Shown: in pieces, positions 1 to 64,000 of the stretch
Numbering within the stretch: the first letter of the stretch is position 1
How the letters are laid out: every line of letters starts with the position of its first letter
From: Meyerozyma guilliermondii
Lineage: Eukaryota
Length of the DNA: 64,000 nucleotides
Reading direction: 5' to 3'
Assembly (NCBI GenBank): GCA_051546255.1
Contig: CP128815.1
Coordinates: 372,001-436,000, forward strand
Program-made: the position numbers and the translations under genes
Notes under the pieces: generated by a model
What the model was told of the DNA's origin: nothing
Database searches by the model: none
What the model saw: only the letters and a program-made list of their open reading frames with translations

Positions 1-10
1 CAATAAACTG

Positions 11-36
11 GTGGGGGCGGGGGTAATTCTCTGGGG
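11..36 (+). promoter_or_regulatory. Cluster of SYGGRG boxes (Mig1/CreA-type glucose repression sites); TATA box at ~70
   Basis: GTGGGG (11), GCGGGG (17), CTGGGG (31) and TATATAAA upstream of the GH88 ATG. Confidence 0.4.
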
Positions 37-131
37 TACGAATGAGAGGAGTTGTATCTCTTTACCCCTATATAAAGTGAATACCTTCTAATATCAAATT
101 AGTACCAATAGAACGTTGATTGATTTAAGTG

Positions 132-1355
132 ATGTCCGATTTTAGAGAGTTGAAGCAAAAATTGTACAGCGAATCAGTAGTCGCTAAGATTTGGGGAGTT
201 GCGTCCTCTAAGCTCAATGATGCAAACCCGCCAACGGAGATGCCCGAGTACTCCTTTTTTGACGACAAAGGATACACATATCGTGACATGGAGTATTGGA
301 CATGTGGTTTCTTTCCGGGGTCACTTTATGCTCTACGCGAGCGGAGTGTAAAATATAGTGACAGTTTTCCTGGGTCGAAACTTCATCCTCTCAAGCTTGA
401 GCATGCTGCCAAATGGTGGGCGGAGTCCTTGAAAATTGAGGCACCAAGAACTGATACCCATGATTTGGGTTTTATAATTGCCCCTGTGTTTATTAGGGAA
501 CACGAACTTACAGGAAGTAAGGAATCCTTAGATATTCTAGTTACAGCAGCAAATGCTTTAGCTAGTAGATTCGACGAAACGGTTGGCTGTATAAGATCAT
601 GGGACACTGCTGTCAATAAGCGTTACAACTATTCAGATACTCAGAAGGATTACTTGGTCATTATTGATAACATGTGCAATTTAGACTTGTTGTACTATGT
701 TGCCAAAAAGACTGGAGACTTGAGATTGTCATCAATTGCTACTCGTCATGCCGAAACTACCTTGAAGCACCACTTCAGAGAAGACTGGTCGTGCTACCAT
801 GTCCTCAACTATAACAAAAGGAACGGAGAAGTCATCGCCAAATTCACGAACCAAGGCTTTGCCGATGAATCTGCTTGGTCAAGAGGTCAATCATGGGCCG
901 TTATGGGGTATGCCGATGCTTATGCATTCACTAAACAGAAGAAGTTCTTAGACGCTGCCATTTCATTAGCTGACTATTTTTTGGGTCAATTACCCGAGGA
1001 TGGAGTTCCAGCTTGGGACTTTAAAGCTCCCAACAAAGAGGTACGGGATGTCTCCGCGGGAATGATTGCATCGCTTGGAATGCTTAGCATTTATGAATCT
1101 ACCAAGGATAAAAAGTATTTGGACCTGGCCCTCAAGCTTATAGACAACTGCACTAGGTTTGCTTACAACGAGGAGTCAAAGTTGCATGAGGGAGGGAAGG
1201 TTACCTTGGGAAACTTTGATACAATTTTGCACGCTTCCACCATCAATAACAATCCGGATGCTCCAAAGCAGCTTGCAAATCATGGCTTAGTATACGCAGA
1301 CTACTACTTTTTGACTATTGGTAACAAGCTATTAGATCTTGAAGTTTTCAACTAA
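132..1355 (+). CDS. Glycoside hydrolase family 88 (unsaturated glucuronyl hydrolase-like), no signal peptide
   Basis: WTCGFFPGSL, THDLGF, IIDNMCNL, WSRGQSW, WDF and YADYYF motifs match GH88/UGL; first ATG at 132 (track starts at GTG 129). Confidence 0.88.
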   Translation: MSDFRELKQKLYSESVVAKIWGVASSKLNDANPPTEMPEYSFFDDKGYTYRDMEYWTCGFFPGSLYALRERSVKYSDSFPGSKLHPLKLEHAAKWWAESLKIEAPRTDTHDLGFIIAPVFIREHELTGSKESLDILVTAANALASRFDETVGCIRSWDTAVNKRYNYSDTQKDYLVIIDNMCNLDLLYYVAKKTGDLRLSSIATRHAETTLKHHFREDWSCYHVLNYNKRNGEVIAKFTNQGFADESAWSRGQSWAVMGYADAYAFTKQKKFLDAAISLADYFLGQLPEDGVPAWDFKAPNKEVRDVSAGMIASLGMLSIYESTKDKKYLDLALKLIDNCTRFAYNEESKLHEGGKVTLGNFDTILHASTINNNPDAPKQLANHGLVYADYYFLTIGNKLLDLEVFN

Positions 1356-1419
1356 AAGTTTTAGAGAACGTACTGTTCGAGCATTATTTAGAAACAAACT
1401 AGCTATCTTGATTGCTATT

Positions 1420-3690
1420 CTAAATACCATATTTCTTTCTAGGTTGCCCCATACTGCGGGCCATACAATTTTCAAGTAGTCCCGCGTATTCTCGACATAC
1501 CTCCGACTGGCAATATTTGAACCGATCCTTGAAAAGTGCTATTAAGCCCGCCATGCAATGAGTGTTTGTCAAACTCTCGAGTGCTTCCGCATAAAGATCA
1601 AGAAACCGGTTCGATAAAATGCCTTCCGGTGTGATGTCACGCAAATGGGAGCATATCCGTTTTATGTATGCATAACCATCTTCTCGTATCTTGACAACAT
1701 TATCTGGAGCATGGGATCCAATACTTATTTCAGATTCAGGTCCAAAAAGGCAATAGTTATAAGACCAGATGACGAATAAGGACGAAGCTACGACGTTGGG
1801 ACGATGAAAAATAGGGTCAGTAGCAGGATCGTACAACAATTTCTCATTCCCGTTGAAAAGTAGCTCATGCAAGAACATATAACAATGTAATACAGATATC
1901 CTACCCTTCAAAGAATTTGCCCATGCCTGAATACGCTCTTTGACAACTTGGTAATCCTTCTCTGTTGTCTTCACATTCATTCGGTTGGAAGCTCCGACGT
2001 ATATGATACAGTCGTACTGCTTAATTCCCATGAACGTCTGACAGATATGATAAGCTGGATATTTGCATCCAGTATTGGAGGACAGGAATGGACTAGGCAC
2101 ATCTGCATCTGGTTGAACTGGCAAGTAGTATGCATTTCGTGAATCGCAACAGTCTTCTTGACAAATATCGTCACGCCAAACTTCTATCGCTCGGTAAATG
2201 GTATCTTTCCAGGATTCTTTTACAGACTTCCAGTCAAGAAAAGTAACTTCAAGATCCTTAAGCTCCATTTGAAACTTGATACTGAGTAGACCTGCTAGTA
2301 GTATTTTCTTTCCCAATGCTCCTACCTCTAATTTTTCTTGATGCAAGAGCTTTGTGAGAGCAGTGATGAACTTGGGCGTTTCGGCTTGAGGAGGAGGGTT
2401 ATTCTTGTCGATGCTTGACATCTCCCAGAGCACATCGTCACAAGGCATCAGTAGTTTGATCTGATGGGCAAAGAGTACTATTTGATGCCCAAATATTGTA
2501 GCGTTCACTGTATCCAAATAAAATGAGACCAATGCAACCCGATTAAGAGATTCCACTTCTATCCACCTCTTCCATGCGTCTTTCTCCTCTGTGAGTTCGA
2601 TATCATCGTTAGTTCGATTTAAGGGATCACCTCCAAGTAGAGGGCTTCTACGCAAAAGCTGCATTTTGACACCATGATGTAAGTAAGCACGCTCGTGTAG
2701 CCTTCTATTGGAAAACAAAATCTCGCAAGTTTCAAGGATTATTAAACTTTGAAGAATCCATGGCTTTGCTGGCGAGCAAAACTCATCGGAGGAGCTAATG
2801 AGCCATCGAAGGGGAAACGCAATTGTCTCTAAGAGTTGCCGGGAATCTCCTAGGACTGGCCATTCATCGTTTTCGGAGTATGGGGACATCGCAGCGCCGA
2901 TCATGACCATGCTCAAGAGGAGTAACGGATGTGCGGCTGAGGTGTTGAAGGAGGGCTTATGTAGAATAGGGAACTGGACATGAAAGAAGTCCCAGTAAAT
3001 AGATAATGTTCTCTCTGCTTTGGCGGAGCTGAATCCGAGTTGAGCCAAGGCTGGAACGTATGAAATCATTTTCTCAACAACGAGGTCGTCAACGCTGACC
3101 TGTGAGTTAGGATTTGGGAAGTTTGGTGATATGCAAAACGCATCTTCCAACATTTTTTCAGTTTGGGAGTCAAGAGCTGCAAGGTAGGTATTGGTTGGAC
3201 TAGAATTGCCACTTTGAAGAAGAAACGATTCATCGTTGAAGAGCCACTGCGTTAAATCTGGAGGCTTTAACGCAAAGTCTATTTGTCCCGAAATCGTTCC
3301 ATCAACTGTAGAGAGCTCCGCCGTCTCCTCGGCCAGGCTACGGACGTTGTGGCCACTCTGCTTGAAAAATGTGGGGGAAGAAGGATCCAAGGCGTTGGGT
3401 ATGACCATGCCCCCCAAACTCGTTTGAGCTTCTATATTGTAATTCTCGGACAATTCTTCATGTTTAGCACCTATTTTTCTGGAGTTTCGGCGCCGTTCTT
3501 CCCTTACACGGTGCCTTCCTTCGTGTTTATCTCGGACGTCTTTCCTTACAAATTTTTTGACGCAACCTGGCCAATGGCAAGAGAAGAAGACTTTTGGAGA
3601 ATGGATCGTAGTTTTGTGACGCGCTAGATGGTCAGAGCGGGAGAACCACTTACCGCAGCCAGTTTCTTCACATACGTAATTATCTTGCAT
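1420..3690 (-). CDS. C2H2 zinc-finger transcription factor with fungal-specific TF middle homology region
   Basis: Two N-terminal C2H2 fingers (CEETGCGKWFSRSDHLARH; CHWPGCVKKFVRKDVRDKH) plus YWDFFHVQFPILHKPSF and MPCDDVLW motifs. Confidence 0.88.
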   Translation of the reverse strand: MQDNYVCEETGCGKWFSRSDHLARHKTTIHSPKVFFSCHWPGCVKKFVRKDVRDKHEGRHRVREERRRNSRKIGAKHEELSENYNIEAQTSLGGMVIPNALDPSSPTFFKQSGHNVRSLAEETAELSTVDGTISGQIDFALKPPDLTQWLFNDESFLLQSGNSSPTNTYLAALDSQTEKMLEDAFCISPNFPNPNSQVSVDDLVVEKMISYVPALAQLGFSSAKAERTLSIYWDFFHVQFPILHKPSFNTSAAHPLLLLSMVMIGAAMSPYSENDEWPVLGDSRQLLETIAFPLRWLISSSDEFCSPAKPWILQSLIILETCEILFSNRRLHERAYLHHGVKMQLLRRSPLLGGDPLNRTNDDIELTEEKDAWKRWIEVESLNRVALVSFYLDTVNATIFGHQIVLFAHQIKLLMPCDDVLWEMSSIDKNNPPPQAETPKFITALTKLLHQEKLEVGALGKKILLAGLLSIKFQMELKDLEVTFLDWKSVKESWKDTIYRAIEVWRDDICQEDCCDSRNAYYLPVQPDADVPSPFLSSNTGCKYPAYHICQTFMGIKQYDCIIYVGASNRMNVKTTEKDYQVVKERIQAWANSLKGRISVLHCYMFLHELLFNGNEKLLYDPATDPIFHRPNVVASSLFVIWSYNYCLFGPESEISIGSHAPDNVVKIREDGYAYIKRICSHLRDITPEGILSNRFLDLYAEALESLTNTHCMAGLIALFKDRFKYCQSEVCREYAGLLENCMARSMGQPRKKYGI

Positions 3691-3877
3691 TTTTGTTGGA
3701 CATGATCAAGTAAAGAATGAGACAAAATCGGCTGCGAAATTGGTGGGTATCAAGGGTGGAGAAAAAAATTGCAAGGCGGTGCTGACAAAAAGATGCAGTA
3801 CCGGTGCTTCACTAGTACATATATTTGGGGGGCTGAAATGGGGTTATGTGGGTGCTCTTTAGTTTTACGTAGAATAT

Positions 3878-4849
3878 TTACTCGTTGGAATCAAATACTA
3901 CGAAAGGTGCCCAATCGGGAGAAACCAATCTACTAATTCCCCGGACCTTGTGAAGTTGATTCAATTCCACGCCGTCGGTATCCTCGAGCTTAACAATCTT
4001 GAAATTTGACTCAATTCTAGTCGGCGTCACAGATTTGGGCAACACAACTGTGCCTCTCCATACGGCCCAAGAGATGAGAATTGATGCAGGTGTAACTCCA
4101 TACTTGCTGGCAATTTTGAGGACCACATCGTCCGTCAATAACGGAGAGTTGGTCGAACCCAAAGGACTGTAACTTTCAATCAAAATCTCATTTTGTCTGC
4201 AGAATTCAAGTAATCTTGGTTGGGGCAAGTAAGGGTGCATTTCTACTTGATTTGCAACCGGCTTGATTCTAGTCGATGGAGCCTCCAACAATGTCTTCAA
4301 GTTCTTTACGGTGAAGTTCGATACACCAATCGCCCGGGCCTGCTTGTTCTCTACCAAAGTTTGCATTGAGTCGTACGTCTTGACAAAATCCCAATTCTGC
4401 AAGACATCACGAGATCCATCTGCGAGTTTAGGAAATAGTGGATGGTTACCATTGGGATTTAAAGGCACAGGCCAATGCATCAAGTAGAGATCCACGTAGT
4501 CTGTTCCTAGTTTCTCCAATGATGCTGCAATACCTTCTGCGACTCTTGTGTGATCTGTACTCCACAACTTGGTGGTGATGAAAAGATCATTTCTTGATAT
4601 ACCTGACGCCTTTATAGCATCACCGATTGGCTTCTCATTCCCATAACATGCAGCGGTGTCAATGTGCCTATAACCGACTTTCAAAGCCGCAAGAACAGCA
4701 TTGTAAACTTGCTCTTCGCTCGACTGCCAGGTTCCCAAACCTAAAGCGGGAATCTCCTGTCCAGTATAGAATTTCAAAATAGCAGTTGAGCTGAAACATT
4801 AGTATGTGCTGTTAAATCATGTGTTGACGACTTACTTTTGCGCGACCAT
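3878..4849 (-). CDS. Aldo-keto reductase (GCY1/YPR1-like), two exons: 4849-4836 and 4790-3878
   Basis: IPALGLGTW, GYRHIDTA, LYLMHWP, AIGVSNF, NQVEMHP, LPKS motifs; splicing a 45-nt intron gives MVAQNSTAILKFYTG in frame. Confidence 0.9.
4791..4835 (-). other. 45-nt spliceosomal intron in the AKR gene
   Basis: GTAAGT donor, TACTAAT branch, CAG acceptor; restores an ATG-initiated frame. Confidence 0.82.
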
Positions 4850-5010
4850 ATCTCCATTTCTCAGGAGCAAGGAACTGCTTCTTATATCCTGATGTTGACC
4901 GATTTGCAACTTTACCCCACCCCCACCAAAAAATTTCTCCACCCCCACCACTTTGGATCCGGTATGCTTTGAACAGAAATCTTTACCCGTAGAAGCGCCA
5001 CGGATTGTAG

Positions 5011-5490
5011 ATGGACGCAAGGTAGTCGCAGGTTGCCAAGGCTTTCTCGGGGATTGGCTATCTTTTGGCAACCGAGCTTGTCAAGCGCGGCAACATAGCA
5101 TTTGCAGGTGTGCGAAGACTTTCCTGGATGAAGGCTGGGGTAGTTCTTCAAACTTGAGCTGATTGACACAGACGTTGGCTCTGTTAGAATCATTAAAGCG
5201 TTTTCAGACTAATCATCCAATGTGATCGGAGAAAAGTGGAGTCTCCTTTTCGATAACGCTGGCAACAGTGTTTCTCATGCAGCTGAGATTGATGATGGAA
5301 AATATATAAGGAGCTTCCAAGGTTACGATTGAGGGCCACTTCGATTGAACTGAGAGTTACCACCCTTAATCGTCTCCTCTTCCTCTTTGAATGCTTAAGA
5401 AGGTTCCACGGCGGCCGAATCCATTTCCGTTTCTGAGTATCCACGCAGCCATTAAGAGTGCAATTCATTCTTGTGCGAGCACACTTGTAG
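5011..5490 (+). pseudogene. Decayed AYR1-like short-chain dehydrogenase (1-acyl-DHAP reductase family) pseudogene
   Basis: Fragments across frames: MDAR*SQVAKAFSGIGYLLATELVKRGNIAFAGVRRL; FFKLE..D..SV; LLFDNAGNS; FQGYD*GPLRLN*EL; PFPF.SIHAAIKSAIHSCASTL, collinear with Ayr1; several stops and frameshifts; may extend further 3'. Confidence 0.8.
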
Positions 5491-5896
5491 CCCAAACAAA
5501 GTATTACTGGATATCAAGATAGATATGGTGTTGCACATGAGAATGGCAATCTCCCGCGTAACTAGGGGCTTCATCGGGCTTCTCTTAGAACAACATGGTC
5601 GATCATCTTACCAACGCCGACAGATTGGATTGAGGTAGTTCGAGCTCCCTAGAGACCATATGCATCTGTAAGAAAGTTAATCTTACAGCTCAGAGAGGTA
5701 CTCAACGAACCTTGCAGTTATTCTTCCACATTGGCATAATTTGCAGCTTACAATTTACCTTGTGCCATAAAGAAACTCGTTCTAATAGTATACTTACATA
5801 ATCACTGAAACTTCTGTACAGTATATGCAGACTCGCTAGCTTGGAACATTATGTGGTACCTCATCGCGCTTTGAAATACAATATCATCATCACACG

Positions 5897-8164
5897 ATGG
5901 GTAGTTCTGAAATACAAGTATTGGATGATGCAATAAGACAATCTGTTCAAACTATCAGGTCTGCATCATCACTTGCTGCCCAAGACATACCCTTCAGCAG
6001 GACTCTTTCTCAAGATTTATCACAGCACTTAGATTTCACATCGGATCGGCTTAAGAGATTGGCAGACGAAATGCTCCAGCTTGTTTCTAGCAGTGAAAGG
6101 AAACCTAACAGTTCAGAAAGCCTGGTTTTCAGAAAGGATTGGAAGGGGTACTCCAATAAACTAGACAATATTTTTGAAGTGGTAGAGCACATGTTTGATC
6201 GCCTCAACACCCAGGATCCAACTATTGAGGCTAAAGAAAACATGCTTCACTTGGATAGTGAAGTGCATGATATGGAAGCCGCAAATGCACTTGCAAGATC
6301 TCGCATCATCAAACCTCAGCAATTCTTCAAAACCAAAATTGATAACTCGGAGCTGGCGCCTTTCAAACCGAAATTGACCAGTAAACCTCATGCCTTAAAA
6401 TCGTTCGAAGAATCATGCAACCTAAGAAGCGGAGCTGATACGGAATTCGGCAAGGATCCAGATTATTTCCCGCATCCTTATGAGTACGAGATAGACACCC
6501 TTGAATATCCAGAACTGGTGCTTGAGATCCTGGAGCCTAAAAAACCCAAGGATTGGACGTCTACGAGCGCTATTTGGGTGGAGACCGAGAGTGATTTGAG
6601 TCAAATGGTCTCTGATCTCTCGTCCCAGACAGAAATAGCTGTAGATCTTGAGCACCACGACTACCGGTCATATTTGGGGATCGTCTGCCTAATGCAAATA
6701 TCCAGCCGCGAGAAGGACTGGATCATCGATACCTTGAAGCTACGCGACAGCTTAGTCGTACTTAATGAGATTTTTGCAAATCCAAACATTGTCAAAGTAT
6801 TTCATGGCGCGTTCATGGATATTATTTGGTTACAACGGGACTTGGGCCTCTACGTTGTATCCCTATTTGATACTTACCATGCCTCTAAAAAGCTAGGGCT
6901 CCCCCGATTTTCTTTGGCATATTTGTTGGAAAACTATGCGAATTTCAAAACGTCCAAGAAGTATCAATTAGCAGACTGGAGAATGCGGCCCCTTCTGGGA
7001 CCCATGCTTTCATACGCAAGATCAGACACACACTTTCTTCTTTACGTTTATGACCAATTAAGAAACCAATTGTTATCGAGTGGAAGCCAAAAGATGAAAG
7101 AGGTTCTTCATGAATCGAGACAAGTTGCAAAGAGGAGATTCGAATTCACAAGATTCCGGCCAACTCTGGTTTCTGGATCAAAAGTCTCCTGTCCTATAAT
7201 GGCACCAAATGCAAAGGAACCGTATAGTTCCATCATGAACCAGTTCAACCTTCCTAATCACACGCGGCCAATCGTCGAAGCATTATACTTATGGAGGGAC
7301 GCTAAAGCTAAAGAATGTGATGAGCTGGTTAGATACGTTATGCCTAACCAATTGCTCGTGAACTTCTCGCTATTAGCTCTTCCGGTAGATAAAGAAACGA
7401 TTTTGAGGAACCCATACATAACGGATCAGGTGCGAAACAGTGTTGATGAACTCGTCACGCTATTAAATTCTGTCATGCAGCAAGTATCCGATTCAGACTG
7501 GGCGCTCGTTGACAATTGGCACGGAAGCCCAGAGGGGGGAAAGCTTTCATCAGAAGAATCCCTAAGTGCACAGAAAATTGCTTCAATCTTTGAGACAGCT
7601 GTAACCGAGCACACGAAAGCTCTTCAAAAAGCATTTGAATTTGCCGAAGGCTCTCAGTTGTTGGGAAGAGAAGATATAGGCAGTGTGTGTGCCATCAGCT
7701 TCGACCTTAGCAATAGGCAGCCAATTTATCACCTTGATGATGAGTTTCGCGAAAGAACTAAAAAGTTGGAAAGCAACTTGACGAATTTTTCTTCACCTAC
7801 ACCGGAATCTACAACCTTACAAAGCGAACAAGACCACATTCAAAATGATCACTTGGAGAAGGCCGAAGTAAAGAGCATAGTTGCACCCAAAAAGTTGCTT
7901 GATAATGACGACGAAATCATATCCTTGCGAAAGCGTAATCCAAACCGAAATGTCGAAGCAAGGAACATTGCTCAAGATGACGTTCTTCACTACTCAGATT
8001 CCACTATCTTGGGACAAGCGAAAGCAGCAACAAAGAAAGATAAGAAAACGAAGAGATCGTTCGACCCTAATTCTGTAGATGATGATGGACCCCAGCCAGC
8101 CAAAAGGTTAAGAAGAATGAATCCAGGCAAATCTTTGACATTCTCTTCACATAAAAAGAGATAG
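5897..8164 (+). CDS. RRP6: Nuclear exosome 3'-5' exoribonuclease Rrp6
   Basis: PMC2NT N-terminus, DEDD exonuclease (IAVDLEHHDYRSY, YQLADWR, YARSDTH), HRDC domain; PAC motif CTCATCGC at 5860. Confidence 0.96.
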   Translation: MGSSEIQVLDDAIRQSVQTIRSASSLAAQDIPFSRTLSQDLSQHLDFTSDRLKRLADEMLQLVSSSERKPNSSESLVFRKDWKGYSNKLDNIFEVVEHMFDRLNTQDPTIEAKENMLHLDSEVHDMEAANALARSRIIKPQQFFKTKIDNSELAPFKPKLTSKPHALKSFEESCNLRSGADTEFGKDPDYFPHPYEYEIDTLEYPELVLEILEPKKPKDWTSTSAIWVETESDLSQMVSDLSSQTEIAVDLEHHDYRSYLGIVCLMQISSREKDWIIDTLKLRDSLVVLNEIFANPNIVKVFHGAFMDIIWLQRDLGLYVVSLFDTYHASKKLGLPRFSLAYLLENYANFKTSKKYQLADWRMRPLLGPMLSYARSDTHFLLYVYDQLRNQLLSSGSQKMKEVLHESRQVAKRRFEFTRFRPTLVSGSKVSCPIMAPNAKEPYSSIMNQFNLPNHTRPIVEALYLWRDAKAKECDELVRYVMPNQLLVNFSLLALPVDKETILRNPYITDQVRNSVDELVTLLNSVMQQVSDSDWALVDNWHGSPEGGKLSSEESLSAQKIASIFETAVTEHTKALQKAFEFAEGSQLLGREDIGSVCAISFDLSNRQPIYHLDDEFRERTKKLESNLTNFSSPTPESTTLQSEQDHIQNDHLEKAEVKSIVAPKKLLDNDDEIISLRKRNPNRNVEARNIAQDDVLHYSDSTILGQAKAATKKDKKTKRSFDPNSVDDDGPQPAKRLRRMNPGKSLTFSSHKKR

Positions 8165-11100
8165 TAACCTTAATGACGACAATAAACGGCTATTCAAGCA
8201 CATTCCTCATTTCAAAATTGAAAATCATAATAAAACCTGTACGAATTACATAACTAAGTTCTCGACAGTGGTAGTCCCAGAGAGGAAATGTCGTGATAAC
8301 TCAACGACATATTATATACGTGAACAATCAATTTCGGTTGAATATAATATAGCTTAAGACCTAGAACACGATCCAGTGCTTACATGGCTCGAACACCGAA
8401 CCACCGGCAAACCCGGCATATCACAATTTACTATACAATGGACATGACTGTACTACTCGGCACGTCAACCAAAAAGTATAAGAGAAGGAGTAGAAATCTT
8501 CTTTGATCTGAGAAGACTTACTATGGCGAAAGGGTATACTATAGCTCTGAATATTTACATAAAAGAAACTAGTACCACTTAAAATATATATCTGAACCAA
8601 GTCAGTGGTTGGTAAAATAAACTGCCCCCGAATATTCCATTCTTTGACAAAGAGGATGTGACATTGGGTAGAAACTCAGTGGCAATAAAAACTGATCTGG
8701 GCGAAAGAATAAAGCTTGGAGAGAAGCTATACTCACCAAACCGTAGCGTTAGCTCCAATCACACGCGTCAAAACATAACTTCAAGACAAAATCGTACTCG
8801 TCGACTGCCAGATTGTAACTGAAAATGAATCAACATATGTCATTTGCAACTTCGCTCTTAGTGTAAGTCAGTCTAAGTGAGCCCTCTATCCTTGGGTTCT
8901 CAGTCAGGATGAACTCATTATATTCTCTTTCATCCGTGAGATTGTCCACACATTACACACTATAATGTCGTTACCATAGATGCTTAGTGAACAACCAACC
9001 AATATTAGGTGCTGTACGCACCTATGGCTAACAGTGCTGAATCCATGTTTCTTTCATAATGCGAAAATGAGAGAACCTAACGCACGTACATGTTGCTTTA
9101 TTGACCAATTACCGGTAGCTATAATTGTATTATATAGGTTAGTAATAACTCTGCAAATCCTAGGAACTGCTTCACCTCAACCCTGACCTAAAGTTTCCCC
9201 CGAAGTTCAGTACATTATCGAAGACAGAAAAGACAGCCCCCACTTTGGACTCAAGCTTTTATGATATCCAGAAAGTTGTCTTACTAGTTCTTGTTGACAG
9301 GTGAATGACCAAAAAGACTTAACCAATTGAAGTCCTTGGTAAGTTTCAAGGAGGCAAACGCCCAAAGTGGGTAACCTCCCTTGAATTTCATTCTTCACTA
9401 GAAGTCGAGTTCTTTCATTATAGTTCAGGAGTCTCGGACCGTGGATGGATAACACACACGTGCTTGCTCGCCTACCTTAAAGCCATACATTACTAGGGCT
9501 AATGATAAGGGTATCTCTTACATACCCATTTGTTGAATCCATCTCGGTCCAATTGGGTATATTTCAGCTGGATCATCGTATATTAAATTCAACGGCAACT
9601 GCTTGCTCGAGAACTGTACAATGACAGTTTAACAACGGCCAGGCTCTAATGTGGTTGGCAAAATATAATGCGCAGGTAAGTTCCGAATTGCTTGTTTCTT
9701 TTTACGAAAGAAACACATCTTTCATGTGTGATGTTCATCGAAAAGTAGTCATCATTCTATAGTTTTAGTCAAATATGTAGTGACATACTTATTTTCAAAG
9801 GAGTTGTGCTTGATGAAAATTATTAGAAAATGACTTTATTTTACACCGGACAATCAATCTTGTATCATCATATGATTGGTTTGAATCGCAAACTTTACAT
9901 GAAAAAACGATCAAACAATGTATGACATGTTGACTGATTGAGGCAACTAAAAAGCCACTCTCTGGTCCTTCTCAGAACTTTGCATCAGTGATGTCTATTA
10001 TATATATCTTATAGAGAATGTCTACTATACCGTGCTTAGTAGTTTCTGCTAGTTTTAACCGGAGTAGAACCACTGTTAAGGGAATATATTCAATGTATTC
10101 TAGTCGCCTCTTTCAATTTTTTGGTACATATTCTATTGATCGCTTGCTTCAAATGGTTAACATACTGAGCGCTTATTTGTTGTGCCTCAAAGTTTTTTGC
10201 TTCTCTGGTCCTTTTCTTCGATAAAGGTGAATTTGAGCTCTAATAGAGCCCCTAACACAAAAGCTTTGTTTACATTACCAAGGACGTTATTCTTAGGTGA
10301 TGTCATGAATAGAAGGATGCAGATGAACTTTCTCTGCAGAGTTACTTCATCAGTTATATGACATACGTGATGCGTCTCATTTTCTTGTGTTGCAGAATGT
10401 TGCCGCCGACAAGGTATCGTAACGCTCTTCTGAGGTCCTAAACTCTAGCTTTTTCTACGTAACGTGTGTCATTTATATGGAAGCTCTGTTGACTGTTCAC
10501 TTTCACACGCATCCGACACTGCATACCCATTGGTTGAGTGGATAGCTACAGGTTTTACCTGTACAGGGTACAAATTATATAAGGTTGAGACGGAACAGAG
10601 GTAAACGGTCTTGAAGTTTTCGCGTACCTTCTTTTTTCTCTCTGATAATTCATACTTGCTGTTCCCAATTTGCATTGGTAATAAGACACTCTATTTCGAG
10701 AGCAAAATGTTTCATATTTCTCTGGTAGAAAACATGCAGCTGATTACGTTCCTTTCATAAAAGAGCATAAGATATCAGAAACAAACTTAAATGTTAACGT
10801 AAATTAGCTTCTACACCGTTCGTAGATATTTGAAATACTGCCCAAGAATCGATAGTTTTACTCAATTTACGGACTACAATCACTGCGAGCAGCACTAGAG
10901 AGCGATAGCGGTAAACTTTTGTAGTTCGTGACCAACAATTCGGTAGATCTGCGTTCTCATAATTGAAACGATTATCACACCGCTGAAAATCGTATGTATA
11001 AATTTTTGGCAGATTCTATTGAGATCGACTTGATTATGTATGATCGTTGAAGTCGGATTATGCATGATAACGCATTTAGATTCCGCTTTTGCAATGAAAA

Positions 11101-11433
11101 CGATAGCCATCAGTAAAAAACTGCAAGCGAACGACTTAATTTTCCAAGTGAATAACGGACCGGCTATTTGTAAACCTTCTTCTTCATACATTGAGATTTA
11201 GTTTCCAATTGACTCGAAAGCAGTAATGATGAAAATTTGGGTACTGCGATTATCGTATACAACCCTTATCTTATCGCATCTTTCCTCTAGAAAAGTTCCG
11301 TTCCTCTTTATAGAAGTTCCGCTAGTCTCACGGATTTCCCGCCAAGGTGATGCCGATTGTATTGCAAGCCCCTAACTCGGGCGACGTAAAAATATCACAC
11401 ATAAAAGACCTTTAGTCCCGACGTACGACCAAT

Positions 11434-13083
11434 ATGTTTGGACTAGGTGAAGACACCAAGCTTATAGAAGAGGTACCAGGTACCATCAACTTGGTTGATA
11501 TGCAAGGTGTGCTTGAAGTCAAGGGTACCAATGGTAAAATCATTTTGCACCCTCAACCAAGCTCCGACTTAAATGACCCACTTCGCTGGCTGCCTATCAA
11601 AAAGGAGTATCAAGTATGTTTATTATCCTTTTGGGGCTTTATGCAATCGGTATCAACCGTCTGGAGTGGACCGATATGGTCGCTATGGGTTGAAGAATTT
11701 GGTATCACATACAGCCAGCTCAACACTCTGAGTGGTTTATGTTTTATTTTTATTGCAGTGGGATGCGTGGTTCTCCAGCCATGTGCCTTGAAACTTGGAA
11801 AGCGTTTCGTATATTTGATGTGCACTTTATTGCAAATAGTGGGAAACGTTGTCTACGCAAATACCGCGGGAGTAAGCCAGTTGTACGCGGCGGCGTCGAT
11901 AGTTGGATTTGCGTCCGCTCCGATGTTTTCGTTGATCGAAATTTCATGCACAGACATTTTTTTTCAACACCAACGGGCGTTCAAGATTTCCTATGTCGTC
12001 TTTTCTCTTTATGGTGGAGTTGCTCTTGGCCCATTGGCAACTGGGTACGTGACCGATGGCGTTGGGTGGAAATGGTGTCCATACATCATGATCATTATCT
12101 TCAGCATAATGTTTATTGTCCAGCTCTTTACGTTGGAAGATTCAACATACAGAAGATTGGAGACACCAGAAGATCTTCAAAGTAACATTTTGGAGCAAAT
12201 TAGAAGTCACATGAGCCAAAAGATTGAAGCTTTAAAGGTTGGCTCTCCAAAGATCGATAAGTCCGAGGTGATAATCAATGTCGATGATGATGATTCCCTT
12301 GACTCTACAATACCGAAACTTTCGTACTGGCGCCGCATGAGAATCTTCTCGACTGAGCATGCAGATCCACGAAAGCTACGATGGATTGTGTTCAAGCCTT
12401 TCTTGTTGTGCTCTTTTCCGATTGTTGTGTGGTGTGGAGTTTTACAAGCAGTTCAACAGATGTGGCTTGCGTTGCTTCTGAGTACACAATCAGAGTTTTA
12501 CTCAAGTAAACCTTACAATTTTTCCACCTCCAAGGTAGGCTTAACAAATTTGTCCACTTTAGTCGGAATTATTTTGGGAATTTTCTATGGTGGTTGGTGT
12601 GTTGATAAGATGACCATATACCTAGCAAGGAAGAACAAGGGTATCATGGAGCCTGAGTTTCGCTTATGGAGTATGCTTGTGCCAGTTGCTGTGAATCTTG
12701 CTGGTTTACTCGCTTATGGTTTGGGAATTCTGAACCAGCTCAGTTGGGCTCTACCAGTTATATTTGGACAAGGATGTCTCGGGTTCTCAATGGCATCTAT
12801 CACGGGTATTGCGTACACGTATTGCACAGATAGTTACCCCAATCTCGTCAACGAAGGAATCGTGTTCATATCATTTGTCAACAATGGTTTGGCGACAATC
12901 TTTACCTTTTTCATCAGCAATTGGATGGAACGAGACGGTTTAGTTTTAATGGCCTGGATGATGTTTTTGATCGCTCTTGGAGTTACTGGGAGCTTTCTAA
13001 TCTTCATTTTGTTGGGCAAAACGTTTAGAAGAAAAGGCAAGAACCTTTATTATAAGATAAGTGAGTTGGGTGAGACCCACTAA
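11434..13083 (+). CDS. Major facilitator superfamily transporter, HOL1-like
   Basis: VPGT...LHPQPSSD.NDPL.W N-terminus, about 12 hydrophobic segments, G.MEPEFRL motif. Confidence 0.85.
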   Translation: MFGLGEDTKLIEEVPGTINLVDMQGVLEVKGTNGKIILHPQPSSDLNDPLRWLPIKKEYQVCLLSFWGFMQSVSTVWSGPIWSLWVEEFGITYSQLNTLSGLCFIFIAVGCVVLQPCALKLGKRFVYLMCTLLQIVGNVVYANTAGVSQLYAAASIVGFASAPMFSLIEISCTDIFFQHQRAFKISYVVFSLYGGVALGPLATGYVTDGVGWKWCPYIMIIIFSIMFIVQLFTLEDSTYRRLETPEDLQSNILEQIRSHMSQKIEALKVGSPKIDKSEVIINVDDDDSLDSTIPKLSYWRRMRIFSTEHADPRKLRWIVFKPFLLCSFPIVVWCGVLQAVQQMWLALLLSTQSEFYSSKPYNFSTSKVGLTNLSTLVGIILGIFYGGWCVDKMTIYLARKNKGIMEPEFRLWSMLVPVAVNLAGLLAYGLGILNQLSWALPVIFGQGCLGFSMASITGIAYTYCTDSYPNLVNEGIVFISFVNNGLATIFTFFISNWMERDGLVLMAWMMFLIALGVTGSFLIFILLGKTFRRKGKNLYYKISELGETH

Positions 13084-13569
13084 CAGCTCCAATACAAGTC
13101 CAACACGTTTGTACAAAAAATCCAAGAAAGAGAGATAGCCTCCATTCACCGTTTCTTTTGGAGGAAGTCATTGTATTCTTAGTAGCATGTCATTAGTGGA
13201 AAAAGATGGGTCGCACTAATAAAGACCCAAATTGATATGTGAGGAATGATATGAGTATTGTCCTTTAGTTTGAGAGAGAATGTCTCCCTGTAACAATATA
13301 GGGATAGGACGTGGAAATTGTATCTCTAATTGTAATGTGGCAAGTGTCCAATAGAGACTGATTCGCAGCCCGGTCAAAATGCTCTGCTGCAAGGTATCAT
13401 AGACAGAACACTATCAGCGATTGAACCTTGAAGAACTACTCAGCTCTATCTCGTTGCATCATAAGCTTTACACCTCCTTAAGCATAATGCTATGAAATTA
13501 AATCAAGGCGCCTTATCGGAACCTAGTCTCTTCGCGTGTGGCTTTATCTCTATACAGTACCGTACTGTA

Positions 13570-13896
13570 CAGTATTTTCCACAAAAAATACGCATCCGGA
13601 AGCTTTTAAATTCGCGGGCCGAAGCTTCAAAGTCGCAGAGTCGCCGTTGTAAATTCGTCGTTCTCATCTCATAAAGTCGCTCGCAAGGATTTCAAGTTCG
13701 CCATCAATACGATCATTAAAGTCACCTCAACTTGAATTAAATTCGCTACCAACCAGTGAACAATTACGCTCAACATAGAATTCAAATTCGCTCTCTGAAT
13801 TCTGAAATTCGTTCACGACAAGAGCCAAATTCGTTGTTTGTTTGCAGTACATACGAAATGATTATGAAGTTCTACGAATCTTGCTAAAAAGTACTG
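13570..13896 (+). mobile_element. 327-bp MITE-like element (Tc1/mariner/pogo-type ends), copy 1
   Basis: TA|CAGTATTTTCC...AAAAAGTACTG|TA; imperfect TIRs starting CAGTA; near-identical inverted copy at 18044-18370; no transposase coding capacity. Confidence 0.8.
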
Positions 13897-14582
13897 TATA
13901 GTGTAGAGATTTAAAAATAGTTGTGCAGTCCTCTGTGTGCAGTACACTGGCCCTGTTATGGTTTCGGTAATTTTCAAAGCCAATTTCTAATTCATAGTAC
14001 ATACACTAAACTAACGATTCAGCCTCTGATAACTTCTCTGAGGCGAGAACAAGCACAATTTTACCAAAATTTTGGAGGTTTTCCATTCAAAATGAGAATT
14101 TTGATCAACCATAAAACCACTTTAGTCGCAAGAAATCCACAATAGAATCTCACTGGTGGAAAGACAAAGTGAGACAAAGACGTGGAGTTTAATGGAGTAA
14201 CCTTGGAAAGTCAATTATGGTGAACCAAGAATTTGCAGCCAAAAATTGGGCTTCAAGAAAAACTCCAGGTAATGCTAAACTAGCAGGAAGAGATTCATCA
14301 GTCGTTCTATATCTCTTCATTGAGCTAATTCTAGAATCTTAGTCGGAGTTTATACATTGATCTTTGTACAGGAGTCTTCTGAGTCATTTTGGCTTCATCA
14401 GAAAGCTAAGAATGGTGCACTTTAGTTAGACACATTATATAGATAATAGCATTAATTTCTATTTCATTGTTACCATTACTTGTCGCATGTGATGAATAAT
14501 GCCAATAAGTACTTTTTCTAACTTCTTTGTAAAGTGTATACTACCCCTTTCTATTCTACGTCATAAATCTTGCAGTATTAAA

Positions 14583-14617
14583 CGCCGTTATATTTTCGCC
14601 GTTATTAACGCCGTTAT
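14583..14617 (+). promoter_or_regulatory. Triple CGCCGTTAT direct repeat upstream of the OYE gene
   Basis: Copies at 14583, 14597, 14609; a partial GCCGTTAT at 14799. Confidence 0.45.
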
Positions 14618-14950
14618 AGGGCCTACGGCGCTTACCTGCACAGAGTAATTTTGACAGCTCCGACTCCGAAACTAAACGGTCGAAAAATCCAAATTTTCAT
14701 TCTGCTAATTAATCTGACTACTTCGACTCTCTTCCGTCATTCTCTAATCAATTTTGTACCGTTCTTTTCTTTCTTCGCTAACTCCGTTGCAGCTTTGTGC
14801 CGTTATCTTAACCGACATTACCTCATCGCGCGTCGGCTTATAAATGTCAATGTGAGCCGCCGCAACCGTCGCACCATTTAAGGGCGCGACTACAACGGTA
14901 TATCCACCAAGGTATTTTATTTTGTACCCATCCCATTATGTAACGCCCTC

Positions 14951-16171
14951 ATGCTGGCAATCAAAGTTAGACCCCTCGGGGACACAAAGGTGTTTGAGCC
15001 TATACAGGTGGGAAAGAATACTCTTTCCAATAGACTTTTCATGTGCCCAACTACAAGACTCAAGGCTTTAGAAGACGGTACTCCATCGAATTTGGCATTG
15101 CAACTTTATGACGAAAGAAGCAAATTTCCCGGCTCGCTCGTGACAACTGAAGGAACTTTCACTTATGATGAGGGTCAAGTATGGGAAAGAACTCCAGGAA
15201 TTTATACTGAAAGACATATTGAAGCATGGAAAAAAATTGTCGATAAAGTTCATCAGAACAAATCTTTCATTTCACTCCAGTTGTTCAATTCGGGCCGTGT
15301 AGCCGACCCAACCATTGCAGACAACAAGAATCATCCATTTGTTGCTCCATCGGCTATTTACCATGATGAGGAAACGAAAAAAGCTGCCATTGCTGCTGGC
15401 AATCCTTTGCGAGAAATGACCTTGGATGAAATCCACGATATTATTAACAACAAGTACCCCAAAGCTGCCCATAATGCTCTCAGAGCCGGGTTCGACTATG
15501 TCGAAGTCCATGCTGCAAACGGCTACCTTCCCAACCAATTTATTGACGTTGCCAGTAATCAGCGCACTGACCAATACGGTGGTTCCATTGAAAATAGAGC
15601 CAGATTTGTGTTGGAAATCATTGACAAATTGACCGCTGAGATTGGTGCCGACAAGATTGGACTTAGAATTTCTCCATGGTTGACATTCCAGGGCATGCTG
15701 ACCAAAGGTGCAGAGATCGACCCATTGACCACTTACAGTTACATTTTACACGAATTGGAAAAGAGAGCTCAGAAGGGAAACAGAATAGCCTATGTGTCCA
15801 TTATCGAGCCTAGAGTCGATGGAAACTCTACCGTCAAGAAAGAAAACCAAGTTGGTGATAACTCGTTTGTCTACGATATTTGGAAAGGAACAGTTTTGAG
15901 AGCGGGTGGATACACTTATGATGCCCCAGAATTCAAACGAGTTGAAACCGATCTTGCTAACGATAGAACAGTCATTGGTTTCTGTCGTTACTATATCTCC
16001 AATCCTGATTTGGTTGAAAGGCTTAAAAATGGCTGGGATCTCCAACCATACGACCGGCCCTCTTTTTATAGAAGCAACGATTACCGCTACAATACGTACT
16101 CGTTCCATGGAGAGCCCCCTAGAGATGAAGAAGCCGGTAAGAATAGAAAGCCTGAGCCAATTGCTGCTTAA
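14951..16171 (+). CDS. Old Yellow Enzyme NADPH dehydrogenase (EBP1/OYE2-like)
   Basis: PTTR, GFDYVEVHAANGYL (His/Asn/Tyr active site), NQRTDQYGGSIENRARF, ISNPDLVERL motifs. Confidence 0.95.
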   Translation: MLAIKVRPLGDTKVFEPIQVGKNTLSNRLFMCPTTRLKALEDGTPSNLALQLYDERSKFPGSLVTTEGTFTYDEGQVWERTPGIYTERHIEAWKKIVDKVHQNKSFISLQLFNSGRVADPTIADNKNHPFVAPSAIYHDEETKKAAIAAGNPLREMTLDEIHDIINNKYPKAAHNALRAGFDYVEVHAANGYLPNQFIDVASNQRTDQYGGSIENRARFVLEIIDKLTAEIGADKIGLRISPWLTFQGMLTKGAEIDPLTTYSYILHELEKRAQKGNRIAYVSIIEPRVDGNSTVKKENQVGDNSFVYDIWKGTVLRAGGYTYDAPEFKRVETDLANDRTVIGFCRYYISNPDLVERLKNGWDLQPYDRPSFYRSNDYRYNTYSFHGEPPRDEEAGKNRKPEPIAA

Positions 16172-16651
16172 TAGAGATAGATATGATAAATAAATAAGTG
16201 AAGGTACTGATGGTTTAATGTTAGATGGAATAACTTTTTCGTATTTTGAAAAACTAACTTTAGATATTAGATCAGGCAACTATCAACCAAATAGTAATGT
16301 GTGTACGGCTATAAGTCTCTATACGGATGTAGTGAAAGAGTAGATATTTCTTGACTTGGTCAATGGCTGCGAAATATTTAGGAGATGTTGCAACCACTTT
16401 AAAATCTTCTTATCTTGAGAATCTAAACCATGGAGTACTTCTCACAAATGACTTTTGAAATTGGTCTTTTATGAAACTATATAGTGATACGATCCAATAT
16501 AGGCATACTTTCGTTAGTTCCTACTCGCGTACAGAGCTAATTATCGAACTAATTCGTTTACTACTCTGGATTCAATTAAAAATATTCATTAATTTCTTAG
16601 TTACTGGTCCACTTGATTTCTAAATTGTTTTGAAATATTTACAATTTTGTC

Positions 16652-16873
16652 TCAATCTTTTGGTTTACTGTCTTCATCTTTATACTCATTCGGATCATAT
16701 CCATAATATTTCATTATAACGTCAAAGGATTCACCTTGCTTCCCGCAAAATGTTCGATATGTTTCATCATCTACGGCCAACTTTACCGAGTATGCATATA
16801 CACACCCCAATATACCATGAAACGGTGTCATTAGCAAGTAAGGTACAATCGATATAAGGTCCCAGTTTGTCAT
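16652..16873 (-). CDS. 73-aa putative membrane microprotein (paralog of 17216-17410)
   Basis: ATG at 16873 (MTNWDL...); hydrophobic N-half; ungapped similarity to neighbouring small ORF. Confidence 0.6.
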   Translation of the reverse strand: MTNWDLISIVPYLLMTPFHGILGCVYAYSVKLAVDDETYRTFCGKQGESFDVIMKYYGYDPNEYKDEDSKPKD

Positions 16874-17215
16874 TGATGAGAATTTACCGATGCTTTGCTG
16901 AGGAAATACAAAAAGAAAATACTGAAGGAATAATTTGCGGGAATTAACGTGATTATCTGTCAAAAAATCACATACAGGCTCGACTATTAATAGAATTTTG
17001 CCACTGTGCTAGATGAAATCGGCTCAATTGTATTAGGGTATAGCGTATTATTCTACATTTGTATCAATATTCCACAACTTGATGAGTATTCTTTCATGAA
17101 TGCTATTGCGTTTTCACTAAAGTGTATAATAGATTAAGCGAATTGTCAAAATTTACAGCACCGTTCTTGCAGAGCTACGCAAGTTCTTCTTTCACACGAA
17201 GCTTCTTATTATCAT

Positions 17216-17410
17216 TTACTGCTTACCTCCATCACCCTTATCGCCCAAAAAGTATCTCATAAGTACTCTTAAAGATTCATTTCGTATCTCGCAATGTTTT
17301 TGATAAGTTTCTTGGTCTACGCCCAACCTTATTGTGAAGCCGTATATAAACGAACTAACAAGGTAAGGGGGAGTCAATACTACCAAAGGGATGATAGTTA
17401 GGAAATTCAT
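17216..17410 (-). CDS. 64-aa putative membrane microprotein (paralog of 16652-16873)
   Basis: ATG at 17410 (MNFLTIIP...); shares I.P....TP, Y.....L.VD.ETY...C....ES..V.M.Y pattern with neighbour. Confidence 0.6.
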   Translation of the reverse strand: MNFLTIIPLVVLTPPYLVSSFIYGFTIRLGVDQETYQKHCEIRNESLRVLMRYFLGDKGDGGKQ

Positions 17411-18043
17411 GGCTTCATGCACTAAAATTTCTGCTCGTAAGGTAAATGCGTACTATTTATGCAGTGACTTTGAAATCGGTATGCATAATGCGTCTGCATC
17501 TAAATTTAACCACCCATTGTGCAGACGCTAAAAGTCAAAGTGTGTATTTAGGCCGCAAAAGTTATTGGTGAATTTAATATACGATCAGACGACTGTAAGG
17601 CGATAGTTATCTAATTATAGGTCTAAAATTTTCTATTCGATAGTTATTTAATTACTCATTCAGGTGCCACATGATATGCATGAATTCTCTCCTGTCAAAG
17701 TGCCGTCACGCCGCACTTGATGCATGAAGAATGCATGCTTGCATTACGCATAATGGAAAAGTATTACCATTTGATCGTACGACCCGACTAGAGCGCTATT
17801 TTTGTAACCTTAGTGGGCATAAATTCAACGTATTAAGATATCCCGTCGAATTCCAGAACGACATATGAAATGGTGCTTCGTATCAGAAGACAGTGAACAC
17901 GTGATCCCGGCTTGTGTCTATAAAAGTCTTTAATTACTATAATAAAGTGCGCAGTACGAACCTCTTTTTTTCAGTTGTGTGAACCTGCGAAACTGTTTTT
18001 AATTGTATTTTCACACCGGCAGACTCAACCAGAAGTCAGCATA

Positions 18044-18370
18044 CTGTACTTTTTAGCAAGATTCGTAGAACTTCATAATCATTTCGTATGTACTGCAAAC
18101 AAACAACGAATTTGGCTCTTGTCGTGAACGAATTTCAGAATTCAGAGAGCGAATTTGAATTCTATGTTGAGCGTAATTGTTCACTGGTTGGTAGCGAATT
18201 TAATTCAAGTTGAGGTGACTTTAATGATCGTATTGATGGCGAACTTGAAATCCTTGCGAGCGACTTTATGAGATGAGAACGACGAATTTACAACGGCGAC
18301 TCTGCGACTTTGAAGCTTCGGCCCGCGAATTTAAAAGCTTCCGGATGCGGATTTTTTGTGGAAAATACTG
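18044..18370 (-). mobile_element. 327-bp MITE-like element, copy 2 (inverted relative to copy 1)
   Basis: Reverse complement of 13570-13896 with two mismatches found by eye; TA at 18042-18043 and 18371-18372. Confidence 0.8.
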
Positions 18371-18833
18371 TATTTAGGTCGTTTAACGACTTAGGACTAT
18401 ATTTACGATACAACTTACACCGTACAGCAGCTTGTAGTCCTGCATGCATTTGGCTGCTATAAACATTTTTCTAGGAATGCATAGTCGTGAGTGCAATGAA
18501 AAGCTGAAAGTGTCGTTAGCGCCTTATCTAGAATGCGCTAAGTAGCTCAAGTTCGAGGAGAGAAGTCGAAAATGCACCAGGCGACATAGCATAAAGTCCT
18601 AAAGTCCACGTGGGTCGGCCGCGTGATTATGTAATCATAGTTCTAATTGCGAAAGCCATCACCCACGTTCGCTGTGTCTTACATTCTTATCTTAATATTT
18701 GCAACGAACGCAAAACATGGAAGGTACAGATATTATTGTTTCTAAGATCTAAAACTGGAAATATATTTTATTGTGAAACATCTCTCAAGAGAAGGGCCAG
18801 AAGACTGTCTGTGCTAAGCGGACAAATATTTCA

Positions 18834-20162
18834 ATGAGCATATTAGAAACTGTGTCTCCATTCATGTCTCCTCATGATCGTAGCGTTCAGCTAAGTGGCC
18901 CAGGTGGCCCACAGATACATCTGAAGGTGGATCATAAGGGACCACATTTTGAGAGATCAAGTGATGAGTACAAGAAAGCCGATGTAAATCGATCGTATAA
19001 GAAGTTTGAAAGGCAACAAGCCTATACCGACCTCACTATTGACCCATTCATTTCCCGATATATCAGGTCTCCCCATCTAAACACACCATTCAATTATCAC
19101 AACGTTTTCTTCGAATCGGTCAAGGATGATCTAAACAGTCAGCTGTTTGATTTATACCAAAAATACCTCATTCAAAAGGATAATTACCATATCACCAAAC
19201 CAGCAAAAACATCGACCCACGATGAAATCAACCTTTCGCATGAACTCAATTTCACCAGGAAGAGGATCGATAGCGAAACGGATTCAACTACACCTCAGCG
19301 TACATCATTAGACCACCCTATAACTTCAAAGCTGGAAATCACATATCTCCCAAGAAATTTCATGGATTGCGATATAAATAACTTGATAGACCTAATTTCC
19401 AGGTTGTTGCGGTCGCTTATTGCGTTGAATGATAAGAATGTCCACCCGTCGATCTCAAATCCTCAGAAGGGTTCTAAAGCCACAAATCAAATACTCACCA
19501 GATATCACTCGCGAACGCCTCCTGCCATCTCAGCCCATACTTACTTGTCTCGTCTCACACGCTTTAATAATTTGAACCCCGGGACGTTATTGACAACAAT
19601 ATACTATATAGATTTGTTGTCTCATCATTATCAGCCGTACTTCACATTGAACTCGTGGACTGTGCATAGATTTTTGCTAGTTGCTACGATGCTATCGCAA
19701 AAGCTGCTTGAAGATTTTTTCTACACAAACGAGCATTATGCCAAAGTGGGCGGTGTGGCTGTCAGCGAATTGAACTGCTTGGAGCTAGACTTTCTTGAAA
19801 GAGTCGATTGGCGCTGCGTGCCAGGGAAGGTTGGCGAGAACAATTTGTTCTCCATAAAATACGCCAAAACTACCCTCGACTTGTATTATGCTCAGTTGGT
19901 CTCGCTCATGGGACAACCATCCAACGGTTCATCAGTTACGACATACAAGATCAAGCATTCTGATGAAGATGGAGTACTGGAAGATGAAAGCAATGATGAC
20001 ATATTTGACGACGAAGAAGAAGACGAAGATGCGATGGAAGATGAGGTATTTGAAACTGCTGGACAAGGAACTAGAGCGATGTATGACCATTTGGGCTATA
20101 GTGTGGATGGATCTTCATCGCCTCATTTGAAGCGTCGTTATTCTAAAAATTTTGCTTCATAG
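18834..20162 (+). CDS. PHO80: Pho85 cyclin Pho80
   Basis: LP..F..C....L..LISR.L, LTRYHS..PP.IS, YYIDLL, FTLNS.T.HRFLL, N.HYAKVGG cyclin box most like Pho80. Confidence 0.85.
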   Translation: MSILETVSPFMSPHDRSVQLSGPGGPQIHLKVDHKGPHFERSSDEYKKADVNRSYKKFERQQAYTDLTIDPFISRYIRSPHLNTPFNYHNVFFESVKDDLNSQLFDLYQKYLIQKDNYHITKPAKTSTHDEINLSHELNFTRKRIDSETDSTTPQRTSLDHPITSKLEITYLPRNFMDCDINNLIDLISRLLRSLIALNDKNVHPSISNPQKGSKATNQILTRYHSRTPPAISAHTYLSRLTRFNNLNPGTLLTTIYYIDLLSHHYQPYFTLNSWTVHRFLLVATMLSQKLLEDFFYTNEHYAKVGGVAVSELNCLELDFLERVDWRCVPGKVGENNLFSIKYAKTTLDLYYAQLVSLMGQPSNGSSVTTYKIKHSDEDGVLEDESNDDIFDDEEEDEDAMEDEVFETAGQGTRAMYDHLGYSVDGSSSPHLKRRYSKNFAS

Positions 20163-20331
20163 GCAGGCAAGTCGCTCTTACATACACGAATTTTTCAATA
20201 AAGCAATACGTTGTTATATAACTACAACCTGTAAAAAAATCAATCTAGCGTAAGAAGTGAATCGTTCAATCATAATCGTGATTGCAGTGCACAATCGATA
20301 GAACAAAAACTTCACCATTGGTTATGTACCA

Positions 20332-21936
20332 TCATTGCGGCTTGAGCAATTCAAAGGAACAGCACAAACTCTTATCAACACTCATAACTGCTCCATAATT
20401 GTTGAACTCCCCACAATAATTAGGAGCCAGAAACACAGTAACCAACTTTCTCTTGTTGAAAAACTCGTACCCGTCTTCAACGACCATGTGACCCCTCACT
20501 ATCAAATCTATATTGAATTTCGAGCACCAGTAGTCAACATGTTTGCGGCCAAAACAATAGGATACTCCTCTATCATTCTTGGGCCAATTCTTCATTGAAA
20601 ATTGTTTAATCAGTGGATCTGGATCAGACCACAAAAGATCAGCCAAAAGTCCCTTATCAGGAATGTCAGTGGGCCGTTTTAACTCTTCAATTTGATTCAA
20701 GTCATGCAAATCTGGTGACAATCCCCCATGAATGCAGAAGATCTTGTCATTAATTGTGGCAGCTATGGGAAGTGTGTTGAAGACATCAATGAAGCTCTTC
20801 CAAACTTTATGCCCCCCAGTGAAACTGGACAACCGTCTCTTACATTCGTCATAAAAACCATATATCTTAGTGATATTGGCAGACTCATGATTTCCTCTGA
20901 GCATGAAAAAGTTTTCAGGGTATTTTATCTTGAAGCACAACAATAGTAAAATCGTCTCTAGAGACTGACACCCACGGTCAACGTAGTCTCCCAAAAATAG
21001 GTAGTTCGTATGCGGAGGGTAACCACAGCTGTTAAATATGCGGATTAAATCACTGAACTGTCCATGTATGTCCCCTACAATTTTCACCGGAGGTGAAAGC
21101 CTGAGAAGAGTGGGTTGCTCGAGAAATATGGACCGGGACTTTTGAAGAATATACTTGATCTGCTGATTGGATATTGGCAACGGTTCCTTTGCGCGACGGC
21201 CCTGATATTTTGACAGACCCATTTGAATCAAACTTTCGATAATGGGGTCCAAATTAAAAGGGTCCTTCTTTACACCCGGGCGTCCAAGCGATGACAAATT
21301 GGGCGATCCGTGTTTGATATCAGGTCTAGGTTCCTCAATACTTTCGACCCCAGATATGGACTGAGGAATCTCCCCCAAGGATTCGTGGATAGGGTCCAAG
21401 CTTTCCTGTTCGGAAAAAAACCGCGCTTTTGAAATGAAGTTCTTCCCCGGGGAAGATCCTAAGGACAGTAACAGATCGTCTTCCTTCTCTTCGCACATAT
21501 TTGTGAATACTGGAGATGAAGCAAAAGAGTCAGTTTTGGAGCTCTCAGACGTTGACTCGTAAATATCGTTGAAAGGATGTGAATGAGCCTCAGTGTTGGG
21601 AGAAGCGGACAGGCTCAAAAGCTGTGCGAGCTCAACTCCCATTTCTACATCAAACCCATCACCTTGATGTACTGAAGAATTACTGCTTCGGGACCGAGAA
21701 CGTTGGACATTATTGCGGTGAAATTTATTGTTCGATTTCGAAAACTTTGTTTCGATTTCAATAGCTGAAGAAGACTTCTGTGAGCCTCTCTCAGGTAAGG
21801 AACTTTTGTTCCTTTGACGCGATAGCGCTGGTGAGTCGTCTGATTCTAGGTCGCCTCCTGAGGAGACGCCAGACGACGAATTTTCATTGGTTGAGTTTCT
21901 CGGCAGGGGGTCATCTTTAGACGGGCTATTTCCCAT
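20332..21936 (-). CDS. PPQ1: PP1-like Ser/Thr protein phosphatase Ppq1 (Sal6)
   Basis: [32 protein letters not shown](CTG=S)APNYCGEF; Ser-rich N-extension; first ATG (MGNSPSK) at 21936. Confidence 0.85.
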
Positions 21937-22126
21937 ATTTCGATAGTATAAGACCACTGAACAATACTCGGAAGTAAATGACGAATATCTGTTGGAAAAT
22001 TTAGCGCTAGTCTTTGAATTATTAATTCGCTAATTCGGCTCCGAAAAGCAAAGAGGTAATCGCGCGACCTTTGGCACGTGAAAAATCGGTGTGCGGGTGG
22101 AAACTCTTTGAGAGAGGATACCTTCA

Positions 22127-23017
22127 ATGTTGCCGATTTTTCGTTCAACTATGAGTAAATCCGTTCCGAAATCAATACGAAGTGCCGCGTGCTTGATTAT
22201 TGGAGATGAAGTGCTCAATGGCAAAATTTTGGATACCAATTCCCATGAATTTGCCAAGGTTTGCTTTAATAGACTAAGCATACCTCTCCGTAAAACTATC
22301 GTTTGTGGGGACGACACAGAAGATATCATAAGGTCGATTAAGGTATTGAGGCAAGAGGGATATGACTTATTAGTAACGAGTGGTGGAATTGGACCTACTC
22401 ACGATGACATAACCTATGAAGCCATTGCAACAGCATATGACTTGAAATGTGAGATTGATTCAAGTGTGAAAGATCGGATGCAGCAATTGAGAAACGATTA
22501 CATTTCAACTTTATCTGCGCAACAAGCGGATGCATTTTACCGAATGGCTACAATACCACAAGCTACTGAGAAGATTTCTGTTGAAAAGATATATTGCGAC
22601 GATTCCCTTTGGGTTCCAATTGTTGGAATAGATGAACAGGTATATATATTACCGGGAGTTCCTCAGCTCTTCAAAAAGCTTCTTGATTATTTAGCTGACC
22701 ATATTAAGGGCCGTCTTGAGTCCAACATCCAGCATCGTTTCTTCATCAGAACAGACACAAAAGAGAGCGAACTAGCACCCTTTCTCTCTCAATTGCAGGG
22801 GAGATGCAATTCCGAATTTGGTATTAATGCCGTTAAGCTTGGAAGCTATCCCCATTTTAACTGGAACATGAATACAATCAGTGTCATTGGAGATAGCAAC
22901 ATAGCTCAGGACAGGTTGAAACTCATTGTAAAAGAGATTATATCGTCCATAGGAGGAGCTGCTCATGAAATCAGTCAAGAAGAAGAGGATAGATTGACTA
23001 CTCTGGATCCAAATTAA
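22127..23017 (+). CDS. FPY1: Molybdopterin-binding/CinA-like protein, FAD pyrophosphatase Fpy1 (YMR178W)-like
   Basis: IIGDEVLNGKILDTNS, TSGGIGPTHDDIT, ILPGVP, GSYPH motifs. Confidence 0.8.
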   Translation: MLPIFRSTMSKSVPKSIRSAACLIIGDEVLNGKILDTNSHEFAKVCFNRLSIPLRKTIVCGDDTEDIIRSIKVLRQEGYDLLVTSGGIGPTHDDITYEAIATAYDLKCEIDSSVKDRMQQLRNDYISTLSAQQADAFYRMATIPQATEKISVEKIYCDDSLWVPIVGIDEQVYILPGVPQLFKKLLDYLADHIKGRLESNIQHRFFIRTDTKESELAPFLSQLQGRCNSEFGINAVKLGSYPHFNWNMNTISVIGDSNIAQDRLKLIVKEIISSIGGAAHEISQEEEDRLTTLDPN

Positions 23018-23067
23018 TGACCTTGATGGTTATATACGAGATTTAATGACTTATGTAGCCGACAGTA

Positions 23068-25962
23068 TCAGAGGGTCTTCGATAATGCCGCTGTGATATC
23101 CTCCACTGCCTTTTCAATTCCACTGGGCTTATCACCCATTCCTTGAACAACATTTCCTTTACCACCTGCTTTTCCACCAATACTTGTAGATGCAAGAGCA
23201 GCCAAGTCATTAGAATTAACACCCTTCGAAATTGCATCATCCGATACGTAACACCCATGTGCAACCTTGTCTGATCCGGCAAATAAATATATGGTCTTCG
23301 AGTTGTGCTCCTTCTTGATCAAATTAATAGCATCGGTGATCGCCTTAGCATTAGCCGAGATATCGATATGAGAGACAAAGTAATCCGAGCTGTCCTCTGA
23401 TGTCAACCAATTGTTAACAGCCTCAAGCACTTTCTTAGACTCCTCTTTTTGTTTCGCTTTCAATTGATCCTTAATAGATTTGTCAAGCTTGGTAAACTTA
23501 GTGTTAAGCATCTGCTTGTCTAACACGGAAATGCTTAGCTTCTTGATAGCTACTCCCAACTCTTTGGTCTTCTGTTCCTTACTGGAACCAAAAGGCATGG
23601 CTTCTGCTTCACTCAATTGGCTGTCGTAGTCTTTAGCAAGTTTCTGTACGCGATGTGCTTCGGTACCAGTCACCGCGACAATTCTTCTGATTCCCTTGGC
23701 AATACCTGATTCTTCAATAATGACTAAATCCTTGATCTCACCCGTCTTGGCAACGTGTGTTCCACCACAGAATTCGACAGATACTTGGTGCCATTCGTCC
23801 CTTTTCGGATCCTTGAGCAAATCCTCCACGGGGACACCGACCGAAACAACTCTGACTGGGTCTGGATAAGTCTCTCCAAAAACCGCACGGAGTCCATTTA
23901 TTTGTTGAGCATCGGCCAATGGAACATCTTTCGCAAACACCTCTTTGTTGTCGGAAATATATTTGTTGGAGATAGCCTCAACTTTAGTAAGCTCTGCTGG
24001 AGTGAGACCCTGCTTATGACTAAAGTCAAATCTCAACTTTTCCGGGGCAACCAATGAACCCTTCTGATCGACACCATCTCCAAGAACCTCTCTCAATGCA
24101 AAATTTAAAACATGAGTACCTGTGTGATTGTTACGAATGGGCCACCTTCTCAATTCATCGTAACAAGCAAGAACCTCATCCTTTACCTTCAAAGTTCCGT
24201 AGACTATTGACCCTGTGTGCAACACGTAACCTCCATAAACTTGAACATTATCAACTTCAAATTCGGCAGATCCGTCGATCACAATCTTTCCTTTATCGTA
24301 CTCTTGACCACCTTGCTCGGCATAAAATGAGGTTTTGTCAAGAAGTATACCGACCTGCTGTCCCACCTCGGAAACTGAATCCACAAATGACGATCCGTCA
24401 TAGATCCCAACAACCTCAGCTTTGACATCGTCCAATCCGTATTTGTAGCTGTCATTCGTTTTTGGAATATTAGCGTTCGAATCAAGTTCTGACAAAGCAT
24501 GAACATCCAACTTGACCAACTGAGAAGAACCTTTGTTTGAAGAAGCTTTGGATGCTTCCCATGATTCCAACCTTGCTTTTTCAAAACCTTCCTCATCTAT
24601 TTTGAGGCCAGCTTCTGCTGCCATCAAACGCGTCAAATCTACGGGAAAGCCGTAAGTGTCGTAGAGTCTCCAGACATCCTTTCCCGATAAAGTTTGTTCG
24701 GGAGTTTTTGATGCTATGATAGCATATTGCTCAAAAAGCTTCTCACCTCTATCCAAAGTCTTAGCAAATGAAAGTTCCTCCTCGTTGAGAATTTCCTTCA
24801 AATCTTGCATGTTTCTCAATATTTCTGGAAATATTTCCGAGTTTTGCTCTATAACCACGGGAACAAGTTGCTGGAAGAAAGATCCAATAGGGCAGTTCAA
24901 ATATTTACGAACATATCTGGCCCCTCTTCTCAAGATTCTTCTCAAAACATAGCCTCTTCCTTCGTTGTTTGGTACTCCACCATCAGTGATAGCAAAAGTC
25001 AACGTTCTGACATGGTCAGCAATCACTCTGTATGCGGTGTCAATTCCGTCTTTGTCCTCAGAGCCAAATTTTCCAGTGTAGGGTCTTACTCCGGAAATTT
25101 CTCTTATTTTATCAAAGATGGGCTGGAATACGTCAGTGTCATAATTCGATGACTTTTGTTGCAAAATAGATACCAACCTTTCAAAACCCAAACCAGTGTC
25201 AATGTGCTTAGCTGGCAAGGGACGCAAAGAGCTATCTGGCTCCCTGTTATATTGCATGAACACCAAGTTCCAAATTTCAAGCACGTTAGGATCGTCCATA
25301 TTAACCAAGTGAGCAGCATTTCTGTTACCAATTCTATCATAGTGTATTTCCGAGCATGGTCCACATGGTCCTTGGTCACCCATTTCCCAGAAGTTGTCTT
25401 TTGCATCTCCGGTAAGTATATGATCTTCGGCAACGCCACGGTCGAGCCAAAATTGCTTAGCCTCAAGATCGGGGCCAAGACCAAGTTTTTCGTCGCCCTC
25501 AAAGTAGGTAACGTACAATCTGTCAGGGTCTAATTTGTACACGTCTGTAAGGAGCTCCCATGCCCATTCAATTGCTTCCTTTTTGAAGTAGTCGCCAAAT
25601 GACCAATTACCCAACATCTCAAAGAAAGTGTGATGGTATGAATCTTGACCAACATCCTCCAAATCATTATGCTTTCCTCCTGCTCTAATGCACTTTTGTG
25701 AGTTGACTGCCCTCTTCCAGGTCGACATTTCAGAGGCAGGGTCGACTGTACCCAAAAAAATAGGCTTGTACTGGTTCATACCAGCGTTGGCGAATAACAA
25801 CGTTGGATCGTTGTGGGGAACCACAGATGAAGATGGGACGAACTGATGACCATGCTTTTCTTTAAAGTAGTCCAAGAAGGTCGAGCGAACCTTAGACGCG
25901 GGCCAAATGATAGGAGAGTTAGTAGACATATTGTGTTTAAATCTCGAACACGTCCTTATCAT
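23068..25962 (-). CDS. ALA1: Alanyl-tRNA synthetase, probably both cytosolic and mitochondrial isoforms
   Basis: [34 protein letters not shown], editing EFCGGTH; second in-frame ATG at 25929. Confidence 0.97.
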
Positions 25963-26459
25963 GCATCAAGTGTGCTCGAGGGATGAAAAAAACGAAGGTC
26001 GTGCAAGCTCAAGAATGTGCCAACAGTGCGTCGTGCGACTTGGATGCAAAATACTATTTCTGCCATGTATACTCTAGTCTGTGCTGAACAGAGGTATCAG
26101 CGAGTGGAATCTTTCTTTCGACAATGAGCCCAAAGGCAATTTATATATCGTTTTGACCTGATGTTTGAAAGGAAGTTTGGAAGGAGTAATCCCTTTTTCT
26201 TGCGAGATTTACACAAAAATTTGTGTTCTAAGAGCACTGGGGTCTATCTATTGGTTTTCTTCCGGATACATAAATTAAGGTGGTGGTTATGTTTCGGCTT
26301 TCCCAGCTAACTATATTAGTAGCAGGTAACTTACTGATTCAAATCCTGCATGTATGTATATATTGGTACAGGAAAAAATGCTCATTTTATGGCCCCAAAT
26401 AGAACATGCGGCCAAACTCAGCTTAATTGATATCATCATCCTTAAGCGCTCATGTTAAT

Positions 26460-27611
26460 ATGATTTTGATAGACGAGCAAAAGTACTCTTGTCTAGAATG
26501 TATCCGGGGTCACAGATCTAGTTCCTGTCGCCATTATGGGAGGCCCTTATTACAAGTAAGAACCAAAGGACGACCTAACACTCATACCAGCGGTCAAAAG
26601 AATCACAGAATAGCGGTATTCGCCGAGAAAATAGAGTCTGATCCTGACTTGCCCCACGCGAATGGGTCCAAATGTAACAAATCAAACCCTGTTATTATCC
26701 TCAAAGCATCTGCAAAGCATATAATCGACTTTGACAGTGGTAAAATACTCCGGCCATTAGGTGACTCAAATGAGAGCACGCTCCCCAAAACAACAGGTCC
26801 ATATATAAGTGAGGATAGCTTTGTTAACTCGGTTACCTGCGAGACCGGTGGCATAGTCAAGCCTAAAAAAGGCTGCAATTGTTGCCCTAACCGAGGAGGT
26901 AAGGTTAACAAGTCACAAATCGTCAGCTCGTATTTGAAAAGAAGGCGAGAGCAGCAGCCTGCGCTTCAGTTCATTGACTATTCTGATGAAATACCTAAGC
27001 AATCCCAGGAACGCAAACAATCCCCCTCATCTAGCACTGCCGAGAAAACTTCCACAACCTCAAGCAATGACCTTAGTCTCTCTGGTGACCAAACTCAATA
27101 TTTTGATGTGTTGAAAGTTCCATCTTGCACTATTCCAGGCTCTTGCTGCTGTGGTGACGATTGTGGCTGCGCCGGATGCATGGTGCATGGCAACTCTGGC
27201 ACCGGTCCTCTAAAAGTAGACAACACCAATCTCAACCATGAGTACATCAACTATATCAACCTGTTGATTATGAAAGATTCCCACAACATGATGTTCAGCT
27301 CCCTCTCATCTCCTGAGATGCAAATACCTGGACAACTTCAACATAATCCATCAAATTCGCATGAGGATATGACAAAGTCTAGCACATTGAGCATTGCAAA
27401 TGAGGAAGGTGTTAGTGGCCCAAACGATGGTCAATGCATCTGTCCCCCAGGGGCCTGTGAGTGCCCAAACTGCGAAACACATGGAATCATTGATGGCCTT
27501 CACCTTGATGATCTTTTCGCAGCCACGCTAAATCCAAGTCCGCAGCGCGAACAACTTCAGGTAAAAACAGAGCCTGCGCGCTGTTGCTCTAGTGCAGTTC
27601 ATTTAGAGTAA
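26460..27611 (+). CDS. MAC1: Copper-sensing transcription factor Mac1
   Basis: N-terminal copper-fist (KYSCLECIRGHRSSSC...KGRP) and two Cys-rich repeats (CCCGDDCGCAGCMVH; CICPPGACECPNCETH); ATG at 26460. Confidence 0.88.
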   Translation: MILIDEQKYSCLECIRGHRSSSCRHYGRPLLQVRTKGRPNTHTSGQKNHRIAVFAEKIESDPDLPHANGSKCNKSNPVIILKASAKHIIDFDSGKILRPLGDSNESTLPKTTGPYISEDSFVNSVTCETGGIVKPKKGCNCCPNRGGKVNKSQIVSSYLKRRREQQPALQFIDYSDEIPKQSQERKQSPSSSTAEKTSTTSSNDLSLSGDQTQYFDVLKVPSCTIPGSCCCGDDCGCAGCMVHGNSGTGPLKVDNTNLNHEYINYINLLIMKDSHNMMFSSLSSPEMQIPGQLQHNPSNSHEDMTKSSTLSIANEEGVSGPNDGQCICPPGACECPNCETHGIIDGLHLDDLFAATLNPSPQREQLQVKTEPARCCSSAVHLE

Positions 27612-27733
27612 CCACCTAGCATATGTAAATAGAATTAGTGGAGATAAGAAATAGTATGAGTGTTCATGTACAGTGTACGTTTTCGGCTCTTTTCGCAACT
27701 AGTATAGGCAGGCCCAAACACCGCGGTTGCGGT

Positions 27734-27758
27734 AGAATGTTCTAGCAATTTCCAGAAA
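27734..27758. promoter_or_regulatory. Heat shock element (five alternating nGAAn units, one imperfect) upstream of HSF1
   Basis: aGAAtgTTCtaGCAatTTCcaGAAa with exact 5-bp phasing. Confidence 0.7.
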
Positions 27759-27818
27759 TCTTTGTTTAAAGCCCGGGACATCAGCTGCAAGTTGCAACCA
27801 TTTCGTGGAACCTGAGTC

Positions 27819-29657
27819 ATGTCCGAGACCTTCAACAGCGAGCATCAGACTGGCGAAATATTTCATCCGGAGGCCAATGAAGATGATGTTCACATCATAG
27901 ATCGAAACCTCCCTGACACATCCAACTACGATGGGGCCAGCAATCTCATCCCGCTCACTATAGGAACACCCAAGCTCCAATACAATAATGATGGCAACTA
28001 CGTAGATCTGCCCCAGGGAAACAATCAGAACAACGAGAACAACAATTATCAGCAACTTCCTTATGAACCCTCTGGGTTCACTCCAACAGGTTATACTCCA
28101 GTGTTGGCTCCAAGCCCGAGCACAGAATTCCCAAGTAACCAACAGCTTGCAACGTTTAACCAGCCTAAATTCTATCCACCATTACAGCCTCTCTCGGAGT
28201 CGGTTATACCTAATGGGCTCACAATACAACCTTTTGCGTTAAAAGGAAAACCAGAGGCTGATATTCCTGACAGGCGGCCTATGACACAGCCTAAGAAGAA
28301 AAAAGAGAGTACGGGTCCGAAAACTAGGCCGGCTTTTGTTGTGAAGCTCTGGTCAATGGTTAACGATCCTGCCAACCACGAGTATATCAGGTGGAACGAG
28401 GACGGAAAAACGTTTCAAGTTTTCCATCGAGAAGATTTCATGAAATTGGTTCTTCCTAAATACTTCAAACATAACAACTTTGCCAGTTTCGTGAGACAAT
28501 TGAATATGTACGGGTGGCATAAAGTGCAAGACATCACTAGCGGAACTATGAATAACCAAAAGGACGAAAGAGGCAACGATGAAGCTTGGCAGTTTGAAAA
28601 CCCCAATTTCATTCGCGGCCATGAAGAATTGTTAGACAAGATTGTGAGGAACAGAAATGGAAATCAAGAAGGTGAAAATAATGATAGTCAAGTGAACTTT
28701 GCTTTGGTCATGAATGAACTAGACCAAATAAAGATGAATCAAATGGCTATAGGTGAAGATCTTCGCAGAATTCGCAAGGACAATCAGACCCTTTGGACTG
28801 AGAACAACAGAACTCGTGAGGCGCAGAAAGAGCAGGCAAAGACACTCGACAAGATATTGCATTTCTTAGCCGCAGTTTATGGAAATAACACAGGCAAGAT
28901 ATTGGAGGTGGACAACGCACCTTTTGAAGGAGAACATTACATGACTGCGTATTATCCAAATCAAACCTATCCTTCATCACAGCCGCAGGGTCAGCTGGCA
29001 TCAATGCAATTCAATCCATATCCTCAGAGATCTCCTAGCCCATTCAGTAAGCCTCGTTTAATGCTCACAAACGAAGCTCACCAGAGAAGTCCTTCAAGTA
29101 AAGATGAGGGTAGGCTGAGCTCTAATTCTGGCCCTGACTCCATTGAAGAGATAATGAGGTCCTACGAGAATACACCTAATAGCGCGCCTACAAACAGTCC
29201 CAATTTGAGCAAGATGTACCAACAAATCATGAATCAGGAAGGACCGGTATCATCTCCTCGCCATTATTTCCCTGAACTTGTTTCCAATGGATCATACTTC
29301 CCTAACCGCTCGCAATCACCAATCGAGGCCAATGGGAACTCCACCCACGACCTTATAAATGGAATAGAGCAGGATGTCAACAAGCAGGGTCAATCTCTAC
29401 AAAAAGTTCAAGATTGGATACAAGACTTGGCATCACAGCAGCAGAGAGACCAGCAGAAGAATCAAGGCACTGTTGAAGAGATTAGTCCCAAGAATGACCT
29501 TGATGAGTTTGATGTCAACGAGTTCTTGAATTCTAGCCAAAACTACAATTCCGGAGCCACACCCCAGAGCCCGCAAGATAATGCGGCTCAAAAATCAAAG
29601 AAGAGAAATGTTCAACAAACCAAGCCACAAGCCACCAAGAAGCAAAAACGCCTGTGA
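27819..29657 (+). CDS. HSF1: Heat shock transcription factor
   Basis: HSF DNA-binding domain (PAFVVKLWSMV, FKHNNFASFVRQLNMYGWHKV), trimerization coiled coil, CE2-like KPRLMLTN. Confidence 0.95.
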   Translation: MSETFNSEHQTGEIFHPEANEDDVHIIDRNLPDTSNYDGASNLIPLTIGTPKLQYNNDGNYVDLPQGNNQNNENNNYQQLPYEPSGFTPTGYTPVLAPSPSTEFPSNQQLATFNQPKFYPPLQPLSESVIPNGLTIQPFALKGKPEADIPDRRPMTQPKKKKESTGPKTRPAFVVKLWSMVNDPANHEYIRWNEDGKTFQVFHREDFMKLVLPKYFKHNNFASFVRQLNMYGWHKVQDITSGTMNNQKDERGNDEAWQFENPNFIRGHEELLDKIVRNRNGNQEGENNDSQVNFALVMNELDQIKMNQMAIGEDLRRIRKDNQTLWTENNRTREAQKEQAKTLDKILHFLAAVYGNNTGKILEVDNAPFEGEHYMTAYYPNQTYPSSQPQGQLASMQFNPYPQRSPSPFSKPRLMLTNEAHQRSPSSKDEGRLSSNSGPDSIEEIMRSYENTPNSAPTNSPNLSKMYQQIMNQEGPVSSPRHYFPELVSNGSYFPNRSQSPIEANGNSTHDLINGIEQDVNKQGQSLQKVQDWIQDLASQQQRDQQKNQGTVEEISPKNDLDEFDVNEFLNSSQNYNSGATPQSPQDNAAQKSKKRNVQQTKPQATKKQKRL

Positions 29658-30285
29658 CGAACCTAATACAATGAGCTGGCTCATATCTTGTACAGTGCGT
29701 AATTCTATTTAGAGTCAATACATCACTTTCCAATTTTTACAAAATTTGGCAATATGTCAAAAATTCACCATCCGAACCGATATCAATTGAAACCGAGCAA
29801 TTGTTTCTCATTTATCGGCGGCGGAATTACTCTGTTGGGCCGTAAAAATTCTTGACAGCTTCTCCCCCACTATGATGACGTTCTTTTTTGCGCTTTTCAT
29901 GCAAGTGCGCAATTATATTTCGAGTCGGCACTCAACGGCTCAGATCCCAAGCGTGTGACAGTGTCGAATGCAGAAGCTGCGGCGCAGTGCATTTACGGCT
30001 CTTTGCATGGGAAGGCGGATAAAAAAAAACCTCACATATTAAACTTTAAACTTCCGACCTCGGACCGGTAGGACTTCTAACCTTCTTTCCGATCAGCCGC
30101 TAATTTAGCACCCCTTGCACCCACGGCGCGCACTTTAGTCATATTGAAGAAATTGAAACCACCTTGTGTTTTTTGAGTATAGGCTAGTAATCGCAACATA
30201 GCAAACCAACAGTTTCGACAGTGACTTGGGGTTTCAAAACAGCCACTGATATCCTTGTGGCGGGTTTGCTTACGACGTACAGTCT

Positions 30286-32634
30286 ATGTGGTTAGACCAA
30301 GATACTCAAGACCACACTTCCGAAATGGCTACCAGTCCAACCAACGCTGCTCATAGAACCAAGGAGAGAAAACGACACTACTCGAAGAATGGGTGCCGCG
30401 AGTGCAAGCGTCGAAAGATCAAATGTGATGAAGCAAAACCCAGCTGCTGGCAGTGTGAGCGCTTAAAAAAGTCATGTTCGTATCCCGATGTTGGTGAGAA
30501 GGTACTTCGAGTTGCACGTAGGTCTGTGACCTCCCGCTCAAGCTCGTCCCCAAAAAGCGAGATAACACCACAACCTGTTTCGGCTCACAGTACTACCGCT
30601 ATCAAGCCTGAAATTCCTGCCAGGTTCATGAACGTGCCGAATCAAGAATCAAGAGGCTTTAATGAGCCGAATGGTCATCAACAGTATCCTCCGAGCCAGA
30701 GCTTACCTCAAAATAAAGCTCAAAATCAACTACAAATGCCCAATCATTATGCCCATTATCCTCATGTGCCAGTTTCACAGCCTCAACATCAGCAACATTT
30801 TGCAGCACCGCAACCGCATCATCTTTCACACCCACCTCAACCCCAGCAACAACATGGCATCCCTATCCCGCTCCCGCCCCATCACTATTCACCATATGGA
30901 ATACCACAGCACCGCTATATTCCATCTTCCATTCTGAATCTATTGAATGACACGCTGAATGGCTTACTGTCTTCAGATCATTCTTCGTCTTACACTTCCA
31001 AAGGTAACACTCTGCCCGGATCATCCTTATCCCAAGATTCGCCGGTCATGTATACCACTCCTGGGTTGCATCATCCCAAACCAGATGAAAACCATCTCGC
31101 AGTATCCGATTTTACACAGAATGACAACATGATGATTCTAGACAACTACCAGTATTTCAACCAGGACGACCTCAATTTATTAGCATCTGACCTTAACAAC
31201 ATCGTGAGCAACATCATGTTTGAGTCTAATTACGATGGAAAGTTCGATGCTGCGAACTTCAAGAGCGATATCAAGGAGGACGGGAACATGCGGACCAGCT
31301 CGCCCCACCAGCCTGATTTAGACCTGAAAAATATAGCTTTTGATTACATTCAGGTGAGCAGCCCCCATGAAAAGCTTTACTTGGAGGAGTTCTACACTCA
31401 TTTTGCTCATATTATCCTTCCTTTTTGCTCTTGGGATGAGACTACTAATACCTACGTTAATCCTGCTCGTGATATATTGCTTCAGAGAGCGGCTAAAGAA
31501 CCATTTCTCCTAGCTGCGGTTCTTGCCCAAGGAGCAAAGACGTCCTTTGTCAGGCACGGAAATGAAGCCGATGAAGAAGCTTATTGCAGTTATTTGTCGA
31601 AGTGCCTCAAGTTACTTGGACCTGCGTTGGGAAACGGCGACGAAAAGGAGACCGTGGACCTTCGATCTAACATTGAGGCTGTGCTCTTGACAGTTTTGCT
31701 ATTGACTTCGGCCAATGCATCGAATCTGAAGCAGGATTGGCGACCGCACTTGAGAGGGGCCAAGGACTTGCTATTAAAGTACACTTCTAACAATCGAAAG
31801 TGGAGAAATTCAAAGATTTTAGTATTTTGCAAATACTGGTTTGTATCCTTCGAAGTCCTAGCGGGAATCAGTTCAAGTAAAGGCGGTACTCTCAAGACCA
31901 ACTCTGAAATCGACTCCTTGATGAACCCTGGTAATCGATATGAGATCCAAGTGATGAAGGATTTAGGGTTTATAAAAGAGAATGGTTTCAATATTCTTTA
32001 CGGTTACCACAACAGTTGTGTCGCTCATCTTCGAGATTTGGTCAAGATTCTTAACAAAATTAGACAAAATGAAACTGTCGATGCTTTTGAGATTCTCAGA
32101 GTTGTCGCGGATCTATACAAGCAAACTGAAATCGAATTCATCAATAAGAATGGAATTATGTCACCTAGTGATTTGAGACCTGGACAACCTACGACTGGCC
32201 ATTTGTTGGAACGTGTCTTTGTTAACAAGCAAGAAAAGATTTTGAGCTGGATGGACATATGCCATCAGGCATACGTTTTGGGAGGTGTCTTAACTCTCTT
32301 GACCAAAGGCTTGAACACACCCTATGATTCCCCTGCCGTTCAACAGATAACGTCCATTCTTGTTTCCTTCGTTGAAGTTTTGGTTACTGTCCCTGAGAGA
32401 CCTGCAGCGATAAAGTGTGCCGGGATGATGATCCAATGGCCTCTGTTGGTAGCAGCCATGAATTGCAAAGGGGAGGAGCGTAGGTTCACAATGATGAAAT
32501 TTTTCAAGAATTCGAGTCAAAATGGATCTGGTGGAGCACAGATTGCACTTAGGAGAACCAAGAAGATTTGGAGCCAGCGTGACAATGGAGAGCCCATTGA
32601 TGGTTCTGATGATGCCGAGTTTGTTTCTTACTGA
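30286..32634 (+). CDS. Zn(II)2Cys6 transcription factor, Lys14-like
   Basis: YSKNGCRECKRRKIKCDEAKPSCWQCERLKKSCSY cluster; C-terminal fungal TF domain (WRPHLRGA). Confidence 0.85.
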   Translation: MWLDQDTQDHTSEMATSPTNAAHRTKERKRHYSKNGCRECKRRKIKCDEAKPSCWQCERLKKSCSYPDVGEKVLRVARRSVTSRSSSSPKSEITPQPVSAHSTTAIKPEIPARFMNVPNQESRGFNEPNGHQQYPPSQSLPQNKAQNQLQMPNHYAHYPHVPVSQPQHQQHFAAPQPHHLSHPPQPQQQHGIPIPLPPHHYSPYGIPQHRYIPSSILNLLNDTLNGLLSSDHSSSYTSKGNTLPGSSLSQDSPVMYTTPGLHHPKPDENHLAVSDFTQNDNMMILDNYQYFNQDDLNLLASDLNNIVSNIMFESNYDGKFDAANFKSDIKEDGNMRTSSPHQPDLDLKNIAFDYIQVSSPHEKLYLEEFYTHFAHIILPFCSWDETTNTYVNPARDILLQRAAKEPFLLAAVLAQGAKTSFVRHGNEADEEAYCSYLSKCLKLLGPALGNGDEKETVDLRSNIEAVLLTVLLLTSANASNLKQDWRPHLRGAKDLLLKYTSNNRKWRNSKILVFCKYWFVSFEVLAGISSSKGGTLKTNSEIDSLMNPGNRYEIQVMKDLGFIKENGFNILYGYHNSCVAHLRDLVKILNKIRQNETVDAFEILRVVADLYKQTEIEFINKNGIMSPSDLRPGQPTTGHLLERVFVNKQEKILSWMDICHQAYVLGGVLTLLTKGLNTPYDSPAVQQITSILVSFVEVLVTVPERPAAIKCAGMMIQWPLLVAAMNCKGEERRFTMMKFFKNSSQNGSGGAQIALRRTKKIWSQRDNGEPIDGSDDAEFVSY

Positions 32635-32663
32635 ATTATTTATTACAGCGCAGGAGATTTAAC

Positions 32664-34490
32664 CTAAGCCTCTTGCAAGAGCGAGTACCAGTTCATTTGT
32701 CCACTTGCCAATTGCATCCTTTTTTCGAGACTAGATAGCTGAAATTGGCTCGCATCCGCATCTTGCCAGTCGTCGTTGCTAAGGGAATAGATATCTTTGT
32801 TTTCGATGTTCCAATCAAAAAATCCCCGTTCCCTCATGTCCTGAATAAACCACCCTATACGTTCTGCTCCAAGCCTAGCACCATCCAAATTAGCTGAAGC
32901 TGGCCCAGTGCGTAGCCCGGCATACTTACCAACCATAAATAAAGGAACTTCATCGTTCCATTGCAAGTTGTCCGTGAGACATGGTAAACCATTAACCGTG
33001 CGGATAGGGTGAGACTCCATCAAGGATTTGAAACAAGGAAGAGCATGGATATCAGCTTGCATTCCAGTTGCAAAGCAAATATAATCCACTTCATCCAAGC
33101 TCCAAGTCCCTTGGTGCTTTTCGTTGAATCGAGGACGCCGTGAGGTCTCGTCCCGCGACTCGAGCCTTAAATCCCACTTATTCAATTCTGCATTCCACAG
33201 TTGATCCACGATGTTTGTATACATATGTACCTCTAATTTACCACTTTGGATGTGGTTCATGATAATCTTGTAGTATTCTGGGTTGACTGAGCCCCCCTCC
33301 CTTGCCTCCTGAATCATTTGGAAGCGCTCTTCGTCAGTATCTTTGAGATAAAATGACATCTTCTTGACGTTTCTAAACTTGGTAACCCAGTCCAAATGGA
33401 AATCAAAATGCTTGATTTTCAAATTACTTCTCAAGACGAGGTAGACTTTGCCAACACCTTCCTTTATCGCCGTGTCTGCAAGCTGAGCAGAAGTTAAACC
33501 GCCCCCAACAATGACAACTTTTGTTTGTTTTCCTTGCTTCACTTTCTTGATCAACTCTGGCGAAGGAAAGCAAACTTGCTTCTTGATAATATGTGAAGTG
33601 TGGCAGCTTCCATAAGGATAATGTGGAGCCTCCACAAAAGGGGCTATAGGATAAGCAGGTTTTCCTTCGTGCCCGCATGCGGTTATACATGCCTTGCAAC
33701 CGAATCTGTTGCCCGATTCAGTCTCGATTAAAAACCCTTTTCCTGTCTGATTGGTGTCAAGCATTTCAATGTAACCGTATTGAATATTCACAACTCGATC
33801 TTTCTTCACGATATCTTTGAGTTGGTACTTGTTGATGATATCGTGACAAAACTCGTGGAATAATTTTGTCGAGGGCCTGTAGTAGTCTTTCCAATCACGC
33901 ATATTAATATCGATTAATCCTGGTCTGTCATGATTGAAGTCGTCCTGTTCGCTAGGAGCGGGACACCTTTTTTCTTTCATTTTTTTCTTCGTGAGTTTCT
34001 TCAATTGGTGTTTTGAATACTCTTTACCTACCACATTCTTTATCTCTTTGAGATCCTTCTCTCGGCCATTCATATGCGAATAGGAAACCAACCCATCAAC
34101 ATTCTGCGGGTCAACATGAAAAAACATAGGGGATCTAAGGAAGGGAATACGAAAGGCTTCAAATTGACTATCCCATTGGGCCATAAATTTGTCTGAAAAT
34201 GCATCAAGGACTAACAAATCACTGGCTGCAAAATTTTTTTGAACATAGCGATCTGGTTTTTTGAGCATGCCATACTTGGTGTTTGATAGTCTACGCTTGA
34301 TAAGATCAACCTTAGCACCTCTATTATGCAACCAGTGAACTCTCTGGTGTTCGTCTTCAGTGAATATCGAAGCGGGACATCTTTCGCACAACCTTGCACA
34401 TACAGAGAGACCACATGTTCCGCCGCCAACGACAATTACTTCCTTGAAGGAATCTGAATGAATTTCAAACGTGGGCAATTCTTGTGACAT
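32664..34490 (-). CDS. FAD/NAD(P)-binding oxidoreductase of unknown substrate
   Basis: Two Rossmann motifs (VVGGGTCGL; IVGGGLTSAQ), LRSPMFFHVDP, FATG, GPASANLDGAR. Confidence 0.8.
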   Translation of the reverse strand: MSQELPTFEIHSDSFKEVIVVGGGTCGLSVCARLCERCPASIFTEDEHQRVHWLHNRGAKVDLIKRRLSNTKYGMLKKPDRYVQKNFAASDLLVLDAFSDKFMAQWDSQFEAFRIPFLRSPMFFHVDPQNVDGLVSYSHMNGREKDLKEIKNVVGKEYSKHQLKKLTKKKMKEKRCPAPSEQDDFNHDRPGLIDINMRDWKDYYRPSTKLFHEFCHDIINKYQLKDIVKKDRVVNIQYGYIEMLDTNQTGKGFLIETESGNRFGCKACITACGHEGKPAYPIAPFVEAPHYPYGSCHTSHIIKKQVCFPSPELIKKVKQGKQTKVVIVGGGLTSAQLADTAIKEGVGKVYLVLRSNLKIKHFDFHLDWVTKFRNVKKMSFYLKDTDEERFQMIQEAREGGSVNPEYYKIIMNHIQSGKLEVHMYTNIVDQLWNAELNKWDLRLESRDETSRRPRFNEKHQGTWSLDEVDYICFATGMQADIHALPCFKSLMESHPIRTVNGLPCLTDNLQWNDEVPLFMVGKYAGLRTGPASANLDGARLGAERIGWFIQDMRERGFFDWNIENKDIYSLSNDDWQDADASQFQLSSLEKRMQLASGQMNWYSLLQEA

Positions 34491-34623
34491 TGATGGGTAT
34501 CAACTCCCCCTCGGGCTCCACTTATGATATTGGGTCAGAACCACCAAGGTGACGACTGGAACTACTGCGGTTGGTAATGTGAGCAAATCGAATAAACTAG
34601 ATACAGAGGTCACGTTCAAGGCA

Positions 34624-36408
34624 TCAATAGCCGCTAACAAAGCCCTCGATCACACTGAGTAGTCCTAATGCACCCGGATCAGGAATTCCACCCTCTTCAC
34701 TTTTGAACTCTTTTTCATTGACATACGAAGCTCTTCCAAATTTGGCCTGTAATTTTTTGGTAGACTCGCATCCTTCTTTAGCCTTATCAACTGCTTTCTT
34801 AACATCACCATCTTCCCTTAACGAGTCGACAAATGGTTGCAAAGTGTCAATGAGAGTACGACCACCAGTGCGAGCTCTAGTATACTTGAATAAGCCATCG
34901 TACAATGCATCATAAAGCGCCTGACCCACTGCTTTAGAATTGAGTTCTTTTATAGTTTGCAAGTGTTTCACGAAAGCCGTCAAGAAAATTGAGTACAAGC
35001 CACCGGAGGTACCGCCCATACTGTCTTCAACTAACTCGGTGATCACTGACAACGTCGCTACTGGATCTGACAACCTTGATTTAAATTTCTCATCACTTTC
35101 CAAAGCATTCAATATAGCATTTGCTCCATCCACAAGAGTTTCACCACAATCACCATCACCCACTAGCGTGTCGTAATGAGTGATCTTTGGCTCCGTTTCC
35201 TTCAATTGCTTCAATGCACTTCTCAAGCCAGATTCAAACAGTTTGGGGTCCATTTTTATGTCACTGGTCACGACGTCTGTGTGGGCCATTGGAGAGTCGA
35301 TTTCTTCCGTAGAATCGTCCCAAGCTTTGGAGTCAAAAGTCTTGGGCTTCCAGCCTGGGGCATTTGTGGGTGCATCAATATATTTTAACACTTCGTCAGA
35401 TGATACACCAGCATCACCATTGGCGATATTAGACAAGTTAAGCAAGGTGATTGAAAAGCCGGGAGCGTTCAAGGAGGTAACGAAGTCACTGACTAGTACT
35501 CGTTTTGGCTTCTTGGACAATGGTAGATTCTTCATAATATGTTCCGTGATCGAATACATTTCCAATGTCGAAGTACCACCAATGTTGTTCACAAGAAGAA
35601 CGTAGTCATCCTTCTCAAGATCAAAATTGACGTAATGACGGTCTTTGTCTTCTGGGGACAACAACTTGTGGAACATATCTTTGATAAGCTCATCAATGTT
35701 AGGTATGGGAGACATCTTTTCACCAGGTTCGTTGTGGATTCCTAATCCAAGTTCTGCTTCATTTTCACCAGTAAATTCAATCTCCTCATGTGCCTTTCCT
35801 GGGACAGAAGTGCGGTCTAAGGAAGCGCCAAGAGTCACCAAGTTGCTATTCACTGCCTGACCCAATTTGAAAACATCCTCCAAATCGGCACCAGTTGCAG
35901 CCAATCCACCAGTGATCTTGTGAACCAAAGCTGTGCCAGCCAACGCCCTTCTACCTACCATTTCGTTCTGTTTTCTGCCAACTGCAACATCGTCTGTGAC
36001 TGATAAGAGTTCCACTTTGTATCCTTCGCTCTTAGCCCTTTCGACAACCAAGCCAAAGTGCAAAACATCTCCCGTATAGTTTTTCACAATGATCAAAGTA
36101 CCCTTTTTCTTGTCTGATTTGGTTTTCACCGCCGCCATAATTTGCTTAGTAGAAGGAGATGCAAATATAGAGCCACTGACAGCAGCATCAAGAAGATTAT
36201 CTCCAACGTAACCAGCATGCAAAGGTTCGTGGCCACCGCCACCACCGCTGATCAATGTGACTTTGGATTTGGTATCGGAGGTTTTGCTGAAAAGTACCTT
36301 TTCCAGAGGAATCAAAGAAACTGTGGGGTTTGAAGCTGCCAAACCGCGGAGATGAGTCAAAGTCAAATCTTCATCTTTCCCGTATTTCCAATGCTTTGCT
36401 AGCGTCAT
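34624..36408 (-). CDS. Dihydroxyacetone kinase (DAK1/DAK2 family)
   Basis: ISGGGGGHEP, IVKNYTGD, GLGIHNEPG, GDGDCG, MGGTSG, GRASY, PDPGA. Confidence 0.95.
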   Translation of the reverse strand: MTLAKHWKYGKDEDLTLTHLRGLAASNPTVSLIPLEKVLFSKTSDTKSKVTLISGGGGGHEPLHAGYVGDNLLDAAVSGSIFASPSTKQIMAAVKTKSDKKKGTLIIVKNYTGDVLHFGLVVERAKSEGYKVELLSVTDDVAVGRKQNEMVGRRALAGTALVHKITGGLAATGADLEDVFKLGQAVNSNLVTLGASLDRTSVPGKAHEEIEFTGENEAELGLGIHNEPGEKMSPIPNIDELIKDMFHKLLSPEDKDRHYVNFDLEKDDYVLLVNNIGGTSTLEMYSITEHIMKNLPLSKKPKRVLVSDFVTSLNAPGFSITLLNLSNIANGDAGVSSDEVLKYIDAPTNAPGWKPKTFDSKAWDDSTEEIDSPMAHTDVVTSDIKMDPKLFESGLRSALKQLKETEPKITHYDTLVGDGDCGETLVDGANAILNALESDEKFKSRLSDPVATLSVITELVEDSMGGTSGGLYSIFLTAFVKHLQTIKELNSKAVGQALYDALYDGLFKYTRARTGGRTLIDTLQPFVDSLREDGDVKKAVDKAKEGCESTKKLQAKFGRASYVNEKEFKSEEGGIPDPGALGLLSVIEGFVSGY

Positions 36409-37032
36409 TTTTAGTTCAGTATTTGAAAATTGAGTAAGAATCTACAATTGGGCAGATGTAAAGCTTTCCCGAAGCGCCCTGTCCCTTATATATCTACTTG
36501 AAGCTATTATGCAGGCACACGAGTAGGCTGAGGTCTGATTGCTCGGCACAAGAAAAGACTAGCGGCCCTGAAAAAAAAGGCACAAAAATATTCTAATTGC
36601 CTTGGGAAAGCACAACAATTTTCATGCTTTCTTTGAGTACTGTCACACAAATAATTGACCTTGTGGCAGTAGTCGAACGTTGCAAGCCCCCACCGACAAT
36701 TGCAATCGAGGCCCCCACCAAAAACCCTTGAAAAGGGGAGGGGTGCGCCCCCACCACCCGCCGTAGCGAGGCGCCGCTCGTAAATTAGCCGCCATTAGCC
36801 GCAACCACAAGCGCGCGTACGCAAACCGCTGGAAAACCCAAATCGGACCACCCCCAGCGACTGCATACAACAGCCGCTATCTCCTGCCGAATCGGTCACG
36901 CAGCTCATCGGAACCTATAGCTTTGGAGATCCCATATCTCGTATTATATACTAGAATTGGAACTTGGTGCACCAGGACAATAACTCTACTTGCACAGGAA
37001 GGTCTAGCTTCCATTGGGTTGATTTTTTGACG

Positions 37033-39693
37033 ATGGAAGATGATGTTAAGAAGCCTACAAGCAGCACAAACCAAAATGTGGATGAAGCCAATCAACCATT
37101 GACGCAGCATAATGGAGTAAAAAGATCCAAAACTTTTGTGGGGTGTTTCACGTGTCGGTTCAGAAAGGTGAGGTGTGACTTGAGGCGTCCAGCATGCAAC
37201 AATTGCTTGAAAGCTGAGGTGATATGTGCCGGATACGACATCAAGCTTCGATGGTTGGAGCCAGCAATATTTGACACCGGAGGACGAAAACGTAACAAAA
37301 GCACGGCTGATGGTCCCAGTAAGCGAGTAGACGTGGGTTCGAAAGGCGTCGATGAGGCAACTCCAGATATTTTTCACCGGCGCCATGTTGGGTTTGTGCG
37401 ATGGGAAGGCCAGGACGAAGACCATCGACCTTACTTGTCGTACGACGATATGGATCGCGATTTGAAGATACTACACAACTCTGTGAACGATCCTATGGTG
37501 CATGGGAAACTGAAGACGAAACTTTTGGGGCCCTTTGGTGTTTTTGATGGCACCAAAGTAAGCTCGGCCGAGCCATCAGCTCCAGCTGTCGAATCTAAAG
37601 GAAAGCCAAGAAATAAGGAAGTTCTGGCTGTGGAACCCGTGGCTGATTCTGTGGCTAATTCTGTTGCTTCTGTTGCTAATTCAGTCGCTAATTCAGTTGC
37701 TAACTCAGTTAACACAGTTGCGAACACAGTTGTCGCTGAACAAAATCACGACCAACTTTGGCTTTCCAACGAATTGCGAGACGACGCTTTGCTTACCGCA
37801 GCCGCCTTGAACGGAGACTCGCATTTCCTTGACTTTATCACGGGCATTGGCCAAAACGACTTATCGGATCTTGGAAACACTTCCAACTACAACTTGGCCA
37901 ACGACAACGAATTTCTCAATTTGGTGTTTCATCGAAACCACAACGCTTTTCCAGGTGCTGAAAATGCTCAGCTTCTCGATACCGAGCATGCTAGCTTCAT
38001 GGACCAGCCTGGGGTGCACTCGAATTATTCCAACTACAATAATTACTTCTACAGCAACCCATACCAGCTCAACGAGAGTCTTGAGATTCATTTGCATGCC
38101 TCAAAAGCATCAACAACAAACGACGACGATGATTCCTCGAGTTTGGTAGAAGGTGATAGCATGAACTTGACACAAATGCCCGCAAGTATAATGAGTATAG
38201 TTCAGGCTCCATTACAGCCCAAGCTCATCGCAGCGCTTTCGATTCCAGATTCTCTGGCGGGTATCCCAAGTACAGCTCTACAAGTGCAACCTTTGACAAG
38301 GTACCTCCTCAACTACTATGTGACCCAGGTAGCTGATCTCATGACTGTTATTCCATTGACGGAAAATCCCTGGAAAATGATCTACTTTCCTCGGGCGCTC
38401 ATGGCTATAGGCGAGCTTCTGGCATTGGGGAAGACATCCGATGCCAAAAATGCCCTTTTGAATGCCTTACTCGCTGTGCTGGCGTTCAATTTGCAATCAA
38501 AGTTCCCGAAAAACTCCGAGTCCATGAAGTTTTATCTTAATCTCGGGATCAGACTTCGCAACCAAGCCAGTCTTTTCGTGAAAAATTTATTGGGGTCCCA
38601 TAGTGATTCCAAAGCCGGCATTGAGCATTGTGTCAACAACGAAAAGTACAAGGATGTGCTTTGTGCGGTGATGTCTATGATCTCGGTAGACTTGGTTTGG
38701 GGAACAATGCAAGACACCAACTTCTACATCAAGTGGTGCGGCCGAGTTATCAGTGCGAAGATGATAACCAAGAAAAAGCTTTCTTCCAAAGCACGAGTGC
38801 TCCACCGCATTTTCCTGTCGCTCAAGTTGATCCAGGACCTGACATGCCTTGATCTCCAAAACATCCAGGACGATTTTACCCAGCTTTCCAAGAGCGGCTA
38901 CGACATCAACGGCGATCAGTACGACACCAATAACCGCAAAGATAAAGGAACCATAGATTTTATCATCAATAGCGGAGATCGGAACTTGCGACTAGCGGGT
39001 GGAAGTGAAACCAAACAGAACTCGCCGCTGTTTGTCAACAAAAAGCTCATCAATACCATGAAGAAGGACGAAAATTTTGCAACCGATGCACTTTATGGGC
39101 TCCCCAACTCACTCATTGTGCTCTTCAGCCATGTGGTTCTGCTTGTTCGGACCAAAATCTACTATACCGAGAGCAACAAACCGCTTCCAGACGACCTAGG
39201 AGATAAAGTAGAAAAGGTTGACCAAGGTCTTTGCAACTGGCAAGTCGACTGGAAGCTCTTCACCATCCAAGGAGATGAAAAAAAATTCACCAGTCCCATG
39301 CACGAAGTCACGTATCACCATATCATGTCATTCTACCATGCGCTACGAATATATTTCAGTCGGCTTGTCAAAGGAGTCAAGCCGGCAGAAATACAGCACC
39401 ATGTAGAGAAAACATTGAATCATCTCAATGCGATTCAAAGTCTCATAAAAAAAGGCGATGCGTCTATCATTCCGCTCTTTTGGCAAGGATTCATTGCTGG
39501 GTGTGAAGCACTCACGTCGGAGCTACAATTGGGGTTCAAGAAATGGGGTGCTGATATAGCACAGTACTTGGGTAGTTACTGGGGAGCGCGGCAGATCATG
39601 TTGGAGGTTTGGCGAAGAAAAAAGGTGAAGGAGACAAGAGACGACTGGGTCAGTGTGATCAAGGATTGGGAAATGAACTTGATGTTGGATTGA
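37033..39693 (+). CDS. Zn(II)2Cys6 transcription factor, Arg81/Arg83-like
   Basis: KTFVGCFTCRFRKVRCDL...C.GYDIKLRW, LLGPFGVF, YWGARQIMLEVWRR typical of Arg81 family; first ATG at 37033. Confidence 0.85.
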   Translation: MEDDVKKPTSSTNQNVDEANQPLTQHNGVKRSKTFVGCFTCRFRKVRCDLRRPACNNCLKAEVICAGYDIKLRWLEPAIFDTGGRKRNKSTADGPSKRVDVGSKGVDEATPDIFHRRHVGFVRWEGQDEDHRPYLSYDDMDRDLKILHNSVNDPMVHGKLKTKLLGPFGVFDGTKVSSAEPSAPAVESKGKPRNKEVLAVEPVADSVANSVASVANSVANSVANSVNTVANTVVAEQNHDQLWLSNELRDDALLTAAALNGDSHFLDFITGIGQNDLSDLGNTSNYNLANDNEFLNLVFHRNHNAFPGAENAQLLDTEHASFMDQPGVHSNYSNYNNYFYSNPYQLNESLEIHLHASKASTTNDDDDSSSLVEGDSMNLTQMPASIMSIVQAPLQPKLIAALSIPDSLAGIPSTALQVQPLTRYLLNYYVTQVADLMTVIPLTENPWKMIYFPRALMAIGELLALGKTSDAKNALLNALLAVLAFNLQSKFPKNSESMKFYLNLGIRLRNQASLFVKNLLGSHSDSKAGIEHCVNNEKYKDVLCAVMSMISVDLVWGTMQDTNFYIKWCGRVISAKMITKKKLSSKARVLHRIFLSLKLIQDLTCLDLQNIQDDFTQLSKSGYDINGDQYDTNNRKDKGTIDFIINSGDRNLRLAGGSETKQNSPLFVNKKLINTMKKDENFATDALYGLPNSLIVLFSHVVLLVRTKIYYTESNKPLPDDLGDKVEKVDQGLCNWQVDWKLFTIQGDEKKFTSPMHEVTYHHIMSFYHALRIYFSRLVKGVKPAEIQHHVEKTLNHLNAIQSLIKKGDASIIPLFWQGFIAGCEALTSELQLGFKKWGADIAQYLGSYWGARQIMLEVWRRKKVKETRDDWVSVIKDWEMNLMLD
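37639..37737 (+). repeat. Coding 12-nt tandem repeat (VANS)n in Arg81-like protein
   Basis: VADSVANSVASVANSVANSVANSVNTVANTV with divergent codons. Confidence 0.75.
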
Positions 39694-39935
39694 ACCAATA
39701 AAAAAAAAAAGAAAGTACTGGTTAGTACTTACAAGAAGATGTACAGAGGATGTACAAGATGTACTGGAAGTACTTGAGGAAGCCAGCAAGAATTTCACGA
39801 GAAAGACCAACACAAGAAAGCACTTACAGAAAGCACTTACAATAGTGTACAAGAAGCACTTACAAGAAGAAAGCTCGAATCAAAATTATTTTTCACTTCA
39901 TTTTCGCAGCCGGTTTGCAACCTCTTGGCGAGATA

Positions 39936-40360
39936 CGCGAAAACGCCATATCGCGGCTTTTGGGGCCCAATATCGCGGCTGCCAGGGGTCCGGGTCCCGA
40001 TATGTCGCGTCAACAAACTATTCCAAATTTTCCGTCCCGTCATCGTTTTGCGGTTAGCATCTCTGCTCGTTTCATTGTCGCATTCTTGTGCCTGCGCGCG
40101 AAGGTGCCTGTGTGGGGGCGCGTTTCGCGAATGTTTGCAAACAAAAGACGTTTACACAACAAACAACGCGTTTTCCCTGGTGGTTTTTTTCGCGTGCCAC
40201 CGCCTTGGAGGCGCCCACATCACTGCAGCTTCCTTGTCTCAGCCTGGGACGCGTCCCACGAACGCGTACGCACCTCGCAAGGGGGTGGAATACGGACACC
40301 GCGTTTGCAGCAATTTTCATCTTTGGTACCGAATCGCGATCCATATGGAAAAAGTATAAA
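39936..40360. promoter_or_regulatory. Cluster of MCB (ACGCGT) and SCB-like (CGCGAAA) boxes plus TATA
   Basis: ACGCGT at 40166, 40249, 40262; CGCGAAA/TTTCGCG at 39936, 40123, 40188; TATAAA at 40355. Confidence 0.6.
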
Positions 40361-40435
40361 GGGGACCGGTAAGCCCCTTGGATCTTGTCATTCACATCTT
40401 TCCACTCGTTTTCATTACAAACTCATACATTCATT

Positions 40436-41119
40436 ATGCAATACACCGTTTTATCTGCTTTGGGTTTGGCTTCTATGGTCGCCGCTAAGTCCACCATCAC
40501 TGCCGTCGACACCGTCACCGAACACCATACCACCGATGTCACCGTCACCCACTGCTCGCACGACGCTTGCTCCACCACCGTCCAGGCTCACACCCAGACT
40601 GTTGTCACCGAAACCGTCAATGGTGTCAAGACCGTTTACACCACCGTTTGCCCTCTCACCGAAGAGGCATCCACCGTGGCCCCCGCTTCCACCTTGGCTC
40701 CGGCTTCCACTGTTGAAGAAGAGATTGTGACTGCCACCCTCACCACCACCGTCAACGGCGAGGAAACCGTCTACACCACCGTGTGCCCTGCATCTGAGCT
40801 TCCTGCCACCACTGCTCCTGGCTCATCAGCTCCAGCCACTACTGCTCCTGCTCCTGGAACTAAGGCCCCAGTGCCAGCTCCTGCTGAAGAGTCCGACTCG
40901 GATATCACCTACGTCGACGTCACCGAGACTCCTACCGTCTACGAGACCACCGGTGTCGAGGCCACCATCACCTCTCAGGCCACCCTCACCTCGTACTACA
41001 ACTCTGCTGCATCCAATAGCACCGTTGCTGGTGTTAACACTTTCGAGGCCAAGGCTGCTGGCCAAAAGGCTATGCTTGGTGCTGCCGGATTTGCTGGGTT
41101 GGCTGCTGTCTTGTTGTAG
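40436..41119 (+). CDS. GPI-anchored Thr-rich cell wall protein with flocculin type-3 repeats (Pga59/Pga62-like)
   Basis: Signal peptide, repeats T.TVNG..TVYTTVCP, hydrophobic C-terminal GPI signal; strong codon bias; ATG at 40436. Confidence 0.88.
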   Translation: MQYTVLSALGLASMVAAKSTITAVDTVTEHHTTDVTVTHCSHDACSTTVQAHTQTVVTETVNGVKTVYTTVCPLTEEASTVAPASTLAPASTVEEEIVTATLTTTVNGEETVYTTVCPASELPATTAPGSSAPATTAPAPGTKAPVPAPAEESDSDITYVDVTETPTVYETTGVEATITSQATLTSYYNSAASNSTVAGVNTFEAKAAGQKAMLGAAGFAGLAAVLL

Positions 41120-41310
41120 ATATAACATCGGGAATGTTTAATAAATGGTAATTGGTTTTCTCACTTGTAATCGCGGCTGCTGATCAACTAACCAGTCTGT
41201 GTTCTATCACTATTGAACTGCTATGTTCTCCTTAATCTCTGTTCGAAACATTCATGCTTATTTCTCTACTTTCGTCCATACTTATGTCTAATGTTCTATT
41301 CATATATACA

Positions 41311-42900
41311 TCATGTACCGTAATCCACAAACAATGGCGATTGCGTGTAGTAGTCCCACTCGGGGTCCACTCCAATGAAAATCTTCCACGCCTTGGCGGC
41401 TATCACCACCGCATACTGGTAAAGCAAAATAGGAAGTTTGTAGTAGCTACTAAGCACAAACTTCAAAGCGTCCATCACCTCGTCGAAAGAAGCCTTACAC
41501 TCTTCTTTGAATGTCCTCTTCTTTTTGGGAGTGGGCTTCACAATTTTGGGTTTTTGAGGCGCTGCTCTCTTCACTTCTGGTGCCGGTGCCGCAGGAATGT
41601 TCGGTGTCGAGAAGAATGGGAAGTCAAACTTCTTACTTCCAGGGGTCTCGTAATTACCTGGTTGGGTTTTACCCTTGCGAACGTCTTCCAAGTGATCCAA
41701 GTACATTTGTTTGAACTTGTCAATGGCGTCTATGGACTTGGATAGACGCTCAAATGTATTGAACAAAGCCACCAATTCAATTCTTCTGAATTTAAGCTGA
41801 GCTTGGTTATCGTTCTCGAACAAGATCTTCATGGCGGTACCGTAGCCAATGGTCTGTAACTTACCCCACATGCGGCACCGGTCACATCCCACACAGTCCA
41901 TAATGGCACTGACATTTTTGAACCTGGCACGGAACTCTTCTTTGAGAGTAGGGACGTTTTTAAACAACGAGGATGTGTCGAAAAGTTCATTCTCTCCCAA
42001 TTTGGAGACAACTTGCGACACCAACAGCGAGTACTCATCGCGGATAGCGGCGTCTTTGTTGGCGAGAAGCAGTTGCTCCGACTCGTCCGACGCCAACTTT
42101 GCGATGGGGATCATTTCCGCCAACCGCACAATCAGCTGACTGACAAGAGCATAGTTGAAAAAAACGTTCGACAAACGATCGTTGAACGAGCCCACTCTTT
42201 CCATGAACACCGACAAGTCCGGATAGAAGTCACCAGAAGGCAGCAAGTACTCGTTCGACAAATGCACCGAGATGGACGAGTGCATTCCCGAAATCATTCT
42301 GTAGAATAGGTTTTTTTCCACACACAGCTCGGGCGACCCGTTTTCTGTCATCGACATCGGGTTGGTGTTGGGGAAGCAATTTTCGGCATAGATAGCATGC
42401 CAGACATCATGAGCCTGGGCACCTCCGTAACCTGTAAAACGCTCAGGATTTTCCACCAAGTCGACAAACACACAGTGGTGGTCGTCGTCTATGTGGCAAT
42501 AGTCCAAATCTTCACAAGTTTCCGAGTTATCGTCGGAAGCACCCGTGGCACTAGGACGGTTGATCTGGCCGAGTTTCAGCGGTTGGTGTTCGCTGGACAC
42601 ATCTGTCCAATTAAACTCGGGAAGAACCTCCACAGCACAGTTTTCCGTGACACAGAAGTGCTGGGCATCCCAGAACCGGCACTGTTTGTCGAGGTCGAGT
42701 TTGAAGTACCGGAAGTAAGGCATCTTGGTAAGACTCAAGACAAGAGGCCGTACTGCCTGGTTGAGGCTGCTGATGTAGGATAATGTGGTATTACATGACA
42801 GGGTGATGTTTTGGGAGCAAAATTCGGGAGTTCCGAGTGGACTGAAGGTGGCAAACACCGAAAGCCAAAAGAAACTTAGGAGGATAACAGACCTTAACAT
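41311..42900 (-). CDS. ERO1: ER thiol oxidase Ero1
   Basis: Signal peptide from ATG 42900, NPERFTGY, ISGMHSSI, MDCVGCDRCRMWGKLQ. Confidence 0.95.
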   Translation of the reverse strand: MLRSVILLSFFWLSVFATFSPLGTPEFCSQNITLSCNTTLSYISSLNQAVRPLVLSLTKMPYFRYFKLDLDKQCRFWDAQHFCVTENCAVEVLPEFNWTDVSSEHQPLKLGQINRPSATGASDDNSETCEDLDYCHIDDDHHCVFVDLVENPERFTGYGGAQAHDVWHAIYAENCFPNTNPMSMTENGSPELCVEKNLFYRMISGMHSSISVHLSNEYLLPSGDFYPDLSVFMERVGSFNDRLSNVFFNYALVSQLIVRLAEMIPIAKLASDESEQLLLANKDAAIRDEYSLLVSQVVSKLGENELFDTSSLFKNVPTLKEEFRARFKNVSAIMDCVGCDRCRMWGKLQTIGYGTAMKILFENDNQAQLKFRRIELVALFNTFERLSKSIDAIDKFKQMYLDHLEDVRKGKTQPGNYETPGSKKFDFPFFSTPNIPAAPAPEVKRAAPQKPKIVKPTPKKKRTFKEECKASFDEVMDALKFVLSSYYKLPILLYQYAVVIAAKAWKIFIGVDPEWDYYTQSPLFVDYGT

Positions 42901-43182
42901 GAAATGGTGTGGCACACTAAAAAAAATGAGAATGCTCTATGCGACCAGAACCTGAAAAAAATTAGGTGTTATTGTCAACGGATGATTTATATAATGCTGT
43001 CTGGAATATTCTTGCAACCGCTGATGAATAAGCCCACGCCTGCATATAGAACCGATGGGTACTGCATACAACCCGAGGACACGTCAACGCGCGCGTAGTT
43101 TTATTGTGTGATCCGTAGATATTAGCTTTTCATAGTGTATAGTTCTTTTAGTCTATAGCTCTTACTCTAAATTATATTGTAG

Positions 43183-44787
43183 CTACTCAAACTTGATCTT
43201 CTTCGCCGTCTTGGTCATGTCGACGTCTTTGAAGAATGCACCGTAAGCCAGATGGCTTTTTTTCTTGGTGTGACCGCCAAACTTGAGCAACTCATCGGGC
43301 ACTGGCTGACCTGCTCCTCGCAAAACATTCATCAATGCTCCACTCAAGTGTTTTTCGTGCTCGGTGAAAAGGGTGTGTGCAATACCTGTCTGGCCCGCGC
43401 GCCCAGTACGGCCGATACGATGCACATAGTCCTCCACGGTAAGTGGGAAAGTCAAATTTATCACCACTTTGACATTGGGAATATCCAAGCCTCTGGCAGC
43501 AACGTCGGTGGCCAAGAGAAGATTCGAGTCGCCACGCTTGAACGAATCAAGTGCAGAAGTTCTTTGCTGCTGCAGCAAGTCGCCGTGGATGGCTGCAACA
43601 TTGAACCCGGAACGACGCAACATGGCTTCCACTCTGGTGGCTTCTTTTTTGTACAAGGCAAAAACCAAGATTTTTTGGTCCGAGCCATATTGCCTCAACA
43701 ACTGGAGCAATCGGCGCTCTTTATCACGAGGATCCATCACCTCCACTGTCTGGGTAATCCGCTTATTTGCAGCCAATTCGTCCCGGTTTCCAATCGACAC
43801 CTTGACGGCTTTGTTCATGAATGTTGCCGCGAGCTCACGAACTTCTTTGGGCCAGGTGGCTGTGAACATGAGTGTCTGTCTTTGCTTGTTGGTGCATCCA
43901 ATGATGTTTTTGATATCTTCTTCAAAACCCTTTTCCAACATTCTGTCGGCTTCATCAAGTACAAGATAGTCAATTGTGCTCAAATCCACCGCCCCGTCGT
44001 TGAGAAGATCCACCAATCTTCCGGGTGTTGCAACTACAACACTGGCAGTCTTCACCGCCTTGATCTGCTGGTCTTTGGGCACTCCTCCATAGATAGCCAC
44101 ACAAGTGAGTCCACAGTTCTTGGTGAGCATGGTCAAGTTGTCGTAAATTTGAAGCGCAAGTTCACGGGTAGGAGAGATACATAAAACCCGAAGGCCCTTC
44201 TTGTTGTCGGTGATGATGTTGTTGATGGCAGGCACTCCAAATGCAAAGGTTTTTCCCGACCCGGTCTCGGCAACTCCGACTACATCATCACCATTGAGAA
44301 GATACGGCCAAGAAGCAGATTGAATAGGAGTTGGTTTGGGAAACTTCGTCACTATAGGTGCTATCTTCAGCTGGAGCTGGACATGGTCGAACGAAAGAAT
44401 TGGTCTAAACCCAAGTTTGTGAGGATCTTCAACGGTAACCTCGTTGGTCTGGAGAAACTCATCGATTTCGCTCTGAGGAAGCGCAGTCAATTCCGCGGCC
44501 TGGGTATATCCTGAAGAAGAGGACGACACGGTAGAAACGGTAGAGTCAGTCTCTTCAGTCTCTTCAGTCTTTTCCTTCTTCGCCTTCTTCTCCTTCTTCT
44601 CCTTCTTCTCGTTCTTCTCCTTCTTTTCTTTCTTTTCTTTCTTTTCTTTCTTTTCTTTCTTTTCTTTCTTTTCTTTCTTTTCTTTCTTCTCCTTCTTTTC
44701 CTTCTTCTCCTTTCCCTTCACCTCATTGTCGTGCTTGGGCTTCTTCACCTCCACATCGCCAGATTCGTGCTTTCTTTTGGAACCCAT
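43183..44787 (-). CDS. DBP3: DEAD-box rRNA helicase Dbp3
   Basis: KKE repeats, [23 protein letters not shown]-terminal [22 protein letters not shown] at 44787. Confidence 0.95.
44571..44712 (-). repeat. Coding 9-nt tandem repeat (KKE)n in DBP3
   Basis: AAGAAAGAA/AAGAAGGAG units in tandem. Confidence 0.9.
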
Positions 44788-44797
44788 GCTACACAAT

Positions 44798-44813
44798 AAA
44801 TTTTCAGCTCATC
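44798..44813 (-). promoter_or_regulatory. RRPE and PAC ribosome-biogenesis motifs upstream of DBP3
   Basis: AAATTTTCA (RRPE) immediately followed by GCTCATC (PAC, reverse GATGAG). Confidence 0.6.
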
Positions 44814-45192
44814 TCATTTGCAGCGATGTGCAGTAGGGGCGCCGCACTGGCCGCGGCAGACAACCTATCAGCTCGACATAAGGCTTATGGTCAATTCCAT
44901 TGCCAATCACTTCTGAGGTCTTGAAAATCTCCTGAAACACAAGGTGCAACACCGAATGGCAGCTGAAACTGATTCCGCGGCGATAAGCTTCATTTTGAAC
45001 TATTTTGGCAAAAGTGCCTTGGCTGCGAAACATTGTCGATGCTCAAATAGGCAATTTTTTCACCTTGACGCTTGCATTTGACATGCACTGAACCTTCAGC
45101 ACGAACCATCCAGTGTGTGTCTATACGTCACGAAGGGTATAAAAGAGCAGCTACCCTCCTCTAAAATCATTATCAAACAAACAACAACTACA

Positions 45193-45309
45193 ATGGCCGC
45201 TCAAACTACTTCCACTTCCGCTTCCACTCAAGCCGAGACCAGAGACAACAGAAAGGTTGTCAAGCATGTTAGAAGAGGGTACCCAGCTCACTACTGTGTT
45301 ATTGCTTAA
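45193..45309 (+). CDS. MFA1: a-factor mating pheromone precursor (38 aa, CAAX)
   Basis: MAAQTTSTSASTQAETRDNRKVVKHVRRGYPAHYCVIA; C-terminal CVIA, DN processing site, A/C-rich leader, TATAAAA at 45138. Confidence 0.85.
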   Translation: MAAQTTSTSASTQAETRDNRKVVKHVRRGYPAHYCVIA

Positions 45310-46020
45310 CTAAAAGTCGATGTGATTGAATTTTAAAAAATATATAAAAACAAAAAAAAATATTTCTATTTAGTCAATAAAACTAAAAAGACACAGTGTA
45401 GCGATAGGACAAGAGAGATTGAAAAGAATTAAAGTGTATAAAATCGAGTTCCGAGATCTGAGGAAAGCTTTCAAATCAATTCTACAAATCGAAACACTAT
45501 AAGAACAGATAGGTGATTATTAGAAGTACGAGAATATGTCAAAAAGAAGATTTTCAGTTCCGGTCCACATTTGGCCATTTGGTTCACTTTGCCCATTTCT
45601 GGCCACTCGGTCACTCGGTCACATCCGGTCAGTTTGGTCCACTCAAGATCCGGTCGCATCCGAGGGACCCCTCATGCACTCCACATTATGTCGCGTTCGA
45701 GCACGCGCAACCGATCAAAAACGGTGACCTCAAAACGTGGAGGTGGGTCACCGCAACGTGGTCAGCATCATGACCACAACCAAATTTGGCATTGATGCGC
45801 AACAATGCATTGTGATCGAAACCTGACTCTTTCGAGCAAAAGGTGTCTCATTGGCAAGGGTCGGATTGGTGGATGCGTCATTTGGTACCATAGTAGTTCT
45901 CTCGTAGCTAAAGTGGAATCACCGAGAATTCTCGTGTTCTCAAACTCTCAAATTCTCGAATTCTCTCATAGACACAATCTCCAGTGCTTGCTCCTACGTG
46001 GTCATCATCGATTTACTATG

Positions 46021-46437
46021 CTACTTTCTCCGTTTCTTGTGCTTGTTCTTGTTTCTGTACGCAGCGTCAGACTTGAGTTTCTCGGCAAAAACCACAGATT
46101 GGCCCAAATCAGCATCCTCGTGTTGGGAACGCGCCTTTTTGTTACCCTTTGGAGACTTGGTCCCCGTTCTTACCTCGGGCAATCCCACATTTGATCCCGG
46201 GCATTCGACTCCCATTTGCGCCGCCTCAGCATACAGAAGCTGGCGGCAACTAATATCAACAAAAGCATCCTCCAGGTCGTTCATCGACACGTTCAAAAGC
46301 TTCACGCCCGCCCCGTCCAGCTTCTGAACAGGCATGGTGAAACTGGTGGGCACATCTTCCGCCCTCAATGGCTTATCATTGCCGGAATCTTTACGCTTGA
46401 ACCAAGGCACCACAAATGATGGAAACGACTTGTACAT
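46021..46437 (-). CDS. Hypothetical protein (~138 aa), basic C-terminus
   Basis: Open frame from ATG 46437 in an otherwise gene-free interval; no recognised family. Confidence 0.35.
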   Translation of the reverse strand: MYKSFPSFVVPWFKRKDSGNDKPLRAEDVPTSFTMPVQKLDGAGVKLLNVSMNDLEDAFVDISCRQLLYAEAAQMGVECPGSNVGLPEVRTGTKSPKGNKKARSQHEDADLGQSVVFAEKLKSDAAYRNKNKHKKRRK

Positions 46438-46723
46438 TAGTGCGGATGCAACTAGTGGAATAGGTTGAGAAAAAATGTCGAAAACGACGCCCAACCTTGT
46501 TGTAAGAAATAAACAACGGTATTAAAGAAGAACAACAACCTTATCGGTGCCACAAAAGCGTGGGCTGCGGGTGGAGCATGCAGGGAAACGTGTGCTGGCG
46601 CGATAAGGAAACGACTGTGAGCAACGCTTATGTAAGCGATAAGAAAACTCCCGCTTACGTAACCAACTACGCCTTTTTATGTAACACCACCAAAGTTCGC
46701 GATTCATCAACATCACCTCTACA

Positions 46724-49700
46724 ATGGAGGGGTGGGAAGAAGTAAGTATTCTCGCAGCCATTGTGGCTCAAAACTAACGCCAGCTATACCTGTTTCCGGC
46801 CTCGAAGGACCCGGTGACTTCCCTCCTCTTTGATAGTGTTCATAACCTTTTATGGTGTGGTGACTCTCTGGGTCTGGCTCGTTCATTTACACCCAACGCA
46901 GGTTATCCTTTCCAACTTTATCCTTATACGAAATTCCCTGCCACTACGCTGCCACTTCCGGTCGTGCAGCAGCGCAACCATCTGCGTGGCATACTTTCGC
47001 TTCTGCAAAATTGTGTCAATCTCAATTCTCGTCGTGGACTTTCTCAGGCCACTTTTACGGCGGCTTCGGTGACGGATTCGGCCAATGTTTTGCGTAATTT
47101 GTCATGTATGACGACTCTAGGGACCGGCAACGACATAATTGTGGGAGGAACTCACTCACTTGGTAGCCTAGATATGCAAAAATGTGTTGCAACTGGTTTT
47201 GACCACAGTGGAAATTTATCGTTTGTGGACTCTGTGGCCAAGACTTTGGTGTTGGGAACCACAGATGGGACTGTGGAGCTCTTTGATACCGCCAGCAACT
47301 CCAGCGTAAAATCTTTTCCTGCTCATTCTGGCTTGTTAAGCGATATGGCGGTGCAGGGAAACTACATAGCAACATGCGGTTATTCGGCCCGCCGACGATA
47401 CGACCACAAGAATTCTTCGGCCGCAGGCGGCACCTCGTACATCACAGATCCGCTCGTGCATCTTATCGATACTCGCATGATGAAATCGCTTTCACCCATT
47501 CCTTTTCCCAATGGGGCCTCGTTCGTCCGCTTCCATCCTAAGCTCCCCAATATAGTCATAGTGGCCTCCAGCACCGGCGTGCTTGAGTTTGTCGATATAT
47601 TTGACCAGCTGAAATTGAATGTGTATCAAGTGAACATGTCGCCGGCATCGCCAGGAATCTCGCGAATGGAAATTAGCGACAATGGAGAATATATTTGCTG
47701 CAGCGAGGGCCGTCTGCTTCATCTTTGGTCGTTTACCAGCGATACCAACTTTGTCAACTTTCCTGCACCGCTCGAAGAGCAAGATATACCAGCACCACTT
47801 CCGCCGCCTTTTGAGGTCGACGATCCCGTCCCTTTGTCTTCGGTAGGAATGCCCTACTACAAGGACTACCTCCTCTCCAACTATGCCACAGACATGGTCT
47901 TCACCAAGGAGCTTCTGAAGGTTCCTGCTGAAGTGGACACTAGCCTCGGTCATGGTGCATTTGTACCATACGACAGAACTGCGCACGGACCACGAAACAT
48001 TTCGCAGCCATACCAATCTCTACGGGAGCCCCCAGGAAGCAACAGCAACGCTCCCAGATTCATCAGTGAACGGGACGGCGAGTCTAACGAAAATATGATC
48101 CACGCTGAAAATTCCATCTTCCATCTCAAATCCCCCACCTCGGTGCCACATTGCTACTCACGGCTCCAGATCCAGTACTCCAAGTTCGGGGTGGATGACT
48201 TTGATTTTGACTACTACAACAAGTCGAACGGAGCATGTAGTGGGCTTGAAAACCACCTCGACAACTCGTACACCAATGCACTTTTGCAATTGTACCGTGC
48301 TGCTCCGGCATTTTACAATTCTGTGGTGGAGTCCTTGCTTCCCGAATACTTGCCCAATGGACCCGAAATCATCCTGTGGAACCCCCAGGGCCTGTCTTTG
48401 CTCATAGAATTAGGCTATCTTTTTGACATGATGCACAAAGCCGAGGGCCGCAATGTCAAAATCGCCAATTTTTCCCAGCTATTAACCCAAAGTGCAAGTG
48501 CTGCTTCCGCTGGAGTCATCAATACCGACGAAGAGAAAAGTCTTAATGCCGATGGTCTTCGGGAAATCATTATTCGATTCAACCATTACCTCTTATCTGA
48601 GCTCACCAGCAACCAACGAGAGAGACGCCATACAAATTCGGAAAAAATCGAAGATATCATGGGTATCAAACTCGAAATGCAAATCAAGAGCCAGTGCACT
48701 GAAACGGAAACACATACGGGATCGCAATTGATTTTTGATTTGACCAGTCCTCCCGAACAGTACTTGAACAAACTAGCAATGCTTCGTCGAGCGGAAAAAA
48801 CCGAGATCACCATATTATCTTATATGGACTATTTCATGGACCAGTACAAACTGGCGTCGTGCAGAGAATGTGAAGCACGAGGAAGACCCCATGCTGTCAA
48901 TGCCAGACAGCGGGTTGTTCGTTTACCAAAAGTATTGCTGATCAACTTGAGTATGACCAATTTTGAGCTCCAACAGATCCACAATTGTCGCGGATGGCTC
49001 GTTCCTGAGTTTCATATCGGCGAAGATGAGAGGTTTGTCGACGCTGGAAGGGGTCGCAAGTACGAACTTTTGGGATACGTTTGTGAAATAAGTCATGGTC
49101 CGGGTGTAAAGCGCGGAGCCCACAATCTTGTCTCGTTTGTCAAAATTAAAGGCCAATGGTATCTTTTCAATGACTTCTTGGTCATGCCCATTGCACAAGA
49201 AGAAGCACTCAATCTTTCATACTCGTGGAAAAAACCCGTGATTATAGTTTACAGCGAACCAGGCCAGGATTTTCTGTACTTTGAAACCTCAACTTTCAAA
49301 AAGATTCAGGACCTCGACACCTCCATCATATACAGAGACCACTTTGTACGAGCCGCCAGAGAGGGCCATCGCCAAGAGTACAAGCTCCTTACGAAACAAG
49401 AGGCACCCGAAATTGGAACCCTAATTGCTATCGATGCGGAATTCGTAGTTTCGGAACCTGAGCAGTTGGAGATACGATACACTGGTACACGGAAGCTTAT
49501 CAAACCCAAAAAGTTGACGTTGGCTCGAGTGTCGGTGCTTCGAGGGAACGGACCAAATATAGGTGTCCCATTTATCGACGACTATATTGTATGGACCGGC
49601 CACATTGAAGACTATCTAACCAGCTTTTCTGGCATAGAACCTGGCGATCTTGATCCTGAAGTGTCTAAGAAAGCATTAGTGACGCTTCAAACCGTTTACC

Positions 49701-50041
49701 GCAAATTATGGTTGCTTCTCAATATGGGATGTGTCTTTGTGGGCCACGGTTTACAGAACGACTTCAGATGCATCAACTTGGTTGTCCCCAAGACTCAAGT
49801 CCGTGATACGGCCGATCTCTTTTATCTTCCCGAGTTTAAGAGGAAGCTTAGTTTGAAGTTTTTGGCGTACGTTTTGCTCAAGGAAAAAGTGCAAACCGGT
49901 AACCACGATTCGGTGGAAGATGCATATACGGCGTTGATGTTGTTTCAAAAGCACGAGGAGTTGACCCGCACGGGAGATTTGGAGACCGTACTCTACCAGG
50001 TATACATGGAGGGACAACAACGAAGGTTCCGAGCTCCATAG
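46724..50041 (+). CDS. PAN2: Poly(A) ribonuclease subunit Pan2, two exons: 46724-46741 and 46784-50041
   Basis: WD40-like N-terminus, QYSKFGVDDFDF, pseudo-UCH, DEDD exonuclease (IAIDAEFV, VGHGLQNDF, NHDSVEDA); spliced start MEGWEE-LY... Confidence 0.95.
46742..46783 (+). other. 42-nt spliceosomal intron in PAN2
   Basis: GTAAGT donor, ACTAAC branch at 46773, CAG acceptor; in-frame TAA inside the intron. Confidence 0.85.
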
Positions 50042-50287
50042 ACCATAGACTCCGTAGGAGTCCGTAGGACTCCGGAGGAGAATATTGAGAAATTGTACTA
50101 TTACGTATATTGCAAGTAGGCAAGAATACACGGCAAAATTACAGAAAGAAAAGAAACTGGTACAAGTAACAAGTAATACTTCTACTAATGATAGCAGTAC
50201 TCTTGGCTGCAAATTAGGCGAAACCGTCTACTATATGTAGTACACACATCAACACCTTCGTTTGCACCGCAGAGTACTCCGCTTAAC

Positions 50288-52318
50288 ATGTCACCTTCGG
50301 AGACATATACAGGTCCCCCGGAAGGTCTGAAAGCGCGCAAAAAGCACAATATGGCTCACACGACGCACCAGAAGAAGGCTGGATCCAGAGTTAGACCCAT
50401 GGTCCGCTCTTCGTCCCACAACAAACTCACCCGACTTTCCACCTCTTCTTCCGGTCCCACTATTGTACTCAGGCCGAATCTAAACCGGTCCAAATCCACA
50501 GACAGTGTCAACCGGCCGCTGTCTCGTCTGAATCTCACCCGAAATAACCGTCTGATGGGATTATTGACGGGATTGCAGCCGTTAACGAAGACGACACTGG
50601 GACCACTGCTCACCACAAATCGGTCCAGCGGTTCTCTTAAAGGTATGGCGCCAGCCTCAGGGGGTATACGTACCAGTACACGCAAGGGTAGGGCTATCTT
50701 GAGGCTAAATGAGGATAACGAAGACTACGAAGATATCAATACGGAAAACGCAGATGGTGAAGATGAAGATAAGAGTAATGAGATTTCTGAAATAAATGGC
50801 CCTCAGGGCAATGACAATGAAGCACGCCAGCATAAGTCTCAAGAGGATGGCCAGGATTCGAGATCTGGGTCACAAATAAGTATACTGGTTGAGCCCCGGT
50901 CTCAGTCAGATGTGAGTGTTCCTTCTGAACCACCGACCGAATCTCAATCTGAGCTTGATGTTGAGTCCAGAAAATCGCAGGAACAATCTCAAGAAGAATT
51001 CAATAAATCAGAAGTGTTGCAGAATAAAGATGTGAATAGTGTCCTGGTTGGTCAAGCTGATGCCCCGGCTGATGCTCAGGCTGATGCTCAGGCTAATGCT
51101 CAGGCTTCTGACTTTATCAAGCAAAACTATGCCACAGCTACTGGTGAACGTTCAGCATTAGGCGAAAAACAGAACAATGACTCCAAAAGTGCTCAAACGA
51201 ACCAGGAGTCCCGGAATGTTCTGGAGCTTGATCGTCCCACTTCGGGTGCCCTGGCTAGCTCTGAGGACTTTCGTTCTGAGTCTGCCGCTCCCTTGGGTGG
51301 AAGTGTGTCCTCTAACCTCTATGGGGGTTCACTCTTGCTCTCCCAACTGACGGGACTTACCAAAAAAGTGGACCATGCTCATCCGTATACCGCCGTAGCG
51401 CCCACTTCGCTGGAGAATATGAGCGGTATTTCCTTCAAAGCGAATCCTATCGAGTCCACAAACTACCACAACCTTGCCGAGCCAGTCGTCAGCGGAAAAA
51501 ATGCAGTTACACCCAGCTCGTATCAACCGGAACAGACCATCTACTCCAATTTGCAGCGCACAAACTCGCAATATAATGCACCTCGCAAACAAAATATGAG
51601 CTTGCAAAACTACCTAACGTCCAACAATCAAAGCGACCATGCCCATAATATCGAGACCCGTACACAGCAGCGATTATGGCTTCAGCGAGAAAATTCACTT
51701 ATGGATGTCGCCGAGAACCACAACTTTTCGTCGCTATCTCTCAACAAGCTCATGTTTTCTCACAACTACAGTCTGGGAAACATCAAAGATCTCGACAACG
51801 GAGCGGCTTCGGTCAATTCCAATACGCCAAACCAGCAGCAATCTAACGGAGTACCAAGTGATCCTGGAGCAGCTTCATCCAGCAGTATTAGTGGTCTTTT
51901 GAGGATGCTACAATCGGGACACAACTCGATTCAGTCCCGGACCGAGTTCGAGAGGCTCAATAGAGAATATCTCAACGTTCGGCGCCATTTGAATCCTGTT
52001 GGTGAAAGCTTATCTCGCTTGGGAAAACTCAAAGACGAAGTGGAGATGCCCAAAAAGCGTCAAACCAAAACCAATGCAAATGGAAATGCCAATAGTTTCC
52101 GAGAATTCTCTCCTCAAACCGCTGAGCAAGAACACGAAGTCTCATCGCAAATAAATCGCATCTGGCAGCAGGCTTTGCTTCTGTCTCTGGCATCTTCTTC
52201 AAGTGTTTCAACTGCTCCTAAACAGCAAAGACCCACCAACCAAAGAGCGTCGGTCAATATGCGCTCTCCACAAACACCCACCACGCGAGCGGTCAAGTTG
52301 AAGCAGAGAGCGAGTTGA
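50288..52318 (+). CDS. TCO89: TORC1 subunit Tco89-like disordered protein
   Basis: ETRTQQRLWLQRE and EFERLNREYLNVRRHLNPV motifs in Ser/Asn-rich sequence. Confidence 0.7.
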   Translation: MSPSETYTGPPEGLKARKKHNMAHTTHQKKAGSRVRPMVRSSSHNKLTRLSTSSSGPTIVLRPNLNRSKSTDSVNRPLSRLNLTRNNRLMGLLTGLQPLTKTTLGPLLTTNRSSGSLKGMAPASGGIRTSTRKGRAILRLNEDNEDYEDINTENADGEDEDKSNEISEINGPQGNDNEARQHKSQEDGQDSRSGSQISILVEPRSQSDVSVPSEPPTESQSELDVESRKSQEQSQEEFNKSEVLQNKDVNSVLVGQADAPADAQADAQANAQASDFIKQNYATATGERSALGEKQNNDSKSAQTNQESRNVLELDRPTSGALASSEDFRSESAAPLGGSVSSNLYGGSLLLSQLTGLTKKVDHAHPYTAVAPTSLENMSGISFKANPIESTNYHNLAEPVVSGKNAVTPSSYQPEQTIYSNLQRTNSQYNAPRKQNMSLQNYLTSNNQSDHAHNIETRTQQRLWLQRENSLMDVAENHNFSSLSLNKLMFSHNYSLGNIKDLDNGAASVNSNTPNQQQSNGVPSDPGAASSSSISGLLRMLQSGHNSIQSRTEFERLNREYLNVRRHLNPVGESLSRLGKLKDEVEMPKKRQTKTNANGNANSFREFSPQTAEQEHEVSSQINRIWQQALLLSLASSSSVSTAPKQQRPTNQRASVNMRSPQTPTTRAVKLKQRAS

Positions 52319-52437
52319 CGAAGAAAATTGAGCTGACATTTGAGTGAAAAATTATTCTCCAAAGTTTCAAAACTACACCAAAAGCTGATTAAAAGCTAAT
52401 TAAAAGCTTCATTATGTACATTTATAGCATATTTACA

Positions 52438-52710
52438 TTATCCCTGTCTCTGCTTGTGCTTACCGTTCGACTTGCAGTAAACATAAACTCGGCCCTTTCT
52501 GCGAACCATATAGCAGTCCTTGCAAAACTTTTTGACCGAAGTTCGAACTTTAAACCCTCGGAATGGCATCACCATCGAGGCCAATCCCGACCCACTTCCG
52601 ACCATCATGCGCGGAAGCGTGGCCAACATGGTTTGCATCCGTGGCTGCATATGCGCCATCGGCCTCGCGGCCCTATAAAGCACCGCCGATCCCCGAACCA
52701 AAGAAAGCAT
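52438..52710 (-). CDS. RTC6: Mitochondrial ribosomal protein bL36m
   Basis: [38 protein letters not shown] with Arg-rich presequence; ATG at 52710. Confidence 0.93.
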
Positions 52711-52837
52711 AATGGAGGTTTTGCAAAAATCTACGATATAGGCACCCACACACCACAAGCACTAAAACTCCTTGGAATTTCACACCCACACACCAGCACC
52801 CTAATTGACACGAAAAACAATCTCAACCACCGTCGTC

Positions 52838-55654
52838 ATGTCCACCCATTCGTACAAAAAAGCAGACGCGTATTCCGGGTCGCTGTCGGGGGTTCCCGAT
52901 AAAATGACGGTGTTCCAGGAGTGTCTACAACTGTTCAATGCGTCTCCTGTTAACGCCGCCAAGTGCCGCAAGTTGTTGGCTCGATTGTTGAGTTTGATCT
53001 ACCACGGAGAAACTTTCCCTTCAAACGAGGCCACCACCCTTTTCTTCTCCATTTCGAAGTTGTTCCAGCACAAGAACACTGCGCTTCGTCAACTTGTTTA
53101 CTTGACGATCAAAGAGCTCAGTGCGACGTCGCAGGACATTTTGATGGTGACTTCGTCGATTATGAAAGACATCCAGTCCGGCGAGTTGGTGTACAAACCC
53201 AATGCCATCCGGACTCTTTCTAAGGTGTTGGACCCAACCACTGTTTCAGCATCCGAACGTCTTTTCCGTAATTGTTTGGTTGACAAAAATCCAATTGTGT
53301 CGTCTGCTGCGTTGATATCTACCTACAATTTGCTCCCAATTGCAAAGGACGTGGTGAAACGCTTTACCAATGAGGCATTGGAAACGGTGCTGCTGTACAA
53401 ACAATTTCCAGCAGACCAATTCCTGCTTCACGAGTACTATGGTCATCTGACTACCAACTTGCCAGCGACCTCGTATATGTACCAGTACCATGCGCTAGGC
53501 TTGTTGTATCACTTGAGAAATCACGATAGAATGGCATTGATGAAGTTGATTACGTCTTTGGCCGATTCCGGTACCTTGAAGAATTCGTTGGCTATCATCC
53601 AGTTGATTCGGTATATCAATAAGATCTTGGCCGACGATCCATCGCTCATCAACCCGTTGTATCCACTTCTCGCGGGTTTCCTTAAGAACAAGAGCGACAT
53701 GGTCGAGCTTGAAGCCTGCAGAACTCTCATTGGTGTTCAGCACTTGATTAAGGAAGACCAATTTATGAATGTGGTGTCGACTTTACAAAAACTTCTTGGT
53801 GTTCCTCGCACCGCCACCAGGTTTTCTGCTATTCGCTTAATTAACAAAATATCGGTTAAGCATCCAGAGAAGATCGTCGTGGTCAATTTGGAATTGGAAA
53901 ACTTGATAAATGATTCTAACCGTTCAATTTCGACGCTTGCCATCACCACCTTGTTGAAGACAATGGGCGCTGGTACCGTAGAGCTGTCTGGTTTGGTTGC
54001 CGGAGGTGAGAGTGTCGACCGCTTGATCACAAAGATGACAACCCTTATGGATGAGATCACAGAGGACTTCAAGTCAGTCATTATTGACGCCATAGAAAAC
54101 TTAGCCTTGAAGTTCCCTTCAAAACACAAAAAGTTGGTAGCATTCCTCACCGACTTGTTGCGCGATGATGGCTCTTTGCAACTCAAGTCCAGCATTGTTG
54201 ATGCTTTATTCGACTTGATTCGTTTCCTTCCAGATGCCAGTGCCAAGCAGCTCATCTTGATGAACTTGTGTGAGTTTATCGAAGATTGTGAATTTACTGA
54301 ACTTTCTGTTCGTATTCTCCACTTGCTAGGAGAAGAGGGACCCTCCACCGCCAATCCTTCTTACTATATCAGACATATATACAACCGTCTTGTGTTGGAG
54401 AACTCCATTGTTAGATCATCGGCTGTTGTATCATTGGCAAAGTTTGCTGCTGTGTGTGGTGGCGACATTGCTCGCAACATAAAGATCTTATTGGGCCGTT
54501 GCTTGAATGACGTTGATGATGAAGTGAGAGACAGAGCTGCTGTTTCATTGGCTTTCATTGATCGTGCACACAAAGAGTTGATTGTTTCAACCTCTCGCTA
54601 CGACTTGGCAGTTTTGGAAAGCCAATTGACCAACTACTTGAACGATGAGACTAATTTCGATGTGAAATTTGACATTAATGAAGTTCCTATTTTGACAGAA
54701 GAAGAGTTGAAGTCTCGTCAATACAAGACTAAGATCGAGAAGCTTGAGAGCTCTGCCGCAGACAGTGGAGATGACAAGGAAGGTACACCTGCTGCTAAGG
54801 CACAGGACAGCCAACAAGACGACAACGCTAACGAATTGTTGAAAATGCAACAATACGCTCAAGAAATCAGCGCCATACCTGAATTTGCTGCTTACGGAAA
54901 ATTGACCAAATCTTCTTCTACTCCAACATTCCTCACCGACAAGGAGAATGAGTTTGTGGTATCGGTTGTCAAACACTTTTTCATCGAGTCGCAAAAGTTG
55001 GTATTGCAGTACAATATCACAAACACATTAAACAACCTTGTTTTGCAAGAGGTATCTATCGCAGCGCAGCCAGACAACGAACTTTATGTTGAGGATGTGG
55101 TGATTCAAATCGATGAGCTCAAGCCCAATCAAACTGGCGTTGCGTATGTGTCGTTCACCACTCCATCGTTGGACGATGAAGTACTTATTGCCGCATTTGG
55201 AAATACGATGTCTTACATCAACAGAGAGACTATTGACAATGAGGGTAATTACGATGCTTCAGACGATGGTTGGGCCGATGAATACCAAATTGAAGACTTG
55301 GAGGTGTTACCTGGTGACTTCATTAGCCCATTATACAACTCCAACTTCACGGCACTTTACGATCAATTACCACATGATGCCTCAACGGTGATAACGTTAG
55401 CTGGAATCAAGTCGTTAGAAGCTGCGGTTGAAAAGCTCGCCAAGAACTTGGGCATGATGCCATTAGATGGTCTGGATTACGTTTCCCCAGACACAACGTC
55501 GCATGTGTTGAAGTTGCTTGGAAAAGATGTATGGGGCGGCAAAGTGGCCGCATTGGTGCGTTTGGCTTCTACGGGAGGTAAAGTGGTGGCCAAGCTAGAG
55601 GTCAAGGCGGAGACTGAAAATTTTGCAGCTGTTGTCGTGGACGGCGCAGCTTGA
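52838..55654 (+). CDS. SEC21: Coatomer gamma subunit
   Basis: TVFQECLQ.FNASPV, ILHLLGEEGP, YIRHIYNRLVLEN, DDEVRDRA; ATG at 52838. Confidence 0.95.
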   Translation: MSTHSYKKADAYSGSLSGVPDKMTVFQECLQLFNASPVNAAKCRKLLARLLSLIYHGETFPSNEATTLFFSISKLFQHKNTALRQLVYLTIKELSATSQDILMVTSSIMKDIQSGELVYKPNAIRTLSKVLDPTTVSASERLFRNCLVDKNPIVSSAALISTYNLLPIAKDVVKRFTNEALETVLLYKQFPADQFLLHEYYGHLTTNLPATSYMYQYHALGLLYHLRNHDRMALMKLITSLADSGTLKNSLAIIQLIRYINKILADDPSLINPLYPLLAGFLKNKSDMVELEACRTLIGVQHLIKEDQFMNVVSTLQKLLGVPRTATRFSAIRLINKISVKHPEKIVVVNLELENLINDSNRSISTLAITTLLKTMGAGTVELSGLVAGGESVDRLITKMTTLMDEITEDFKSVIIDAIENLALKFPSKHKKLVAFLTDLLRDDGSLQLKSSIVDALFDLIRFLPDASAKQLILMNLCEFIEDCEFTELSVRILHLLGEEGPSTANPSYYIRHIYNRLVLENSIVRSSAVVSLAKFAAVCGGDIARNIKILLGRCLNDVDDEVRDRAAVSLAFIDRAHKELIVSTSRYDLAVLESQLTNYLNDETNFDVKFDINEVPILTEEELKSRQYKTKIEKLESSAADSGDDKEGTPAAKAQDSQQDDNANELLKMQQYAQEISAIPEFAAYGKLTKSSSTPTFLTDKENEFVVSVVKHFFIESQKLVLQYNITNTLNNLVLQEVSIAAQPDNELYVEDVVIQIDELKPNQTGVAYVSFTTPSLDDEVLIAAFGNTMSYINRETIDNEGNYDASDDGWADEYQIEDLEVLPGDFISPLYNSNFTALYDQLPHDASTVITLAGIKSLEAAVEKLAKNLGMMPLDGLDYVSPDTTSHVLKLLGKDVWGGKVAALVRLASTGGKVVAKLEVKAETENFAAVVVDGAA

Positions 55655-55691
55655 ATATCGTTACAGAAATCATATTAGTATAAACATGTAC

Positions 55692-57956
55692 TTACCATTT
55701 ACTGGGGCCAAAAGTTTCTCCCTCTTTGAGGGTATAGAACGGTGTCAGCTTGTAGTCCTTGGTATTCTGGTAGACGGTATTTCCCCACCACACCAATTTT
55801 CCGCCGGGATACGAAACGCAGAGGAAAATAATGATAGCTGATATCGCTACCCCGGCATCAAATGCAGCAGAGATGACATTATTGTAGCGGGCATGGAAGA
55901 AACTGTGGTACTTCTTGAGGTAGTAGTTGAAGACAAAGCAGGTTGCAAAATAAAGCGAGTAGTTGTACAATGTCGAAGGTGGGATGTTTCCTGGGCCGGT
56001 AAAAAAAACTGGACTGTTAATACGGCCAAACCACCGGTTTGGGTATCTTTTCCATAAGAGCCAAGTGAATATGGGGAAAATTGCACCAATCAAGAAAAAG
56101 TACAAGAGAGGGTTGTATCTTTTTCCCGGTGAAAACAACTCCTTGACCAACGAAAATGATATGGAAGCATTGAATATCACTCTTCCATTTGGACAAGAAA
56201 ATTCATTGGTGGACTCGCAAATATTCTTAATGTTGAACCGCATCCATTGCTGAACCCCAACGTTAACCAAGCATGCAAGAATGGTACCATAGATTTGAAA
56301 AACGAAGAGAACTCTTGGAGGAATCTTCATGTACTGTCCCAACTTCAAGTCTCGAGAAAAGTCCAAGCCTTGTCTCATTGGAATGAAACCATAAAGTTTG
56401 ATGAACATGTTTGCAAATGGGTTTCCAGGAAAGACGTAACCTGCCACGATTTCCGTCACCACGTTCAATCCCACATGCTGGTTGGTGAGTCCCTCTAAGA
56501 GACCCTGGGGAATAAACCCCACAAATGCTATACACAAGGCTATTACCAAGCCCCAAGCAGGCATTTGGGTATGTTCGTGAAACCCAGAAACGGTTGCAAA
56601 TGCCAAGCCAACAGATACAACAAATACCGCCGCATACCACCAGTCTGGCACTTCTTTGAACGAGTTCATGAGTCGTTTGTGGATATCTTCTCCACCATGC
56701 TTCGAGTTGCGGAATTTTGCAACTATGTCTTTACCGTTGTAAAGTGCGGTGTGCGTGAAGATGGCTATCACGGCAGCAAAGTTGGTTGCATAGTTTAGGA
56801 GGTACGAGTATGGGATGAACAACGGAGAGTACTCCTTGTAAGCCTGGTGGTCTATTCTGTAGTCTTTGGTGATGATTTTGGACATGTTGTATTTCTGTTG
56901 CCGATTGTCGAATGTGGACGAGCTGATCATGGGCATATACTTGGCATCCCACGTATTGGTGTAGTAGAGTATGGGCAAGAGGACAATGAAAAACACAAAT
57001 ACCGAACCATAAGTATTTGCAGCCACCCAGAATGGAGTTGCAAGTGGACTAAAGCTCAAAGCCTGGGTAATCTGAGTCCAGTCGAAAGTTATTGGAATTA
57101 TTCCCAATCCCAGAGAAACCCCAAAGATCTGGTTCACAACGATATTATTGGGCGCTATCCAGCACACCCAATTGAAGTAAGAAAGAGCTTTGAAAATGAA
57201 CCCTGGAAACCAGTACCAAACAAACGAAAATATCGTTACCACTGCAAACATTTTGTATCTCGACCAATTAACTCTGCTGGTTTTAAAGTTTTCTGCAAGA
57301 TTTGACTTTGCCAAGGCGCTGAAAACAGTCGATGTAACCAAAGTTTGCGGCCAGAGCATGTGTGCTGGATATACAATGAACCTACGAGTAAGTCCTGCTA
57401 CACCGTATCCAAGTAGCTGAGTGGAAAAAACCATGAGGATCTGGTACCCGACCGAGACGTCTTGATTGTAAAAGTTTGTCTGGGCAATCAAAATGTTCAT
57501 TGCGTACGACGTGGACGACGTAAGTGAAACCACAATGGTCAAAAGTGCATGTTCTTGTTTGGTATATTTGCCTGGATTCAAGTTGAAAAATGGAGCCCGC
57601 TTGAATTGGATATCCGGCAACTTCTCAAGTGCCTTACCTATGGGAAAGGAGATCACCTGGGCCACCACAAAACCAATGGTGATGGAAGGATACCGTAAGG
57701 AGAAAAACTGGTTGACACCAGCAAATACAATCACAAAGATCGTGGTCAAAAACCAAGTTCTCCAGTGGTTGAGCTTGATATCTGGATCCACCTCGGTCGA
57801 AACCGCTGCCCGGACTTCAGGATAAGGAGAATTGTTCATCATCGACGGATCTCCCTCGATAAACAGAAGATCATTATCGGGAATCTCTAGGTAAGAGAAG
57901 TCACTAGAATTGTCCCCACCCTCAACAACAATAACCTTCTCGAGCTTCTCTGACAT
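55692..57956 (-). CDS. OPT-family oligopeptide/glutathione transporter
   Basis: SPYPEVRAAV, NPGKYTKQEH, EDIHKRLM..FKEVPDWWY, DLKLGQYMKIPPR. Confidence 0.93.
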   Translation of the reverse strand: MSEKLEKVIVVEGGDNSSDFSYLEIPDNDLLFIEGDPSMMNNSPYPEVRAAVSTEVDPDIKLNHWRTWFLTTIFVIVFAGVNQFFSLRYPSITIGFVVAQVISFPIGKALEKLPDIQFKRAPFFNLNPGKYTKQEHALLTIVVSLTSSTSYAMNILIAQTNFYNQDVSVGYQILMVFSTQLLGYGVAGLTRRFIVYPAHMLWPQTLVTSTVFSALAKSNLAENFKTSRVNWSRYKMFAVVTIFSFVWYWFPGFIFKALSYFNWVCWIAPNNIVVNQIFGVSLGLGIIPITFDWTQITQALSFSPLATPFWVAANTYGSVFVFFIVLLPILYYTNTWDAKYMPMISSSTFDNRQQKYNMSKIITKDYRIDHQAYKEYSPLFIPYSYLLNYATNFAAVIAIFTHTALYNGKDIVAKFRNSKHGGEDIHKRLMNSFKEVPDWWYAAVFVVSVGLAFATVSGFHEHTQMPAWGLVIALCIAFVGFIPQGLLEGLTNQHVGLNVVTEIVAGYVFPGNPFANMFIKLYGFIPMRQGLDFSRDLKLGQYMKIPPRVLFVFQIYGTILACLVNVGVQQWMRFNIKNICESTNEFSCPNGRVIFNASISFSLVKELFSPGKRYNPLLYFFLIGAIFPIFTWLLWKRYPNRWFGRINSPVFFTGPGNIPPSTLYNYSLYFATCFVFNYYLKKYHSFFHARYNNVISAAFDAGVAISAIIIFLCVSYPGGKLVWWGNTVYQNTKDYKLTPFYTLKEGETFGPSKW

Positions 57957-58619
57957 TTTCCGAACAAAGCACTCCTAAAAATCGTGCTGGCGCAACTCGG
58001 GAATAATATATGCCATTCTTGTGTCACTGTGGCTTGACGTTTGTTCGGTGCATAATGGCAGGAGATGCGGCGTTTTGGTGCAGGTGCACGCGCAGTTAGA
58101 GATAAGCGCCAGGGAGATAAGAGATGCGGAAAGTGGAAAGCGCACTAAGTAGGTAGGCAAGTAGTATGATATTTGAGGTCTGTTTTCGATAAGCAACTTG
58201 AACTGATCTCGATTTTGGGTGTATCTAGATGATTTCATTTCTTTCGTCGTTGACACATATGACGTGCTCGCGGCTGAGGCGCGAAAATGCATAAAGTAGC
58301 CACCTTGACCAACCACAGTTTGAATATAGATTATTTTGTAGAGTATTCGCCGAGTTTCCTTCCGTAAAAGTTGCCTCGTAAAGTATGTTAATCAGGTGAT
58401 GGATTCACGAGCACCTCATGATTTCGAATTGCTGCAAAAATTGAAATTTTGAAAAAGTGAATGTTGTCGACAGCACAGAAGTCCATAGAATGCTTCCCAT
58501 CTTGAGTTGAAGTTTATGTTTATCTCTTTTATGGCCCACTGTAAACCATTAATTCTCTTGCAACTTCGAATCCTGCATCCAGCCCATCTCACAGATGCGA
58601 TGAGCGATTCCTCAGTGCA

Positions 58620-60011
58620 ATGACTGATTCTGTTTTAGAATGTCTAGACAAAGTCAAATCTGTACTTTTGGACAGCAGCTCAAATAAAGAAATAGAGGCT
58701 CAGATAAGCAGTCTAGGATCCTTGCTTAGAGATACAGTCAATGATCATCAAATACGACACAATTTGGCACACAGAGAAGACTTGTGGGAAATTCTTTCTA
58801 CCATTTTAGAACAAATTAAATCAAATGAAGACAAAACTGCATCTTACTATAGATTGTTGAGAGGAGTGTATCTTCTTGTACGAAACTTGGCTTCTGAAAA
58901 TTGTCCAATTGACCTCAAAATTGTGTATTCAAGTGTACAAAACGTCCACATCCAAAAAAACGATATCGGCCAAAATCTAGTTATTTCCTGGCTACAAGCT
59001 TGCTCAAACTGCTCACAGAGCTACATTTTGTCGTCTGAGGACCTTGGGTACCTTGATAATGCACTTCAAAGTCCAATAATGTGGAACATACTCACCACCT
59101 CCAAGCAAGCTAGACAACCTCTAGTATCTATTATAGTGAAGTCTCTCGAAAATCTCACCGTGAATGACTTTCTTCTTATAAGAGAACTATCATTTTTGGT
59201 GTGCTTTCTTGCTGCTGAGGTTTCCAGTTTTTCAGACATAAAAGAGCCGCTTGAATTCAAACTGATAGAGGTGTTTGAACAGTTCATATGTAGCGAAAGC
59301 TTCAACAATTGGATACACACCTACAAAAATGATAAGGACAAGAGTCTACTTTTGGTAAAAGCAGGCCAAAAAATTGCAACTTCCAAAGAAAATTGGGACC
59401 AATATCAGCTTGCTGCGATGCTCGCTTGGATGTATGATTTGTTTGTCGAAATATCTGAGCGGTCTGAAGAACAATTGACCACACAAGATTTCGACAGGAT
59501 TGAGTTACAATACTGTCATTCCATACTAATTCGTCTTTTAGACTGCCTTTCACATTTGTGCATGTTTGACACAACAAGACAGTTTCTCCGACACTATGGA
59601 GCTGTTGAAAATTTGATCCATTTACTAGCTTCGGTGCACCAAAACGTAGAGAGAAAGACTCTCAAGGACCAAGAGACAGAACAAAATACCAAGTCTTTTC
59701 CAGAAGTCAAGTCTGCGATAATTGAGATTATAGCCCATCTAGCACACAATACTTTTGAAGTTCAGGAACAAGTTCGTTCCTTGCATGGTCTCCAGATAAT
59801 ACTCTCGTGCTGCACAATTGACGACAACAATCCGTATCTTAAGGAGAGGGCCATAGTGTGTATCAAACAGCTTCTTGCTGGGAATGAAGGAAACCAAAAT
59901 TTTGTCAGATCACTCGAAGCTCAGCAAGTGGTTGACGACAAGGTGTTGGAGGAAGTAGGGTACGAGGTGAAGATTAATGACGGGAAAATAGAGTACGAAA
60001 AACGCAAATAG
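58620..60011 (+). CDS. CTR86: Ataxin-10 homolog Ctr86
   Basis: C-terminal Ataxin-10 domain (VQEQVRSLHGLQIILSCCTIDDNNPYLKERAIVCIKQLL.GNEGNQ); convergent with THR4 as in S. cerevisiae. Confidence 0.88.
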   Translation: MTDSVLECLDKVKSVLLDSSSNKEIEAQISSLGSLLRDTVNDHQIRHNLAHREDLWEILSTILEQIKSNEDKTASYYRLLRGVYLLVRNLASENCPIDLKIVYSSVQNVHIQKNDIGQNLVISWLQACSNCSQSYILSSEDLGYLDNALQSPIMWNILTTSKQARQPLVSIIVKSLENLTVNDFLLIRELSFLVCFLAAEVSSFSDIKEPLEFKLIEVFEQFICSESFNNWIHTYKNDKDKSLLLVKAGQKIATSKENWDQYQLAAMLAWMYDLFVEISERSEEQLTTQDFDRIELQYCHSILIRLLDCLSHLCMFDTTRQFLRHYGAVENLIHLLASVHQNVERKTLKDQETEQNTKSFPEVKSAIIEIIAHLAHNTFEVQEQVRSLHGLQIILSCCTIDDNNPYLKERAIVCIKQLLAGNEGNQNFVRSLEAQQVVDDKVLEEVGYEVKINDGKIEYEKRK

Positions 60012-60037
60012 ATTTATTAGGTGATATTTTTCTTTGA

Positions 60038-61594
60038 TTAAGCAGATTCCAATGCCTTGATGATAGCACTCTTGACCTTTTCGACAGAAGCCTCGTCAAT
60101 GAGATTCAATCTCTTCTCTTTGGAAGCCAACACCCTCAACTCATCGGGTAATACATCTTTTTCAAAAGAGTAGCCATCCACTCCTTCCAAAGACAGGTTC
60201 ACCACTTCAGCAAATTTGGCTGGATGAGCAGTCGACAACGAAATGTACTTGGCAGACTCTTTGGTTGTTGAATCTCTTTCTATGTTTCTGTAGGTGGCTG
60301 TGACTCCCACGGCAGTATGAGGATCCAACACATATTTCCTTGGGTGGTTGTGGTAAACCTTTTTGATCATAGAAGCAGTTTCGGAATCGGTGACCTTTTC
60401 CGAATCAAAGTCACGGCGAGCAGCAGCGACCACCGACTCTGGAGCAACCACCGAACCGGTGGATTTCAACTGTGTCATCCATTCGTTCAATATGGATCCT
60501 GCCTTTTTGTCATCTCCCTCAGCCAAATTGTCTCTGATTAAGTACCACAAAAGTCTCTCAAAGTTCGAGGATATCAAGATATCCATAGCAGGAGAATATG
60601 TGGCCTTCACCTCGGCAGGCTTGGAGTTATCAGCAGTTTTTTCGTAACGACCCGATTTCATAAAACGATCCAAAATATCATTCTCGTTGGTGGCTATAAT
60701 TAACCTGTCGACAGGCAAGCCCATTGCCTTGGCATAGTAGCCTGCAAGAATGTCACCAAAGTTTCCCGAAGGCACAACGAACCGAATTTTGGAGGCAGCA
60801 TCGGTGCCGAGGTTCTTGCGCAACTGGAAAAACGAGTAGACATAGTAGGTCATTTGTGCCAAAATACGAGCCCAGTTGATGGAATTGACAGCTCCCACAT
60901 GGTACTTGTCATTGAACTCCTTGTCGCCAAAAATTTGCTTGACAATGTCTTGACAGTCGTCAAAGGTACCTTTCACCGACAAGGTATGAACATTTTCGTC
61001 TTCCACCGTAGTCATTTGTTCTTCCTGAATTGGCGATATTCTTCCAGTGGGGTACAAGATGAACACAGAAACGTCTTTTTTGCCTCTTAATCCGTAAATA
61101 GCAGCAGATCCAGTGTCACCAGAGGTAGCACCAACGACGGTGATTTTTTCACGATCCAGTTCTGATTTGGCAGATGCGTTTCTTCTGACCAAGAAATACT
61201 CGAACAAGTTACCCAAAAATTGCAACGCAACGTCCTTGAAGGCATAGGTAGGACCGTGGAATAATTCCAACAAATATACTCCATTTTCTTTATCAATAGG
61301 ATTCAAAGGAGTGACGTCTGGAGCACGGAAAGTCGAGTAGGACTTCTCGATCAACTTCTCCAAGTCATCACTGGGAATTTCCTGCTCGGAAATGTACTTT
61401 CTCATGATCTGGAACGCAAGTTGCTGAAACGACAAGTCTTTCCATTCTGTCAAAAATGAGTCAGGAAACGCAGGAATCGAAGAAGGTACAAACAAACCAC
61501 CATCTTTGGCCAAGCCCATCATCACCGCCTCCTCAAATGAGATGGAGGCGTCGCTGGCCGAGCGGGTCGATCTATAGCGCTGGGAAGCAGACAT
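60038..61594 (-). CDS. THR4: Threonine synthase
   Basis: YRSTR, LELFHGPTYAFKD (PLP Lys), GATSGDTGSAA, NSINWARI, STAHPAKF. Confidence 0.97.
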   Translation of the reverse strand: MSASQRYRSTRSASDASISFEEAVMMGLAKDGGLFVPSSIPAFPDSFLTEWKDLSFQQLAFQIMRKYISEQEIPSDDLEKLIEKSYSTFRAPDVTPLNPIDKENGVYLLELFHGPTYAFKDVALQFLGNLFEYFLVRRNASAKSELDREKITVVGATSGDTGSAAIYGLRGKKDVSVFILYPTGRISPIQEEQMTTVEDENVHTLSVKGTFDDCQDIVKQIFGDKEFNDKYHVGAVNSINWARILAQMTYYVYSFFQLRKNLGTDAASKIRFVVPSGNFGDILAGYYAKAMGLPVDRLIIATNENDILDRFMKSGRYEKTADNSKPAEVKATYSPAMDILISSNFERLLWYLIRDNLAEGDDKKAGSILNEWMTQLKSTGSVVAPESVVAAARRDFDSEKVTDSETASMIKKVYHNHPRKYVLDPHTAVGVTATYRNIERDSTTKESAKYISLSTAHPAKFAEVVNLSLEGVDGYSFEKDVLPDELRVLASKEKRLNLIDEASVEKVKSAIIKALESA

Positions 61595-62894
61595 GTTGAA
61601 GATATTGGAGATGATTCACAACTGGAAAATTCGCGGAGTGCAGACAACCGCCGGTACCGGTGTGTGGGTGCCTGACCGGCGAATGGCAGGGACCTCAAAA
61701 AGAAAATAGTAATTGGCAATTATTCCATTTAGGAGTTTGGTTGCTCAAAGATAAGTAGCTGCGGAGTAACCAGAATTTTGGTGTTGCTCTTTTAGCTGAG
61801 CCGAAAGTTGGAGTAAGATTAAGAAAAGTGGGACGAAATTTGATTATCGCGCGATTCTGCGTTATTTCACGCCTATGCATATAGAAAAGTGGGACACATT
61901 GTTGTTCCTTTTTTTACATTTTTTGGTGAGGACAAGGTATTTTGTAAGCACAGATATACTCTGTCCCACACGCCAGAGGTTTGAAACCTCGAAAAGTATC
62001 GATTCGAGTTAAAATTGAGGATGGGACGACCTTTGTGGAATGGCTGCAAATTATTTCATCTATGTAGACTCGTTAGAGTTTTAGTGGGCATGTATATTGC
62101 AGCTATAGGTAATTTCCTTGAAAATGACTTTTAATCTATCTCACCTTGACTCTTTGGTTACATCATCAATTCCAGTTCGAAACAGAGAGCCCGATTTTTA
62201 ATAATAAACCAATCAAGTCACTAAGAGTTGGTTTAAGGGTACAGTACTGCCGCAAGTAATGCGAACCAAAAATAGCATCAGAGGCAGCAGAATTAGGAGG
62301 GTTCATAAGTTTAGGAAAAAATAAATGGGAGTATAACTATGTGCGAAGTATTATTTAAGTACGAATAAAGCACTATTACAGTACTAAGTACTAATGAAGT
62401 ACTATCCTCGTGTATCTCAAATGCTAGTGAAAACAGTGCAAGTGAACAATAGAACGATTTCACGAGGTTCTCGGAGCTACAATGCGACTGAGAGTATCAG
62501 TTGACTTAATAAAAACATCCAAACTCACCGCATGTTATCTTATAAGACCTGTCTGGAGACCACTTCCCTTTACCTTTATTGAAGTCGCTCGAAGTATAAA
62601 CAATGCTTCAAAATCATCATGCTGACTTGAAGCACCTCTTCATGGCAGACTTCATACAGGACAGCTGTCATTATATACAAGATCCAATCCTGTGATGGCT
62701 TCAGATGTACGAGACTTTTTCACCAAACATGTGAATGATTTCACAAGGAACAGAACTAAGGTCGTAAGTTCATAATGGTCGGGTTAAAAGTAATCTCCCT
62801 CAGATTTCTCATGTGATGGGCTCGATTGAAATTTCCTGCACACAACCGTGAGAAATCGTAACCAGATCCTGTCGTACGACAAACTAACAACTGT

Positions 62895-64000
62895 ATGCTT
62901 CGACTACGCATTCTGACCGGTGTGTGCCAATACAGTACTGCAGCCCAGACACTGTACCACCCCGAAATATACAAGGATATCATCACATCGGGATATCTGG
63001 CGGTGAAAAATCTTTTACCTGAACAATGTTCTAACCAGCAATTTGTCACTGATAACGACGACGATTTGGAGGCGCTCGCACGGCGTTTTGACGGTCCGGT
63101 GGAGTTTACGTTTGGCTACGGGTCCGGGGTGTTTGACCAGGCGGGGTACACGAAGCGAGCAAAGCCGCAAATAGACATGATCCATGTAGTAGATGATGCT
63201 TGCAATTTCCACACCACCAATTTGCGACAGTTCGGCAACCATTATTCCGGTCTCAAGTATTTGGGCGGAGCCCCCACCATCCTGGCAGTCCAGCAGTGGG
63301 GTGGCGGAGTTTATTTTAATCCATTTGTGGCCATGGCTAGTGGCGGCAAAACCCATCTTCTCAAGTATGGTGTCACCACATTAGAGCTGTGTCTTCGAGA
63401 TTTGTGTGAGTGGAACTCGCTTTATGTTGCTGGCAGATTACAGAAACCGGTCAAATTTTTGCGGCAAGAAAACAAGTATATTGAACTTGTTAATCAGTAC
63501 AACTTGAAGAGTGCACTCACATTAGCATTATTATTGGCACCAGCCAAATTTGATGAAGTCAAGCTATACGAAACCATAACCCTGGTATCGTATATGGGAG
63601 ATCCCAGAATGGCAATTGGGGGCGAGAATCCCAAAAAAATACAAAATATTGTGAACAAACAATTTACAAAATTCCGCCATTTATATGCTCCGATCATGGA
63701 GCACATGGTGGATGGTCACACATTGGTGAGAACCGGGGGTGAGGTTGGTCGGTTTGAGAAAAAGGAGTTCACGCCGGAATACGTTAGCAGCCTTGTGCAG
63801 CAATTGCCAATTGGGTTCAGACGCACCCTCGGCGTCACTTCACCTTCTGGTGCGATGGAATTTGCATTGGATAAGAAACGCCGCAGCCGACTAATTTTGG
63901 CAGTGCGCCAAACAGTTAGGATACCTGCAGCCATTCAAACTCTCAAAGGTGTACTTACTGCGGGCATTACCAAGTCGGTCAAATATGCATGGGAGAAAAA
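62895..64000 (+). CDS. TAM41: Mitochondrial CDP-diacylglycerol synthase Tam41 (runs off window end; absent from ORF track)
   Basis: ATG 62895; FGYGSGVFDQAGY, PQIDMI, HYSGLKYLG, GVYFNPF, LKYGV, LYVAGRLQKPV, SYMGDPRM. Confidence 0.92.
   Translation, partial: MLRLRILTGVCQYSTAAQTLYHPEIYKDIITSGYLAVKNLLPEQCSNQQFVTDNDDDLEALARRFDGPVEFTFGYGSGVFDQAGYTKRAKPQIDMIHVVDDACNFHTTNLRQFGNHYSGLKYLGGAPTILAVQQWGGGVYFNPFVAMASGGKTHLLKYGVTTLELCLRDLCEWNSLYVAGRLQKPVKFLRQENKYIELVNQYNLKSALTLALLLAPAKFDEVKLYETITLVSYMGDPRMAIGGENPKKIQNIVNKQFTKFRHLYAPIMEHMVDGHTLVRTGGEVGRFEKKEFTPEYVSSLVQQLPIGFRRTLGVTSPSGAMEFALDKKRRSRLILAVRQTVRIPAAIQTLKGVLTAGITKSVKYAWEK

Follow-up and report, generated by a model that had tools for sequence, protein, structure and literature searches.

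Does the cassette form one mobile unit?

Two short inverted arms on a Meyerozyma guilliermondii contig enclose the gene of a detoxifying old yellow enzyme (OYE) and two microprotein genes, and the question raised by this locus is whether arms and cargo reached their present position together or whether the arms were added separately around genes that were already there. We analyzed the locus within a 64,000-nucleotide stretch of contig CP128815.1 (the window); its features are collected in Table 1. Homologues with species names assign the host to the M. guilliermondii complex. Our best explanation, toward which the balance of the evidence leans, is that a non-autonomous cassette of the IS630/Tc1/mariner (ITm) type carried the cargo to this site.

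Table 1. Features of the cassette and its surroundings (window coordinates).
Feature	Position	Strand	Evidence or remarks
MFS transporter, left host neighbor, outside the cassette	11434..13083	+	Pfam scan
Stack of three TA-CNG units (CAG, CCG, CTG) whose last TA is the left target TA	13553..13569	+	sequence
Left 327-bp arm	13570..13896	+	CAGTA ends, ~24-bp imperfect bipartite terminal inverted repeat, motif array
TA at the left arm's inner end	13897..13898		flank comparison
OYE upstream region	13899..14950	+	TATAAA at 14839; triple 9-bp repeat at 14583-14617
OYE2.6-type old yellow enzyme, intact, 406 aa	14951..16171	+	PF00724, E 5.5e-90
Microprotein 1, 73 aa	16652..16873	-	hydrophobic N-terminal helix and second helix
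Microprotein 2, 64 aa	17216..17410	-	paralogue of microprotein 1
TA at the right arm's inner end	18042..18043		flank comparison
Right 327-bp arm	18044..18370	-	inner terminus CAG to CTG, outer terminus intact
Right target TA	18371..18372		flank comparison
Pho80-family cyclin, right host neighbor, outside the cassette	18834..20162	+	PF08613

Geometry of the arms

An earlier reading of the letters alone, made with no database searches (the sequence-only reading), had described an inverted pair of 327-bp copies; both were recovered where it had placed them, and with the genes between them they make up a unit of 4801 bp. The two mismatches that it had noticed are the only ones in 327 positions (the inverted copies are 99.4% identical): one is at element position 21 (13590 vs 18350) and one at element position 326 (13895 vs 18045), and the latter causes the change that had been reported at the inner terminus of the second copy. 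The TA dinucleotides claimed on both sides of each copy are also present, and TA is the longest flanking direct repeat both of the single arms and of the whole unit. These flanks would represent TA target-site duplications at the arms and at the unit; however, the TA around the whole unit is uninformative, since both ends of either arm already abut a TA.

The unit is bounded by 327-bp inverted repeats that begin CA(G), and it has the layout of a composite transposon, two copies of one element around cargo with the outer ends intact; neither arm encodes a transposase, the feature by which composite transposons are defined in bacteria. No other long inverted repeat was found in the 64 kb, where the two remaining inverted pairs are 28-39 nt in length and ~75% identical. 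A sensitive blastn search (self-match E 5e-169) recovered no third copy of the arm in the window.

A phased motif array fills each arm

Each arm is built of an AAATTCG-type motif that recurs ~13 times with a period of ~22 bp; in the left arm the copies lie at element positions 17, 39, 60, 82, 104, 125, 149, 170, 193, 215, 236, 258 and 280. Toward the inner end there is a clear inverted copy, 16 bp from that end, and a second, weaker one at 37. Two copies are found within ~45 bp of each arm end. The terminal inverted repeat of a single arm is short and imperfect (8 of the first 9 bases match, followed by the motif at 17/16 bp). The significance of the array rests on a phase-aware test, used in place of the plain 7-mer count; the unphased count is a weak statistic that reached at least 6 in 6 of 1000 dinucleotide shuffles. 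In the phase-aware test 12 motif hits follow one another in the arm at steps of 20-24 bp; no chain exceeded 6 hits in any of 200 shuffles, or 5 hits in the 192 of 195 real window tiles that remained once those overlapping an arm or a coding tandem of 9 bp were set aside.

The arms had been called MITEs, a label that fits loosely: they are short and non-coding (327 bp; stop-to-stop frames that overlap an arm are <70 aa), but their terminal inverted repeats are short and imperfect and they show no fold-back (folding z-score 0.60, with 72 of 100 shuffles folding as well), and a hairpin MITE was rejected on this basis. Solo LTRs have TG...CA ends and target-site duplications of 4-6 bp; this class was rejected because the shared sequence begins and ends at TA-CAG/CTG-TA and the longest flanking repeat is 2 bp. 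On the latter ground hAT and MULE elements, with their long target-site duplications (9-11 bp in MULEs), and Pack-MULEs were rejected as well. The proposed Tc1/mariner/pogo-type identity is supported by the TA flanks, the CAG ends, the footprint-like stack described below and the subterminal motif array. CAGTA is a hallmark of pogo elements, and within ITm the cassette is possibly pogo/Fot1-like. In the pogo-like Lemi1/Emigrant system the transposase binds subterminal motifs (PMC1636448).

Searches for a transposase and for related elements

The statement that no transposase is encoded in the window held for the 33 ORFs that were scanned against Pfam, a set that leaves out the gene running off the window's right end from ~62970. 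The terminal 20-mer of the arm had no match in viral contigs, and its five matches in metagenome contigs were all rejected as chance (homology ≤23 bp); the arm had no match among plasmids and a 22-mer from the right flank had none in metagenome contigs. Rfam and tRNA scans found nothing. A literature search, with mostly open-access coverage and with Repbase excluded, found no report of this element or of Meyerozyma DNA transposons.

The OYE gene is a displaced duplicate

The OYE domain is full-length (PF00724 profile positions 1-340 of 342), and the protein has H187, N190 and Y192, which we take to be the His/Asn and Tyr catalytic residues. Its upstream region presumably acts as the promoter; with the eight patterns tried, no Yap1/Cap1-type or CGG-pair sites were found there.

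One reference strain encodes both PGUG_00219, on a 2.09-Mb contig and without differences from the window OYE over aa 1-311, and PGUG_05760, on a 439-kb contig and 98% identical (9 differences in 406 residues); because one strain has both, these are paralogues, not alleles. PGUG_05760 belongs to an OYE cluster common to Debaryomyces and Scheffersomyces (PGUG_05760-05763 has counterparts in OYE clusters of both D. hansenii and P. stipitis; PMC2784038), and the older OYE paralogues (56-63% identity) occur in the same small-contig class. By protein comparison, then, the window OYE is an ectopic duplicate of PGUG_05760, a gene of the ancestral OYE cluster on a small chromosome. This supports the view that the cargo is foreign to this site and makes it unlikely that OYE is native between the MFS and cyclin genes, the scenario that the sequence-only reading had set against its own proposal.

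The two paralogues differ from Meyerozyma sp. JA9 at 8 and 6 of 382 residues, so the difference between paralogues (9/406 aa) matches that between either paralogue and JA9. Set against 2/327 bp for the arms, this divergence makes the duplication look older than the arms. A single recent capture with neither gene conversion nor arm renewal would thus fail to explain the two divergences. In the databases, several sequences of OYE and of the microproteins are mosaic between the two paralogues.

The microproteins belong to a small yeast family

The two microproteins had been taken for orphans, which is wrong: both are paralogues in a small yeast family, with 31% identity to each other over 54 aa. 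Microprotein 1 shows mosaic similarity with a switch near codon 26, and its two-helix model has a pLDDT of 79, the hairpin being of a kind that gives non-specific matches in fold searches. Relatives of the pair in other yeasts are mostly on 1-4.5-kb contigs, and JA9 has two copies on one contig. Neither microprotein matched Pfam, and the ESM Atlas returned nothing above 0.81. Two of the seven profile HMM matches were spurious (P0078, a repeat protein, and P0079, a bacterial protein); in viral contigs none of 32 candidates was confirmed, and in prokaryote genomes just one of 45 candidates for microprotein 1 passed, a match of 13 residues in Leucobacter, which was rejected.

Occurrence among assemblies and the left flank

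The flanking genes are found on 47-57 contigs, the small-chromosome type of microprotein on 38, and the window-type microproteins on 10 and 12. By these tallies, the cargo may be confined to about one-fifth of assemblies, with the counts depending on gene callers and on the collapse of 98% paralogues and, for the OYE cluster, covering the 15 of 30 members that are listed. The downstream neighbor had been named PHO80; it does belong to this cyclin family (PF08613), the assignment reaching family level only. The MFS and cyclin proteins both occur on read-derived contigs of 13,083 and 35,093 bp; equal contig sizes for the two would follow from an uninterrupted site in these samples, although equal size is not proof that the two proteins share a contig.

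The TA-CNG stack that abuts the left arm is the sole run of at least two such units in the window (rough chance 2e-7). TACAGTA and TACTGTA are reported excision footprints of Sleeping Beauty; the stack contains two canonical footprint units and one variant (CCG is non-canonical). We read it as resembling serial Tc1/mariner excision footprints; alternatively, it may be a 13-bp palindromic remnant between two TAs.

A mobile cassette and its rivals

Together, these observations suggest that an entire host gene was brought to this site by a cut-and-paste transposon: the arm occurs just twice in the 64 kb, on either side of the one gene for which ectopic duplication has been shown. In the proposed mechanism, a transposase encoded elsewhere would bind the motif, which recurs along each arm at intervals of two helical turns. 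The full array and an intact CAGTA, the presumed cleavage end, are present at both outer ends, whereas the inner ends have one or two motif sites and one of them lacks the terminal CAG; with this asymmetry the transposase would be expected to pair the outer ends, so that the 4.8-kb unit moves. OYE, the region upstream of it and both microprotein genes would have entered as one unit at a TA between the MFS and cyclin genes, a site previously occupied and left again; recent duplication or inter-arm conversion would have kept the arms nearly identical. For the host, the predicted effect is an extra ene-reductase copy that evolves independently in some isolates.

The rival that survives best, although we regard it as unlikely, is that an older, transposase-independent segmental duplication placed OYE and the microproteins here and that a small non-autonomous element later inserted twice by local hopping, the unit never having moved whole. 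It is favored by the greater divergence of the OYE paralogues than of the arms, by the separate termini and TA flanks of the single arms, by the stacked footprints, which may reflect repeated use of the site by single elements, and by the local hopping shown by Tc1/mariner elements (PMC2874221). However, it requires that two chance insertions flank the only displaced gene, that both be oriented with the motif-rich intact ends outward, and that none occur elsewhere in the 64 kb; moreover, inter-arm conversion would remove the conflict in ages. Inverted repeats 4 kb apart can be homogenized by conversion.

Three further readings have little probability. The first, in which the arms would be kept as an inverted repeat so that the 4.1-kb interior can invert back and forth (flip-flop, a form of phase variation), is improbable: 99.4% inverted identity would permit recombinational inversion, and inverted repeats mediate such flip-flop at the MAT loci of methylotrophic yeasts (PMC5499181), but each interior gene has its own upstream region and near-identical arms leave the junctions almost unchanged, so that inversion has no obvious switch output; the TA flanks and footprints also indicate a transposon origin. 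Still less credible is a regional centromere of the Candida tropicalis type, with homogenized inverted repeats and genes in its core by chance. The layout (two inverted repeats around a ~4-kb core, with an oriented repeated motif) and the window's lowest bulk GC at 16-17 kb (0.348) are compatible with one, and the C. tropicalis CEN6 core has two ORFs (PMC7292649); however, the repeats are 0.33 kb here and 3-4 kb in C. tropicalis (PMC7292649), the core contains three genes rather than being a mostly ORF-free ~3 kb, one of them is intact, recently duplicated and seemingly absent from many assemblies, and GC3 of long genes over 0-36 kb is 0.42-0.49, apart from one gene at 0.37, and shows no trough centered on the cassette. 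An assembly artefact, in which the small-chromosome OYE region was misplaced and joined through a repeat, is the least credible, since the window OYE has nine consistent private residues and the cargo proteins are on ~2.09-Mb contigs that come in four lengths (2,095,439; 2,092,950; 2,088,565 and 2,087,459 bp), even though repeat-bounded segments can be misplaced and several of the database sequences are mosaic between paralogues.

Returning to the mobile cassette, a broader proposal is speculative and, in our view, doubtful: a family of ITm cassettes in CTG-clade yeasts that carry cargo and can still move, with arms that are almost wholly helically phased transposase sites, a resident microprotein pair, a complete host OYE gained by recombination between microprotein paralogues (the switch near codon 26), polymorphism among isolates, and several re-uses of the same TA. 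It is hinted at by the short contigs that carry relatives of the pair and by JA9's two copies.

Implications

The ectopic duplication of OYE, the phased arm array and the TA-CNG stack are new relative to the sequence-only reading. If the cassette did move, composite-style relocation of an intact ene-reductase would be a route of accessory-gene gain in yeast that is independent of tandem and subtelomeric duplication, in a host that is used for biocontrol and biotechnology and is also an opportunist. The phased 22-bp array makes a precise binding-site prediction for finding the transposase, the arm pair could serve as a compact gene-delivery tool, and the key predictions can all be checked in existing public assemblies.

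Comparison with known systems

In the passages that describe them, the Dici elements of Diutina catenulata (ITm; PMC13469147) share with the cassette a yeast host, a CAGT start, TA duplication, short terminal inverted repeats (8 or 33 bp in Dici), a length of ~4 kb, derived MITEs, and extra ORFs, one small and membrane-targeted. Unlike the cassette, Dici elements encode their own DD34E transposase and have no recognizable host enzyme aboard, their termini diverge after CAGT, and those passages describe no phased array; the main text and 12 of the 14 supplement files of that paper do not mention Meyerozyma. FUN-MUPI-2 of Mucor piriformis, as presented in the same passages (PMC13469147), is likewise a TA-flanked unit, of 6.8 kb, between two inverted full ITm copies; however, its arms are 1627-bp autonomous elements with transposases and its host is a Mucoromycete.

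The Fot1/pogo-like elements Trem, Aft1 and Tan1 also target TA and have 42-49-bp terminal inverted repeats with two direct repeats; elements of this group have near-perfect terminal inverted repeats with 17-bp repeats and few subterminal sites, whereas in the cassette ~13 short sites fill the whole arm on a 22-bp lattice. The Lemi1/Emigrant MITE is alike in its subterminal motifs; transposase binding is known there and predicted here.

The closest solved structures to the cargo enzyme are (variants of) OYE2.6 of Scheffersomyces (Pichia) stipitis (E ~1e-143 over residues 1-404); the active-site motif is HAANGY in the window and HAAHGY in OYE2.6, and the activity of the window enzyme is putative.

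In Tn5 and Tn10, an impaired inner end favors joint movement. Two element copies mobilize the intervening DNA in bacterial composite transposons and in the Drosophila Ising TE, which lies between foldback elements (PMC6431247); the cassette differs from both in that neither arm has a transposase, and joint movement is putative here. Pack-MULEs also contain host DNA between long terminal inverted repeats and are moved in trans, as the cassette putatively is; however, the putative target-site duplication of the cassette is TA and its cargo is a full-length intact gene, the capture of which is exceptionally rare in Pack-MULEs and Helitrons (PMC6431247).

Architecture of the cassette

The sequence-only reading described two inverted, near-identical 327-bp copies, and these arms are present as claimed; they differ at element positions 21 and 326 and lie 4147 bp apart, and the mismatch that alters a terminus sits at an inner arm end. 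TA is the longest direct repeat flanking each arm, in agreement with the TA flanks reported there, and it likewise flanks the whole unit; the latter is uninformative because each arm has its own TA. No third arm copy occurs in the 64-kb window, and, again as that reading stated, no transposase family was found in the 33 ORFs scanned (the rightmost edge gene lies outside the scan). The arms, which it called MITEs, are not of the fold-back type (folding z 0.60).

Features of the window discussed in the text
Feature	Position	Strand	Description
GH88-like gene	132-1355
RRP6-MFS gap	8165-11433		3.3 kb without an ATG ORF of >=100 aa; GC down to 0.34
Inverted match	9562-9600 and 17560-17598		39 nt, 74%; intergenic gap versus cassette interior
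TA-CNG stack	13553-13569		directly outside left arm
Cassette	13570-18370		4801 bp
Left arm	13570-13896	+	327 bp
Motif triplet	14583-14617		CGCCGTTAT, 9 bp, three copies spaced 12-14 bp; ~340 bp upstream of OYE start
OYE	14951-16171	+	old yellow enzyme
Microprotein 1	16652-16873	-
Microprotein 2	17216-17410	-
Right arm	18044-18370	-	327 bp
KKE tract	44532-44748		9-bp tandem repeat, N-terminus of DEAD-box helicase

A motif resembling AAATTCG(C/T) recurs in the arm, at element positions 17, 39, 60, 82, 104, 125, 149, 170, 193, 215, 236, 258 and 280, in a single orientation throughout and 21.9 bp apart on average; 10 copies have at most one mismatch. When any 8-mer was allowed to compete and steps of 20–24 bp were chained, the arm gave a chain of 12 hits; shuffles reached at most 6 (n = 200) and 192 of 195 real window tiles at most 5, the remaining three being those that overlap either an arm or a coding tandem of 9-bp units. 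The KKE tract is ordinary. Exact AAATTCGY matches number 19 in the window, 12 of them inside the arms. The opposite arm end has an inverted motif at 16 bp (one mismatch) and a weak one at 37 bp (two mismatches); thus, CAGTA, a spacer and the motif form a short imperfect TIR of ~24 bp at each end. The long array lies behind one end of each arm only, and the array-backed ends both point outward. We predict that the motifs are transposase sites two helical turns apart, because the Emigrant TIR and subterminal motifs are bound by Lemi1 proteins (PMC1636448) and Fot1-like TIRs are composed of two direct repeats (PMC2836289).

The stack beside the left arm reads TA-CAG-TA-CCG-TA-CTG-TA; no other such run occurs in the window (chance roughly 2e-7). 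Sleeping Beauty footprints are listed as TACAGTA and TACTGTA in bioRxiv 10.1101/659086 and printed differently in the review PMC2874221. We interpret the stack as the trace of three earlier insertion-excision rounds at one TA, including a non-canonical one; an alternative reading takes it for a palindromic remnant of 13 bp. Under either reading, it points to earlier transposase activity at the site.

Origin of the cargo

The CTG codons of window genes align with serine in relatives. The window OYE is OYE2.6-like and intact, with H187, N190 and Y192 present; it falls in a 90% cluster with M. guilliermondii PGUG_05760 and a protein of Meyerozyma sp. JA9. On these two grounds, codon use and clustering, we place the window in the M. 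guilliermondii complex; its contig would measure about 2.1 Mb. In strain ATCC 6260, PGUG_00219 (P0091; 2,092,950-bp contig) is identical to it over residues 1-311, after which the reference record is frameshifted (either that strain carries a lesion here or the sequence is in error), whereas PGUG_05760 (439,277-bp contig) differs at 9 residues; both occur in one strain and are therefore paralogues. A search that scored 8000 candidates placed PGUG_05758 (63%) and other OYE paralogues (56-58%) on the small-contig class of PGUG_05760 (best 120 of 134 matches). PMC2784038 equates PGUG_05760-05763 with the D. hansenii and P. stipitis OYE clusters; PGUG_05758 is annotated there as an alcohol dehydrogenase, in conflict with the 63% match. 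The cluster is shared with those species, so the small chromosome is the ancestral home of OYE, and on these protein comparisons the cargo copy is displaced from it. The triplet upstream of OYE comprises candidate transcription-factor sites.

The microproteins, earlier called orphans, are instead paralogues of each other (31% identity across 54 aa, E 2e-14) within a small family (support from 6 of 6 candidates in one search, 5 of 7 credible in another and 10 of 998 in a third) whose members include CANTEDRAFT_115858 of Yamadazyma tenuis and a pair of JA9 genes sharing one contig. Read-through ORFs from a JA9-like lineage align with the window from the end of microprotein 2 through the spacer and microprotein 1 to ~120 bp further on, which marks the pair as an old unit. 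The predicted model has one hydrophobic helix and a second helix, consistent with membrane anchoring. Over residues 1-26, microprotein 1 agrees with P0062 (1.05-Mb contig), possibly a sister-species protein, at 25 positions, with 9 later differences; against the small-chromosome type, P0056, there are 15 differences in residues 1-26 and only 4 later. This pattern suggests sequence exchange near codon 26, in either direction. The N-terminus of P0052 (0.40-Mb contig) resembles that of the window protein.

Distant microprotein relatives in yeasts (P0076, P0090, P0077, P0080-P0089) are nearly all on 0.5-4.5-kb contigs, as if from repeat-bounded or multicopy elements; two on 3204-bp contigs form an apparent tandem pair. 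The 39-nt inverted match is probably chance.

Distribution among isolates

Evidence outside the window consists of protein records and the sizes of the contigs carrying them. Summed contig counts are 53 (MFS), 57 (cyclin) and 47 (RRP6) for flanking genes, and 12 (microprotein 2 types), 10 (window-like microprotein 1) and 38 (small-chromosome type) for microproteins; among the OYE members listed (15 of 30), the window type is on at least 6 contigs and the donor type on at least 33. MFS and cyclin proteins are both recorded on contigs of 13,083 and 35,093 bp and, ~4% diverged, on 683,438-bp contigs; none of the cargo proteins listed has one of these sizes as its longest contig. These records are compatible with the site being empty in most isolates and also in a sister lineage, with gene-calling bias, paralogue collapse or coincident contig sizes possible. 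DNA scans for arm, flank and microprotein sequences found nothing real in viral/metagenome contigs, prokaryote genomes or plasmids.

At the left edge, the GH88-like glycoside hydrolase gene adjoins genes for a fungal transcription factor and an aldo-keto reductase (weak Pfam hits); because GH88 is mostly bacterial, it is possibly an old horizontal acquisition. The RRP6-MFS gap, unusually long for this genome, is a possible centromere or regulatory region.

Mechanism and alternatives

We think it probable that an IS630/Tc1/mariner (ITm) transposase acting in trans moved OYE and the microprotein pair here as a cassette: it would bind and pair the two array-backed outer ends, and the paired ends would carry the cargo to this TA. 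Arm anatomy and OYE paralogy are demonstrated; the steps of binding, pairing and transfer are proposed. The arms have diverged by 0.6%, the OYE paralogues by 9/406; since the OYE copies are the more diverged, the arms were homogenized or renewed, or arrived after the duplication. The last possibility is close to an unlikely alternative, independent arm insertions around an older OYE duplication, which is favored by the OYE copies differing from each other as much as from JA9 (8/382 and 6/382, with private changes in each) while the arms differ so little. That the arms form an invertible switch is very improbable. An inverted-repeat centromere, a comparison drawn from PMC7292649 and PMC2997560 alongside window GC3 (third codon positions of long genes), is more improbable again; GC3 is mostly 0.42-0.49 in 1-36400 and mostly 0.48-0.61 in 37000-61600, a broad step. 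An assembly artefact is the least credible; the cassette is real.

Comparison with known elements

Literature searches outside Repbase and subscription papers turned up no description of this cassette, and the PMC5751038 supplement does not name Meyerozyma; PMC5499181, PMC3020949 and PMC4672557 provide general background only. Full-length gene capture is exceptionally rare in Pack-MULEs and Helitrons, according to PMC6431247. Among the nearest described elements are Dici elements and the composite-like FUN-MUPI-2 (both in PMC13469147); Tc1-OP1, for which its authors exclude a composite structure (PMC9977792), and the little-characterized Cirt elements (PMC7175516) are also near. The cassette works like a composite transposon or a Pack element but fails the strict definition of each: its arms lack the transposase of the former, and its target-site duplication, TA, departs from that of the latter.

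What the first reader, a model, noticed from the sequence alone, without database searches (positions are those of the whole stretch)
16652..17410. Tandem pair of homologous orphan microproteins (73 aa and 64 aa)
Seen: the two small minus-strand ORFs align without gaps over 56 residues with 18 identities by my count, plus many conservative changes (LISIVP/FLTIIP, VYAYSVKLAVDDETY/IYGFTIRLGVDQETY, conserved Cys, ESFDVIMKYY/ESLRVLMRYF). Protein-level conservation with intact frames argues both are real genes. They have a hydrophobic N-half and charged tail, are below usual annotation cut-offs, and lie within the MITE-bounded cassette. I recognise no family.
Basis: partly seen in the sequence, partly recalled or inferred. 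Interest (0 to 1): 0.75.

Follow-up and report, generated by a model that had tools for sequence, protein, structure and literature searches.

The report
Paired small membrane-protein genes in yeast
Two neighbouring mini-genes of a Meyerozyma yeast are true duplicates belonging to a small, fast-evolving and so far undescribed protein family found in a few related yeasts, most likely tiny membrane-anchored proteins whose job is still unknown.

Summary
Two minus-strand ORFs, A (16655-16873, 73 aa) and B (17219-17410, 64 aa), align without gaps: 17/54 identical, 36/54 similar, E 2e-14.

They are not strict orphans. A has 73-85% identical relatives in other Meyerozyma assemblies. A profile search of 1.84 billion representative proteins found 6 proteins at E<=0.001. 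One is a 69-aa hypothetical protein of Yamadazyma tenuis (named). The relatives' natural forms are 64-75 aa, with five invariant residues.

There is no Pfam family, no solved-structure match by sequence or fold, and no paper.

AlphaFold gives both a two-helix hairpin. The first helix is hydrophobic enough to span a membrane.

The family evolves quickly. A is 82-85% identical across relatives whose neighbouring OYE gene is 97-98% identical.

My reading: both are real genes of a lineage-restricted, tandemly duplicating family of N-terminally anchored microproteins. Function is unknown. Expression could not be tested. Interest is modest.

The parts
16652..16873 (-). Microprotein gene A: 73 codons (16655-16873) plus TGA stop (16652-16654)
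   Evidence: Translation. Orthologues of 71-75 aa with the same start and end. No CTG codons.
17216..17410 (-). Microprotein gene B: 64 codons (17219-17410) plus TAA stop (17216-17218); paralogue of A
   Evidence: Translation. BLASTP to A E 2e-14. Three intact variants, 91-94% identical, seen on 12 contigs in total.
16784..16855 (-). A, residues 7-30: hydrophobic helix (putative membrane anchor) holding the invariant prolines P11 and P17
   Evidence: Best 19-residue Kyte-Doolittle window 1.61 at residues 7-25. AlphaFold helix 10-33. Invariant columns.
16745..16798 (-). A, residues 26-43: the most conserved block of the family (YAYSVKLAVDDETYRTFC)
   Evidence: Mean column diversity 0.057 here against 0.28 and 0.27 in the flanks. 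58 of 100000 column shuffles give a 19-column window as low.
17330..17401 (-). B, residues 4-27: hydrophobic helix (putative membrane anchor)
   Evidence: Best 19-residue Kyte-Doolittle window 1.84 at residues 4-22. AlphaFold helix 3-30.
13568..13899 (+). Context: left copy of the 332-nt repeat (MITE-like)
   Evidence: Six AAATTCG motifs.
18041..18372 (-). Context: right copy of the 332-nt repeat, inverted, 99% complementary to the left copy
14951..16171 (+). Context: old-yellow-enzyme-type NADPH dehydrogenase gene, convergent with gene A; orthologue of PGUG_05760
   Evidence: Pfam Oxidored_FMN E 8e-90. Cluster membership and 97% identity to PGUG_05760.

Best explanation
A and B are two real, paralogous protein-coding genes. 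They belong to a small, undescribed gene family restricted, as far as seen, to a few CTG-clade (Debaryomycetaceae-type) yeasts: Meyerozyma, Yamadazyma tenuis and at least two unnamed yeasts.

Each protein is a two-helix hairpin. An N-terminal hydrophobic helix of about 25 residues carries two invariant prolines. An amphipathic helix carrying the invariant Tyr and Glu-Ser packs back on it. A short acidic or Lys-rich disordered tail follows.

Inferred, not shown: the first helix is an N-terminal membrane anchor. The few N-terminal residues face outwards or into the lumen, and helix 2 plus the tail face the cytosol, because K/R residues sit on the C-terminal flank. The protein then acts as a small accessory or regulatory subunit of a larger membrane protein or complex.

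The family grows by local tandem duplication: A/B here, and an independent pair in another yeast. It evolves several times faster than its neighbouring housekeeping-type genes. Its amino-terminal halves are reshuffled between copies or alleles.
For: Homology of A and B: (E 2e-14).

Family and conservation:
- One search found 5 relatives of A at 73-85% identity.
- One search found 6 proteins at E<=0.001 among 1.84 billion representatives.
- One search found 11 proteins at E<=0.1 among 1596 candidates, including Yamadazyma tenuis CANTEDRAFT_115858 (69 aa).
- Start, length (64-75 aa) and five residues (P11, P17, Y39, E48, S49) are kept in all 18 aligned rows.
- Members are annotated as stand-alone genes in two genomes.

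Constraint:
- The core block has five-fold lower diversity than its flanks; 58 of 100000 shuffles reach it.
- B keeps 7 of 12 columns that are >=90% conserved in the 15 non-B rows, against 13 of 52 other columns (one-sided Fisher p 0.03).
- The paralogue dN/dS is about 0.5 (dN 0.58, dS 1.18).
- The in-frame codon model beats both off-frame models for A and B.

Fold: AlphaFold mean pLDDT 78.6 for A (helices 10-33 and 36-56) and 71.9 for B (helices 3-30 and 33-54).

Hydrophobicity: best 19-residue windows of 1.52-1.88 in all 5 members tested.

Topology: read, there are 0-1 K/R before the helix and 3-4 in the 15 residues after it.

Duplication habit: P0027 and P0031 are 70% identical and sister in the tree. 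Both were seen on 2 contigs with the same longest length, 3204.

Fast evolution: A is 85% identical to P0003 and 82-85% to JA9 P0005 (82% by BLASTP; 85% over aligned columns). The neighbouring OYE protein is 98% (397/406) and 97% (372/382) identical to the matching relatives.
Against: - There is no expression evidence.
- The coding score is only middling: 0.045 and 0.046 per codon, ranks 5 and 4 of 29 intergenic small ORFs. Real-gene pieces average 0.129 (sd 0.07, 5th percentile 0.018).
- Third codon positions of A and B are nearly as alike (29/56) as first (31/56) and second (33/56). The pairwise dN/dS of about 0.5 therefore shows only mild constraint, and it rests on 56 saturated codons.
- A first test for a long invariant run among the 18 A-type sequences was not significant: 81696 of 100000 shuffles reached it. 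The window width was chosen after seeing the data.
- With 7 less redundant rows, the test on B weakens to p 0.075.
- B has no relative outside its own 90% cluster in the word-indexed search.
- Hydrophobicity is borderline in some members (1.52-1.61). Membrane insertion, topology and any partner are inference only.
- No orthologous DNA could be fetched, so no codon-level test across species was possible.
Confidence: 0.6

Rival explanations
1. Only A is a working gene. B is a decaying or never-expressed duplicate whose frame happens still to be open.
For: B has no relatives beyond its own 90% cluster. Its branch is long, 0.91 changes per column. It is 30-33% identical to the window-type A sequences and up to 39% to the A'-type (P0006). 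A three-codon upstream ORF overlaps its start codon (read). Evidence for constraint on B is modest: p 0.03, and 0.075 with fewer rows.
Against: B keeps all five family-invariant residues and the same length and architecture. Three variants, 91-94% identical, seen on 12 contigs in total, are all intact and differ mostly by conservative changes. The A clade has an equally long stem, 0.83, so B is not uniquely fast. With dS about 1.2 since the duplication, an unconstrained 64-codon frame would be expected to have collected stops or indels. That last point is inference.
Confidence: 0.15
2. The proteins are soluble helical hairpins that bury the hydrophobic helix by forming homo- or hetero-oligomeric bundles, not membrane proteins.
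For: AlphaFold packs helix 2 onto helix 1. Hydrophobicity of helix 1 is borderline in some members (1.52-1.61). That helix contains His, Thr, Gly, Tyr and two prolines.
Against: The hydrophobic stretch is 24-28 residues long, has no charged residue inside it, and scores 1.7-1.9 in 3 of the 5 members tested. Helix 2 alone cannot cover it. No fold match points to a soluble bundle family.
Confidence: 0.15
3. The hydrophobic N-half is a cleaved signal peptide, and the product is a secreted peptide of about 45 residues.
For: Small residues stand near the end of the hydrophobic stretch (V-Y-A in A, I-Y-G in B; read), which could serve as a cleavage site.
Against: The N-half holds invariant residues (P11, P17, near-invariant Y26), unlike typical signal peptides. 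There is no positive n-region in A, B or P0027, though other members carry one K/R there. The would-be mature part has a single Cys and an acidic tail. The general rules for signal peptides used here are recalled, not tested with a predictor.
Confidence: 0.07
4. The two ORFs are exons or fragments of a larger gene, or remnants of a transposon protein belonging to the repeat-bounded segment.
For: They lie between two copies of a 332-nt inverted repeat. The frame of A stays open for 30 codons upstream of its ATG.
Against: There is no Pfam hit at E<=10 for A or B. The length-unrestricted profile search found no larger protein containing the module, apart from an upstream-extended call (P0029) and an odd repeat protein (P0028). 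Relatives in three or more species start and stop at the same places. Eukaryotic annotations list them as single small genes. B ends in a stop 342 nt before A's ATG.
Confidence: 0.03

Closest known systems
Hypothetical proteins JA9_004943 and JA9_004878 (Meyerozyma sp. JA9) and CANTEDRAFT_115858 (Yamadazyma tenuis ATCC 10573)
   Same: They belong to the same family by sequence: 82-83% and 46-52% identity to A, profile E 1e-19 to 1e-33. Size (69-71 aa), the two prolines, the Tyr and the Glu-Ser are the same.
   Different: None has a described function, a Pfam family or a paper. The JA9 copies lie on a different contig (214876 bases) from the JA9 orthologue of the neighbouring OYE gene (388638 bases).
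Small single-pass regulatory membrane proteins, such as the yeast Pmp1/Pmp2 proteolipids of the plasma-membrane H+-ATPase, or animal sarcolipin and phospholamban (recalled from general knowledge; no sequence compared)
   Same: This concerns how the protein may work only. Both are very small, have one hydrophobic helix and a short charged cytosolic part, and occur as duplicated paralogues.
   Different: No sequence or fold relationship was found. No partner is known here. The anchor here is N-terminal and is followed by a second conserved helix.
Fast-evolving, repeat-flanked duplicated gene families of fungi such as the wtf genes of fission yeast (recalled)
   Same: Shared habits: tandem or multi-copy, rapid divergence, mosaic copies that suggest gene conversion, and neighbouring repeats.
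   Different: wtf proteins are much larger multi-pass proteins, as recalled. Nothing here shows drive, toxicity or two products.
Tc1/mariner-type miniature inverted-repeat elements (for the flanking 332-nt repeat only)
   Same: The repeat is small and non-coding. Its two copies are 99% alike. Both copies are flanked by TA, and the ends begin CAGTA.
   Different: The terminal inverted repeat is short and imperfect, about 8 of 11 by my reading. Only two copies could be seen because no genome was available. No source transposase was identified.

Membership tests
Any Pfam-A family | Score above the curated threshold of a Pfam model | tested here: not met
   There were 0 families at E<=10 for A and B. 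Among 9 family members, four unrelated families were each hit by 1 member at E 0.039-0.21, which is chance level.
The unnamed Meyerozyma/Yamadazyma small-protein family (JA9_004943, CANTEDRAFT_115858) | Significant sequence similarity over the whole length, 64-75 aa, with conserved P..P, Y and ES positions | tested here: met
   A: E 1e-21 to 1e-37 to Meyerozyma members. B: profile E 1.4e-26. Y. tenuis: E 3.5e-19. Invariant columns.
Single-pass (signal-anchor) membrane protein | An uncharged hydrophobic stretch of 19 or more residues, with mean Kyte-Doolittle hydropathy of about 1.6 or more | tested here: inconclusive
   Best windows were 1.61 (A), 1.84 (B), 1.88, 1.52 and 1.71 in the 5 members tested. 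Two sit at or below the usual cut-off. No dedicated topology predictor was available.
Single-pass (signal-anchor) membrane protein | Experimental membrane association and topology | not testable with these tools
   This needs fractionation and protease protection of a tagged protein.
Oleosin-like proline-knot hairpin (lipid-droplet proteins; motif P-X5-S-P-X3-P, recalled) | The three-proline knot in the middle of a hydrophobic stretch of about 70 residues | tested here: not met
   The family has only two prolines, spaced P-X4-[ST]-P, in a hydrophobic stretch of about 25 residues. The defining motif is recalled from memory.
Tc1/mariner-type MITE (flanking repeat) | TA target-site duplication and terminal inverted repeats | tested here: inconclusive
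   TA stands on both sides of both copies, and the ends begin CAGTA. The inverted termini match only about 8 of 11 positions (read).
Tc1/mariner-type MITE (flanking repeat) | Many dispersed copies in the genome | not testable with these tools
   No genome is held for this window. Only 2 copies lie in the 64-kb window.

The most novel reading that the evidence does not exclude
The family is a rapidly diversifying, recombining locus whose variable part is the membrane helix. Strains carry sharply different N-terminal halves (about 40% identical) joined to identical C-terminal halves. Copies duplicate in tandem and sit between near-identical mobile repeats. That pattern would fit a conflict-type system, for example a small killer/protector or self/non-self recognition pair in a sexual haploid yeast, rather than a housekeeping subunit.
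Probability: 0.05. Interest if true: 0.75.

Novelty: new member of a known kind. Interest (0 to 1): 0.33.

Why it matters
Small ORFs below annotation cut-offs are usually dismissed. These two have cross-genus conservation that marks them as genes. No match carried a PGUG (ATCC 6260) name, although the neighbouring OYE gene does. That suggests the reference annotation lacks them, but I could not check it directly.

The family is a clean, tractable case of a lineage-restricted microprotein family. It has a predicted fold, a recurrent habit of tandem duplication, and an unusual mosaic pattern: variable membrane helix, constant tail.

If the proteins prove to be membrane regulators, they would add an unknown component to the membrane biology of CTG-clade yeasts, some of which are used industrially and some of which are opportunistic pathogens. 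On present evidence this is a modest annotation and evolution finding, not a new mechanism.

Tried and rejected
- Whole-genome search of the window's own assembly: none is held.
Expression is therefore untested.
- Orthologous DNA from JGI metagenome contigs. The first alignment was too diverse. A closer alignment matched 89 stretches by pattern, but none was confirmed by tblastn. No codon-level dN/dS across species was possible.
- Pfam: nothing.
- PDB sequences: 2 hits at E 1.5, interleukin-33, taken as chance.
- Foldseek against PDB: 0 matches at E<=10.
- VIA-align against 48161 chains: best Z 5.5, generic helix pairs. This is below the level the tool itself calls common for helical models.
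- ESM Atlas: best feature scores 0.81 and 0.77, below the lead threshold. Structure rows were unrelated.
- Rfam over 13000-19000: 0 matches. tRNA scan: 0 genes.
- DNA similarity between the flanks of A and B: best E 0.52. The duplication is no longer visible outside the coding parts.
- Complex prediction of A with B: no verdict (score 0.25, mark 0.34, controls not run). It counts neither for nor against binding.
- Invariant-run test on 18 A-type sequences: not significant.
- Weak tblastn hit of A at 63403-63576 (E 0.007; 0.16 to 1.6 with three of the other four queries). It lies out of frame inside another ORF and is taken as chance.
- Literature. Searches for the three locus tags, Meyerozyma guilliermondii plus small ORFs and Meyerozyma plus miniature inverted-repeat found 0 papers. 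A broader search listed only general microprotein and orphan-gene papers, seen as listing only, none on this yeast.
- Earlier findings of this scan: nothing.

Full report
**What is there**

On the minus strand, between a convergent old-yellow-enzyme gene (14951-16171, +) and a divergent Pho80-type cyclin gene (18834-20162, +), lie two small ORFs.
- ORF A runs 16655-16873 and gives 73 aa from its ATG.
- ORF B runs 17219-17410 and gives 64 aa.
- The mechanical ORF list shows them with upstream non-ATG extensions of 103 and 68 aa.
- Neither contains a CTG codon, so the alternative yeast code does not alter them.

**The pair is homologous**

- BLASTP of A against B gives 17/54 identities, 36/54 positives, no gaps, E 2e-14.
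- In a tblastn of A against all six frames of the window, B is the only hit besides A itself at E<1e-3, at 1.4e-10.
- Outside the coding parts, the flanks of A and B no longer resemble each other; the best blastn E is 0.52.

**Which organism**

- The neighbouring OYE protein falls in one 90% cluster with PGUG_05760 of Meyerozyma guilliermondii ATCC 6260 and is 97% identical to it.
- The first named relative of A is from Meyerozyma sp. JA9.
- The window is therefore from M. guilliermondii or a very close relative, a CTG-clade yeast.
- The surrounding genes are ordinary chromosomal genes: Rrp6-like exonuclease, alanyl-tRNA synthetase, HSF, a copper-fist factor, an MFS transporter, a PP1-type phosphatase and FAD synthase.

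**Not orphans: a small family**

- A has five relatives of 71-82 aa at 73-85% identity.
- B found only its own cluster in the word-indexed search.
- A profile of A, B and those five relatives was read against 1.84 billion representative proteins. It found 6 proteins at E<=0.001:
  - the A and B clusters;
  - P0026 (69 aa, E 3.5e-19);
  - P0027 (64 aa, 7e-11);
  - P0029 (111 aa, 5e-4);
  - an odd 204-aa repeat protein, P0028 (8.5e-5).
- A second profile search found 11 proteins at E<=0.1 among 1596 candidates.
  - It named P0026 as the hypothetical protein CANTEDRAFT_115858 of Yamadazyma tenuis.
  - It added P0030 (74 aa) and P0031 (107 aa).
- Cluster listings show that the natural forms of P0029 and P0031 are 70 and 64 aa, starting at an internal Met.
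- Meyerozyma sp. JA9 has two annotated copies, JA9_004943 and JA9_004878, on one 214876-base contig.
- In an 18-row alignment, start, length and five residues (P11, P17, Y39, E48, S49 in A numbering) are invariant. Y26 and L32 are nearly so.
- The family matches no Pfam model and no PDB sequence.
- It appears in no paper that I could find by locus tag.

**Are they genes?**

Evidence for:
- The frame, the start and the stop are kept across at least two genera and two further unnamed yeasts.
- Two eukaryotic annotations call members as stand-alone genes.
- Among 18 A-type sequences, the block YAYSVKLAVDDETYRTFC has a mean column diversity of 0.057, against 0.28 and 0.27 on either side. Only 58 of 100000 column shuffles give a 19-column window as low.
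- B keeps 7 of 12 columns that are at least 90% conserved in the 15 non-B rows, but matches the majority in only 13 of 52 other columns (p 0.03).
- The in-frame codon model fits A and B better than the shifted-frame models.

Evidence that is weak or against:
- The codon score (0.045 and 0.046 per codon) is only fifth and fourth of 29 intergenic small ORFs. It is well below the mean of real-gene pieces (0.129, sd 0.07), though above their 5th percentile (0.018).
- The paralogue dN/dS is about 0.5, on 56 saturated codons. Third positions (29/56 identical) are barely more diverged than first (31/56) and second (33/56).
- A simple invariant-run test failed: 81696 of 100000 shuffles reached it. The width used was chosen after seeing the data.
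- With seven less redundant rows, the test on B gives p 0.075.
- Expression could not be examined.
- No orthologous DNA could be obtained.

On balance I put A at roughly 0.9 and B at roughly 0.7-0.75 for being functional coding genes.

**Evolution**

- A maximum-likelihood tree puts the Y. tenuis protein on a short branch, in an unresolved three-way split with the A clade and the B clade.
  - Each clade has 99/99 support and a long stem (0.83 and 0.91).
  - The duplication therefore happened near or before the Meyerozyma stem, and both copies then diverged fast.
- P0027 and P0031 are 70% identical and are sisters (84/85). Both were seen on 2 contigs whose longest is 3204 bases. That suggests an independent tandem pair in another yeast. 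It is an inference from equal contig lengths, because the contig itself could not be read.
- The family is fast-evolving.
  - A is 85% identical to P0003 and 82-85% to JA9 P0005 (82% by BLASTP; 85% over aligned columns).
  - The OYE neighbour is 98% (397/406) and 97% (372/382) identical to the matching relatives P0040 and P0038. Some of those differences are only Leu/Ser at CTG codons.
- One pattern is unexplained.
  - A second N-terminal type (A'; P0006, P0017, P0019, and P0030/P0094) differs from A at about 60% of the first 27 positions.
  - Yet P0017 is identical to the window's A over the last 48 residues.
  - The same C-terminal variants occur with both N-terminal types.
  - That is what recombination or gene conversion between alleles or paralogues would produce.
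- Equal 'longest contig' lengths link OYE with A or A' (403546, 392662, 171662, 2087459) and link P0094 with P0003 (403546). This hints that these types sit at or near this locus in different strains. It is not proof.
- In JA9, the OYE orthologue is on a 388638-base contig and not on the microproteins' contig. The adjacency to OYE is therefore not universal.

**Structure and likely mechanism**

- AlphaFold with the family alignment gives A a mean pLDDT of 78.6, with helices 10-33 and 36-56.
- It gives B 71.9, with helices 3-30 and 33-54.
- Both are two-helix hairpins with a disordered tail.
- The first helix is uncharged and hydrophobic, with best 19-residue Kyte-Doolittle means of 1.52-1.88 in five members.
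- K/R residues are 0-1 before it and 3-4 in the 15 residues after it (read).
- By the positive-inside rule (established knowledge), this predicts an N-out/C-in signal anchor.
- Fold searches found nothing specific: Foldseek gave 0 hits, and VIA-align gave a best Z of 5.5 with generic helix pairs. The Atlas gave no lead.

My committed reading, at about 0.6, is an N-terminally anchored single-pass microprotein. Its conserved juxtamembrane helix and Glu-Ser face bind or tune a larger membrane protein. The steps 'membrane', 'topology' and 'partner' are all inferred.

Rivals:
- B as a relic (0.15).
- A soluble oligomeric hairpin (0.15).
- A secreted peptide with a cleaved signal (0.07).
- Fragments of a larger or transposon gene (0.03). 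The length-unrestricted profile search and the conserved ends speak against this one.

**The 'cassette'**

- A 332-nt repeat stands at 13568-13899 and, inverted, at 18041-18372. It is 99% complementary and is the only long repeat pair in the window.
- Both copies are flanked by TA and begin CAGTA.
- Each holds six same-strand AAATTCG motifs. There are 25 in the window against 13.6 expected, and 0 of 100 shuffles reach 25.
- The repeat is MITE-like. With no genome to search, neither its copy number nor any mobility of the enclosed 4.1 kb (OYE plus A plus B) can be judged.
- No paper links Meyerozyma with MITEs in the searched library.

**Comparison and novelty**

- The pair belongs to an undescribed, lineage-restricted small-protein family whose named members are only 'hypothetical protein'.
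- In kind, it resembles the many small single-pass membrane microproteins that act as accessory subunits. That analogy is recalled, not tested.
- It is a new member of a known kind, with one interesting twist: the mosaic of variable anchor and constant tail.
- The boldest reading not excluded is a conflict-type or recognition locus. I give it about 0.05.

Noticed in passing
window 13568-13899 (+) and 18041-18372 (-): A 332-nt repeat in inverted orientation, 99% alike. Both copies are flanked by TA, and the ends begin CAGTA. Each copy carries six same-strand AAATTCG motifs. It is MITE-like. Genome-wide copy number is unknown.
   Followed up: partly
relatives P0006, P0017, P0019, P0030, P0094 versus window 16655-16873: Mosaic relatives. 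A second, very different N-terminal (membrane-helix) type is joined to a C-terminal 48 residues identical to the window's protein A. The same C-terminal variants occur with both N-terminal types, which suggests recombination or gene conversion.
   Followed up: partly
protein P0028 (204 aa, unnamed source): An ORF with four tandem stretches resembling the core and helix 2 of protein A, up to 13/19 identical. It may be a tandem array of degenerate gene copies read through as one frame. The source could not be looked up.
   Followed up: partly
proteins P0027 and P0031 (unnamed yeast): A second pair of family members, 70% identical to each other. Both were seen on 2 contigs whose longest is 3204 bases. 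This is probably an independent tandem duplication.
   Followed up: partly
window 17407-17418 (-): A three-codon upstream ORF (ATG AAG CCA TGA), out of frame, whose stop overlaps the ATG of gene B (read). It could damp translation of B if the transcript starts upstream of it.
   Followed up: no
window 16874-16963 (-): The reading frame of A stays open for 30 codons upstream of its ATG. A relative's read-through call (P0024) shows a similar open upstream stretch. This is probably just close DNA similarity, but it was not examined.
   Followed up: no
window 44532-44748: Seventeen overlapping copies of a 9-nt-period repeat (TCTTCTCCT-like) inside the long minus-strand ORF 43183-44787. It is presumably a Lys/Glu-rich repeat in the protein.
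   Followed up: no
window 3878-4480 (-): A 200-aa ORF matching only positions 109-280 of the 291-position aldo/keto reductase model. The gene may have an intron or a frameshift, or be truncated at its 5' end.
   Followed up: no
window 8165-11433 and 13084-14950: Unusually long stretches for a yeast without any ATG-ORF of 150 aa or more. Several small ORFs in 10018-11198 score as high as A and B in the codon test.
   Followed up: no

Follow-up and report, generated by a model that had tools for sequence, protein, structure and literature searches.

In Saccharomyces cerevisiae, the a-factor precursor is farnesylated by Ram1/Ram2, loses its terminal VIA, is methylated by Ste14, is trimmed by Ste24 and Axl1 and is exported by Ste6 to elicit a response through Ste3 (Heistinger et al., PMC5993090). 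The precursors encoded by MFA1 and MFA2 measure 36–38 aa, end in a CAAX box and carry the tripeptide KDN before a mature part of 12 aa. In Komagataella phaffii, compared here by description, MFA1 and MFA2 were unannotated short ORFs of 40 aa with predicted cuts after EDN/ADN and mature peptides of 17 aa, and the two copies were validated by deletion and synthetic peptide (PMC5993090). Candida albicans, also compared by description, possesses a single, MTLa-specific MFA1 gene (orf19.2164.1) with a precursor of 42 aa and belongs to the same family as Meyerozyma guilliermondii. The Metschnikowiaceae are another family of the order Serinales; by description, their a-pheromones have a conserved CVIA end (Lee et al. 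2018 as cited in PMC12359140) and are often encoded in several copies (PMC12359140).

Across the Debaryomycetaceae and Metschnikowiaceae, a-factor candidates were reported for 70 of 91 species, and conservation of the mature part above that of the leader was described as a pattern of a-factors (Srikant et al., bioRxiv 10.1101/2021.09.28.462209). The cut typically, but not obligatorily, follows an N that precedes an aromatic or uncharged residue. Mata2-Mcm1 sites were described in related yeasts for STE2, AXL1, ASG7, BAR1, STE6, STE14 and MFA (Britton et al., bioRxiv 10.1101/565234).

Here we describe a short ORF that very probably encodes the a-factor precursor of M. guilliermondii and is apparently the only gene of this kind in the species (from here: MFa). 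It is located in a stretch of 64,000 nucleotides that was analysed as a whole (from here: the window). The ORF consists of a single exon and encodes 38 aa with the translation MAAQTTSTSASTQAETRDNRKVVKHVRRGYPAHYCVIA, followed by a stop codon. The initial annotation had pointed to a 38-codon ORF with an MAAQ start, the tripeptide RDN at residues 17–19 and a CVIA end, all of which are borne out by the translation. The length below 100 aa, the CAAX-stop end and the D-N before the mature part are shared with MFA1/MFA2 of S. cerevisiae, as are RAM1, RAM2 and AXL1- and STE6-like genes for processing and export (PMC5993090). Different from S. cerevisiae, the mature part is predicted to comprise 16 aa, is basic and has a charged residue after the Asn, one copy was found, and the regulation looks like a2-Mcm1 activation rather than alpha2-Mcm1 repression (bioRxiv 10.1101/565234). 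The coordinates of the gene and its putative elements are compiled in Table 1.

Table 1. Features of the MFa locus, in window positions; offsets are relative to the start of the ORF
Feature	Position	Strand	Basis
MFa, candidate a-factor precursor ORF	45193..45309	+	translation and homolog P0044
N-terminal leader, residues 1–19, Thr/Ser-rich, ends ETRDN	45193..45249	+	homolog comparison; presumed removal by Ste24, then Axl1
Predicted mature peptide, residues 20–35, ends in Cys for farnesylation/methylation	45250..45297	+	15/16 identity; presumed N-terminal boundary, uncertain
CVIA-stop CAAX box	45295..45309	+	identical in homolog P0044
CATTG-N6-Mcm1-like site CATTGTCGATGCTCAAATAGG, −162; likely MTLa2-Mcm1 a-specific activator element	45031..45051	+	pattern and matrix; name a2-Mcm1 partly assumed
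TGAAACA, putative pheromone-response (Ste12/Cph1-type) element, −260	44933..44939	+	motif match
TGAAACT, near match to pheromone-response element	44964..44970	+	motif match
TATAAAA box, then A/C-rich leader without upstream ATG, A at −3	45138..45144	+	sequence
Yeast 3′-end-like elements (TATATA, A-run, AATAAA)	45341..45381	+	consensus match only

By itself, the CAAX-stop motif is at chance level genome-wide: the pattern TGYRTNRTHRYNTRR, which covers C[VIM][VI][VAITM]-stop ends only, matched 80 sites in the genome versus 93 for the reversed control. After removal of 20 sites ending in TGG and of four repeats of one tandem copy, 56 sites were read, of which nine close long frames, 30 lack an ATG and 17 have one. 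Eight of these 17 ORFs encode 15–70 aa, and the a-factor ORF is the only one among the eight that has both a TATA box and the CATTG-N6-Mcm1-like site of Table 1. Taken as a whole, the ORF exceeds chance. Its codons are optimal in 34 of 37 positions against 19.3 expected from the 23 window genes (P = 1.6e-7), scored with what we take to be the optimal codons, a bias like that of highly expressed genes. In codon optimality it ranks at the top of the 188 intergenic ORFs of 20–60 aa in the window. Throughout 400 kb of blind genome sequence, 3 of 4122 short ORFs had a fraction of at least 0.85 optimal codons, none of the three ending in CaaX, while the six short ORFs with a CaaX end did not exceed 0.55.

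When 1.84 billion representative sequences were searched with phmmer, the sole match was P0044, a protein of 35 aa from one contig (E 4.5e-9). A word-index search with the ORF extended by four in-frame upstream codons returned no homolog, and a search with the alignment of the ORF protein and P0044 nothing beyond P0044; of two pattern scans of metagenome DNA, one gave no match and the other four, all of them out of frame. The last 16 residues of P0044 are identical to those of the a-factor ORF, CVIA included. In the comparison with this one homolog, 9 of 19 leader residues are identical (with a 3-residue gap), 15 of 16 in residues 20–35 and 3 of 3 in VIA (Fisher p = 0.004), i.e. the mature region is more conserved than the leader, as described for a-factors.

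An Asn is present within the interval of 5–20 residues before the Cys, and a cut after this N19 would release a product of 16 residues with five K/R and no D/E, which the initial annotation had called unusually cationic. The 16-aa mature peptide proposed in the initial annotation is plausible because conservation steps up at N19|R20. The cut site itself is unproven, since the Asn, which had been called conserved, is a His in the homolog and since the next residue in MFa is a charged Arg, both being atypical; P0044 has KDH at this position, and its only Asn is located 21 residues before the Cys. We regard the 16-mer as the somewhat more probable mature product, the remaining probability falling to a shorter one, such as the 13 residues fully shared with the homolog. 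A tentative and rather doubtful proposal is that Meyerozyma a-factors are cut at non-canonical Asp-Asn or Asp-His sites followed by Arg-Lys, with an Axl1-like peptidase that would need no Asn and would yield a strongly basic lipopeptide, and that RAM1 has become part of the a2-Mcm1 regulon. If this were true, pheromone screens based on the Asn would overlook the P0044 gene and others like it.

Upstream of MFa, a CATTG pentamer is combined with an Mcm1-like site; this arrangement, which recurs in the STE2 promoter, is presumably the a2-Mcm1 element known from a-specific genes of Candida. The pattern CATTG-N6-CYNAWNNNGG, derived from these two sites, matched 46 positions in the genome, 40 of them inside ORFs of at least 120 aa; the six outside belong to the a-factor ORF, STE2 and an AXL1-like M16 peptidase (at −71), with three unexplained. 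Further genes, chosen beforehand, were then examined. The STE6-like exporter has a site with one mismatch at −198, which is lacking in all 11 of the remaining ABC genes, though for one of these just 174 bp of upstream DNA were available, and RAM2 has a site with two mismatches at −101. No promoter site of this type was found for BET4, and the matrix score of the STE3 promoter was low (5.2).

Using a matrix trained without the candidate, the site of the a-factor ORF scored 17.4, above all 141 non-training promoters in the set of 145, the highest of which was that of RAM1 (17.3). Its leave-one-out score of 18.6 was reached by none of 178 blind promoters, and the scores of STE2, the AXL1-like gene, STE6 and RAM1 were likewise matched by none of the 178, while the weak site of RAM2 was reached by 32 of them. 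Strand and spacing are common to the sites of the a-factor ORF, STE2, the AXL1-like peptidase, STE6, RAM1 and, weakly, RAM2. This points to a promoter element common to a-specific genes in a test that is partly circular and not fully independent, because the pattern was drawn from the candidate and STE2 and the RAM1 locus entered the promoter pool by matching a related pattern. Such promoter motifs alone have been reported to separate poorly across yeasts (86% vs 76%). The TGAAACA-type motif further upstream corresponds to the Ste12 motif in the cited literature.

Some observations on further promoters were made along the way. RAM1 (G000:C4 ~1,100,960–1,102,300, minus strand; L021) has its strong a-pathway site 48 bp before the first ATG, and the gene is not among the a-specific genes given above from Britton et al. 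(bioRxiv 10.1101/565234). A search for BAR1 covered 15 aspartyl proteases (L107–L121), none of which has a site with at most one mismatch; the best matrix score among 14 of their promoters was 10.2. Since no aspartyl protease promoter has a strong site, BAR1 was not found in this set; it is missing, divergent or otherwise regulated. Two of these proteases show peculiarities, L119 having a pair of TGAAACA elements (−158 and −146) and L118 an internal stop.

MFa is located between a DEAD-box helicase gene on the minus strand (43183–44787), which we take to be DBP3, and, further on, PAN2. The PAN2 frame is identical in 977 of 977 positions to M. guilliermondii A5DAD0, and the products of five further genes of the genome are exact matches to named proteins of M. 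guilliermondii. The family implied by the initial annotation, Metschnikowiaceae, was wrong, since this species is placed in the Debaryomycetaceae. For five of the genes looked up, the 90% protein clusters also contain proteins from an assembly labelled Naganishia cerealis at NCBI. Naganishia cerealis is a basidiomycete, and the record is probably contaminated or mislabelled.

Other elements were noticed in the window. In the region 46724–46783, PAN2 has an apparent canonical 42-nt intron (GTAAGT ... AACTAAC ... CAG) after six codons, into which the A5DAD0 model runs by seven residues, implying a 21-nt intron; because the model reads into this intron, the N terminus of A5DAD0 may be mis-annotated. 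Between MFa and PAN2, the minus strand has a frame of 138–166 aa (46021–46521) whose C terminus is basic and which matches no Pfam family; it may be an exon of a gene that is unannotated or contains introns. Short imperfect intergenic repeats, (C/A)TCGGTCAC / TTTGGTC / ATCCGGTC, occur downstream of MFa at 45560–45650, and a protein of 227 aa that contains flocculin type 3 repeats, likely a cell-wall protein, is encoded at 40436–41119 on the plus strand.

RAM1, RAM2, STE6-like, AXL1-like and STE3 genes are present in the genome with open frames. The STE6-like exporter bears the UniProt name 'alpha-factor-transporting ATPase', and the AXL1-like M16 peptidase resembles insulin-degrading enzyme in its N-terminal part and may be AXL1 or STE23. 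At the mating-type locus (G000:C5 254,000–262,000; L145–L146), PAP-OBP-PIK are followed by an intron-split HMG-like frame, the exon pieces of which were confirmed by neither Pfam nor PDB search. A MATalpha HMG (alpha1) match was not found in the genome, which is a weak negative. The HMG-like frame after PAP-OBP-PIK together with the lack of an alpha1 match suggests that the strain is MTLa.

For the transcription, modification, cut site, export and activity of MFa we infer the following course. In MTLa cells, the a2-Mcm1-type element, aided by the pheromone-response element, would turn on MFa along with the genes for the receptor Ste2, the Ste6 exporter, the AXL1-like peptidase and the farnesyltransferase (RAM1, perhaps also RAM2). 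The precursor would be farnesylated at Cys35, lose VIA and then be carboxymethylated, and its N-terminus would be trimmed, most likely after residue 19. Ste6 would then export the peptide, which would activate Ste3 on alpha cells.

The identification of MFa as an a-factor gene, as it had been proposed, very probably holds because of its codon bias, the conservation pattern towards the homolog, the promoter site shared with a-pathway genes, and the TATA box, Ste12-type element and A-rich leader. Three other explanations were weighed. It is improbable that MFa, as a true a-factor gene, has further copies beside it or is itself a minor copy, the main pheromone being encoded elsewhere, with another CAAX type or with an intron. 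The CAAX types covered by the genome scan would let such a gene pass, intron-containing genes would escape it, and relatives are reported to use CTIV or CVIV, often in multiple copies (PMC12359140). However, a protein search of the strain's own 10.66-Mb genome at E ≤ 10 gave one match, MFa, and the other three intergenic motif sites show no CAAX ORF downstream on the same strand (first 80 residues, ORFs of at least 25 aa).

Still less probable is a small prenylated protein that serves a different purpose, for instance a membrane-anchored cationic micropeptide, in place of a mating pheromone. The strongly basic C-terminal half, the Arg in place of an uncharged residue after the Asn of the presumed cut and the homolog devoid of the Asn would fit such a protein. 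Searches by Pfam, word index and phmmer returned no direct match to a validated a-factor: the ORF protein matched no Pfam family at E ≤ 0.01 (one unrelated DUF reached E 0.06), and the PF08015 Pheromone HMM matched neither this protein nor P0044 at E ≤ 5. In the ESM Atlas, the top match for both proteins was a cluster of 34 aa with PF08015 Pheromone assigned to 22% of it (score 0.81), which is no more than a lead. Against a different function stand the promoter site common to STE2, the AXL1-like gene, STE6 and RAM1, the length and conservation pattern as described for a-factors, and the 56 CAAX sites read, among which there was no better candidate. A chance ORF with a CAAX end is hardly credible: genomes contain 100–700 CAAX candidates of this kind, the motif is at chance level here, and the a-factor site sits in an intergenic promoter region shared with the divergent DBP3, adjoining an RRPE-like element, so that the upstream elements could be those of DBP3, but the codon bias and the conserved homolog oppose this, the site is oriented to the ORF as in five pathway genes, and PAC- and RRPE-like elements belonging to DBP3 itself are present at 44798–44813 (by what we take to be the consensus of these motifs).

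The gene seems to have been missed by annotation, as had been supposed. No exact copy of the MFa protein occurs among 15 billion sequences, which is not proof, as three of the four neighbours tested are present there but DBP3 is absent too. In the CGOB table of added genes, MFA1 is entered under C. dubliniensis and C. albicans WO-1 only, not under M. guilliermondii (PMC3649674 Table S1). No paper naming MFa of M. guilliermondii was found in the literature within reach, which did not extend to some supplements. The locus is nevertheless likely to be listed in published supplements already, because Srikant et al. have candidates in 70 of 91 species.

The initial annotation had taken an intact copy as support for retained mating capacity. 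This adds little, since mating of M. guilliermondii has already been reported and an intact a-factor gene says little on mating, because a-pheromone genes that look functional have been retained in a lineage that probably does not mate (PMC12359140). What is known of the sexuality of M. guilliermondii is unchanged by MFa. The species is an opportunistic pathogen and an organism of biocontrol and biotechnology. MFa fills a gap in its annotation, the predicted peptide is a ligand for Ste3 that can be synthesised, and the gene is a knockout target for mating genetics. Moreover, the shared promoter site sketches an a-specific regulon in a species that is described as lacking alpha2.
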